This document shows, piece by piece, positions 1 through 64,000 of a DNA stretch of 64,000 nt. The stretch comes from Octopus vulgaris (taxonomy: Eukaryota). The translations under genes and the position numbers were made by a program. The stretch's first letter is position 1; every line of letters begins with the position of its first letter. Location of the stretch: the NCBI GenBank assembly GCA_951406725.2, contig OX597818.1, positions 63,860,001 through 63,924,000 on the forward strand. The letters run 5' to 3'. The notes under the pieces are model-generated. The model was not told the origin of the DNA, ran no database searches, and saw only the letters and a program-made list of their open reading frames with translations.

Positions 1-1182
1 CTTTTAGATTTTTTTCTTAATGTGGAACGCTTCTCTAATCCATGTTAAATGAAAATAAGTGAGATTTCCAAAATTCTGTAGGTATTAATGTCCTTATCAT
101 GTGAGCTTTTGGAAAAAGAAAACCCATTTTATAATCTGTTTTGAAAAGAAATTTTTTTAGAAAATAAAAATTAAGAAACAAGATTTTCTTATTTTAACAT
201 ACAAAATTCATTGCTGCTTAATGTTTGAAGCTGCCTACAGAACGCGCTGCAATGAATTTAGATGTTATGCAACACATCAATAGGGAAACCAACGTTACCC
301 TACATGTTTCCGTTATACACAAATTTGTCGCTTAACATGAAATTTAAATTCATAAAATACGATTAGTTTCGGAATAAAATTAGAATGCTTTTGGTTTTAT
401 TATCGCCGTTAACCAAACATCGCCATTGTTTAGATGTTGATTGCATTTCATAATATATTGTGAATATATAATCACATATTTACAATATGCCAAACGAACT
501 GCAACGAGGAAACATGGTATACATCAAGGGAATGTTGCTCATTACATTGTGGTGCGTTGTTCTGAAAGCAGATAGTCTTTCTGGAATATAAACTATAATA
601 TAAAAGATTAATTGAATTGCTAGACAATAGGTTACTTACCCTTTTATATTAAAGATATTCATTAAAATCGAACTTTCCGCACATAATTCAATTAAATTTA
701 TCCAACATGCTCACTAGAAAAGACTGAATAATATTATGTTAAAATTACCATAATATCGCAAGCTGTTAATAAATGTAGTTATGAAAAGAATATGCAAACG
801 CTGCCCTATTTCCCATAGATCTCCCTACGCATTCCACTGTATATACCTCAATGTGATAAATTTGACATCATTATTGTTAGGAGAACTGCAATGAAAAACT
901 GTTATTTAAATGTGAAAGTATTTGTTTTTAAGTCTGCCAAATAGCAACGCATGTTGGCGATTGTTTCCTGAAAATCAATATTCAGAAGATATTTACGTCT
1001 TTGTAGTCGTATCATGAACTCATATAATTTCCAAATTTGTTATACTCTTGATATTCATATCTATCAGAGGTGAGTTCATAACAGTTACTTTCGTCCCCCT
1101 TGTTTAATATTCAATAAATGCATATGAACAAAATTTTACGGACATCAATAGTGTCTATTGCTCTTAAAATTAAAATTCATTT

Positions 1183-1392
1183 AAGGCGACGCGCTGGCAC
1201 AAACGTAAACACATGATAGGCGGTATTTCGTCTCTCTTTACATTCTTAGTTCAAATTCCACCAAGGTCAACTTTGCCTTTCATCCTTTCGGATGCGATAA
1301 ATTAAGTACCAGTTGTGTACTGGCGTCAATTTTATTGGCTGATCCCCTTCCCAAAAATTTGGGGCCTTTTTGCCTGGAGTAGGAAAGAAGAT
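1183..1392 (+). mobile_element. tRNA-derived SINE, family A (my label)
   Basis: Head GGCGACGCGCTGGCA, B-box-like GTTCAAATTCC, body GCCTTTCATCCTTTCGG..GATAAATTAAGTACCAG shared with copies at 7689, 21242, 33657, 49718, 50983 and 62621. Confidence 0.8.
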
Positions 1393-1824
1393 TATAATTC
1401 AATTTTCAGTTCGTTATTTCAGGAAAAATAGGGCTTAAGATTTTAATATTCGCATACAATATCCTATGCTGTATGATGTTAAATTTTATCTTCACACGTA
1501 TCAGTTGGTATATAAGTAACACAGAGTTGACAGCCGATTTTAAACTTACTCTGCACTTATCATTTATCCTTACTCAAAACGTTTTACAAACTTAATGAAG
1601 TTCTTCTTGTGTGCGTCTTATTTTGGTTCGTAGATTAACAGTTCTGGGTATTTTGAGCTTGCGTTTACGTGTGTTTGACTGTGAATTTCTGTCTACCAAT
1701 ATATGTATGCATCTATTTCTCAATCTATCTATCTATCTATCTTTCCTTCCTTCTCCTTTTTCTCTGGCTATACAAACACAGATATACACATGCGTATATA
1801 CATACACATATAAACACACACACA

Positions 1825-1856
<32 letters not shown>

Positions 1857-1861
<5 letters not shown>

Positions 1862-2170
1862 GGCAGTTTGTCTGTGTGTGTTTCTGTGAGTCTGTTTGGT
1901 TGTACCCTCACTCTGACCACGGCTTTCAACCGATTCTGATGAAACTTGACACACACAGTTCTGAAAAAGATCGATAAATTCGACATGGGGTCGACAATCA
2001 GAAACACAAACCACAGATGGTCTAGGGGACGCAACTCGAGCTTTTTAACTATCAAAAAAAATTTACCATAATTTTTTTCCCATTTTTTTGCTATTTTTTG
2101 GCTATAACTCTCTAAAAATGCTTTATAGTTATTTCCTTACAAACCCGAGCAACCCGGGCGATACTGCTAG
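1857..2170 (+). mobile_element. Non-autonomous Helitron-like element
   Basis: 3' end CCCGAGCAACCCGGG hairpin (2144-2158) followed by CTAG|T at 2167-2171; internal CAACCGATTCTGATGAAACTTG motif typical of short Helitrons. The 5' end is lost in (TA)n. Confidence 0.7.
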
Positions 2171-2285
2171 TATATATATATAACAAGAATGGCATGGCAA
2201 TCAATATTGTCCTATACTTGTAAAATGGTTGCGTTCTATCATATACCTGCATATATGTTGGTATGCACATATATGAATGTATATA

Positions 2286-2685
<400 letters not shown>

Positions 2686-3066
2686 GTTATATACCTCGTG
2701 ACTCTTCCACTAATATAAAGTAAATTACTGAAAACTTATGAACTGCTTGGAAGCCAATCAAAATTTGGATGGTTGAATCGGAACAATTTGTGCAAAGCAA
2801 GGAGACTCTTTTGGAAAAAAATGTTATTCAGTGTTCGCTATTATATGAATGGAGTGACAGACGTACAATGGCATTGTGTGTTGGTGCCGGTGAAGATTAT
2901 ACATTTGGTGCTACTACAGGACAATGTTATATCCATTAACCATTAATCTTTTCATTACATGCGCAAACACACACACAAACATACACTCACATCCACACAC
3001 AAATAGCTACACATATACTCTCTTACACATACAGACACATACAAACACATTCACATACACACACAC

Positions 3067-3107
<41 letters not shown>

Positions 3108-3110
<3 letters not shown>

Positions 3111-3443
3111 GGAGAGTCGGAGACCCCCTTCGGTCACGACACAGACCATGGGATTGCACCTAGAAAGTTACCCTCCTAGACACAAGTCCGGGCAAGGTTG
3201 TTTATGGAAGACAGACGTACAATGGCATTGTGTACGCGAGCAGTGCTATCCAAGGGAAAGACAAAGGTCGATACAGCTCAGCACCAGTGACGTAGCAACT
3301 CATTTCTACAGCTGAGTGAACTGGAGCAACGTGAAATAAAGTGCCTTGCTCAAGAACACAACACGCAGCCCGGTCCGAGATTCGAGCTCACAACCTCACG
3401 ATCGTAAGCTCGACGCTCTAACCACTGAGCCATGCGGCTTCAC
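3108..3443 (-). mobile_element. tRNA-derived SINE, family E (CORE-like body)
   Basis: Minus strand GTGAAGCCGCATGGCTCAGTGGTTAGAGCG (A box), then CTTGAGCAAGGCACTTTATTTCACGTTGCTCCAG; head related to the copy at 56868-57117. Confidence 0.75.
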
Positions 3444-3452
3444 ATGTATGGT

Positions 3453-3557
<105 letters not shown>

Positions 3558-4212
3558 GTATGTATATGTATATATATATATACGCATTCATATTTAAAAC
3601 ACCTGTTAGGTCGTGAGAAATTATTCACTTCAGCTTCGAAAAAATTACAGATCCCCTACAATATGTATTGAGCACTCGTTGTCCATGTGTATCTGTATGT
3701 ATATTTGTACATGTGACTGTGTATGTCTGTGAATATTTCCATGACAAAAAGTAAAAGTTTAATTGTAGAGATATTCGGGTGATCAATGTTAAGCAGCTTC
3801 TTAATTACTGCTTTCTGAGGTTTCATTGGAAACACTTTTTCGTAAGAAAAGCTCAAGAAAATGGCCTACAACAAATCCATACGTCGAATAATTCCTCCAA
3901 AATGACAACAGAAGGACTTCATTTTGTTTGAATACAACAGCCAAAAGGACATAAAGCCTGAGTACTTAATGTATTGATTTCAAATATAGAGAAATACAGA
4001 AATAAGGAGAGAAATAGAAAGAAAGAGCGGTATACACGTGTAAACTCTGAGCTGCTGAATTTAGGCCACTGAATCTTTGTAAACATTATAAAATTCTCCG
4101 CTGAAGAAATGTTGCTACTTCGCATTCTATTGCATTATGAATACGCACAGATGAGAATGCAAAGATGCCTGAATTGCGAAACGCACGTAGGAAAAAAATA
4201 GGATATACTGCA

Positions 4213-7200
4213 TCATGTGATTATTATACGTTTTTATATATCCCCTCCCACCATACACACAATTATATGTTTACTTATATAGTTGTTTATTCCATGCATT
4301 CGTTTGAAGCTCCAAAGACAAGCATAACCGTATATATGGATTATAACATGAAACGTAAGTATACTGCAGGTATAAACACTGCCTAACTTTATAAATCACT
4401 GAAAATTCCCCCTATAGAAATAGGACTGTATAGTAATCAATGAAGAGAAATATGCAATCTTTAAGTTAACATATATCGCTGGACAATATACATAACAAAT
4501 TGGTGTAGTTGATGATTTTATTTGATATTGCTAGACCTATAATATAACCTGCAGTGTTACAATCGTGAGCTTGTATTTGCTATACATTTCTAGTTAAATC
4601 TATACGGAAAATAATAAACGATGTTTAACTATGAAACATATTTTAGCAAAATACATCAAACAACGAAATCCTTTAGGAAATACCTACTGTTTAATAACCA
4701 TTCACTTTATAGCTAATACTCTGTTCTCTGAGGGAATAGCAATTGTTAATCTCGTTGGGATACGACATGAATGCCAAATATATTTCTCTATATCAAACAT
4801 GAGAATCAATAGCTGCTGCAACACACTGCATGTGTGTGCAACTCAATGCATCTTCGTAGAATCAATTCACTGATATCTTCCTGTTTCAATACGCGGAACA
4901 CATTTTCCTCTATTTATTTACTTTGTATTTTATTTCGCTTTACAAATTTGATCATAAATGAATAATCTACTTTCACATAAAATGTGTTTTGTTTTACTTT
5001 TACATATTTTTACATATTTCGAATTTGCTTATGGAAATCATGTGCAAATTGTGCATTGTTCCCACAGCTGTCTATTTACATAATATAGATATGTGCATGT
5101 TCAACCAGGAAGAACTTGATAATATTCGAATTTCTCAAATTAAAGTGTTCTTCTATTTATATGATTTTTAAGTTAGAGTTAGTGAGATATTAATAGAAAA
5201 TAAAACAAAAACGTTTATTAAACATTAAATTCGAAATATTTAACAGTAAATGTATATTGAATTTAGCATTAGCTTTAATCTCTGAGTGAAAAGGATGAGA
5301 ACTGTGCTCTGTCACACGCCATGAATACGAATAATATATAACGAAGGTTACAGCGTTCTAACGCTTTGTTCCCAAAATATGACTTGTAAATCTTTGGGAG
5401 TAAAGATCGCATTCCTCTTCGTCATATATAACACTTATTCAAGTATAAAGAGTTATATATGGGGCTGTGTGGCACGATGATTGCTTCCCAATCAGATGAT
5501 TCAGCGTTCAGTCCCTGTGCGTACCACCTTGGGCAAGTGACTTCTTCTATTGCTGCGGGCCGACTGAAAACTTGTGACTGGATTTGGTAGACGGAAACTG
5601 AAAGAAGCCCGTAGTACGTAGACTTGTGATATGTCTGTGACTCTTATTTCTTTGACTCTTATTTCTAACCATGCACCGTCAGTCACTTTTAGTCACAATT
5701 AAATGTTTCATTTTTGGATTTATGTTGTGTCTACTCACTTTTAGTATTTTATGATGTATGGTGGGGTGTTGCAAAGTGGTCTCTTCACCCTGGTGTCATG
5801 TGATTCATGTGATTATTATACGTTTTTATATATCCCCTCCCACCATACACACAATTATATGTTTACTTATATAGTTGTTTATTCCATGCATTCGTTTGAA
5901 GCTCCAAAGACAAGCATAACCGTATATATGGATTATAACATGAAACGTAAGTATACTGCAGGTATAAACACTGCCTAACTTTATAAATCACTGAAAATTC
6001 CCCCTATAGAAATAGGACTGTATAGTAATCAATGAAGAGAAATATGCAATCTTTAAGTTAACATATATCGCTGGACAATATACATAACAAATTGGTGTAG
6101 TTGATGATTTTATTTGATATTGCTAGACCTATAATATAACCTGCAGTGTTACAATCGTGAGCTTGTATTTGCTATACATTTCTAGTTAAATCTATACGGA
6201 AAATAATAAACGATGTTTAACTATGAAACATATTTTAGCAAAATACATCAAACAACGAAATCCTTTAGGAAATACCTACTGTTTAATAACCATTCACTTT
6301 ATAGCTAATACTCTGTTCTCTGAGGGAATAGCAATTGTTAATCTCGTTGGGATACGACATGAATGCCAAATATATTTCTCTATATCAAACATGAGAATCA
6401 ATAGCTGCTGCAACACACTGCATGTGTGTGCAACTCAATGCATCTTCGTAGAATCAATTCACTGATATCTTCCTGTTTCAATACGCGGAACACATTTTCC
6501 TCTATTTATTTACTTTGTATTTTATTTCGCTTTACAAATTTGATCATAAATGAATAATCTACTTTCACATAAAATGTGTTTTGTTTTACTTTTACATATT
6601 TTTACATATTTCGAATTTGCTTATGGAAATCATGTGCAAATTGTGCATTGTTCCCACAGCTGTCTATTTACATAATATAGATATGTGCATGTTCAACCAG
6701 GAAGAACTTGATAATATTCGAATTTCTCAAATTAAAGTGTTCTTCTATTTATATGATTTTTAAGTTAGAGTTAGTGAGATATTAATAGAAAATAAAACAA
6801 AAACGTTTATTAAACATTAAATTCGAAATATTTAACAGTAAATGTATATTGAATTTAGCATTAGCTTTAATCTCTGAGTGAAAAGGATGAGAACTGTGCT
6901 CTGTCACACGCCATGAATACGAATAATATATAACGAAGGTTACAGCGTTCTAACGCTTTGTTCCCAAAATATGACTTGTAAATCTTTGGGAGTAAAGATC
7001 GCATTCCTCTTCGTCATATATAACACTTATTCAAGTATAAAGAGTTATATATGGGGCTGTGTGGCACGATGATTGCTTCCCAATCAGATGATTCAGCGTT
7101 CAGTCCCTGTGCGTACCACCTTGGGCAAGTGACTTCTTCTATTGCTGCGGGCCGACTGAAAACTTGTGACTGGATTTGGTAGACGGAAACTGAAAGAAGC

Positions 7201-7396
7201 CCGTAGTACGTAGACTTGTGATATGTCTGTGACTCTTATTTCTTTGACTCTTATTTCTAACCATGCACCGTCAGTCACTTTTAGTCACAATTAAATGTTT
7301 CATTTTTGGATTTATGTTATGTCTACTCACTTTTAGTATTTTATGATGTATGGTGGGGTGTTGCAAAGTGGTCTCTTCACCCTGGTGTGATGTGTG
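4213..7396. repeat. Near-perfect tandem duplication, unit 1592 bp (4213-5804 / 5805-7396)
   Basis: Identical ORF translations offset by exactly 1592 (4631/6223, 4989/6581, 5501/7093); at least one substitution (5727 g vs 7319 a). Confidence 0.95.
5461..5614 (+). mobile_element. SINE family B, 5' part (second copy at 7053-7206)
   Basis: GGCTGTGTGG head, CACCTTGGGCAAGTG and GGATTTGGTAGACGGAAACTGAAAGAAGCCCGT shared with other family B copies. Confidence 0.75.
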
Positions 7397-7646
7397 ACTG
7401 TCGATGTACTGTAGTTACTGCTTTACTCTAGTAGCCACAATAGTTACTAGTCATCGGATATCGTTGTATCTTTTCGTAACGGAATAGTAATACATTAACT
7501 TCTGTCTTACTATCGTTGATAACTCTACAAAACACCGACTACTACTGTCAAACCTTATCCCGCTCTTGAGGACCGGCCACTGGTCTATTTATAATGGCTG
7601 AACCGTACAACCTTTTACCGGGAGGGGTATACAGGCTCACTATACA
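7347..7646 (-). mobile_element. Possible solo LTR (~300 bp)
   Basis: TG..CA termini with 8/9 inverted match (TGTATGGTG ... CACTATACA); TATAAATAG on the minus strand near 7590; no clean target-site duplication (TSD). Confidence 0.3.
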
Positions 7647-7688
7647 ATATCACCCATTTTAATTATTTTATTAACCAATCATTTTACT

Positions 7689-7900
7689 AGGCGAGCTGGC
7701 AGCATCGTTAGCAAGCCGGGCGAAATGCTTTTTGGTATTTCGTCTCAATTTGCATTCTGAGTTCAAATTCCGCCGAAGTCGAGTTTGCTTTTCATCCTTT
7801 TGGGGTCGATATATTAAGTATCATTCGCGTACTGGGCTCGATCGAATCGATTGGCCCCCTCTTTCTAAATTTCGGGCATTACCTAGAGGGGAAAAGAATA
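7689..7900 (+). mobile_element. SINE family A
   Basis: GGCGAGCTGGCAG head, GAGTTCAAATTCC, TTTCATCCTTTTGGGGTCGAT. Confidence 0.8.
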
Positions 7901-9107
7901 TCCAATCAAATGAAAACATTAATCTAAACACGTCTTTAATTTTAAGAGTTTCACATTTCTAAACCTAACAAAACCTATTTCTTTCTTGAACTAGGAAATA
8001 TGATTTCACTTTAAAATCTAAAATCTAAGATGCTTTTGGTGTTGTAGTTGATGATTTATGAGCCATTGGTATAATGAGCCAATAGTGTTATGATCAAAAT
8101 TTGTGCAGTTGCAAAGAAGTTGTAATTTGGGTAGAAGGTATGAGAATATTCATGAATCCTCCTCTCTTCCAACTGGCGGTTATGCATTACATGATTTTGT
8201 CCAGACTGCTATACTTTAAATGAAAAGGAAGAATGAAGGATTTATATTTAAGTTCCTCGTGGAATCAATATTTACATTCTAGGTAAGGAATACGGGTTCG
8301 CACGCGTGTGTGATTTATGATCGCAGAAGGGTTTGACATGGCTGGATATGCATTGTTTAACTTAGAGTATTATACATAAAAGCGTGTGACCTCCAAGCTC
8401 GGCTGTTGTGCTCATTATCTTAGTATCGTGGATTGAATTCCTGACTCAGGTAATGCGTGTGTCGTTGTGCAGCTATTACTTCACGTTTCACCAGCACCGT
8501 CAGCTGCCATGAATGCTAGCCTAGTGCTGGCGAATCCCTCACTCATTCCAGCTTAATACAACTTTGGTGCTCTACAGGTATTCACATATTCTCGCAAACC
8601 AAGTTGCCTAAATCAAAAAGGGAAAACTTGTTACATGGTGCAACATCATTCTATCCTGCAATTGGAGTCTGGTTGCTAGTGTAGTTATATTCATTATAAG
8701 AGGTCCATTCTTTATGTTTATTATACTGACTAGTAACGTTCCAAGAATATAGAGACGTGAACGGAGTAATTATATTCAAAAGAGAAAATAAAGTGTAAAA
8801 TAAAATCTTGAAGATTTGGAAAGCGAAATCTATGCATTGCGAAATCTACGCAAAAGGAGATAAAGCAAAAGATAAGAGAGCCTTTCAATAAGTTCTGAAG
8901 ATTTTTCTTTAATGAATCTTTGATGGAACGCATTATTACGAGTATTCATTATCGAAATATCTCTACGCATTCAAAAGTGTATAAGCCAAATCTTACATTC
9001 ATACAAATTTAAAGGCGCACTAGTGTAGGAACATACATATACATATCAACTGAACTACTTCAACACACACACACAGCTCCACATATATGTATATAAATGC
9101 ATAAGCA

Positions 9108-9162
<55 letters not shown>

Positions 9163-9179
9163 AAGATAGATAAATCTGA

Positions 9180-9253
<74 letters not shown>

Positions 9254-9738
9254 CTCTCACTATATATATAAAAATGCATAAATATGTATGTATATATATA
9301 CTTATACAGAATAGATAGGTCTACGTGTATATATGTGTGTATGTATGTATGAATGTATGATTGGCTACTTCATCTAATTTCTGTCATTGCCATCCGCTAT
9401 TTTAAATTGGACTAAGTTATTTGTCCTTTCTAAATTTCATATCACGAAAAAATAAAATCGTATATTTTTTTCATCTTGAGAATTGTCAAAATGTTTCATT
9501 CCTTTATATTAATGATTTAGAAAACGATCCAGCTTCTTTTGTATATGAAAATTGCTTTCAGAAGGATGCCATTCTTATATATTTAACGAAAATCAAATTG
9601 AAATATATTTTCTCACAAAATAATTAACGATTTTTTGTTACACTTGGAGTCTATGAGAAATTTCAATGTTGAGATGAGAACAAGGCTAGTAGAAGTAATT
9701 GGTTAAACATAAATGAAGTTCTATATCGTCAAGTAGTT

Positions 9739-9756
9739 AATTATTATTATTATTAC

Positions 9757-9796
<40 letters not shown>

Positions 9797-10032
9797 GTTG
9801 TTGTTGTTGTTGTTGTTGTTGTTATTATTATTATTATTATCATTATTATTATTATTATTACTAGTAGTAGTAGTAGTAGTAGTAGTAGTTGTTGTTGTCG
9901 TGGTGGTGGTGGTGATGGTGGTGGTTGTGGTGGTGGTAGTAGTAGTAGTAGTAGCAGTAGCTGTTGTTGGGGGGTGTTGGTGTTGGGGGGTAATGGTGGT
10001 GGTGATGGTGGTGGTGGTGGTAGTAGCAGTAG

Positions 10033-10095
<63 letters not shown>
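9739..10095. repeat. Compound trinucleotide microsatellite (ATT/GTT/GTA/GGT)n
   Basis: Direct reading. Confidence 0.95.
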
Positions 10096-10097
<2 letters not shown>

Positions 10098-10824
10098 TCA
10101 TTCGCATTTTTATGTGTGGATATTATTGATTTTTATGTATAAGAAAATTAACTTCATATCAGAGTTGTATCACGCCATCTTATGCCAGTGTGATGTTATC
10201 ATAGATTTTGGGTTTTCAGTTGTTACGGAGAATATGATTAGGGTGTGTTTGGACTGAATCTGACGTTTATTTTGCCTCTTGTTTTCATGTAAGAGCTACA
10301 TGTACAAGCAAACAGTCAATGGTGTTGTAGAGTGTAAAGATTTAAATTGTAGTTTGAAATAAGTTAGCTGAAATAGAGGACTGGAAGGCATCTGTATAAT
10401 GGAAAAGATTTACCTGTATGATGATGCTTCGTACCAGGTGCCAAAATGTTGACATCATAACTGCTGATCAATGATTTGTGGGCGAACAACGTATTATGAA
10501 CTGTAGAAATGGAGGCTTCAAGGCTGTGGCCTGCAGGAGGGACCACTGCAGGCGTTCGGACTGTGACCGCTTAATTGGGTTGATCACCACATCTTTTAAC
10601 CAGTCGTTAGTCTTATTTCACACAGCTGTTTGAAGATGCTGGACACTGCGATTAATATCTGGCCGGAGAGAGTTAAGTTGCTGCCGGAAGGCCATATGAG
10701 TGAGAGAAGGATTTGTTTCCTTCCCCTACCTCCGGGAGTGTCAGAATTTGTCGAAAATATTCTACGGTTTAATGATCCGCCATTTCTGGCCTCCTAGTAG
10801 CCCAATTCCTATTGTATTTTTCGA

Positions 10825-11133
<309 letters not shown>

Positions 11134-11201
11134 CAGGTCAATGCCTGGAATTGAACTCGGACTCTTGGGGTTAGTAGACCGCGCTCTTAATGACTACGCC
11201 A
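11134..11201 (-). mobile_element. tRNA-like Pol III head reading into an (AAT)n tract
   Basis: Minus strand TGGCGTAGTCATTAAGAGCGCGGTCTACTAACCCCAAGAGTCCGAGTTCAATTCCAGG: degenerate A box, B box GTTCAATTC, tRNA-like spacing. Confidence 0.65.
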
Positions 11202-11242
11202 AAAAATAACTTAATGAGAACCCAGGTTCGAAAATTCCCCAA

Positions 11243-11286
11243 GACACCTGATGAAGGCTGGAGGATATATCAGCCGAAACATGTTT
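11243..11286 (+). ncRNA. Minimal type I hammerhead ribozyme motif
   Basis: CTGATGA-A (11248), helix II GGCTG/CAGCC, GAAA (11276), palindromic AAACATGTTT; helix I weak in this copy. Confidence 0.7.
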
Positions 11287-11356
11287 TTAACAACAAGCAT
11301 AATAATGTTTGTAAATAATGTAAATAATGTTATCAGGAAACATTGAAATTTCCGAG

Positions 11357-11623
11357 TGCCTCTGTGGTAAGTATCTTGTTACAAAACACGTGGTTTCGGG
11401 TTCAGTCCTACTGCGTGGCACGTTGGGCAAGTGTTTTCCACTATAGCCTCGGGCCGACCAAAGCCTTGTGAGGGGATTTGGTAGACGGAAACCGAAAGAA
11501 GCCTGTCGTATATATATATATATATATATTTTTATTTTTTTATTTTATAGAATTATAAATTAATTTACTCTGCTATGTATTGATTACCTTATTTACTGTG
11601 GTTAACCCCGACTCAACCCGGGA

Positions 11624-11698
<75 letters not shown>

Positions 11699-11903
11699 GT
11701 GTGTGTGTATATGTTTGTGTGTCTCTGTTTGTCCACCCAATATTGCTTGACAACCGATGCTGGTGTGTTTACGTCTCCGTACCAATAAGTACTAGGGTTA
11801 CAAAGAATATGTCCTAGGTTCGAGATGCTCGACTAAAGACGGTTCTCCAGCATGGCCACAACAAATGACTGAAACAAGCAAAAGACTAAAAGAGTAAGGA
11901 GTA
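11357..11903 (+). mobile_element. SINE family B, interrupted by an insert in its internal (TA)n
   Basis: Head GTGGTAAG..GGGTTCAGTCC, body, and 3' tail CTCCAGCATGGCC..TGACTGAAACAAG..AAAAGAGT. Confidence 0.8.
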
Positions 11904-12384
11904 AACACTGCAGTCAAACAGACATGATCCCTCCTCACAGATCCTTAGTTAAACACTAAATTCTTAAATTCTCTTTTAACTCCTTAGGGTACAATCACCC
12001 ATATTAGATTTCCCCTTTCTTTGATTTTTCTTTTCGCATCTCTTTCCCTTTACCTTACTCAGTCTAAGGTCACAAATTAGGTATGCTAGGTGGGAGACGG
12101 GTTATGTTACTCTACTACTTACCACACTCCTCCTCCATCACAAACATCATAAATATTATTATTTGATTCGTGGGCAATTGTCGACTTATCTATTTCATAT
12201 TTTACTTTCGCTCGCCATTGTCTCTGGACGTCAAAGAGATTTTCTCCATCAGACGAATTTCAGTAACAGTCGTATTGTTTCTAACAACCGACCTCAAACA
12301 TGCGTCCAGATACACCGATATGCTACCTTGTTTATCTATGTTCTTTATCTTCTTCTTATTGTTATTCTAGTCTTCATCTTCTTT

Positions 12385-12613
12385 ATCAACTTCTTCTTCT
12401 TCATTTTCATCATCATCATCATCGTCATCTTATTCTTCATCATCATCATCATCAACTTCATCATCATCGTCATCATCATCATCATCTTCATCTTCATCAT
12501 CATCATCATCATCCTCATCGTCATTATCATCATCATCATAAACTTCATCATCATCATCATCATCTTTTTCTTCTTCTTCTTCTTCATCATCATCATCAAC
12601 TTCATCATCATGG

Positions 12614-12647
<34 letters not shown>

Positions 12648-12765
12648 AAACTTCATCATCATCATCATCATAAACTTCATCATCATCATCATCATATTTT
12701 TCTTCCTCTTCTTCATCATCATCATCATCATCTTATTCTTCATCATCATCATCATCATCATTAAC

Positions 12766-12803
<38 letters not shown>
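12385..12803. repeat. Degenerate (CAT/CTT)n microsatellite
   Basis: Direct reading; accounts for the poly-I, poly-H and poly-M ORFs. Confidence 0.95.
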
Positions 12804-12880
12804 TCCCCCACTCATAATCTGTACCCTTCTTACTCATCCTATAACCACACATTTATTTTTATTTTTTATGTTTCTTCTAG

Positions 12881-12977
12881 CTATAAACCAAAAAGCAAGA
12901 TCTGGAAGACGTACAATGTAACAGCACATCATTCATGCAAGCCTGATGAGATGCCTCCCTGTTGTCTAAAACCTTAG
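12881..12977 (+). CDS. Candidate terminal coding exon, YKPKSKIWKTYNVTAHHSCKPDEMPPCCLKP*, product unknown
   Basis: Long pyrimidine tract plus TTTCTTCTAG acceptor; open phase-2 frame to TAG; protein-like composition. No homology recognised. Confidence 0.25.
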
Positions 12978-14297
12978 AAATTACGTAAATTTTCACTTCC
13001 AATTTTTTGCGTAAACTGGCGTTGCAATTGGTGTTGCTACAGAAATAATTGTAACGAATGATTGAAGATGTGCAAAAGAACTTCCTTTGCCTTCCTATCA
13101 TTTTATTATTTACTTTTCGCTAAACCAATTTATGGTGTGATCGTCGTGTGTATATACAACAAGTAATATTAAATAGCAATTATTCATTGCTAAACCACTT
13201 TTGCAAAACCTAATATAGTATTAATATTATCTGTATTTCATTTGATTTTCTTTGAATACACCGCACTACATTTTCATATATCTAAAGATAAATTAAGGCA
13301 TAGTGTTTTTCCCTATTCCTACAAGATTCATAAATAAGGAATTCGCTGGCGAAGAAAAAAATATATTACAAATTGTGTTAAGCGTTGCTAATAGAACAAG
13401 CACGATATGTATTAAATTGCAAATATCATTCTGCGGCAATTTAGGAGGTTTCACCACAGCGAGGAATTGTTGGCCGATTTTAGGTAATATGTTTACGCAA
13501 ACTGTAGGCTTCTGAAAGCTTTACATCTGTAAAGCTGAACACGGAATTAAGATAGTTATGGAACCGATATATATATTTGTTACTTTTCGATGTTTCTCGC
13601 AAAATGAATAAAGCATGTCGATATGACATTAAATACAAATAGTAGAGTACATTGATATTTATGTTTTCAGCATTCGTTGGAAAAATAAGAGTCGTCAGAG
13701 GATTATATAGTTAGTTATGCTTAAGAGTAACATTTAATAGGATCAGCTTAAATAAACTAGAATTGCAAAGAATTTACCTAAATCATTTAGGATATTAAAC
13801 CTTCCAATGCAAGCACAGATGTTTCTACACAGTTTCTACCACAATGTTTCTACACAGCTGTAAATGCAAACCATTCAATAAGTTATATGAGTAGAATTCT
13901 TAAGAAGACAAATCTTCTAACCATGTACATACATTCATAATGCGTATCAAAGCTAAAATCTGTCCCATGAAAGAATGTTAAATGGATGCGCAGTATGAAT
14001 CTAAATAAGTTTTGAATAACTAGTCGCAATACTACTGCAAACAGGAGTGCTAATAACACGAAAGTTACATATTTCTGCCTAGTGAAATTTTAAATGGTGT
14101 TAATAATAGGATTCGCGTTACTCATAAGCATATTTATTTAGGTTCACGTGTAGGCAAAAGATCACCGAAGGCACTCGACTACAATAGAGAAGTTAAAGCA
14201 TCATTCGCTTTTGCATTTGGTTTGCAAGATTCTTTATGTGAGTTCGTGTGTTGAAGCATATTCTGTTGTGTCTGAGGAGAGTCATTCTCTTTTTGTG

Positions 14298-14486
14298 CCG
14301 TATAATTTAACATACACCCCGGTAAAATCTCTTTTGTTTTTTCTTTTTCTTTTTTTTTTTATTTCGTTGCATCTTGCAACCTTTTCAATAATTTTGGTCG
14401 CAAGACGCAACGAAAGTTTTAGAAAAATAAAAATAAATAAAAAAGAAATGTGGAAATTTTGCCGGTGAATGTGTTGAATTATAAGG
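14298..14486. repeat. Imperfect inverted repeat (arms ~85-90 bp, 14-bp spacer)
   Basis: TTTCGTTGCATCTTGCAACC / GGTCGCAAGACGCAACGAAA and CCGTATAATTTAACATACACCCCGGTAAAAT / ATTTTGCCGGTGAATGTGTTGAATTATAAGG. Confidence 0.8.
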
Positions 14487-15645
14487 ACGATTTATCAATC
14501 CTAGCAAGGCAACATGGTAGGAGTTGCCCTAAAATTTAAAGAACAAAAGCGCTGAACGACTTAAGTTAACACCACTGAGAGTGTGGTTAGTTGCATCATT
14601 TGATGATGTGTGAGAAATCAAGAAACAAACATCACATCCATGTTGTTTTTAAACGTAACAAAGCATAAGAAGTTTCATAGCGTTCAAAATTTAAAGGAAA
14701 TATAGCTATGTCAATGTATCTTAGAAGACTTCGTTTTAACTTGAGGAAACAATTACGATGATATTATATTAGAATGTTCGAATAATAATGAAAAATTCGA
14801 ATAAATATGGGAAATTCGGGAATAAATGTACTGCTAGAATATAACTCATACAACGACAGTAAGATGTTAAAGGAAAGATCCCTAGATGCTATATTCTAAG
14901 GAATAAACATTTATTTTAAATTGAAGATGGAATTCTGAATCCTGCAATGGGTAATCAGTATTTATAAAAAGGACTGCAAACATAGCAGATATGCTCAACT
15001 TTACATGAATAAGATACCGTTACAGAATCCTTGGGTTGCGGGCAAATGCAGTCGTTTTAAACGTAATGGAATGAAACTTATTCGGTGTTCATGTATGTTA
15101 TTGAAATTAGCACATTATCGGCGCTCTAGAGCGTTGTTTGATGTATTGCATCACTTGAGAAAGATGCACGGTTTTATTCTTTGCTGTCATTGCATATCCT
15201 ATTCACCTCTCGAAACCAATGGTGTGTCGTTGCAGATGCAAATGCATATATTCTATAGCTATGTTTTCCCTTGGCAAGAATCAATATTTAGTTGTCATAG
15301 AAAACTGCATTGGAGTACTAAATAAAAATATTTTTGCAAAAATTTTAAGCTATGGCTAACAAAACGTTTTATCACATCTTAGTATATGGATGGTTTATAA
15401 GTATATACTCACGAAGTCTAAATAAAAAAGTACCACATAACCATACGAAAATTTTATGCATTTTTATGAAGAACATATTTTATGATAATGTTTGCGACTT
15501 GCTCCACACACTTATATCGATCTATTAAATATATGAATATGGTGGTGTGAACGGGTAGGCATATATATAGAGACCCATGCACATGGACGTATACAAACTT
15601 TTACAAAAAGCCATACACATATACATACATACATATATATATATA

Positions 15646-15826
<181 letters not shown>

Positions 15827-15832
15827 TCTTTT

Positions 15833-16068
15833 ATTCTTTTACCTGTTTCAGTCATTTTGTCTACGGCCATGTAGGAGCACCGCATGTAGGCAAACAAATC
15901 GACTCAAGACTTATTCTATGTTTGCTTAGTACTTGTTCTATCGGTCTCTTTTGCAGAACCGCTAGGTTTGTGGGACGTAAACACACCAACATCCGTTGTT
16001 AAGGAATGGCTGGGGATAAACACAAACACACATATAAAAACATACACACACATATATATCTTTTTATA

Positions 16069-16124
<56 letters not shown>

Positions 16125-16155
16125 GCTTCATTCCGTTTCCCTCTACCAAATCCGC
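15833..16155 (-). mobile_element. SINE family B, 5'-truncated
   Basis: Reverse complement of the family B tail and body. Confidence 0.75.
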
Positions 16156-16189
16156 TGGCAAATATTTGCAGTATTTAAATTTTTTTTTA

Positions 16190-17412
16190 AACATGTTTTT
16201 GCAATTTTCTGATAATTCAGATAATAGAATTGCCCAAATGCATCAATAAATAATTATTGATATTTTTTCACCGTTGTTACAATCTTCTGAATTTGAAGTG
16301 TCAAAACGTAATATTCTACCAGTTTTACTATTAAACTTTGAAAAAGGACATAAAACAGCTGGACTGCTCGCGATATCAATGAACCGTTTGGTGAGAAAAT
16401 GACCAGTGAGTGGTCATCTCGAAAATGGTTTAAACGATTTCGCAGTGGAGGCCTGAGCCGTGAAGATTCTGAGCGTAATGGACGCTCATCTGTCTTCCAT
16501 GATGATCAATTAAAGATAGTTTTTGAGAAAGATCGACGTAAGTCCACTTGATAATTGGAAAAAGAACTTCAAGTTAGCCAGAAATATGCCTCCAACTATT
16601 TGCATCCGATCGGAAAATCAAAACAGCTCGACAAATAGGTACAACAAAGTTTGAATGAAAATGCTCAGATATGAGATTTGACCGTCGCCTTTTCTCCGTA
16701 ACCAGATCGAATAATTTCTCGACCATGTTATAACTTGCGATGAAAAATAGATTCTATACAATAATGAAAAAAAAAAACGTTCTTCGCAGTGGTTGAACCA
16801 ACATGAAGCACCAAAATCTTCCCTAAGCCTGAGCTCTTCAAAAAGTAGGTTATAGTGACTCATTGGTGGTGTAGTGCTATAACTTCTTAAAACCTGGAAA
16901 ACCATTGCTGTAGAAACATAATGCCATGAAATTGCCAAAATGATTGAATAACTTCAAAAGAATAAAATCCTGAAATTGTCAAAATGAAGGGAAAACTGCA
17001 AATGAATGAAAACCTCCGTTCCAGACTGATCAACGGAAGAGGGCCAATCATTCTTCATGACAATGCTTGACCACACATTTCAATGATGACGCTCCAGAAG
17101 TTGATTGAACTTGACTACAAAGTTCTGCCCCACCCAGCTTATTCCCCAGACCTTCCTCACAGCAACTTCCACTTTTTCAAGCACCATGATGGTTTCCTGT
17201 GAGAGGAGTTCGAAAATGAAACTGATGCTGGAAGTGCGTTCAAAGAGTTCATCAGCTCCAGAGATCCAGATTTTTTTATGTGACCGCGATAAACAAGCTT
17301 GTAAGTTGTTGGCAAAAATGTATTGATTTTAATGGAACTTAGAAGAAAAAACTTCCCGCATTCTGATAAATTTCATGATTGAAAACGTTGCTTAATTTTT
17401 ACTCAAACTGAT
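16190..17412 (+). mobile_element. Decayed mariner (Tc1/mariner) transposon
   Basis: Translated fragments KWFKRFRSG..EDSERNGR, KQLDK*V, FLDHVITCDEK*ILYNN, IILHDNA*PH and HPAYSPDL match mariner transposase motifs; many stops and frameshifts; TIR-like end near 17385-17412. Confidence 0.9.
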
Positions 17413-17677
17413 GCATACGCATATACCTGCATACCTACACATATACATACATATATATATACATAAATATAAGGTAGAAAATATTTTAGTGTGCAAACAT
17501 AGGTGGTGGATATAAAAAGAGAAATAGAAAAGATGAAAAAAACACACATTTGTTTATACGATTTAAGAGAATATTTAAAAATTACAGATTTACCTCCCCT
17601 TTACTGCAAACTAAACAACTAAACGATTATCTCCCCTAGCAATATTTTTTTCCCGTAGCAATTATCTCCTTCGTCTC

Positions 17678-17711
17678 CAAGTCTGATGAACAATGTGAAA
17701 CCGGTCCTTAC
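17678..17711 (+). ncRNA. Minimal type I hammerhead motif in a Penelope-like 3' remnant
   Basis: CTGATGA (17683) AC-AAT-GT GAAA CCGG TC: intact core, 2-bp helix II, palindromic CCGG, GUC site; helix I imperfect. Confidence 0.6.
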
Positions 17712-17805
17712 TTCAATTATCTTTATTATTGTTATATCTTTATTATCATGGCTCTAATATACTCTTCAGTCCTGTAAAACAAATCTTTTGTGTTATCTTA
17801 TCTGT

Positions 17806-17865
<60 letters not shown>

Positions 17866-17869
17866 GCTT

Positions 17870-17900
<31 letters not shown>

Positions 17901-18681
17901 CCCTCTGTATATATATATACACACACAGAGAAACATGCTTATATATTTGTGTTGTTCGTAATCTTCATATCACCGTATATATGATCATAACTATCTGTAT
18001 GACCGAGTGTTTCAATATTTGCATATTGCATGGAATCATTAATTATTTCTACCTACATTTTCATCACTGTGGTATATTTTAGTAGTCCCCCTCTTCTCTG
18101 AAACATATGTGATTATTCTTAAATTTTCACATTCTTCTTTTTTTTTGTGTAGGTTGTTAAAATGCTGTCCTATCTTCCAATTTGCAAATGTTCACCGTTG
18201 GCAACTCATTTATGTCTTCGAATATGTTATATGCAAACGTGTTGCCTTCCCAGAAATATCCAATTTCCTTCGCATTCAATAGATTTAATTTCTCCATTCG
18301 CGTACTATACTAATCTTTTATCGTTTGTTTATACTTGTTGCAGTGATTCGACTTCGGCCATAAATCACCCCACAATTGTCTTTTAGTTCTCTTCTATCCA
18401 ACCGCTATTTACAGGAGCATAAAAAACCGGTAGATTTAACAAGCGGTGGATTTACGAAACAAGGCGACACTGAAATACACATATGCACACACACACACAC
18501 ACACATACGACGCGATTCCACGGAATTTCCACTTAAGGCATTGCATTGACTGAAAAAAGAATGACCCGTCTTTTATTTTCCTCAATGCATATATATGCGT
18601 GTGTGCGTGCGTTTGTATGTATTTATTCTGTAAATTCATTTACTTGTTTCAGTCATTTGACTGTGACCTTGCTGGATCACC

Positions 18682-18727
<46 letters not shown>

Positions 18728-18829
18728 AAATATTAGAGAGCCAACTTTGAATCTGTAAACTCTAAGTGCTAGAAATAATAAGGGTATTATTAAATTAATA
18801 TCTATAATTTTATTCACCCTCATTATTGA

Positions 18830-18876
<47 letters not shown>

Positions 18877-19369
18877 TGCGTGTACATTGGTATGTATGTA
18901 TTCTGCAAATTCCTGTGTTTGTATGTCCATTGCGTGTTCGTATGTATGTGTGTGTGCGTGCTTGAGTGTGTCTATATGTATAGGTTTGTTTCACTATATG
19001 TCCGTCCCTTATGTATGGGCGTGTGTCTCCATATGCATCTTTGTCTGTGTGTGAATATGTGTGAGTGGTGTGTCTTTCAAGTACTTGGAGAAATTTATCC
19101 ATTTCGATGTTAATGGCTTTTGCGTTTAATATGAATGTTTCTCGGCATACACTACACCAGCCATATTTGTTTTCTCTTTTTATGACAGGGAAGGTAAAAT
19201 GCACTACTTTATTGGTATATGAGAGAAAGAAAGCTTGCGCTACTGCAGTTTAATTTTTCATGAACATTCGATGTTTCGAACAGTTGCACTTGAGACAGAT
19301 CGATCTGGTTGCCCCCAAAAGAGTCTAGGAAAAGAGCATTCGATATTTTGTAAGTAAGCGAGCGATTGT

Positions 19370-19742
19370 GTACGGCAACAAAAACAAAATACCGAGAACA
19401 TGGTACACAATGACAAATACAAACAACAAGAATATAATAACAGGTGTCTTTCGGCTGAGAACGAATCCATTTGAACTGACGTGTATGAAGTGAAAGCCTA
19501 AAAGCAAGAACATAGCATATGGATAGTAGATGTGTTGGCGGTCTGCAGTCAGGCCTAGAAAGAAAGACCATGGCTGGCCGGATTCCGGTCACGTGGGAGA
19601 AGAAGAGAGATGTAGGGGGCAGCGAAATTGAAGGATTAGAAGCATAAAAGACACAAAGGGAAAGGTACAGAGGAGATAAACTAGGAGGAAAATTGGGAGC
19701 TAAAGAAAAAGAGGGCCAAGAAGTGTAGGATTCTGTGCGAGA
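19370..19742 (-). mobile_element. Degenerate Penelope-like 3' end/pLTR remnant abutting (TA)n
   Basis: Purine-rich plus strand as in the Neptune pLTR; minus strand GGCT..(36 nt)..AGCC-GAAA-GACACC HHR-like half; ends in (TA)n. Confidence 0.35.
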
Positions 19743-19753
19743 TATATACATAC

Positions 19754-19821
<68 letters not shown>

Positions 19822-21241
19822 CTAACCCATGTTGACAGAAATCGGTACAATTTTCATTGGTTTCTCTTGAAAATGTGTACTTGACTGTATGGATGTAGGA
19901 CATCTCAATACATTTCATTGAGTCATTGAAGTAAAATTGTGTGTTACGTACTTCTTAGCAGTGTTAGAAATACGTTACACATATGTATATGTCACACACA
20001 CACTGTAGATACACACGCATACACACACCCACACACACACATCATTCTTTGAAACTGTAAATGGTGTTGTTGGCCGCAGACATTTTCCAAATTGTCAGCT
20101 GTCAATAAGAAATATAATTATAAATATTACGTGATAGCATTATTTCACGAATCTTTCATTTCAATGATTTTCAATTATTTTGTCATTTCAAGAATTATCA
20201 GATTTTTGTCTCCTCTTCCTGCAACTGTCTGTAAAGAGAAATTTCGGCGATTCTTTTGTGCTATTTCAACTTTAGTACAATAATATTCTTTAGAGAAGCT
20301 GTATCATCAATTTGACTGAAAATTAGCAAGATGTCTTCCATTACTAAACTGTTCACTTTTCTTTCGTTTACCGCTGTTTACTTGTGTTAGTCTGCGATGA
20401 TTTTTGAAATCTTCGTCCCCTTTGGGAACACTTTTATGTTGGCATATAAACAAATAATATTAAAAAAAAAAGAGTTGCATCAATTTTAATGATCTGATAA
20501 TCACAATCTTAATTATAATCAAGGAACTTGAATACGGTGTAAGCAGATGTCACTGATATCCGATTTTAGGGCATTGAAATTCTGCAACACAATTTTGAAA
20601 GATTTTATGGCAAGACTTGAGCTTATCCTTAAAATAAATAAAGACAGCATATACTTAAAGATGAAATTTCAGATAAATAACCTGTTATTTTGTTATTTAA
20701 GTAGAGTTTTATTATACATATAATTATGTCTATGTAATTAGTCATAGCTAAATATTCTAAAACATTTTTTGCGTTAATTGGCATCGATTCTTTCATAGTG
20801 AATAATATGTTGTATAGATTTGAGCAGCACCTCCTGTAATAATACTATTGGATATTGAGTTTTTGAATCAGATATTTACTGGAACAGTTTATTAATGAAA
20901 TCTTTGACGAGATTGTCTGTAGCATTTACAAATGAAATCTTTCACGCGATTGTTTGAAGCATATTGAATCAATAACAATTCATTCAGATGCGAATAGCTA
21001 ACACAGGAGTAAATGTTCATTGTTCTTTTCGTTTTTACGATGCATTCTTTATTTGCAATTGTTCGATATAGCCACGAAGAATGCAAGAACAAGCAAAGAA
21101 TTTCTAAAATTTATTGTCAAACGCGAGCTTGCAGTTCGAAATAATATTCATGGAATTGAAAAGCTTTCGACCTTTCTTTTGATAATTATTGCACTCAAAT
21201 CTATGAGAGCATGACTTGGTCTCTCAATATATTTTCGCATT

Positions 21242-21633
21242 AAGGCAGCGAGCTTGGAGAAAGGTTAGCACGCAATGAGAAATTCTAAGCGGTATTTCGT
21301 CTGCCGTTACGTTCTGAGTTCATTTTCCGCCGATGTCGACTTTGCTTTTGTTTTGAGGACGCCACCAGACGATAAAGAAGGCTATCCCAATACATAGATA
21401 TAGACAGGAGAATTCTATACGTCAGGAGGTAAGTAGAGGTCATCGGAACGTGCGATATAACAGTGGCGACGAGGATTTCGTAGCTCACACTGCCACTGTG
21501 TATTATTGTGATATAACAGCACTTCTTACTTTCGGGGTCGATAAATTAAGTACCAGTTGCGTACTGTGTGCGATCTAATCGACTGGCCATCTCCCCCCAA
21601 ATTTCTAGCCTTGTGCCTAGAATAGAAATGAAT
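21242..21633 (+). mobile_element. SINE family A interrupted by a 170-bp insert
   Basis: Family A sequence breaks at GTCGACTTTGCTTT and resumes at CTTTCGGGGTCGATAAATTAAGTACCAG. Confidence 0.8.
21349..21518. mobile_element. Possible short solo LTR inserted in the SINE
   Basis: TGTT...AACA termini; discrete insertion; TSD not clean. Confidence 0.35.
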
Positions 21634-24126
21634 ATATTTTCGCATTATACATATGCAACGCGGAAACAAAGAAATTGTTGACGACTTCAAAAGTTATTAA
21701 AACATTTATTATAAAATATAAGTAATAAACTGAAGATGTGTCCCTTTTTGTCAATATATGTCAATATAGATCTTCGATTTATAAACGAGGATACACTCAT
21801 TACATTTTCTACGGCATAGGTCAATATGTTGCGACTGTCATATAATAATACAGTTTATACCTTGAAGAGATTCTCCTTATTTCTTCGCAACAGATTACTC
21901 AAAAAACATGTTTTTTTCTACTTTCCTGGATCTCAAGGGACGGCAATACCGACATTCTGCACGTCATCAACACCCATATGTGGACCATTCAACGCCAAAA
22001 TTTAAATCGTGTAAGAAAGCAACATCCCTTTTAAAGGCAGTATATTTTTCGATGGAGCAAAAAATATAAATATTAACGAAATGGGAATATATATTTTTTA
22101 ACATGAAATCATTCAACTCCAGATTAGTTCTGCTGTTTATTCAGTTACTGTGCAAATTGGAAATCTTGGATTGGTATTCGAATGTGTTTGCATAATTTAA
22201 AATTTTTTGTTTCAAGAAAAAACTTTAATTTCAGAAATGTTCGATCTGGAATAACTACCTACTCTATCACTAATTCATATTTAACCTGCCCCTACACATA
22301 CGAAATAAATAAATTAATATGGTTTTGCGGAAAAATTAAAAACAAAAACGTAAATTTCATAATTATGTCATCTCAGATCTACGAAACTACCTTTATTCGC
22401 TTGTTCCGAATATACGAAACATCTAATATCAATGTTATATGAATTATACAACGTTTCATACACATGTATATCTACATGACTGATATTTCAGAATTAATGA
22501 GAACATTTGCTTTTAGCGTAATGAGTTTTTGCTTACCTGCATTAATGAACATTTAGTAAAATATCAACAAATGCAAAAAAATACATGAGTCTTGTTTCTA
22601 ATGTGTATCAGCTTAGTGGATTTCATTGAAACAAAAGCACTAGACTATAAACACTGTAAAGTAAATAAAAAATATATTATTGTGCCTTATATAGATGAGT
22701 CCTCAGTTTTTACAGCTCTAATCTTCATTAGCCAATATGGACGATTGTCAAATGTATGAGACGACAGTTAGCAATATCGTGTTTTATGCTGCATATTTTT
22801 ATTATGAAAAGTTAGTCATTCGTTGAAACCTGTCATGCAAATAACTTTTCATTTGTTAATCTAAACATAAATTTTCTGAGACGCAGCATGACGAGATCAC
22901 TGAATCGATACATAATCGATTATCAAATACTTTAATGACGTTTATGTTTCACACATAAACAGTTGCTTCGACTAGCAGACTCTATGATAAACATTTGATT
23001 ACTTTAATTCAGTTAATAAAGGAATGCTAATAATGAAATTATGGGATCTTCCAAAAATAAATGATTAGCAATGGACAGCTTTCAAATGGATGTGGAAAGT
23101 GTATGAAAGAAGTGTATATAAGCAAAGCGAATTTTGATGACATGGGGGCAGTAACGAAATGTTGGGCTGAATTCGCTATTTTTAAACTGATATGCCATTC
23201 ATTCTCGGATCAAAATACTCAGATGATTACTTCAATTTTCATCTAATTAGAGCATATATAAAAATGATAAGGAATTCCAAATAGCACGTTATTAACATTT
23301 ACGTAATAACTGTAAAATCACTCCGTATGTTTCGAGCATTTCACATTGGAGTTTGAGGTGATTCGCTGAGCATGAAATTGTGGATGTTAAATTTTTATTG
23401 ATGTTGTACACTTCAGAATGCATCACCGGGAGATATTAATCATATTTTCTAAATCTGTAACGGCGAGGGTATGATTGTTCATGCTAAATTAGAACTGTAA
23501 TCACCCACTATCCAAGAGCTCTTTCATAATTATATCCTGTTAAACTGAAATTTAATTAACAGAGACTCAGATTGTTATACAATCTGTCTGAATGTATAGT
23601 GTAATAAGCACGACTTTTGATTTGATGCATATGTGTGATAATTTCAATGTTAGATTTGAACAAACGTTCTCTCTTATTTCAGAAGTCTACTTGCAGTTCG
23701 TGTGTATCCACAGTCGATCGTAAAAAAAAGATAGTCACAATCAGTGAAACACTGCATCCTCTATGACGATGATAATCTCTCAAGAGGATCGTAAGATCTA
23801 AAATTTCGAAGGTTTTTTTAAAAATATTTTCGCGGTTGCAACATTGTCTTTACTCTCTTATATAAATATATTGTATTAAGCTATGTGACGTTAAATACAG
23901 ATTGTAATTCTGTATATATTCTTGTCAATTCATCAGATTGCTATATATAGTAAAATATTGAAGAAACCGATGACAAAATGTTATTTCAAAGTATTGATTT
24001 ATTGACATCAATTAGAATGTCTAGTGGAGAAATATAGATTATTTTGTAAAATATCTCACGTCATCAATTATATAATGCATGTATTTTATTGACGTGCACC
24101 TACTTCTCGTATATATCACAATACCG

Positions 24127-24166
<40 letters not shown>

Positions 24167-25378
24167 CCGTATATTCTAATTTGAACGTGTCTTGTTTTAT
24201 GTGCTGATGTGTAAACTGTAAGTAGAACGGAAATAAATAAAATCTTTAACAGATTAATTAGCAGTAGACACAAGCGTAAATTGATCTTGTGTATGTCACG
24301 AAAATCAGTATTGTTAACCTTTGGCATTTTAAATTAAAATATATATGAAAGTATATTGAAAACTGTGTTGCAATTTTCAGTATATATTTGAATAACTTTC
24401 CAATCAATCAAACATGAACTTTACAGAGAAACATCAAATTTCTCTTATAAAAGTAGGATGACTTAAAGATCTATTTCATTGGAAAGTAATTCTTTTAAAC
24501 TTTACTTTAGATTACGTCTCTGTTACATGTTCTAAATTTGAGAACAGCTGTAATATTAATAGTTTCCTGTTTAATTTCTTAGAAAAGGTTACTTATGCCT
24601 ACGTGCGAATTAATTCAATATTGAAAGGAAATTGGTTTTAACAAGATAACATAAGTAAGTATCTTAAAATTGAGACGTTTCATAGGCAGAAATATTGTAT
24701 ATTGTCTCGTCAATTTAAAATGAAGCGAGGCGAAATAACTAAGTGTAACTGGAAATCGCTAGGAAGAAATCAGCTGCTGACAATCAGTGAACTGTAGCAT
24801 GAATACGTTTCCAATGTTCGTGTCTTATTCTTATATTGTTTATGAGCAAGACACTTTAATCACTTGAGAAATTACAAAGCACATTTTAGCTGAAACACGC
24901 AAACTATTTTCTCTGTGATTTTGATGCACACTGAACCAATTCAAATCATCTGATCATGCGCGTTAATATTATTATTTTCAAGATTGCAAACGGCAAACAT
25001 GGTAATGATGTCGGACGTAGATTGATAAAAAGTTCTTTTGGCGGTCGTATGCTCTACCTAAACCATCTTACTATGCAAATTTAGTAAGTTTGATTACAAC
25101 AATGATATGTTTAATATGTTTTTTTTTCTCATGTATATTTTTTCTCCACACGGTCAAGAATATATGGGCATCGATGATCGGGGCAAAATTGATTACATAT
25201 AACATTTTATTGTAACTGAATGACTTTACTGAAATGATTTCCACAATATAATTTTCATAAGAAAATGCAATATATGTTCTGCCATAATAAAGTATAACCA
25301 TACGACTCACAAAGGAAAACAAATACATTTTGCGCATATATACGTTGTACGTTGTGTATAACTGTGTTTAAGAAAGCA

Positions 25379-25459
<81 letters not shown>

Positions 25460-25501
25460 GTATATATGTAAGTATTGTAAGTATTTCATTTATTTCTATA
25501 C

Positions 25502-25567
25502 TTATTTTCTACTGACGAGGAAAAAATCTATGAGATTTCTTCCGAAATTGATTCAATATAGAAATAA
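25502..25567 (+). ncRNA. Complete canonical type I hammerhead ribozyme
   Basis: Helix I TTTCTA/TAGAAA (plus extension); core CTGACGA (25512-18); helix II GGAAAAAATC/GATTTCTTCC (9/10 pairs); GAAA (25544-47); helix III ATTG/CAAT; cleavage triplet AUA (cut after 25558). Confidence 0.8.
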
Positions 25568-25817
25568 CGAAGTTCTTTGAAAAATCCTGTTGGCTAGCTT
25601 TCCTCGATTTCAGCACAACTTATTTCTGTAGTGGGTATATAATAATATGTGGAAATTGACGAATTAAAAGTCGGTTATCAGCATATTGGCAGAGAAATAA
25701 TTTTCTTTTGCACTTGTTTATAAGATGTTTATAATTTTAACCTTTAGAGGCATTTTAAAATGCTGCCACTTTTTTAATAGAATTTTTTTCTGTAAAAATC
25801 TTCTTCCTATAATAGTA

Positions 25818-25867
<50 letters not shown>

Positions 25868-26194
25868 ATTATATTAAATTAGAGATAAAACTACTATTAG
25901 ACAAATCAAACATATATATATATATATATATTTATAAGTTTACATTATTAATTTAAATAATTTTTTAAATCTTAACTTTCATTTAAATATTTTAATTTGG
26001 AATTTTATTTTTTATATTTTTTATATATTTTATTAATTAATTTTGTTTCTATGTATTGGCTTATGATTTTCACTGTTTGATTTGCCTAATAGTGGTTTTA
26101 TCTCTAACTTAATATAATATATATATATATTTATACTATAAAATTAGATTTAATTCTAAATTTAATTTTTCCCTGTAAGTTTGGATTTGCTCCC

Positions 26195-26240
<46 letters not shown>

Positions 26241-26241
<1 letters not shown>

Positions 26242-26608
26242 CGGGAGGCTTTATGAAAATAAACAAAAGACGAAGGCAGGTGGAAAACAAACGAACAATT
26301 GTATTAGTATGGCGCTCAGGAAATATAAATAAAACAAGTCTTTAACGTTTCGAGCCTACGCTCTTCAACAGAAAGATACACAGAGAGAGAAAAACACAGA
26401 AAGAAGGAGAGAAAAAAATGCGTGCAGTAGCTAACGAATCAACATGGCGATCTGATTTCGGCCAGAGGTCAAAGATCAAACATGAGACGCGAGAGCGAAA
26501 TAAGGGGAGATAATAGGGTTGATAAAAGGGTTGAGGGACCAGCTAAAAGTGCGTGGGAGGGGTCTGGATGTGTGTATGTATAGGGTTGGTGTATGTATTA
26601 GTATGTAT

Positions 26609-26645
<37 letters not shown>

Positions 26646-27510
26646 AGAGAGTATTAGAGCGTAAGATTGGTCTGGACGTGCGTATGTATGGGGTTGGTGT
26701 ATGTATTAGTATGTATTAGTATGTATTAGTACGTATTGGTATGTATAGGTGTCTGTGTGTGTGTGTGAGAGAGTATATAAGTGCGTATGCGGGTCTGGAC
26801 ATGTGTATGTATAGGGTTGGTGTAAGTATTAGTATGTACTAGTATGTATTAGTACGTATTAGTATGTATTAGTTGGTGTGTGTATTAGTATGGCACATCA
26901 TATGTGATGTGATGTGTAAAGTCATGTGGTGTAGTGAGGAGAAGAGGGGGAGGGGAAGAAGAGGGGGAGGGGGAGAAGGAAAGGGAGAGAAGGGGAGGGG
27001 AAGAAGAGGGGGAGGAGAAGGGGGCGAGGAGAGGATGGGGGAGAAGGAAGGGGATGAGGGGGATGAAGGAGGAAAGAGGGAGAGGGGGAGAGAGAAGGGG
27101 AGAGAGGGAGTGAGGGAGCAGAGGGAAGGGGAAGAGGGAGGGAGAAAGAGGGAAGAAGGGAAGGGGAGTAGGGGTGAAAGGATGAAGGACTGAAGAAGTA
27201 GGGGTCGGGGGAGAAAGGATAGGTGAGGAGGGGGAGAGGGGGTTAGATGAGGAGGGGGGAGAGTTGAGACCAAATGGCGTATAAGAGCGAAGAGAGAAGA
27301 TTAATTCCTGTTCACGGCGCAAACGGGAATCCGGATGGCCTCTGTGTAAGGACAAACCGAACACAGATAGGTGTTGCAAGGAGTGACCGGTGGAGCGGAA
27401 ATGGCGTGAGACCGGTGTGTCGTTCGCAAGGTGGATGTCACGAAGGTGTTCCGCGAACCGGTCAGCCAAGCGGCGTCCCGTTTGTCCGATGTACAAGGAA
27501 TTGCAGAGGG
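26241..27510 (-). repeat. 3' pseudo-LTR copy (GIY-YIG end + 3' UTR)
   Basis: Near-identical to 30770-31985 apart from a ~54-bp net indel, mostly in the purine tract, and a few substitutions. Confidence 0.9.
26339..26376 (-). ncRNA. Variant minimal hammerhead motif in the 3' pLTR
   Basis: Minus strand TCTTT-CTGTTGAA-GAGC-GTAG-GCTC-GAAA-CGTT-AAAGA: 5-bp helix I, 4-bp helix II, palindromic AACGTT; core has A6U. Confidence 0.6.
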
Positions 27511-30148
27511 AGCAAGAGATGCAATAGATAATATTGCTGGAGGTGCAGGTGAAGGAGTGGATGATGGGATAGGGTCGATGGTGGGTGCTAGTGAGGCGGG
27601 TGGTGTTGGAGAGGTAAGGGCAAGTGCGGCAACGTGGGCGGGAGCAGGGGAACGAGCCGGGTTGGGAGGTAGGGTCAGGGAAGGAGCTATGGACCAAAAT
27701 GTCTCGAAGGTTGTGGGCTCGTTTGAAAGAGGGGAGGGGTCGGTTAGGGAAGAGGTGTGAAGTGGACGGGTTGGACTGGAGATGACGGAAAGCTCGAAGA
27801 ATGGTGCGTTGGAGACGTAGGGTCGTGGGGTGGTAAGTGAGGGGAAAATGGAGGCGGGAGACTACAGGGCGGGTTCGGGGAGAGAGAGCAGATACACGGT
27901 CCACGGACCGTGCTCTGGCAAGGGCGGTGTGGATAGTGGTGAGGGGGTATCCACGTAGGGTGAAGTGGTGAGCCATACGTTGAGACTGAGTCTCAAAGTC
28001 ATGGTCGTCACTACAGAGCCTACGTAGACGGAGGAATTGGGAATAGGGGATGGAAAGCTTGGTGTGTTCTGGGTGGGAGGAAGAGAAGTTGAGGTATGAG
28101 TGTGAGTCTGTGTGTTTGTAGTGAATGGAGGTGGTAAGAGTGGAGTGAAGAATGCTAACCGAAATGTCGAGGAAGGAGACAGAGGTGTTGGAGATAGTGG
28201 AAGTGAAGTGGAGGGCTGGATGGAAAGATTGGACGAAAGAGATGAAGGAATCTAGATGTTCGCGGGAGAGTGAGGTGGCACCGATAATGTCGTCAATATA
28301 ACGACCATATAGTTCAGGAGTGGGACCAGTGAAATTAGAGAATATTTGGGCCTCAACATAGCCAACGAACAGGTTCGCATAGTTGGGGCCCATTCGCGTT
28401 CCCATGGCCACTCCAGAGACCTGATGGTAGAACTCGCCCGCGAACGAGAAGCAGTTCAGAGTAAGGACAAGTTCGGCCAGACGAATGAGTGTGGAGGTGT
28501 CAGGTACAGGGTTAGAGCGGAGGTCAAGAAAGTGTCGAAGGGCCTGCAGTCCTTCGTGGTGAGGGATAACAGTATAGAGGCTTTGGATGTCCATAGTAAA
28601 AAGGATTTTGGAGGAGCCGGGAGGAAAGGAGAAAGAGTTGAAAAGCCGGAGAGCATGGTTGGTATCGTGGATGTGGGAGGGAAGAGATGCCACTAGGGGG
28701 GCAAGGACACGGTCGAGGTATTTAGAGATGAGCTCCGTGGGGCAGTTACAGGCGGAGACGATGGGGCGGCCAGGGTTGTTGGGTTTGTGGATTTTGGGGA
28801 GGAAGTAAATGGTGGGGGTACGTGGGGTTCGCACAATTAGGTTGGATGCGGTGCGGGGGAGACGGGAGGACGAGATGAGGTCTTGGACAGTAGAGGATAC
28901 CGTCTGTTGGTAGCTACGTGTGGGGTTAGAGGGCAGAGGGGAATAGAAGGAGGTGTCATTGAGTTGGCGGAAAGCCTCGGCCCTATAGAGGTCCGCGCGC
29001 CACACCACTACAGCTCCACCCTTGTCAGCCGGTTTGATGATAATGTCAGCGCGCCGTTGGAGGGAACGAAGAGCCAAGAGCTCAGCCGGGGAGATGTTGA
29101 GGCGGCGTTGGCGCCTGGAGAAGTTGAACCGCTCCAATGCACGCTGACAAGCGCCCGCGAAAAGATCCACTGCTAGGATCTGGCCAGGGGCAGGCTTCCA
29201 CGGGGATGGTCGGCGGCCCAGGCCAGTGAAGCAGTCGTCCTCTTCGTTGGGTGTGGGTGGCGAGTCGTGGTAATGCGCACCCAACCGGACACGGCGCACA
29301 AAGCTGTGGACATCAACTCGCGTCTGGAATTCCTTACAGGATGGAGTGAGGGGGATGAAACGCAGACCCCTACCAAGGACGGAGCGTTCAGCCGCAGAGA
29401 GGGGAAGATCGGGGGGAATGGTAACAACAGACGGAAGTGGAGAAGGGGTGGATGGAATAGAAGTAGGAGGGGTGGTAGGTCTCGTGGAGGTCTGAGGGGA
29501 GGGATTGGAGAGGTGTGTGGGGGGTGGTTGGGCGGGGCAGTAGGGTTAGGTGTAGGTGGATGGAGCCTAACGGGAGGGGAGAAGGGGTTGTAGGGAGGGG
29601 CAGTGGGGTTAGGTGTGGGTGGATGGAGCCTATCGGGAGGGGAGAAGGGTGGTGGAGGAGTTGGGGTAGTGGCGTCGGGTAGGGTGGAATGGAAGAGTGA
29701 TTGGAGTTTACGAAGTTTGGTATCAGAAAGAAATTGATGGAAGAGTTGATTCAAATGGATAATGAAGCGTAGCGTGTTTGGAGCATAGAGAGGCGGCAGA
29801 GAGGAGAAGAAGGTGGAGAAAGCAGGAGGAAGAAGGCGGTTGATGGCATGTAGTTTGGAGAGATTGGAGCGAATGGTAGCCCGCATAAGGCGGTAAGATG
29901 TGGTGCGGAGTATGGGTAAGATGGAAGAATCCGAGTGGAGAGCAGGGTGGAAGTGGAGGCGGAAACCTTTAGGGATGAGTCGGTGATGTAGGCAGCGGCT
30001 TAGGAAAGAGACATGGCTAGAGAAGCGGGTTTTTTAAAAGAAGTAGAGAGAGATTAACGGACGGCTGAAGGCAATATACAGGAAGCGAACGTAGATGATC
30101 CTTCAAACGGTGATGGAGGGTGAGGAGGTAGGACCTAGGATCCGGCAT
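26885..30148 (-). pseudogene. Penelope-like RT/GIY-YIG polyprotein (~1088 codons reconstructed; 2 frameshifts near 30030 and 29520; the last ~885 codons are one open frame)
   Basis: N-terminus FLSRCLHHRLIPKGF and VLGRGLRFIP; RT IKPADKG, YFLPKIHK..GRPIVS, DIQSLYT, GVAMGTRMGPNYANLF, RYIDD, FLD; linker CSRPRCRTC; endonuclease NIIYCISCSLCNSLYIGQTGRRLADRFAEH..HF..H..EQELI..PFGLN. Confidence 0.93.
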
Positions 30149-30769
30149 GATGGGATAGCGGGAAAAAAACGTTCGAAAAACCAAAAAAAACAAAAAACAA
30201 AAATTATCGTATGAAAAAAATAGAAAAAAAGGATAGCGAAAAAAGGGGAAAAAACAAACGTTCAAAAAAACAAAAAAATAATAATCGTATGAAAAAACTA
30301 GATAAATAAGCGATAGGGGCAGAAAAGACGGGGCAAACGGAAAAGGGAAAGAAAGAAGGGAAGCAGAGAGAGGGGAGGCAAAAAAGGGGGGTGCAGGCAG
30401 AGGAAACGGAGTATGGACATCCAGAGAGGGAAGAATGACGGAAAGGAGAACAAAAATTCAGGAAAATGTGGGAAGCATGAAATGAATGTAAAAAAAGTGG
30501 TAATATAAGAGGAAATAAAAATACAACAAACGGGACAGTTTATGCGAACAAGTTCAAGGTTGAAAGTTCAAGGTGAGAAATGTGTAGACGTCGTGGTATA
30601 TTTTTTAAGGATTTCACATCAATGCAAAGTCACTTTGATCCGCGAAAGAGAGGTGCAGCCAATGGTAAGTATCCAAGAGGTAAAGAAAATCCAAGGTAGA
30701 GGTAAGTGTTGATAGTGGTATTGGTAGAATATAGGATGAAAGTGAGACCACGTGAGCGCATAATATATA

Positions 30770-31138
30770 ACGGGAAGCTTTATGAAAATAAACAAAAGAC
30801 GAAGGCAGGTGGAAAACAAACGAACAATTGTATTAGTATGGCGCTCAGGAAATATAAATAAAACAAGTCTTTAACGTTTCGAGCCTACGCTCTTAAACAG
30901 AAAGATACACAGAGAGAGAAAAACACAGAAAGAAGGAGAGAAAAAAATGCGTGCAGTAGCTAACGAATCAACATGGCGATCTGATTTCGGCCAGAGGTCA
31001 AAGATCAAACATGAGACGCGAGAGCGAAATAAGGGGAGATAATAGGGTTGATAAAAGGGTTGAGGGACCAGCTAAAAGTGCGTGGGAGGGGTCTGGATGT
31101 GTGTATGTATAGGGTTGGTGTATGTATTAGTATGTATA

Positions 31139-31175
<37 letters not shown>

Positions 31176-31985
31176 AGAGAGTATTAGTGCGTAAGATTGG
31201 TCTGGACGTGCGTATGTATGGGGTTGGTGTATGTATTAGTATGTATTAGTATGTATTAGTACGTATTGGTATGTATAGGTGTCTGTGTGTGTGTGTGAGA
31301 GAGTATATAAGTGCGTATGCGGGTCTGGACGTGTGTATGTATAGGGTTGGTGTAAGTATTAGTATGTACTAGTATGTATTAGTACGTATTAGTATGTATT
31401 AGTTGGTGTGTGTATTAGTATGGCACATCATATGTGATGTGATGTGTAAAGTCATGTGGTGTAGTGAGGAGAAGAGGGGGAGGGGGAGGAGAAGGGGGGA
31501 GAGGAGAGGATGGGGAGAAGGAAGGGGATGAGGGGGATGAAGGAGAAAAGAGGGAGAGGGGGAGAGAGAAGGGGAGAGAGGGAGTGAGGGAGCAGAGGGA
31601 AGGGGAAGAGGGAGGGAGAAAGAGGGAAGAAGGGAAGGGGAGTAGGGGTGAAAGGAAGAAGGACTGAAGAAGTAGGGGTCGGGGGGAGAAAGGATAGGTG
31701 AGGAGGGGGGAGAGGGGGTTAGATGAGGAGGGGGAGAGTTGAGACCAAATGGCGTATAAGAGCGAAGAGAGAAGATTAATTCCTGTTCACGGCGCAAACG
31801 GGAATCCGGATGGCCTCTGTGTAAGGACAAACCGAACACAGATAGGTGTTGCAAGGAGTGACCGGTGGAGCGGAAATGGCGTGAGACCGGTGTGTCGTTC
31901 GCAAGATGGATGTCACGAAGGTGTTCCGCGAACCGGTCAGCCAAGCGGCGTCCCGTTTGTCCGATGTACAAGGAATTGCAGAGGG
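30770..31985 (-). repeat. Upstream 5'-truncated copy / 5' pseudo-LTR
   Basis: Encodes SLCNSLYIGQTG..PFGLN again (ORF 31399-32031); truncated at (TA)n at 31986. Confidence 0.9.
30868..30905 (-). ncRNA. Variant minimal hammerhead motif in the 5' pLTR (additional core mutation)
   Basis: Same as 26339-26376 but the core reads CTGTTTAA (G8U, position 30895). Confidence 0.5.
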
Positions 31986-32020
<35 letters not shown>

Positions 32021-32453
32021 TGTTTATACAAATATGTGTATTTGAGAGAGAAATTGTGTGCGTATGTGTGTATGTCTGTGTGTGCGCATGCACACGCGAA
32101 TATTGAAATTGACTATAGGTATAAAACCTGTAATTTGTTTTCTAAAGCTCGACTGCGGCTATCGGTTAACAAATGCTCTCATACAGCTTGTTCGCTATTT
32201 CACCGCCTATACATCCATAATTCCATGATATACGTAGAGGTGATACAAAAATATGAATCATAGAAAACTGAATGAACAATACCTTTTCTTACACGTGGTG
32301 TTTCGAAATATCGATTCAATACTAGAAGCATTGCTGAGGCATTATATAAATTATAACATATAAAATATTTGTAAGATCTTACCTACTATATATACATTCG
32401 AACTTATACTACTTTTAGTAATTTACAGTCAAAGAACAAAAGACAAAACTCAC

Positions 32454-32515
32454 CAGAAATGTTTCAACATAAATCGCGAATTTAATATTGCCTCTGAGGA
32501 ATTTTAGTAAAATGG
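32454..32515 (-). CDS. Candidate internal exon ILLKFLRGNIKFAIYVETFL, resembling a TRPA-type channel S4-S5 linker
   Basis: Acceptor ATATTTTTAG, donor CTG|GTGAGT, open frame; ungapped resemblance to the TRPA1-type motif LLLYLQRF..GIYVVMFL as recalled from memory. Neighbouring TRP exons not found. Confidence 0.4.
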
Positions 32516-33137
32516 CTAAAAATATAATCAAAACATTTAAGAATGTCTGGTACAATAAATAAAAATGAATAGATAAACAGTTAAAACTGATTATTTTAAC
32601 TCTTTGATGTCAACAAAGTTAATCTCGTTTAAGACAACCACAGCCTGTCGTTAACATATCGTCGCATCATGATACATTTACAACCACCTCAGGCTGTTTT
32701 TTTACTGTCTGAATTTATGACCCATGAGTGATATCAGAACTTTCTATCATTTATGTTGGGGTTTACCGTCGAAATAGCCAGGAAATTAGCACACGCATCT
32801 ATTCATGTATATATGCAGACTTATATACACACACATATATTAATTCGTTTATCCGTTTACACATTACTTCCGCGCATACGTCGACATACACACATAGACA
32901 CATCTGCGCCTATACGTACATACCTACTTACTATCTATTGATATCAATATAACCTCATCTACAATTAAAGACCAATGCAAGTTTAGCATGTAATGTGTTG
33001 TTGTGTTAAGCTATTAAATAAATCTAACAAAATAGTTCTTAACCCCCCAACACACACATACATACGATAATAACAAACTGATATATGTAACTGCTTTCAT
33101 ACACACAATCACACACAAATGTAAACATACATACACA

Positions 33138-33201
<64 letters not shown>

Positions 33202-33656
33202 GATATATATATATACATGCACACATACATAGATGCACAGCCCTATGTGTGTGTGTATATATACACATGTGTGTGTGTACGTAGAACCATATTTACACAT
33301 ATTCATATGGACACGAATGATTGAACGCCACAACCATACATAAAGACGTAATATCTATTACTCAATTTATTAAAACCAGCCTTGCATAATAATTAAGAGA
33401 ACATTTCTCTCAGGCTAAAAAGTAAAAGAATGTGTGTAGAGACAACATAATTTTTCAATTAGATATTTGTGCGCCCACAGGAATACAGATATAAATACAT
33501 GTGCAATCGTTAAGCAATTCTATTAACCGGTTTTTGGAAATCAATATGTATATGTGTTGTGTTAAACCTTTCGGAGACTACAAATAGTAATTATTAATAA
33601 ATGAAAGACAATGTAACAGGAATCTCTAATTAACTGCATTTGTTATAATTATTTCT

Positions 33657-34228
33657 AAGGCGGCGAGCTGTCAGAAACGTTAGCACGGCGGGCGAAATGC
33701 TTAGCGGTATTTCGTCTGCCGCTACGTTCTGAGTTCAAATTCCACCGAGGTCGACTTTGCCCTTCATCCTTTCGGGGTCGATTAAATAAGTACCAGTTAC
33801 GCACTGGGGTCGATGTAATCGAGTTAATCCGTTTGCCTCTCCTTATTTGTCCTCTCTGTGTTTAGACCCTTGTGGGTAGTAAAGAAATAGGTATCTCGTC
33901 TGCCGCTACGTTCTGAGTTCAAATTCCACCGAGGTCGACTTTGCCTTTCATACTTTCGGGATCGATTAAATAAGTACCAGTTACGCACTGGGGTCGATGT
34001 AATCGAGTTAATCCGTTTGTCCTCTCTGCGTTTAGCCCCTTGTGGGTAGTTAAGAAATAGGTATTTCGTCTGCTGCTGCGTACTGAGTTAAAATTCTACC
34101 GAGGTCGACTTTGCCTTTCATCCTTTCGGGGTCGATTAAATAACTAGCAATTGAATACTGGGGTTCATACAATCGATTCATCCCCTCCCCGAAAATTGCT
34201 GCCCCTGTGACAAAATTTGAAAGCGTTA
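33657..34228 (+). mobile_element. SINE family A with three tandem body units
   Basis: GGTAT(T/C)TCGTCTG..GAGTT(C/A)AAATTC..GTCGACTTTGCC repeated at ~33707, 33890 and 34060. Confidence 0.85.
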
Positions 34229-34824
34229 GTTTTAACTATTTCTGACATGCGTATTTGTGTGTGTATTCGGGGTTAAGCTGTCTGCTATTGAGGAGGAAGT
34301 CGTCCTATCAAAGGTATATTCTGCTTCTTCTTTAATTTGAAATTGGCTGAAAGTATAACAGGTTGTACGCTAAGTTTCATGATGACACTGCATGAGATAT
34401 GACTGTAATTGTAGCAAAGGAGTAAGTAATACATGCCTGACACCAATAGTCTCTATAGTTTCTGTCGAAAGCAGAATAAAATAACAAATGTATAGGTTGA
34501 TACAGAAACATAGCGAAAAGACAAGGAACAGAAACGTGGGTGCTGAATGTGAAAAGAACTTCTTCAATATTCAGCAATATTGCGCTAAACAGACAGAAAG
34601 GCAGATTGAGAAAGAGAGAGGGTGCAACACATGAACACATACACCCATACATATATTCATATACATATACATATAGCGGGGAAGTGCTGAAAAATTCCTG
34701 GTTTTTATGGTATCATGAAAGGCCTGGTGGAAGGCCTAGATTTCCGAGTTATCTTACGAGGCTTAGAAAACAATCTGAAGGTGGGCTGTTATATGTGTGT
34801 GAATCTGAGAGAAAATGTGGAATT

Positions 34825-34960
34825 GACCAACGACATGGTACCGGGTTCAGTCTCACTGCGTGGCACCTTGGGCAAGTGTCTTCTACTAAAGCCTCAGGCC
34901 GACCAAAGCCTTGTGAGTGGATTTGGTAGACGGAAACTGAAAGAAGCCCGTCGCATATAC

Positions 34961-34992
<32 letters not shown>

Positions 34993-35225
34993 GTATATGT
35001 GTGTGTGCGTGTATGTTTGTGTTTGTCCCCCTAGTATTGCTTGACAACCGATGCTGGCGTGTATATGTCCCCGACACTTAGCGGTTCGGCAAAAGAGACC
35101 GATATAATAAGTACTGGGCTTACAAAGAATAAGTCCCGGGGTCGAGTTGCTCGATTAAAGGCGGTGCTCCAGCATGGCCGCAGTCAAATGACTGAAACAA
35201 GTAAAAGAGTAAAAGAGTAAAAGAG
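34825..35225 (+). mobile_element. SINE family B
   Basis: Body and tail ending (AAAAGAGT)n. Confidence 0.85.
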
Positions 35226-35584
35226 ATCCTCCTGTATTTTCTTTTAAACAAAGCTATGAATTTTTCAGCAACCTCTCGTATATGACCACAGGAAATTTCG
35301 CCATGTAGCCTCACTTTGGAAAGTAGTTGTTCCTCCACTCCGGTCATAAGACCCCGGTATGTCTGTGACTTGAACATAGTTGCTTTAGATCTGGTGGCTT
35401 GGCTCTCTCTAGGACATCTCATCCATGCTGATTAACCACATAATTACACACATGCAAAAACAGAAACACATTGATACACTTCTTTCTCTGAGAGTGTGTG
35501 TGTGTGGGTTTTTGTTAGTGCTTGTATGCACTCATGCGGTCTTCTTTGTCTTGCAGATATATTAGAGAATTATTTTATTCTTTA

Positions 35585-35830
35585 ATTTGATTCAGTCATT
35601 TGACTGCGGGCATGCTGGAGCACCGCCTTCAGTTGAACAAATCGACCCCAGGACTTATTCTTTGTAAGCCTAGTACTTCTCTTTTGCCGAACCACGCTAT
35701 GTTACGGGGAAGTAAACACACCAGCATCGGTTGTCAAGCGAAATTAGGGGAAAACACACAGTCACACAAACACACACACACACACACACACGTATACACA
35801 CACACGCACACACACACACACACGCACATG

Positions 35831-35891
<61 letters not shown>

Positions 35892-36045
35892 GACGGGCTT
35901 CTTTCAATTTCCGTCTACCAAATCCACTCACAAGGCTTTGGTCAGTCCGTGTCTATAGCAGAAGACACTTGTCCATGGTGCCACGCAGTGGGACCGAACC
36001 CGGAACCATGTAGTTGGTAAGCAAGCTACTTACCACTCAGCCAGT
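35585..36045 (-). mobile_element. SINE family B
   Basis: Reverse complement of head, body and tail. Confidence 0.85.
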
Positions 36046-36454
36046 CTAATAAAAATACCATTTATACTCACATAAAAACAGCCACTTCAAGTAAACTGAG
36101 TATTATTAATGAATTGTACAATTATCTTTAGACACCTGCTACAGTCATTTCCCATACAATGAAATGTTACTTTATGAAGTATTGCAATATTATTTCTTTT
36201 GTATTGCTAACATGTTCATATTTGTTTCATTTTTTCTTTGTTTTGTTTTGCAAAAGATGTAAATTCATTTTGCTTAAAGATTTTCAGTTTTTATTATTAT
36301 TTGCAAATGGCTTATTATTTCATATTCAGATAGTCAACTCAGCACTATGTAAATCATAAATTTAAGTAGCATTCTGTGTAAGAAAGACAGTACTGTATTA
36401 CATTTTTCAGAAAGTATCCATTATAGACGAATGCATTGAAACAGAAGAGAGATA

Positions 36455-36689
36455 CAGTAAACCCTCGACTATCGCGGATAGTTACGTTCCGTAAAAGTCA
36501 ACAGAAATTATTAAAATCTAAGAAATTATAAATACTTATCGGCCGCAGAAACCCGGTTGTCCTAAGGATTCGCGATATAGATTTGCATACATTAGCTGGA
36601 CAACTTCACAATGTACTGGGTGTGCAATAGGTGAACCGCGATGTGCTGAGTGAGCGATAGATGAAACGTGATATGGCGAGGGGATACTC
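36455..36689. mobile_element. Tigger/pogo-like MITE remnant
   Basis: TA|CAGTAAACCCTCGACTATCGCGG left end; degenerate inverted copy CGTGATATGGCGAGGGGATACT at the right. Confidence 0.5.
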
Positions 36690-36766
36690 AATATCAATAA
36701 CAGACGAAAGTTACACAGCAAGCACGGAGAAATTGTTAGCAGTTCCATCACGGCTGCTATATATTT

Positions 36767-38975
36767 CCCTGTGCAACACTCAAAAAAGTACAAGTGATCT
36801 GTGGCCATTTTTATATGCAAAAGGACATGGGAAATCCATTTGTGGTCTTCTTTTTGTTGAATTAGGCGTGGTTTCTACAGAATTGTCACTGTATACCATT
36901 TTTGTCATTATTATTATATAAAATTTTCTACTGCATTGTAAAATAGGTTTCAACCCCGGGTTAGAGACCAATCTTAGTAACACCTACAATGTGATTCAAA
37001 GCATGTGTTTAATGTTATTTTTTTATCTTTCAGATCTTATTCGTTTTCAACAATGAGCGCAAGACAGTGCAAAAATGATCCAAACAGATTCTGTTATGTC
37101 TGTTGGGAATTGACTTTTGCTAAAGAAAAGCACAGTATTACACGCCATATCAAGAAAATATACAAGGCGTACTTCAATTATTACTTAGGAGACCAGGATA
37201 AGTCATGGGATCCTCATGTGTTTTGCCTTACGTGTGTGAAGACATTGAGTGCCTGGTATGCAGGAAAAATATTCACATGAAGTTTGGTGTGCCAATGATT
37301 TGGTGTAAGCAGAAAGATCACTCTAATGATTGCTATTTCTGTCACCATGACTTTATAGGCTGTACTACAGCAAAGAAAAGGAAACAAATTGTTTACCCAA
37401 CTTTGCAATCAGCAATGCGCCCTGTAGAGCACTCAGAAAATGTACCTGTGCCCAAACCTCCAGATCAAGAAATGCAGAGTTCCAGCAGTGCTGATGAATA
37501 TTCCCGTGGTGAATGTGTGGAGCCCAATGATTCAGAAGGCGAGAATAAACCAATACCATTTTCTCAAGAGGCTCTAAATTACTTGAGCAGGAATCTCTAT
37601 TTAACCAAAGAGAAAAGTGAGTTTCTGGCATCAAGGCTTCAAGAACGTAATCTCCTTGAGAAAGGAGTGAAGATAACACTGTACAGAAAACATACAGAGG
37701 ATCTGCTTGCATTATTCGCCATGAAGGATGACTTATGCTTTTGTAATGACATCACTGAACTATTTGAGCAACTGGAAATACCATATGATGAAACCAACTG
37801 GCGACTTTTCATAGATCCATCCAAGGACAGCATCAAAGCTGTTCTGCTACACAATGGTAGCACTCTGCTTTCTGTTCCCATAGCTTATAGCACAACCATG
37901 AAAGAAACATATGAAAATCTGAAAGCAATTCTAACAAGCATACAGTATGATGACCATACCTGGCATATTTGTGCAGATTTTAAGGTTGTGGCCATGCTTA
38001 CTGGCCTTCAGCTTGGCTATACTAAATGTTGCTGCTTCCTGTGCTTACGAAATTTCAGAGCAAAAGCTGAAAATTATGTACGCTAGGATTGGCCGATCCA
38101 AGATGAAATTGAGCAAGGAAAACACATCATGCACAAACAACTTGTGGAAAGTGATAAAAAATTTTTAACACCTTTGCATATTAAACTTGGTTTGTTTAAG
38201 CAATTTGTGAAAGCCTTGGACAAGGAATCCTCTGCATTTGCATATCTTGCAGAAAAGTTCCCTTCCCTGAGTCAAAGTAAAATTAAAGGTTTCTTCTTAG
38301 GGCCCCAAATTCGAAAAATTGTACTTGATGAAACCTTCATCACACATCTCACGAGTAAAGAGAAGCTTGCCTTTGAGTCATTCAAGAAAGTTTGCGATAA
38401 CTTCCTGAGCAACCATCGTTCAGAAGACTATGTGCAAGTTGTGAATGATCTGCTGAGTCATTACCATGATATGTAACATGTCTCTAAATGTTCATGTGCT
38501 TCACTCTCATTTGGATTTTTTTGCGGAAAATCTTGGTGATGTGAGGGATGAACATGGCGAAAGATTCCATCAGGATATTTCAGTAATGGAGCGACAATTC
38601 AAAGGAAAGTGGAAACCTGGCATGTTGGCAGACTACTGCAGGGGTATAAAAAAAAAGATGACACTCCGCACAAGCAGCTTAGAAGGACAAAATTTGTTTA
38701 AACTGCTAGGTGTGTTTTTAATTCATAACCAATATATGTTTTGTTATACCAACTAATTTTTTTGTTTTGTTTCTCGTAACTTTCAGTATTTGCAATGTTG
38801 TGTTCAATACGCAACATTATGCCGTATATTATAAAACAAATGGTTCATGGTACAGGAAAACGGTGCCTAATCTGGAGAAATAAAGGTCAGAATCAGAATC
38901 AAGAAAATCTTTTGACCCAGAAACAAGTCTTACTTAACTTGTACTTTTTTTAAACCTGAAATTTGTTGCACAGTG
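36767..38975 (+). mobile_element. Full-length Chapaev3-like (CMC) DNA transposon
   Basis: TIRs CCCTGTGCAACA..AAAAAAGTACAAGT / ACTTGTACTTTTTT..TGTTGCACAGTG; 3-bp TTT on both flanks; transposase inside. Confidence 0.8.
37053..38690 (+). pseudogene. Chapaev3-like transposase, disrupted
   Basis: N-terminal Cys/His region CKNDPNRFCYVC..PHVFCLTC..DHSNDCYFC; WRLFID, ICADFKV, GYTKCCCFLC, PLHIKLGLFKQFVKAL, HVLHSHLDFF..DEHGERFHQDI; frameshift near 37265, stops at 38086 and 38476. Confidence 0.85.
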
Positions 38976-39070
38976 TTTTTGGCGAAGAATGAAACACATA
39001 ATGCAATACTACGATTTCCGTTACTCAAAACCATTAAATATATGAATAACGGTCGCATTATAATGAAAGA

Positions 39071-39186
<116 letters not shown>

Positions 39187-39189
39187 GTC

Positions 39190-39400
39190 TTCGTTTACTT
39201 GTTTCAGTCATTCGAATGCGGCCATGCTGGAGCGCCGCCTTTAGTCAAACAAATCGATCCCATGACTTATTGTTTGTTAGCCTAGTACTTATTCTAACCG
39301 ATAAGTTACAGGGACGTAATGACACCAGCTTCCGTTGTCAAGCGATGGTGGGAGAAACAGACTGACACACAAACATACATCTCCATATATATATATATAT
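39190..39400 (-). mobile_element. SINE family B 3' part
   Basis: TTACTTGTTTCAGTCATT..GGCCATGCTGGAGC. Confidence 0.75.
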
Positions 39401-40669
39401 ATGTGTATATATTATTTTTTTGCAGTTGTTATCAAGTGAGCACAACTTCCTATTGTGATGTTGGACATTGAGTGTACAGATTATATCTTAACATTCAAGA
39501 TTATATATATTAGGATCCTGCGATTAATCAGAAAATCTATTCGGTAAGGAACTTATTCTTAAAATGAAAATAACTTGAAAAAAAATAAAATAACACAAAC
39601 AATTCATCTGTCTAAATATCGTACTTTACTTTTGCTTAATGCAAAATGGAGTTTGTTTACTTTACCTTCGTTGTAAATGCAGGACACCAAACATTTTATA
39701 AATTCTCCAAATTGTTCATCATATTTCATTATATATTTCTGCTTATGAAAAACCTACTAATTTCATGTTAAATTAATCACCCGATAAGCAAGTTTGATTA
39801 TGCTTTAATATGATTGTGATGTTGAAAAATCAGAACCTTCGCATACATATGTCGTTTTTGTCGACATTTTCCCCCTTCGCACTTATATTAGCTTTTAACG
39901 ATAACTCTTCTATTCTTGAAAATATCAAATCTCCTCTGTGATAGTCACTAACAATTACTACTTCGGTATATATTTTCTTCAAACTAAAATAGAACATTTA
40001 ATGAATAACATGTTTTTATATGTGAATGATATTCAGTGTACCACCCTTCGGGTGATTTAACCACATTTCTGAGCTTGCTCTTCTCCATTTATTGCATTTC
40101 CTTCATTACATTTGAATAATATTAACATTCATTAAACCTATAAATAAAAAAATATAGCGACTTATCTTTTGATATGAAACATTAATTGAAAACATTTCTT
40201 GCAGATGAAATTTATAAAACTAAATTTTATCGCCAACAAACAACATATTTTTTGTGTCACACACTAAGTTTTCATATAAATTTGAATAAAATACTCATTT
40301 TTCTTTTCTCCAAATATAGTGGGAATGATTTTCATTGCATTCAAATATGTCAAAAGTTTTATTAAACAAGTTTCATGAGTCATGACCTTTATTTCCTTTC
40401 ACTGATCAGTAAGCATATTTTCGATGTAAATGCTAAGCGAGCTAATATTTACATACACGCACATATAGTATATAAGTGTATTTCTGCATGTGTGTAGGCT
40501 TGTGTGGTGCGTGTGTGCGTGTGTATATCTGTGTGTGGGAGAGAGAAAGAGAGAAAGAGAGAGTCAGCGTGTCTGTAAACATTGCGACGAAGATTACAAA
40601 GCTGAAACTTCGAAATGAAAGTCAACCTCTCCACGCAAGATTCAAATGAGAATCATCTGCTAAAAGTAT

Positions 40670-41082
40670 ACTCTTTTACTCTTTTACTTGTTTCAGTCAT
40701 TTGACTACGGCCATGCTGGAGCACCGCCTTTTAGTCGAGCAAATCGACCCCGGGGCTTATTCTTTGTAAGCCCAGTACTTATTCTATCGGTCTCTTTTGC
40801 CGAACCGCTAAGTGACGGGGACGTAAACACACCAGCATCGGTTGTCAATCAATGCTAGGGGGACAAACACAGACACACAAATACATACACACACACTTAT
40901 ATATATATACATATATACGACAGGCTTCTTTCAGTTTCCGTCTACCAAATCCACTCACAAGGCATTGGTCGGCCCGGGGCTATAGCAGAAGACACTTGCC
41001 CAAGATGCCACGCAGTGGGAATGAACCCGGAACCATGTGGTTGGTAAGCAAACTACTTACCACACAGCCACTCCTGCGCCTA
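40670..41082 (-). mobile_element. SINE family B, full length
   Basis: Minus-strand head AGGCGCAGGAGTGGCTGTGTGGTAAGTAG through tail AGTAAAAGAGTAAAAGAGT. Confidence 0.9.
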
Positions 41083-41726
41083 TGTGATATTGATAATTCT
41101 TCAGATTAATATAATTTTTTTGTATAACTGCATATGAAAATAACACCACTCGTTCTGTCTCTCTGTCACTCTCTCGCTCTATACATACATACGCACACAT
41201 ATTTATATATACACGCACATGCACACACAAATATATATGCTTCTAAAGTAGAAAATCACATGATTTGCTAAGAGAGTTTAAGATAATCTTAAAAGTAACC
41301 AGAAATCTTGTAATTACAGCTTCTCAAAGTTTCTTGCTCGTAATAACCATTTATTCCGTTTGTCAGTTGAGCAAATAACGTTTAAACGAGAGACGTTTGT
41401 AAAGAGGAAAACAAAAATGGAGACCACGAGGGAGATAAGGAATGTTACAATAATTCGATGTCAAGTAGACGTAAACCAGATGTCAATGGTTTACTCAGTG
41501 ACCGGTGATGTACTTTTAAATTCCGACAGGATGTATTTCGTTAAATTTGTACATGCACAATATATATCGTTCCTCCAAGTTACGTATTCGTTGCGGTTTC
41601 TCAAGATTTTTATTAGACACATTTTTTTTAATAGAACACCCTGACTAGCTTCCTTTTTGACCCGGTAATATAGGGTTTGGATTTTGAGAAGATTTCTCTT
41701 TAGCTTCGAAACTTGCAGATGTAGAA

Positions 41727-42052
41727 GTGCTTCTTGATAACCAAACCAAAAAGAATTACATTGGGTTATGCGAAGGTCGCTTCAAACGTCGATATACTAA
41801 CCACTTATCATTTGTCATGGACAAAATTAATGTTATTGCGTTGGTTATCCACGTATGGGGCTTGAAAATGAACTCCACGCCTTATACAATCAAGTGCAAA
41901 ATCACAGAAACATCCATGTCATATGTTAAGGAATCAAAGAAATGCAAGTTATACGTAGTCGAAAGATCGCATATCACTGTAGATCTAAGAATTCCACCGC
42001 ACAGCTGAATTCCAAATCATAAATTTTCAGCGAATGCAAATATGTGACCTAG
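41727..42052 (+). pseudogene. GIY-YIG endonuclease remnant of a Nematis-like Penelope element
   Basis: YIGLCEGRFKRRYTNH.SF..HVWGLK..Y..SKKCKL..E, then shifted frame QLNSKS*IFSECKY, matching the C.LC..E..LN.RSE....CRH type C-terminus. Confidence 0.7.
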
Positions 42053-42358
42053 TTTAGTTTGGTGGTTTCGAAAAAAAAACCTCTCTCAGGGTTAAGCAGC
42101 TGTATCATAGAGGTTATTCTTCTTCCGTTGATTCTACTCTAACTAGCGTTACGTCTCTACGGTAATACGTGACATAATTGTTCTTTTTCCTATTTTATTT
42201 CTTATTTTTGATTTTGTTTCACATTCTAATTCTTTAACTCATCTGCATCTCGTTCGTTTTTCTTGTTGTATAGTCCAGATTTGTAACTCTAAATACTAAA
42301 CATGTTTTAAAGCCGATTCCTTCTACATTTTTCTCCTTTTTCTCCCTCTCTCTCTCTC

Positions 42359-42436
<78 letters not shown>

Positions 42437-43054
42437 CGACTTGCTTCTTTCAATTTCCGTCTACCACATCCACTTACAACGCTTTCGTCGACATGTGATT
42501 ATGGAAGACCTTTACCCAAGGTGCCACGCAATGGGACTGAACCGAAAAACAAGTGGTTGGGAAGCAAGCTTCATACCACACAGTAACGCCTGTATAATAT
42601 CCTACCTATATCACACATTCACTTCATCGGGAGTATATCTTCTTTATGGTATTCATTTTCAACATCAATATATTTTGATTTTTCATAATAAAAGCGAATA
42701 TTTCAAATAATATTTGTTTCGGAGATTTAGTATTTTTCTTTTAATTTTACCCATATATTCCTCATGTTTAATTGTGCCATGTTTCTCTGCAAACGAAACC
42801 TTTTCATATTCCTTCCGTCTTCAAGTATCCTTCTTTCCACTGGATCTCTAAGTTGAGGAGGAATCATTAGAGGAATGCTATTCAAATAGTATTGTACCTG
42901 TTAGCTTTACTTGATACTGAAGGTTTTACTAAATATGTTGACGCTGACTTTTCTATAGATGACTTTCGTGTAAAGTTCAGATGAGCAACAATACACTTAT
43001 TTTCCACACATAGCGGGATCCAGGTTCTGATCTGTTTCTGCGATTCCTACTTAC

Positions 43055-43102
43055 GAATGATGTGTTGGCTAGCCTCAACCGCGTTTTAGAATCGCAGGAA
43101 TT
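43055..43102 (-). CDS. Candidate 48-bp exon NSCDSKTRLRLANTSF, product unknown
   Basis: Strong acceptor TTTTTTACAG and donor GTAAGT; only one frame open; length divisible by 3. Confidence 0.3.
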
Positions 43103-43544
43103 CTGTAAAAAACATATTTCAAGTGTTTTTTGATGATTCGTCCTAATTAAACTCCGAATGCATTCGGGATAACTAATCAGAGAGCCAAGCAACCATATTT
43201 ATTAAACGTACTTTGCTTTACGTTCTTTTCTGAAAATTATATGCAAATAAGCGATCTAGCGGCGGCGTGAGTATATGAAATTTTCATTTATCATTAATTC
43301 ATAAATGTGAAATCATTTGGAAACTGTGAAATGAAGGCACATTTCATATCCCTCCGCATTTAAAAATATTCTTGAAATATCCAGCTTTTCTTGCTTCATT
43401 TTGTTAAAGAATGCTTTCCATCTTCCCAAACAAAATCGGCAAACGTTTCAACAATTGATATTGTTCCACATTTTATATGCTGTATTCGAAACCACTGAGT
43501 CAAACGTTAGAAAATATTGATTGAACCTATACGTAACTTAGTAT

Positions 43545-43858
43545 GATGCGATGTGGGATCACGGTTTCGATTCCCAGACACTGCGTTGTGAGAATTTATT
43601 GAGCGAAAAAACCTAAAGCTCCACTATGTTCCCGCAGGGAGTGGGGGGGGGATGTGAACATTGCTATATTCTTTCACCAAGACTTTCATTATTTCTTCCT
43701 GTTTCTGTTGTACCTGTATTCCAAAGGGCCAACCTTGCCTTATACAGTGTCAGGCTGCATCTCCCCGAGAAATACGTTAAGGGTACACCTGTCTGTGGAG
43801 TGCTCAGCCACTTGTACGAGTAGGGTGTTCCGTTGATCGGATCAACTGGAACCGACGG
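43545..43858 (+). mobile_element. SINE family C, 5'-truncated
   Basis: GGTTTCGATTCCCAGAC B box; body homologous to 53088-53460. Confidence 0.8.
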
Positions 43859-44679
43859 ATTTGTATGAAGGTGATGCGAAACAATATTTAAGAAATAACG
43901 CTTAACATTTTTGCTGTACCGTATTCTGATTCATCTGATGGTAAAACGGAAAAGAGCAAGAATCGCATTCGAAGGATAAGCGAAACAAAGAAAACAAAAA
44001 AAAAAGGATTATGTAATAATTATATGATACATCATCGTGATTAACGAAAGAGGTTCATATTAGAAGTCGAGCGAAAAGTAAATATTTCATCAACAGCAAA
44101 ACAAAAATTACGAAGGATTCTTGTTGAAATATAATAGTACATGGATCTTTATGAAAGCTGAGTGGTATTAATTACATCCTATCAGAGATAATAGATTTAG
44201 AATTCATGATTTTGAAAGTATTTATTACGTTGGCAGAGAATATCAAATCAATGCGTTGTAAATTGTACAATGTTGCTGTAATTAAACGAGAATACAACAC
44301 TTCATTGGGGTGAAAAGCTCATGTAAATATTGATAATACTGTTGTACACGAATCTATTTAACTTCCATTATGTATTTGGTAAATGAAGTCTTTTGTTAAA
44401 ATAAATAATGGTGAATAATTTCAAATTAATTTAGCATTATCACTATCCTAATTAATTAACTTTTACTTGCCTATTACTTGCTCATTTTTTTTGGATGACT
44501 CTTTATTATTTTGAAATGCAGGAAAACTGCGCAGTGGGATTGTCATGCTTATACATACGTACGTTTATGTGCGCCTGTATGTGAATGTGATTATGTGCGA
44601 GTATGTAAATGCATGGATTTGGGGGGTCTTTAGGCATGCACACATATACCAACATGCAGATATGTGCATACATACGTAC

Positions 44680-44754
<75 letters not shown>

Positions 44755-44878
44755 TATATATATATACATACAATATGTAGAGATACATATAATTTTATAC
44801 ATACCAATAGGTATATAGGTGTATATATTTATGCATGCATATATAAATATATCTCTCTCTTTCTCTCTCTCTTTCTCA

Positions 44879-44917
<39 letters not shown>

Positions 44918-46043
44918 CAGACAGACAGACAGACACACACATATACGGGTGGGTATACAGATAACACATAAAACTATATCTAAATCCATATATATACAAA
45001 TACACACATACCTGTGTGCGTGTGTGTGTGTGAGTGAGAGTGAGAGAGACAGTGTGTATGTGTGTGTGAGTGTTTGAGCGTGTGTATGTGTGTGTGTGCG
45101 TGTTTGGTTTGTGTGCATCAGTACGTGTGCATGTCATATTCCTTCGTCATATAACCTGTTCATCTTTCACTTCTGAGTTTAGGAAAATATTGTGAAAACA
45201 CAATTCTTATTCTTTTTTTCTCATAAATGAAATGTTTTGTTATACAATTTGTGTTTTTGCTGAATTTTGTATTTTATATCTACACCATTGAATGCTATCG
45301 ATGTATATTGAGTTACTTGTGCAACGCAGCACCCGACAGAAAACATAAAAAAAGGCAGCATTGACACTCACTGCAGAATTAATTATGTTGAATTTCTTTG
45401 AAAGGGAAGCCTTGATTAATTTTCACTGAATAATTATATTGCATACACATAAAAAAAAATGTTTTAAACCCGTAAGCAACAGAAACAATAAATGTGAGTT
45501 TCCATTGTTCCAAAGTGAGGTGCGATAATATAAATTTCTGTCAATAATAATGTAGAAATAATACGAAATAAAACATCTGCGTATAGTTAAGACTATAGAA
45601 AATTAGTGTGTGTTTTGTCAACGTATTGTAAGTCAATTAATAGCAATTTTGAAGGGAAAATAATTTCTCTATAGTTCACGTCGCAAATGAAATAAACTAA
45701 GACAATACACTTTGTGATGTGTCAATATAAGTGCTCCTGTCTTAGTTACTTCAGAGTTATGATAACATTGAACAATGTATGTAAGTATTTATGTATGTGT
45801 GTGTGTGTGTCTGTGTGTGTGTGTGTGTGAGCACGTGCATTGAAACTGTCATTCATATTAGAGTAAAGAAAGAGCTACACAAATACAGGTAGTATCAAAT
45901 AATACACTACTTTAAAAAGTTTCATTAAGAAAGGCAGATAAACTCTAGCTTCAAGAATTTTTCGATGTTCCCATGCCATCAAGTATGTACACAAACCTCT
46001 CTTTCTCTCTCTCTCTCTCTCTCTCCATATATATATATATATA

Positions 46044-46256
46044 CAAATACGTTGTGACCGCGTGTGTACCGTTGGCGATTTTTTTCCTCTGTCTTCCATT
46101 CTCTGGATCTTCCCTTCTATGTTTCCGACGAAGAGCTCCGCTCGAAACGTTAAACCCTCCTTCTTTCCTTCTTTCCTGAGCGTCCAATAATACTATACTT
46201 GTTCCACGTCCTCGCGTTGTTGTGTTTTTTTGTGCTTTCATGTTTGGATTAACTTT
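46044..46256 (+). mobile_element. Solo 3' end of a sister Neptune-like family, within (TA)n
   Basis: Colinear with the 26241 pLTR end: GAAGAGC..GCTCGAAACGTTAAA..TTTCCTGAGCG..AATAC..TTCCAC..TTTCAT, then (TA)n. Confidence 0.7.
46121..46155 (+). ncRNA. Minimal hammerhead motif (U4C core variant)
   Basis: GTTT-CCGACGAA-GAGC-TCC-GCTC-GAAA-CGTT-AAAC. Confidence 0.6.
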
Positions 46257-46426
46257 ATATATATATATATATATACTTATTTGATACCACCTGTATTTGT
46301 GTAGCACTTTCTTTACTCTAATATGAATGGCCACAGCTCATGAGCTGAAACTAGAATCAATCAATCAATCAATACACACACATATATATACATACATATA
46401 TATAGTTACATGCATATATGTATATA

Positions 46427-46491
<65 letters not shown>

Positions 46492-46969
46492 GCATATATA
46501 TACATGCATGCATATATATATTTTGTTTTACCAAAGCATTCAATTCATGATGTCGAATAACTGATTTTAGTCTCCCTCTTGGTTCATTTGTAAGGCTTTC
46601 ATTTCTCGAACGAAATCTTTGGAACCATCTCTAAGCAGTTCTAATGTCAAAAGAATCGTTACCTAAAGCTCGCTTTATGTTTCTCAGAGAGTCGCTGGCA
46701 GGGTCACCCAACTTCTATACGTATAAGGAAATCACTTGGTATTCTTCAGTTGTCAATATTGTAAGTAGAAATTTTCAATAACAGTATTGTCTAGAAAGAA
46801 AATAAGAGTTAAGAGTAAACACAAGCCTGTACATAGAGACACATTGAAAATTTATTTATGGATGACTCATAAGAAACCCATTTAAAATTTGTCAACCTAA
46901 TACAATTAGTATTTACAAAGCCTGTGCTGGTAACGGACACAACGTTGTTAATAACTTATGTCATATGTT

Positions 46970-47297
46970 GTGGAGGCAGATGGGCTTGTGGTGGAGGCAC
47001 ATGGCCTGGTGGTTAGAGCAGTGGAATTGCGGTCGTTGTCTCGCGGTTTCAAATCTCAGACCGGGTGATGTGTATGGTTATGAGTAAAACATCTAAGCTC
47101 CACGAGTCTACGGCAGAAGGTAATGGCGAACTTCTGCTGACTCTTTCGCCACAAATTTCTCTAACTCTTTCCTCATGCATCTTGCAGCTCACCTGCGACG
47201 GACCGGCGTCTCGTCTATGTGGGGAACCTATACGCTAAGGAAACCGGGAAACCGGCCCTTATGAGCCAAAGGTGATTCGAAAAGGAACAAACAACAA
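46970..47297 (+). mobile_element. SINE family D with 10-bp TSD
   Basis: TSD GTCATATGTT at 46960-46969 and 47298-47307; tRNA head (partly duplicated); (AAC)n tail; homologous to 56553-56857. Confidence 0.85.
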
Positions 47298-47894
47298 GTC
47301 ATATGTTACTCTTTTTTCTGCTCCGGTCTTCTGTGAGTTAACAGCAATTTATATCAGGTGTCATTTATAGTTAATTTTAGTATTCTCCGAGGTTTAATTT
47401 CCCAGCGGAAAATTTATACCGCTTCCATTCTGAGACGCACAGTAATTAAACTGTAAATTACGGTAATGCTTTTATTGATAAATAATTGCACAGAAATATC
47501 ATTGTTTTTCATATGGTTATAGGTTTTTCACTGCTGTTTTTCCCTTTTTTCAAATACTATTTTTCTCATTGAGGGTGATGTTGAAGACACTCTTTTAGAT
47601 GTCGACTAAAATTCTGTGTACTAAACGCCAAGTGAGCAGAAAGTCCACCTTCACATTCATTCCATGACAACAATTATCACGGTAGGTTTCAGCAATATTG
47701 AAGTATGTGCTTGTAATCGATTTTAACGACAGAGGGATTAACTTTAACACACTTCACAAATAAGTCTATTTGGACACACGTTAATAATAAGAATACAATA
47801 TATTAGAAATTCGCACATTTATGAAGTGATTGCATGTTACACAGGCACACACACAGATACACACACACACACATATATATATATAAATATAAGT

Positions 47895-48065
47895 ATATGA
47901 AAGAATGGAGTTGAACGACTAGTTAACAAATATCCTTTATTCTCGACATATGTTTCGAGGGACGTTGCTTCAACCGTGTTCTTTCTGATGTGAATTTGCT
48001 ACCCAGGTATCGGTTATCTTTCGAATTATCCTTAATAAGATAATTCATTCAACTACTCAATATTA

Positions 48066-48096
<31 letters not shown>

Positions 48097-48322
48097 GAAA
48101 GAGAGAGGCAGATAGAGAGAGAGATATTGAGAGATAGATAGATAGATAGGTAGATAGATGTACATATAAAGGATACAAGTTTTCCACAAGGCAAAAATAT
48201 CCTATATACGTACATACACACAAACGTAACTATTTGTATACATATATGTGCGAGTGTATGTGTGTGTGCGCCCGTGCGTCTGCGCGTGTATATGCATATT
48301 CATGTGTGTGTGCATGTAAATT

Positions 48323-48387
<65 letters not shown>

Positions 48388-48598
48388 GAATGGAGTCGAA
48401 CGACGATTTTGTTAAATCGTCGTTCGACTCCTTTCTTTCATTTATCTATAGTAAAAAAAACACACAAATTTCCACACGAATGCACGTAATTTCTGCATTT
48501 GGCATGTAGCATCAACCGTGCTTTCTGACGTAAATTTGCTACCCGGGTATCGGTTAACCGAATTATCCATACTAGGATAATTCATTCAACTACTTAAA
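47895..48598 (-). mobile_element. Two related short inserts in (TA)n (47895-48060, 48382-48598), probable Penelope-like 3' ends
   Basis: Shared ATGAAAGAATGGAGT.GAACGAC and AATTTGCTACCC.GGTATCGGTTA..GATAATTCATTCAACTACT; the first has minus-strand GAAACATATGTCGAG-AATAAA. Confidence 0.5.
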
Positions 48599-49717
48599 CA
48601 TATATATATGTATGTATGTACATAATAAATGTATATATTTCCAAACCAGTTACGCTCCTGTATTTGCGCATAAATCCTGGCGCCTACTCTCTGCTTATCA
48701 CAGCCCAATGAACACCATTCTTACCTGTTTTTATTCCTATCATTAGGTGGAAACCCTCTGTTCAATGCCATTACTCTGGCTTTCTTTGTTGTGAAGGGCT
48801 AATCTACTGGCCCCATTCCAAAATATCAAAATGGAAAGGTATATAAGTGCATTTGTATATGTATTTATGCAAGCGTGTTTGTGTATGTTTGCTTATATAT
48901 TTGTGCGTGTGTATGTGTGTACGTTTGCGTCTGTGCGCATATATCTGTATATCTATCTATCTATGCATTCATAAAGACATGTACATATGCTTGTACTAAT
49001 AAATGTATATGGTTCTATTTATGCGTATGCACATGTACATGACTACATATAAAAGCGCTGTTGAGCACGCGCTTCTCTGTACTAATAATGAAGGTGTGGA
49101 TAAATAGAGGTGTGTTGATAATTTACATAAGAGACATGTAATTATATTTCAGTCATGATTTAATTTGTAATAAGCAAAATTATTTCTGTAATATAAATTA
49201 ACTTAGTTGTTTTCTGAAATTGTATTTCATTTTTTAATATTTTTTTCCTTTATCAACTCATTGATTATAAAATTGTATTTCATTTTTAAAGATTTATGTT
49301 TCTAATTTAGTGAATATATTTGTTATTTTATATGTTTCCATATTTAAATTTATTGTTTCAACACTACAGATGTAAATATAATTGTTTACTGTTTTCCATT
49401 TCCATCCATAAATTTTAGAGAACAATAAATATTTTCAAGCATTTATGTATTTATATGTAAGGTCATCGTTAATATACAAGCAGCACAATTGCGGGAATAA
49501 TAGCATTGCTCTCACGTTTATAAATATATAATTGTGTAGGGAAACCTAAATTTAAATTAACTTGTGATAAAGTAAATTTAGTTTAAATATATCACAGTCT
49601 TCTATCATGTACTCAGTAAAATGATAGAAAATTATATGTAATCTAAAACACAATATTAGGTTTGCCACGAGCATATATTCGAAAGAAAATATATTATATT
49701 ATTATGATAATGAGATT

Positions 49718-50113
49718 TAAGATGGCGAGCTCACAGAAACGTTCGCGCGCCGGGCGAAATGGTTAACGGTATTTCGTCTGCCGCTACGTTGTGAGTTCAA
49801 ATTCCGCCAAGGTCGACTTTGCCTTTCATCCTTTCGGGGTCGATTAAATAAGTACCAGTTATTAATCGACTTAATCCGTTTGTCTGTCCTTGTTTGTCCT
49901 CTCTGTGTTTAGCCCCTTGTGGGTAATAAAGAAATAGGTATTTCGTCGGTCGTTACGTTCTGAGATCAAATTCCGCCGAGGTCGACTTTGCCATTCATCC
50001 TTTCGATAAATTAAGTACCAGGTTCGCACTGAGGTCGATATAATCGACTTAATGCCTTTGTCTCTCCTTGTTTGTCCCCTCTATTTTAACTCCTTGTGGG
50101 CAGTAAAGAAATA
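49718..50113 (+). mobile_element. SINE family A, two body units; a further degenerate copy at 50245-50415
   Basis: Family A motifs repeated. Confidence 0.85.
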
Positions 50114-50982
50114 TATATTGCAGTCTTCTATCATGTTCTCAGTAAAATGATAGAAAATTATATGTAATCTAAAACACAATATTTGGTTTGCCACAAGTGT
50201 TTATTCAAAAGAAAATATAATACATTATTATGATAATGAGATTTAAGATGGCGAGCTGGCAGAATCTTTTGCACTCCGGCCATTATGTTCAGTTGTAGTT
50301 CGTCTGCCATTACTTTCGCAGTTCATTCTTTGAAATGGAACCTGTGCTCGTTGCAATCGATTTCGCCCCTCCCCTGGCATTGCTTGTTCTGCACCAAAAA
50401 TCTGAAACCAATATGAGGATGAGTTTTAATTAAATGTTTAAAAAATATTGTATTTAATTTCCTGTCATAAGTGTCAGCTTCTAAATATTGACTATAATAC
50501 ATGTATATGAATCGATGTAGACATATTTGAACTTCGGATTGTCCTAAGACAAGGCTCTCATTATTCTTTGAACTATGGATGTCAAACTGTGACAGATTTC
50601 ATCTCGAGATAATCAGACATCTAATGTAAACGCTACAAGGGAAGTAGATTCTATGCGTCAGGTGTGGGGACTCCTTTACCTAATTCAATGTATGTTTAGA
50701 TATTTATAACACCAGAGTTTCGATACATCTCGCTTGCGTGCGATTCTTGCTAAAACTAGCGATGCATTCATGAAATGTTCTACTTCCTTGTTATGGCTGT
50801 GGTTTCAGTTGGTCTAGTCATAATGGACTTCGATAATCGTATGAAACCGACTACAAACGCAATGAAAATGAATATTGTAATATCTATACAGCTTATATGT
50901 AACCCTAGCAGACTCTGGTGACACATATATATGTAAGTATGTACTCTTATGTATATATGTATATATATATATATATATATAT

Positions 50983-51203
50983 TTCTTTACTATCCACAAA
51001 AGGCTACACACAGAGGGGACAAGCAAGGACAGACAAACGGATTAAGTTGATTGTATCGACGCCAGTGCGTAACTGGTACTTAAGTTATCGACCCCGAAAG
51101 GATGAAAGGCCAAGTCAACCTCGGCGGAATCTGAACTTAGAACGTAACGGCAGACGAAATACGTTTCTGCCAACGCGCTAACGTTTCTGCCAGCTCGCCG
51201 CCA
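50983..51203 (-). mobile_element. SINE family A
   Basis: Reverse complement of GGCGGCGAGCTGGCAGAAACGTTAGC head and body. Confidence 0.85.
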
Positions 51204-51462
51204 TATAAGCAGATGAATGCACCCATCATATACACGTGAAGTGCTAATGAAATGCTAAGTTAAACAAAAGCAGTCTAATGTGGAAGCATTTTAAAAAAAG
51301 AATTAAAGGGGAAGAATATTGAACACATAAAGGGAGAATCCTTCAGCTTGGATCAGATATCTTTCATTTAGGCGGCAATTACGATCATAATGACGAAGAC
51401 ATTTAATGAATATCCTCCCCGCAGATTGTTTCATTATTATATGCTCTTGTCAAAAATAGTCT

Positions 51463-51708
51463 CTACCTGCGACGATGTCATCTCAATCGAAGGAGAGGAG
51501 CTTTCTCCGTCAGGGTTGCGGATCCGTGGAACAAGCTGCCAGACGAGATGGTGAAGATGCCGACGACCGCTTTGTTCAAAGCCTCCCTGGACCTCAAGTG
51601 GCCTGAACTCTTTACATGAACATCACCCTGTACTTAACTCCATGTCCCCCTACATGGCCTTGCTATTTGCTTTTGAGCCAAATTAACTAACTAACTAACT
51701 AACTAACT
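51463..51708 (+). mobile_element. CR1-type LINE 3' fragment
   Basis: Translates LRRCHLNRRRGAFSVRVADPWNKLPDEMVKMPTTALFKASLD; (TAAC)n tail; a 3' UTR piece recurs at ~54765-54810. Confidence 0.8.
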
Positions 51709-53087
51709 AGTACATGTGCAGGGATGAAATTTACTTTCTACGAAAATAGTATCGAGACCAATGGACTATATTTGTAGAAATTATGGAAGCGCCTTTTTTT
51801 TTATCCTGCGAACATTTCATTTACCTCCGTTGTAGATTTTACGCACCGTGTTTAGTCAGCCGTGGTAAATTAGCATCATTGGTATCTAACTATGATCGAA
51901 TAAATTATTTCTCTAAAAATTATGCCTGGTTCTCTCATTTAATTATAAAATGCAAACAGTAGGGTATCATTTGAGGGAGACGTGTCATCTATTTCTAGCA
52001 GTACTATTTTCTGCATTGAAATTTCTGTATTTACCCGTTTTTATGTACTTACTGTTTTTATGTATGTGCATGTTCTGACAACATCGTCGCTGAATCATTC
52101 GCCGTTTTATATTTTTGCTTTTCTCTATGAAACTAGAACCTCATATATTTTTAGGATAGATATGAAATGTATACATGTATCACAATTCTGAAAATGACAA
52201 ATTTTCATAGGAAACGTATCCAAATGGAAGAAGAGCATTGATTGTCAATAAGGACATGCAATCTAGGCAGCAAATAAAATCTGTGTTCCGCATACAGAAA
52301 TGCATCAATGCATACGAGGTATGCATATTTCTAACGCCAAATAAAAACGTAGTTTTATGACAATTTTGTTGAAATATATGATTAGATTTCTGAATACATA
52401 TTATCCTATATACGTAATACATGTGTGAGTGGGTGTATGGATATGTTTTCAGTGATCTCTCTCTCTCACACACTCACTCACTATCTCTCTCTCACTCACA
52501 CACACTCACTTACTGACTCTCTCTCATGCACACACGCACACACACATCGTGTTCTGTATACTGATGATTTGGAACAACGCCAAAAATGTAATTCAGTGGT
52601 TTTAGCAGAATTTCTGGCACCCGGAGAGAGGCGGCGGAGAAACGGAATCATTTGCTGAAATTCCACTACATCATCCGAAGACAAACAGACCAGTTGGTCA
52701 TTTCGGCATGGCAGTCACACATAGAATTTACCAACCCGAATCTGCGGTTGACCCTTTAGACACGTAACATGTTAATGACAATGGTGTTTGTATGACTGAT
52801 TGTTCTAAGCTCTTGATACATCATTCTACAGGGAATGTGATTGTGTTTCCCACAAGTGTATGCATGTGTGTGTATACATATCTGCACGTATACATCGATG
52901 CAAGATTGTTTTTTGGAGTATGTGCGGTGTTCTTGAATGTAAGTATGAATGCATGACATGATATATTCTGCGGTTACTTAATATAAATTGTAAAGCAATT
53001 TAAAATGCTTACGTACGAATATTTAAAAGGTGGTTCATATTAATACATAATGTCTTATGTACTTCACTCGAGACTATATTAGTGCGG

Positions 53088-53460
53088 AACTACGTCGGTT
53101 AAGACGACGAGGGTTCCAGATGATCCGATCAACGGAAAACCCTGCTGGTGAAATCAACGTGCAAGCGGTTGAGCACTCCACAGCCTGATGTAGCCTTAAC
53201 GTAGTTCTCAGGGAGGTTCAGTGTGTCACAGAGTGTGGCAAGGCTGTCCCTTTGAAATACAGGTACAACCGAAATAGAAAGAAATAGTGAGAGATGAGGT
53301 GAAAGAGCATAGCGGTTTTCGCCACCACCCTCGCCCGGATTCTCGTGGAGAGTTCGGTGTTTTCGCTCAATAAACACTCACAACAGCAGGTCAGGGAATC
53401 GAAAGCGCGTTCCTATGACCACGAGTCCGCTATCCTAACCCATTGGACCATTGCGCCTTC
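53088..53460 (-). mobile_element. SINE family C, near full length
   Basis: Minus-strand head GAAGGCGCAATGGTCCAATGGGTTAGGATAGCGGACTCG..TTCGATTCCC. Confidence 0.85.
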
Positions 53461-54319
53461 AGTGCTCGAGATTATATATTGGGTTGTCGACATAGCATTG
53501 CAACAGAATATAAATAACATTATTTCCATGTTAACATGATTACAGAAATATAACACTGGTGTATGGAGCTGTACATAATTTCACGTATGCCTACGTTTCT
53601 TTAACTCTATTGATTGAATTATGTACACAGGAAAGTCGGACAATTTAGCTAATTACGATGATACAGGCCACAGAGAACTTAATATTTTAAGCCAAAATCG
53701 AATATATTTCCTCTTCATATATACATATATAATAGAAATATGCAGAGATCGAAATCAACGTTATTGCAATCTGTGAAAATATACTCAATAATGTTAAACG
53801 TTGTACTTTTCCCGGTATGGAAGGCCAATATCGCCACTATCTTTGATAATATTGTATAATTACGAAATAACCTGCAGCAGGTTACAGTCAGTATTTCCCT
53901 ATGTACCGCTGGAACAAGATATTTAATTTGAATCTATTTGACATCCTCATATGATGTTTTCTATGTATCAAATCTAGAATATTTATACGTTTATATGTAT
54001 TTCATTTGTACTTCATGTACTTTTTTTGTGTATTTATCTCCTCCCAGATATGACCTTATTTTTATCTGTTTCTACCACCATAATTTATCTCTGTTTGTGA
54101 AAATCTTTATACTTATCCTAATACATACGTAAAATCCGCTGAGGTCGATTATCCTTTTTATCCTCACGGGGTCGATAAAATAATTACCAGTTGAGCACTG
54201 GGGTCGATGTAATCGACTAGCCTCCTTCCCACAAATTTTGAGGTTTGTGCCTATAATTGAAAGTGTATATGTGTATGGGTGCATGTGACTACATGAGTTC
54301 GTTTGTGTGGATATATTTT

Positions 54320-54532
54320 TCTTTTTTGTTTCTTTTTAATTTAGATTTAATTTTGAATGACCACCTGCTTCTCAACAAAGTTGTGAAGGAAGACTTCTTG
54401 GTTGGTCATCATCATTTCAATCTGAAGAACTTCTTGCAGATCTTTATTGTCCCATACATCGTGATCCTTTGTAGTGCATGTCTTAAGGGGTTGCCGTCTC
54501 TCATCAAGAACCCAAGGTCAGTCACATTGTGA
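54320..54532 (-). mobile_element. Probable RLE-type LINE 3' fragment
   Basis: Minus frame ..LRHALQRITMYGTIKICKKFFRLK*, similar to RLE-clade C-termini, followed by an A-rich tail. Confidence 0.4.
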
Positions 54533-55339
54533 TCTATACGGATTGGTACTTATTATTTGGCTTCAATAATAACAACTATGAAGCTGAAAATGTATTTTGG
54601 TTGCTGGATTTACAAGCTTCTGATCAAAGGTCGATAGATGTCCTATTTTACAAAACTTTTCTCGTCATATTTCTGTTGTGTAACCAATATCTTTCACTTG
54701 TGCTCCAGATGTACGTTATCAGACTGTTGTGTCTCGTACTGTTCCCTGTTTTAGTTTTAGTATGACCATCCTCCCTGTACATAACTCCCTGTCCCCCTAC
54801 ATGGCCTTCTTAAAACTTTTTCTCATATTTACAGTTCCATGGATTGATTTAAACTATACTCTTCAAATCGTAAGTATGTGCATGTACGTATGCTTGTATG
54901 TATGCATGGATGTATGTATATATGTATGCATCTATGTATATATGTATCTATGTTTGTACGGCAGTTTATCACGTGAATGAAGCACTAGTGAAAGATTTTA
55001 AACATCTTTCAGCAGTTTATTTATATTTCAGATATATTTTAGCATCTCTTTATATCCATATCTGACTGCATCAACTGATTTCGCGTGCCTTACATTAAGA
55101 ATCGATGCTTCTCACCTTTATTTAAAATATAAAATATTGTCTTTTAAATTGTAATCCAGCACGTGCCATACATCATGTAAAATATAGCCTCCTATGTAAC
55201 GAAGTATTCTGATTAAGACTTGCTACATGAAAGATATTTCTTACTCCAAGCCTTATTTTCTGAGCATTGTGCGCTTGCATCCCCACTTAACATGTATATA
55301 TTTTCCCCTTTAAATAATCTCTTAAGCAGTTCTTTTCTT

Positions 55340-55661
55340 GGATCTTTTCACTTTGACCGGCAGATTTTTTAAACAATTTCTTTGTAACTAAACACTTTTA
55401 AACTTCGTACACTGGTAGTATGTGTTACATAAAACATCTTTTTCTCTTGGCTTTCTTGAGAAAATTATGTACTTTGTAAGCTATTTGTTGTTTAATTTCT
55501 TGCAATGACGTCTATTGAGGTGAATACAATTTCTGCGGTTGTTTGTCAACAACAATTATTTGCGGTGTCATATCAGTTTGTCACCGTTATATACGAAGTT
55601 TAAAAGTGCTTAGTTACAAAGAAATCATTTTAAAAATCTACCGGTCAAAGTGAAAAGATCC
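55340..55661. mobile_element. Merlin-like MITE
   Basis: TIR GGATCTTTTCACTTTGACCGG / CCGGTCAAAGTGAAAAGATCC extending ~70 bp; 8-bp TSD CTTTTCTT; GG..CC termini. Confidence 0.85.
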
Positions 55662-56552
55662 CTTTTCTTTCAATTTATTCTTCACATATGTGTTCCTGTG
55701 AAATAATACTATATAAAAGAATTTTTCCAACGTAGAAAAAATAATTATGTGTTATTTACTAATAATCAAGATAATTTGGTGGTGGAGTAACAATTTGGTG
55801 GTGGAGTAAATATTGCCATATTTATGGCAAGAACGTCGATAATTTTAACAGAACCGCTATAATTCCATATGTTGTGTTTTCATGATCGCTTCAGAATGAT
55901 TAGTTTAGATTGGTTCCGACTACTGCTTTAACTGGATTTACTGTCGTGAATGACAAACTTAGCCTGCATCTTTCCGAAAACAACTGCAGACAGTGAGAAT
56001 TGATGCTCGGAACCCCCATCCCTCCGTCGCACACTTTCTCTTTCTTTCTCTCGCTTCGTCTGGCTATATTCCATGTCATCGACCACCCTCCATGCAACAC
56101 GTTCTACTGGCTTACTTGTTACTATTATTAATACTCTCCAACGACTTCACATGACATATTAACATATTATACACTCAGCACGAGAATAGAAAACAAATGG
56201 AGAAATATTGAATATGTCTCAGTTAATAAAATCGCAATATATCCAGGTGATTGAATATCAATTTCTCATTTTGCTCTTAATGGTTTCAAAGCACACTTCT
56301 CTAAATCAACATCCAGCTGCGCTCTACACAGCTGGCGACGATGTCGAATATTTTGCTAATATCTGTAAACACTCCCGATTATTCTATCACATCAAAATTC
56401 AATATTTGCGTTCGTCACCACCATGATATAATCCAACACTTCAAATATGTCATTTACATCGAAGTCTATTTTACTAACACTAAAAGTGCTTATCACACTA
56501 TAATTCCCGGGCTGCTGGTCGGTAGACTGTGTGATCTATCTATCTTGTCTAC

Positions 56553-56857
56553 TGTTGTTGTTTGTTCCTTCTCGAGCCATGCCTTGCTCATAGGGCCGGG
56601 TTCCCGGTTTCTTTGGCGTATAGGTTCCCCACCTGGATGGGACACCGGTCCGTCGCAGGTGAGCTGCATGAGGCAGGAGGAAAGAGAGAAAGTTGTGGCG
56701 AAAGGGTCAGCAGAAGTTCGCCATTACCTTCTGCCGGAGCCGAGTGGAGCTTAGGTGTTTTCGCTCATAAACACATCCATCGCCCGGTCTGAGATTCGAA
56801 CCCACGCTCCCTCGACCGTGAGTCCGCTGCTCTAATCACTAGGCCATGTGCCTCCAC
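56553..56857 (-). mobile_element. SINE family D
   Basis: Homologous to 46970-47297. Confidence 0.85.
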
Positions 56858-56867
56858 AAAAAGATAA

Positions 56868-57117
56868 ATGTTCCTTCTTGAGCCATGCGAGGATCATAAG
56901 GGCCGGTTTCCCGGTTTCAGTGGCGTAGAAATTCCTCACATGGACGTGACGCCGATCCGTCGCAGGATTACTCATTTTTGCCAGCTGAGTGGACTGGAGA
57001 AACGGGAAATGAAGTGTTTTGCTCAAGAACAAAACGCATCGTCCGGTCCAGGAATCGAAACCACAACATTACGCTCATGAGTTCGACACCCAAACCACTA
57101 AGCCACGCGCCTCCACA
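56868..57117 (-). mobile_element. SINE with family E head and family D-like tail
   Basis: Minus strand GTGGAGGCGCGTGGCTTAGTGG..GGTTTCGATTCC..CTTGAGCAAAACACTT; tail GAAACCGGGAAACCGGCCC shared with family D. Confidence 0.8.
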
Positions 57118-57624
57118 TATGTCCCTTAGCTACTTGAAATATTTTTGGCGAAGTCACTGGTCGATGATGCTTGATGGGGTAGAAATATTTATCTAAAACT
57201 GTTCTCTTATTGCACATCAAATTAGTTTTTGTAAGATATTAGGGTTTTATCCTAGGGACAATTTGCTAGTTTGCAAGCGTACTGGTAGATAGAAAAAAAT
57301 AACTAAAAAATTTACTGCAGACAAAATGTTGGTGTGTTTACGTCCCCGTAACTTAGCGGTTTGGAAAAAGATATATATATATATAGTCATGGTTCGCAGA
57401 TAAACGCTTTGAACCCTTATTACCTTTACTCTTCTCTCATGAAGATTTAAAACTTGACAATGGATTTGAAACTGCGACTCAGATTTCATATTGATTTTTT
57501 GCAGCCAAGGACCGAACTATAACACTGTGTTGTGATTTCTAGGATGTAAAGAAAGTGAAGAGATATCTGGTGGGAATATAGGAGTGGATGTGCGCACTTC
57601 GTTTCGTATAAGATGTTCTGAAGT

Positions 57625-57881
57625 ACACTTTTAAACTTCGTACACTGGTAGAATGTGTTACATAAAACATCTTTTTCTCTTGGCTTTCTTGAGAAAATTC
57701 TGTAGTTTGTAAGCTATTTGCTGTTTAATTTCTTGCATTTCGCCAATTTCAACCAATCAATGGCGTCTATTGAGGTGAATACAATTTCTGCGGTTGTTTG
57801 CCAACAACAATTATTTGCGGTGTCATATCAGTTTGTCACTGTTAAGTACGAAGTTTAAAAGTGCTTACTTACAAAGAAATC
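57625..57881. mobile_element. Internal fragment of the 55340 MITE family, termini missing
   Basis: Near-identical to 55392-55626. Confidence 0.8.
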
Positions 57882-57924
57882 ACCTGCATAATGTTCCATC
57901 TCCAACACCCAAATGTTTTACTTA

Positions 57925-58290
57925 CCGCTGCATCTTGATTATTCGAGATGAGACATCATAAATAAGTCTACGGAAATTCTGGATGATATTTGTGTGCAGC
58001 TGTTTTGAATATCTTTTCTTTTGGTGTTCAGAGCATCATGAATGTTTGTGGTATTCTGATTCCACCAATTCCTCAGTTGTCACAGAGAAAAATATTATTG
58101 GATGTAGTCCTTTGACATCTTATGCACGAAAGGATAATATTAACAGTAGTAAACGTGACTACAGGAGCCCTGCAGCTATATCTCCTTAGATGTGTTGCCT
58201 CATGGTAATCATGGATTTCATTTCATCATTGATTGTTGACTTGTCAACAACTTCAGTATGGGTATTATTTCAAAAGGAAAAAAAAAACAA
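57925..58290 (-). mobile_element. Degenerate RTE-like LINE ORF fragment
   Basis: LRNWWNQNTTNIHDALNTKR..QNFRRLIYDVSSRIIKMQ resembles the RTE APE-RT linker; frameshifted. Confidence 0.35.
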
Positions 58291-59729
58291 GTCTTCAAAT
58301 ATATTATTTAAAACCAATATATCTCTTAGCAGAAAAACAAGTCTAGACGTGTACTGTACAGAGAACGATAAAGAACGATAAATAAGCTCAAAGAAACTAT
58401 GCCAGAGAATGTTTATTTCTTCACTATCTAGGTTGGGTAAAATAAGATTGTGTATAATTGAATAAAGCAACTAATCTAATTGTTACGCTTACTATATTAC
58501 ATACAATCGTTTTATTCATGGTCACACTACACATTACAATTAGACTCACCCAGTTTCCTCTTCAATTCTATAAGTTTTATAATCAATACTAGAAGAGCAG
58601 AGATCATTTCATTCTCCAGTAGTCTCGGTACTAAATAGTTGGTTATACTTTATTTATTATTATTTTTTATTATTATTCTTTCAGAGTAGTTTCTTTGGTG
58701 TATATTCGGTTTCACATCATTTATTATTATTATTATCGCTCACCTTCGTTTGAAACAGTATTTTGACTCATCTTCGCTTTGATATATTTCAACAATAGAT
58801 GAATGGATGACTGGATACGGTGTTGATATCATTGTTGAAATTAATGGCAATAGTTTGCTTTTCATTATTCGCTTCTTTCAAACTTCAACTTTAATGTTGT
58901 CACATCAAAGCAAAATTACTATTTTAAGGACCAAAGCTGTATCAGTCGAAACCTCATTTCACATTCCCTAACTGTTTTTATTGTTAACAGTATATTTTTC
59001 CACTACTAATATTCACCATCAGGTGTTCACCAGTGTATTGTCGTATATATCTCAATTCTAAAAGCATTTCTGGGAACCGGTGCTTTGGGTCTGAAAGCTA
59101 CCATTTCACAATGATTAATCAAAAGTACTAAGTAAAAGAAAACGTTTACATAAGTTACATATTCAAATTTAAGAAAGAATAGGTACTATGGAAATTGTCA
59201 TGGAATATCGTATGTCTGTGGTGTAATAATCGTCCAGAGAATAAGCGAAATTTACTATACAAGATTTCATAATGATTAAATCATGACCATCTGGTTAACA
59301 CGCTTAGTGACTCTCTGTCCTTAACTTAGGTTATAATTCAAAAGTTTTCGTTCAGGGCGATTAAATATTGATAGCTTTACAAGCTATATCATGATGGTTT
59401 TCATAATCAGTTACGTTAAACTTTATTCCTGAAATTGTCAGAAGCACTTCCCCAATAAATGAATAACATATGTATAGACTTGAATGTGTTGTTGAGAATT
59501 TCTCTTCACATCTACGTGATTCTGGTTTCCTTCATATTTAATTGCACATTAGACAAGTTGCTTCTACCACAGATTCGGTAGGCGGAAACTGTTGCGGTAG
59601 GAATTTGCATCTAATAATATGCATGTACATACACACACAACACAATCCCTCCCCCAACACACACACATGCTCACCTATGCATACATACACTTAAACACAC
59701 GCAGACTCATACACACTCCCGCACAAAGT

Positions 59730-59762
<33 letters not shown>

Positions 59763-60522
59763 TGTATATAGAGTTATCTGTATTGGTGAGTTTAGATACA
59801 CCAGTATTATGGTGAAGGAACGACTGTACTTAACACTTATATCCGATTCTGATATATGGAACAAATAAGAAAAAATTATGACAAACACATGATGCAGTTT
59901 ATATCATGATGCATACCGCATATCTTGTTTATCATTCATACACATGTGTGTGAACATGTGGCAGAGAGAGAAAAGAGAGAGGGGGAGAATGAAGGAAAGT
60001 GAAAGCGAGTGCGTGTGTGTGTGTGCAGCTGCGTTGAATAGCAAAGTAGCTATTACGGATTATGTGGATCACAAGGACGGTTGCTTTGCGACTGGAAGTT
60101 TATGAAATATCAGGCTTATTTCAAATGCGTTTTTTTTCTTCCAAATCATCGATTCCTACAATTTAGTTTAGGTTAGTGGAGATCCAAGGCCACGAGGTGA
60201 AACATAATTTCCACAAATTTCACTCCAAACATATTTCTATTTGTGAGATAATCCATTACCATTCGGCATAGAGTAGAAAAAGAAAATCATAGTGTGTAGT
60301 GAGTTCATTTTATACAAACACACACACACACACACACACACACATACGCACACACACACACGTGCACATACAGAAACACACACATACGTACACATACAGG
60401 CACACAAACACATATACATACATGTATAGACACACACAAACACCCGTATGTATATACAATTGTATGTATATAGATATACATATATATATACACCACCACC
60501 ACTACCAATATTACTACTACTG

Positions 60523-60554
<32 letters not shown>

Positions 60555-60998
60555 GAGAGACCGATAGAATATGTACTGGGCTTACAAAGAATAAGTCCCG
60601 GGGTCGATTTGCTCGACTAAAGGCGGTGCTCCAGCATGGCCGCAGTCAAATGAGTGAAACAAGTAAAATAGTAAAGAGTATGGTGGTATTACATTTTAGG
60701 GTACTGTTTGGTTATCTCACCCCCATTAAAAAATTGCCATTAAAAATTTGGGTTATCTCCCCGATAAAAAAATAGAGTTAATGCGGCAACAAGTGATTGG
60801 ATTAAATGAGTTAAATCCTTTTGATTTAATACTTCAACACATTGTTGACATTTGGCCTCCGCATTAGGAATACTCTTTGACTCTTTTACTTGTTTTATTC
60901 ATTTGACTGCGGCCATGCTGGAGCACCGACTTTATGATAGCAATGGTAGGATTTCACTTTCCGTGTTGATTAATTTTTCATTTTTTTTAAATTGAGGG

Positions 60999-62310
60999 TT
61001 ACTCTTTTACTTGTTTCAGTCATTTGACTGCGGCCATGCTGGAGCACCGCCTTTAGTCGAGCAAATCGACCCCGGGACGGATCTTTTCAATTGTGTGGCC
61101 AGGAGCCCAGATCTTTCTACTTAACTAAATAATTCGAAACTTCGTATGCTGGTACAGTGTTTCAAAACAAGACACAGATTGGAACTAGTTTATTTGAGAA
61201 AAATCTATTTTATGACTTTCATCGTAGATTAAAACTGCGAATTTTAACCAATGAGATTGCTTGTTTTCATATTTAATACGTTACTGCATTCTGTTAGTGT
61301 GACGTAGAAAGCAGTTTTGTGACGTAGGCAACTGTGCACATTTGAGGCTAACATACATAGATACATACACACACACACACATGCATACAGATACACATAC
61401 ACCGAGTATTCACTCGAAAAAACTAAACACTGAATCGGCCATACATACATACATACACACACATACATACACACACATACACACACACACACACATACAT
61501 ACATACAGATACACATACACCGAGTATTCACTCGAAAAAAATAAACACCGAATCGGCCATACATACATAAATACATACACACACATACATACACACACAT
61601 ACACACACACACACACACATACATACATACACACATACATACATACATTCATACATACATACATTCATACATATACACATACACCGAGTAAAAAATTTCA
61701 TCGTTATTGTTTTGTTTACATTTGTTTACATACCATATGTTTACTACGTCACCAAATTGGTGGTCGAGACGGAGTAAATAATATGAAGCCGAAAGACGGA
61801 ATGCCATTGGTTAAAATTCTAATTATTAAACAATGTTAAACTTAGAAGTTACAATTCCGTTTTCATTCTGGTTTACAATTAAGTTTACTTTTGACACATT
61901 CTACCAGTATACGAAGTTTCAAATTGTTTGGTTCAGTAGGAAAAATTTGAAAAAACTGGCTTCACAAATGAAAAGATCCCCCGGGACTTATTCTTTGTAA
62001 GCCCAGTACTTATTCTATCTGTCTCTTTTGCCGAACCACTAAGTGACAGGGAAGTAAACACACCAGCATCGGTTGTCAAGCAATGCTAGGGGGACAAACA
62101 AAGACACACAAACATATACACACACACTCTTATATATATATACATATATACGACAGGTTTCTTTCAGTTTCCGTCTACCAAATCAACTCACAAGGCTTTG
62201 GTCGGCCCGGGGCTATAGCAGAAGACACTTGCCCAAGATGCCACGCAGTGGGACTGAACCCGGAACCATGTGGTTGGTTAGCAAGCTACTTAGCACACAG
62301 CCACTCCTGA
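60999..62310 (-). mobile_element. SINE family B split by a MITE
   Basis: Tail 60999-61078 joins body and head 61980-62310 across the duplicated CCCGGGAC. Confidence 0.85.
61079..61979. mobile_element. Inner Merlin-like MITE
   Basis: GGATCTTTTCA ... TGAAAAGATCC termini; perfect 8-bp TSD CCCGGGAC (61071-78, 61980-87); internal ~118-bp tandem units. Confidence 0.9.
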
Positions 62311-62620
62311 AACAATTTTTTTACTTGAGGGAAATAACCAAAAGTACCGATATTTCTCGTGTAACGTGGGGAGATAAGCCAATTTTTTAAAGCGGGTTAG
62401 ATAACCAAAACGTACCCATATTAGTGTGGTTTTCCTTAAGTATATATCTGGTAGTTATTACGTAGGATGTGTCAAAAGTTATTGGGGATTTTATTTATTT
62501 CGTGCGTGTGCGGGGGCGGGGGCCAATAAAATTATGTTTATTGTTACGAATTTTCCTGAGATGATTGGTTTTAGAAGAATTGTTTTAGAGTCCCTAGATG
62601 AATAGTTTTGGTGTAATATA

Positions 62621-62847
62621 TATTTCTTTACTACCCACAAGGGGCTAAACATAGAGGGGACAAACAAGGACAGACAAAGGGATTAAATCGATTACATCGA
62701 CCCCAGTGCGAAACTGGTACTTTATTCATCGACCCCTAAAGGATGAAAGGTAAAGTCGACCTCGGTGGAATTAGAACTCAGAACGTAACGACAGACGAAA
62801 TACTGCTAAGCATTTCTCCCGGCGTGCTAACGTTTCTGCCAGCTCGA
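62621..62847 (-). mobile_element. SINE family A
   Basis: Reverse complement of family A. Confidence 0.85.
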
Positions 62848-63003
62848 GTGAACTTCTTAATGGACCGAGGTGGCGAAGTGAGATTAAAGCGAGTAAGAGT
62901 AATGACAGTAGTAGAAAGAGATAATGAGAATAATGGGGGTGGACGTGACGACGACGCCGATGCGTAAATTAGGTACAGTGACAGACAGTTTAAAAGAACG
63001 AAC

Positions 63004-63103
63004 TTAAGCCCACAAATGATGGGATGGGGCGACATGAGGTCATGAAGGTCAGAGTAAAGTAGAGCTGGTTTCCCTTGTTGATTGTTTTGTGGCTGCTGGT
63101 TTA
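63004..63103 (-). CDS. Candidate 100-bp exon (x)NQQPQNNQQGKPALLYSDLHDLMSPHPIICGL, product unknown
   Basis: Acceptor GTCTTTTACAG, weak donor GTTCGT, open frame, non-repetitive protein-like sequence. Confidence 0.28.
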
Positions 63104-63793
63104 CTGTAAAAGACAATAATAATAATAATGATAATAATTGAATGGATTTTTTCGAAATGTTTTTGGCAAGATGAATGACACTTGAAATATATTTGAGTTT
63201 GTTTTGAATTTGTCTTCCTGATTGAATATTTAAAAGCGATATCATTGAAACATGATACATCTGTATATCCTGCGTCGAAGACACTGAACCAGGAAGCGAC
63301 CCTACACTCTGTCAAGCTAATCACTCACCAGTTAAGTTTATTATTGATATAGAACGACTTCACTGTGATTCAGGACTGCTGTGATAAACTGGAAGTGATC
63401 TATTGACTGAGTGATTGTTATTATTATGTGTTTTATATGCCTGTTTAAAATCATTTTAGTGATGAACGAAATACGGCTTAAAACACAGACACACAGACAC
63501 ACGAATAAAACACGTAAATAAGTTACTTAGTCACTTATCATGTTATATATGTATGTGTGTGTATGTGTATGTGTGTACACGTGTTTGTGAATGTGTGCGT
63601 AAGTGTATTTGTAAATATATGTATATAATAAATATAAATTTACCAGTTATTGTTATATTTCTTCTATGGTCCCTTCTAACTGTTGATAGGATTGAATTTT
63701 CTAAAACCTCGTGTGAGAGACCGATTTGTAAAATCATCTTAAATGAATCTGTATTACTGCATTGCATAAATATTAATATATATATATATATTA

Positions 63794-63996
63794 ACACACA
63801 TATATACACACACAAACGCATGCACACACACAGATACATATACTCGCACGCAGACACGCGCGTGCACGCACATGCACACATACACACACAACCACACACA
63901 CACACAAACACACATATATACACACACAAACGCATGCACACACACAGATACATATACACGCACGCAGACACGCGCGTGCACGCACATGCACACATA
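63794..63996. repeat. Two tandem CA-rich units (~113-bp period)
   Basis: AAACGCATGCACACACACAGATACATATAC..GACACGCGCGTGCACGCACATGC occurs twice. Confidence 0.8.
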
Positions 63997-64000
63997 AACA

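Follow-up and report, generated by a model that had tools for sequence, protein, structure and literature searches.

A solo, 5'-truncated copy of a 510-nt hammerhead repeat in Octopus vulgaris: a likely non-autonomous retrozyme copied by Penelope-type enzymes

The window, by which we mean the whole stretch of 64,000 nt of Octopus vulgaris DNA that was analysed, contains an insert on the plus strand within a (TA)n microsatellite target, which lies at 25378-25467 on the left and at 25820-25860 on the right. The insert (25476-25819) is a 5'-truncated solo copy of a repeat unit of about 510 nt, termed family A. Homology to the unit begins at 25476, which corresponds to unit position 164, so that the copy covers unit positions ~164-510. 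The truncation junction (25467-25484) contains a 9-nt direct duplication (25467-25475 and 25476-25484). Family A has two fixed termini: an inner one at unit ~419 (25719-25728), which is not used by the window copy, and an outer one at unit ~510 (25810-25819), 91 nt further on, at which the window copy ends. Both termini resemble TATWAGTWGT, a candidate reverse-transcription start signal. The ends of the sister family B (see below) fit this motif less well.

Two further insertions follow on the right. The first (25860-26200, plus strand) is an unrelated AT-rich repeat, which is not part of the unit; it carries an inverted arm and has an end that adjoins TA. The best 40 of 1383 candidates of its family are 92-96% identical apart from the self match. 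The family has a fixed end next to TA and an inverted arm; neither a hammerhead nor an ORF was found in 30 loci. The second is a young Penelope-like element (PLE) on the minus strand (26241-31985), which belongs to the context of the insert. An 886-codon frame (26885-29545, minus strand) encodes its reverse transcriptase (RT), Zn linker and GIY-YIG domain. This domain order fits the Neptune type, with the RT matched by Pfam and the linker and GIY-YIG domain read by eye from the translation; on the basis of domain order, the element is called Neptune/Nematis-type. A partial upstream copy of the element is located at ~30766-31985 (minus strand). The element has its own minimal hammerhead (~26339-26376, minus strand) with the core box CUGUUGA (U for A6) and an extra A, identical in 40 copies. 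The upstream copy shows one further core change near 30880-30915. Among the 18 visible 5' truncations of this family (L140-L169), six cluster 208-215 nt from the 3' end. The end of the element at 26241 is 421 bp away from the insert on the opposite strand, which agrees with the distance of about 420 bp to an autonomous Neptune element given in an earlier, sequence-only reading of this DNA. Elsewhere in the window, 2.5 copies of a 184-bp tandem of another dispersed repeat are found (33706-34143).

The type I hammerhead motif at 25499-25571 of the plus strand, which comprises the core and three helices, is real. Its core boxes, CTGACGA (25512-25518) and GAAA (25544-25547), were read from the sequence, and both A15.1-U16.1 and the NUH site are present alongside CUGANGA and GAAA. 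The cleavage triplet is ATA, and the cut is predicted after 25558. Helix I is open-ended and pairs TTTCTA (25506-25511) with TAGAAA (25559-25564) over 6 bp. Helix II (25519-25543, with the pair G25519-C25543) consists of 4 bp, one A.C mismatch and 5-6 more bp, with a loop of 3-5 nt. Helix III pairs ATTG with CAAT (25547-25550 with 25554-25557; 4 bp, loop ATT). All conserved core bases that the sequence-only reading had listed are therefore in place. The three helices it had described as formed can indeed pair (6, 4+6 and 4 bp), but the hammerhead fold is not the predicted ground state. A type I descriptor found this motif as the sole match on both strands of the 64-kb window at three stringencies, for which 200 block-wise dinucleotide shuffles yielded chance levels of 0.03, 0.005 and 0.0 matches per window. 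By contrast, the hammerhead covariance models that had been suggested as a check did not return it: Rfam models gave no match at gathering score in the 64-kb window and no hammerhead family among the 26 matches at E<=10 in 25300-26300. That the Rfam models miss the motif is no evidence against it.

The insert belongs to an abundant dispersed family. A search of the octopus genome itself (2.8 Gb) revealed long matches in all of the best 40 of 2003 candidates, which are 87-90% identical apart from the self match. A 25-mer word of the ribozyme has 339 exact matches in the genome and its reversed control none, and the copy number of family A is given here as at least 339 hammerhead copies, counted by this exact 25-mer. 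Fourteen full copies measure 489-518 nt with a mean identity of 90%, and family-A copies reach farther 5' than the insert in the window. The 350 bp of the insert are hence a truncation length, i.e. the 3' two-thirds of the unit, and not the unit size. The sequence-only reading was right about the TA runs on both sides of a 350-bp insert, while its unit of ~350 bp has to be replaced by one of ~510 nt. Likewise, the genome-wide tandem copies of ~350 bp for which it proposed to search turned out to be a dispersed family with partial tandems, a ~510-nt unit and no long arrays.

The ribozyme core is conserved among the paralogues. CUGANGA is present in 28 and GAAA in 27 of 30 paralogues, and variation within the core is greatest at the free position N7 (A in 20, C in 8, G in 1 and T in 1 of 30). 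As helices I and II also covary (see below), the loss of core and pairings among paralogues, which would have spoken against a ribozyme, did not occur. No RT or endonuclease (EN) ORF is contiguous with any family-A copy checked, and the same holds for the copies of families B and C, so that the extension into an own RT ORF envisaged by the sequence-only reading was found in none of the three families. The longest frames in the 14 full copies (53-115 aa) are near or somewhat above those of shuffles (median 54, 95th percentile 86), and family B does not preserve them. A coding frame across the unit junction was discarded for the same reasons, as its length does not clearly exceed that of shuffled sequence and family B lacks it. 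In one locus (L069), a piece of the unit precedes a GIY-YIG frame; it was considered as a link to an ORF and rejected, being a 42-bp fragment at a junction and a single case.

In families A and B, the hammerhead is bracketed by splice-like motifs, a donor-like one (25476-25484 in the window) and an acceptor-like one (25730-25755). The donor-like GTAAGT sits just 5' of the ribozyme, and the acceptor-like block lies between the two termini. In most family-C copies displayed, the donor-like motif reads GTGAGT. No spliced joint was detected for families A and B among the joints listed for contigs from guessed-RNA or unlabelled sequencing runs. One such contig spans the unit end-to-start junction, a junction that also exists in DNA; the sequencing data are assembled contigs only and cannot show starts, ends, strand or circles. 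Predicted circular folds of eight family-A copies had z values of -1.7 to -4.9 against 20 mononucleotide shuffles each, which is a weak control.

Two sister families share the layout of family A. Family B (L102-L131) has a unit of 468 nt, is younger (95.5% mean identity) and shows 58% global identity to family A. It ends at 392 and 468, i.e. at two points 76 nt apart. Family C (L170-L204) has a unit of ~490 nt and 202 pattern matches and includes full dimers, e.g. L200. A comparison of families A and B revealed substitutions in both partners of the pairs I.1, I.2, I.4, II.3 and II.4, all of which retain their pairing, and in one partner of I.3. The U.U/A.A loop of helix I and the A.A loop of helix II are preserved. 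These internal loops presumably provide the tertiary contact of type I hammerheads. The covariation parse comprised 47 A, 35 B and 41 C motifs and used a pattern in which the helix III stem was obligatory, so that it cannot test this stem; the stem is identical in A and B and gives no covariation. In a 14-row alignment, helix I is paired in 92.6% of cells, a value reached by none of 500 shuffles; helix II of family B, which is off by one column there, was left out of the count. Strict intactness was found for 28 of 47 A and 24 of 35 B motifs and for only 8 of 41 C motifs, the low rate in C being due to a bulge or mismatch at the helix II base. The covariation between families, which comes from three related families and thus few independent events, indicates that the hammerhead fold has been under selection in the source elements. 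For bench work, family B is a better substrate than the window copy.

The window copy itself has aged. It differs from the column majority of the 14 full copies at 26 of 344 aligned positions. Private changes at 25500 and 25502 disrupt two distal helix I pairs, and further private changes at 25538-25539 replace the A.A internal loop of helix II that families A and B keep; this form of helix II occurs only once in the genome. In the lowest-energy predicted fold, the upstream strand 25490-25500 pairs with 25557-25567 (11 bp) and buries the cleavage site. The competing strand occurs across family A, with a pairing that is 1 bp longer in the window copy. The hammerhead fold is predicted to lie 6.8 kcal/mol above the best fold with the upstream sequence and 2.0 kcal/mol above it without this sequence; in family A, where 29 of 30 copies could be parsed, this gap ranges from 2.0 to 7.3 kcal/mol. 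Furthermore, helix III is self-complementary, which is a dimer-type feature; the folding energies calculated are +1.8 kcal/mol for the hairpin and -6.7 kcal/mol for the two-strand duplex.

These data bear on the proposal that the window copy cuts efficiently by itself, as a monomer ribozyme, and serves a function at its locus today, which we consider doubtful. The core is wholly intact, and the 4-bp helix III exceeds the 1-2 bp typical of canonical animal hammerheads (PMC4209133). In addition, single-ribozyme constructs from coral and mussel cleave at 0.8 and 0.1 per min (PMC7229834). However, the private changes in helices I and II, the unfavourable energy gap and the preference of helix III for a duplex argue against efficient cutting by this copy, and among Xenopus retrozyme dimers, only one of nine tested cleaved (10.64898/2026.07.22.740005). 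The monomer competence and activity claimed at first thus seem a weaker proposition for the window copy than for intact family members. For the latter, monomer cutting is plausible by analogy, because canonical animal hammerheads with a helix III of only 1-2 bp can cut as single motifs (PMC4209133, PMC7229834) and helix III has 4 bp here. A solo copy like that in the window is unable to release a monomer; it could cut once at most and would be a dead end. A single hammerhead motif is ordinary for this genome.

How the copies were inserted can be read from their ends. Insertion anatomy was determined for 62 non-redundant insertions from 71 loci, which were the top BLAST or pattern matches for queries whose last position was unit 510. 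Outer arm ends number 87 in total, of which 73 fall at two points, unit ~510 (51, a number inflated by this choice of queries) or unit ~419 (22), and 58 of these 73 fixed ends adjoin a TA run. Head-to-tail junctions were present in 21 of the 62 insertions. In all 21, unit position 1 is preceded by the end of the unit itself and never by ORF sequence. The longest same-direction run comprises ~1.7 units, and long tandem arrays, on which the usual definition of retrozymes is based, were not seen among the 62 insertions. Two or more successive units that each carry a hammerhead are not found in the window copy, but in about 3 of 62 family-A insertions (L031, L032, L095), which have two direct ribozymes, and in family-C dimers such as L200. 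Inverted arms occur in 25 of 62 insertions, and 14 of these 25 join a 419 end to a 510 end. The 5' ends are scattered; one arm begins at 249, and there is no cluster at the predicted cut (unit ~251), which argues against the cut linear monomer as the main template. In a test for re-reading of a circle, arms of the same insertion were each other's closest match in only three of nine family-A tandems.

Taken as a whole, the insertions display two fixed 3' ends, partial tandems, inverted 5' copies, 5' truncation and a microsatellite target, all of which are features of Penelope-type insertion. The proposal of a (TA)n-targeting, non-autonomous family of the retrozyme or Penelope type is thus supported by the TA-abutting ends and the lack of an ORF. 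We conclude with good confidence that the insert is an aged solo copy, truncated at its 5' end, of a dispersed non-coding repeat of ~510 nt with a canonical type I hammerhead, and that this repeat is likely a non-autonomous retrozyme for which a Penelope-like RT/GIY-YIG enzyme acts in trans. In the proposed mechanism, a Penelope-type endonuclease would nick the (TA)n target, and reverse transcription would begin inside the RNA at unit ~510, as in the window copy, or at ~419. From there it would run back through the ribozyme site, frequently pass the unit junction as well, and halt at scattered points, in the window copy at ~164. Since the unit junction is crossed, the template would be either circular or a multimer that has not been cut. 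Only a few source loci have two direct copies; there the hammerhead would act and release a 510-nt monomer, which a host ligase could close. The helper would be one of several TA-targeting autonomous families in the genome.

The unit shares properties with three known groups of elements. Like animal non-LTR retrozymes, it is non-coding, AT-rich and a few hundred bases long, carries a canonical type I hammerhead, occurs as head-to-tail copies and dispersed monomers without an LTR, and coexists with autonomous Penelope-like elements (PMC7229834; 10.64898/2026.07.22.740005). Its size of 510 nt is above the 150-450 bp reported in PMC7229834 and within the 51-972 bp of 10.64898/2026.07.22.740005. 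In contrast to animal retrozymes, the copies here are nearly all truncated solos or 1.x-mers instead of arrays, and no parent pseudo-LTR (pLTR) was found. Two fixed ends, inverted arms and TA targeting as found here are not described for retrozymes in the available text of PMC7229834 and 10.64898/2026.07.22.740005. These properties are instead familiar from EN+ Penelope-like elements, whose hallmarks are 5' truncation, partial tandems, inverted 5' copies, a tail and a bias for (TA)n (PMC8557442). The tail of such elements is delimited by two internal RT start sites (PMC11167929), and their hammerhead is located near the 3' end (PMC4209133), both as in the unit. However, the unit lacks an RT/EN ORF, and its tail of 91 nt (76 nt in family B) exceeds the 30-40 nt of EN+ Penelope-like elements (PMC8557442, PMC11167929, PMC4209133). 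Moreover, it has a canonical hammerhead with an extended helix I, whereas EN+ Penelope-like elements have the minimal form (PMC4209133). The contrast drawn by the sequence-only reading between minimal hammerheads in PLEs and canonical ones in retrozymes agrees with PMC4209133 and PMC7229834. A third likeness concerns the MRC1 elements of Chlamys, which are also non-autonomous and form pLTR-like partial tandems (PMC8557442). MRC1-type elements share 3' sequence with autonomous families and are mostly without canonical hammerheads (PMC8557442); for the unit, the reverse is true. The unit is best placed among the non-LTR retrozymes, which form a published class of non-autonomous elements of the Penelope type (PMC7229834; 10.64898/2026.07.22.740005). 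A literature search found no description of family A or of cephalopod retrozymes; supplements or Repbase/Dfam could hold the family.

Two rival views concern the origin of the unit and its helper. According to the first, the unit derives its identity from an autonomous Penelope-like element, of which it is the pseudo-LTR and which survives in full length rarely or no longer; the 350 bp are then an ordinary 5'-truncated 3' end. The pattern of truncation, tandem, inversion and tail is that of autonomous elements (PMC8557442), and since the genome DNA searches scored the best 40 candidates each, a parent may have been missed. Nevertheless, this view is improbable. In the 21 cases described above, and likewise in families B and C, unit position 1 follows directly on a unit end, and the autonomous families seen in the genome carry minimal hammerheads and not the canonical form. 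Matches to PLE proteins near copies are separate insertions set off by TA runs. This applies to the family-C dimer L200, which lies 1.7 kb downstream of a PLE ORF and was examined as a possible joined element; a TA-rich minisatellite in between identifies it as an independent insertion. In the part of the autonomous families that was sampled, the neighbouring element and 30 GIY-YIG loci, no homology of the unit to a Penelope-like pLTR was found.

The second view, that the neighbouring Neptune-type family is the specific helper of the unit and both form the helper/parasite pair suggested by the sequence-only reading, has an equally small probability. Both elements use the same (TA)n target and are near each other, and a 13-mer from the unit end recurs ~30 nt into the 5' region of the neighbour (E about 0.06). 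As a terminus, this 13-mer was dismissed, as it ends none of 30 neighbour loci. The two elements share no significant nucleotide similarity, lie on opposite strands and are separated by a third, unrelated insertion. The neighbour is also much younger: at least 40 copies of its family are 100% identical over the last 160 bp, compared with 90% among family-A copies. The 5' junction is visible in 18 loci of the neighbour family, none of which has an inverted arm. Neighbour-like sequence is present within 1.5 kb of three of 28 A, six of 30 B and one of 24 C loci (10 of 82), and units are present in none of 29 neighbour loci, so that the proximity is what a shared TA target gives. Furthermore, the signature of two ends is found in at least one other autonomous family that targets TA. 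This is the 781-codon family (L132, L046-L071), an abundant autonomous Penelope-like family with many intact frames and two TA-abutting 3' ends 39 nt apart, which according to a protein search has many invertebrate relatives. It was also observed to carry a minimal motif that resembles a hammerhead and has a core of the U3-A8 type. Nothing singles out the neighbour as helper, and the 781-codon family fits the signature at least as well.

A retrozyme copied in trans by one of the TA-targeting families is the reading we retain, and it can be extended tentatively. Families A, B and C may represent a superfamily of hammerhead RNA circles of ~470-510 nt without a surviving parent pLTR. The enzyme that copies them would be a Penelope-type dimer, priming simultaneously on the two strands of the target and using two fixed internal sites of the RNA, ~419 for one arm and ~510 for the other. 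Penelope-like helpers have been proposed for animal retrozymes (PMC7229834; 10.64898/2026.07.22.740005). So far, the use of Penelope enzymes by retrozymes has been proposed from co-occurrence and pLTR similarity. The insertion scars of family A, with two fixed starts, paired inverted arms and a TA target, correspond to the reaction that has been demonstrated for Penelope in vitro. If the extended proposal is true, the ends of the copies name the RNA sites that the helper enzyme must recognise, and this would make the mobilisation of retrozymes directly testable in vitro.
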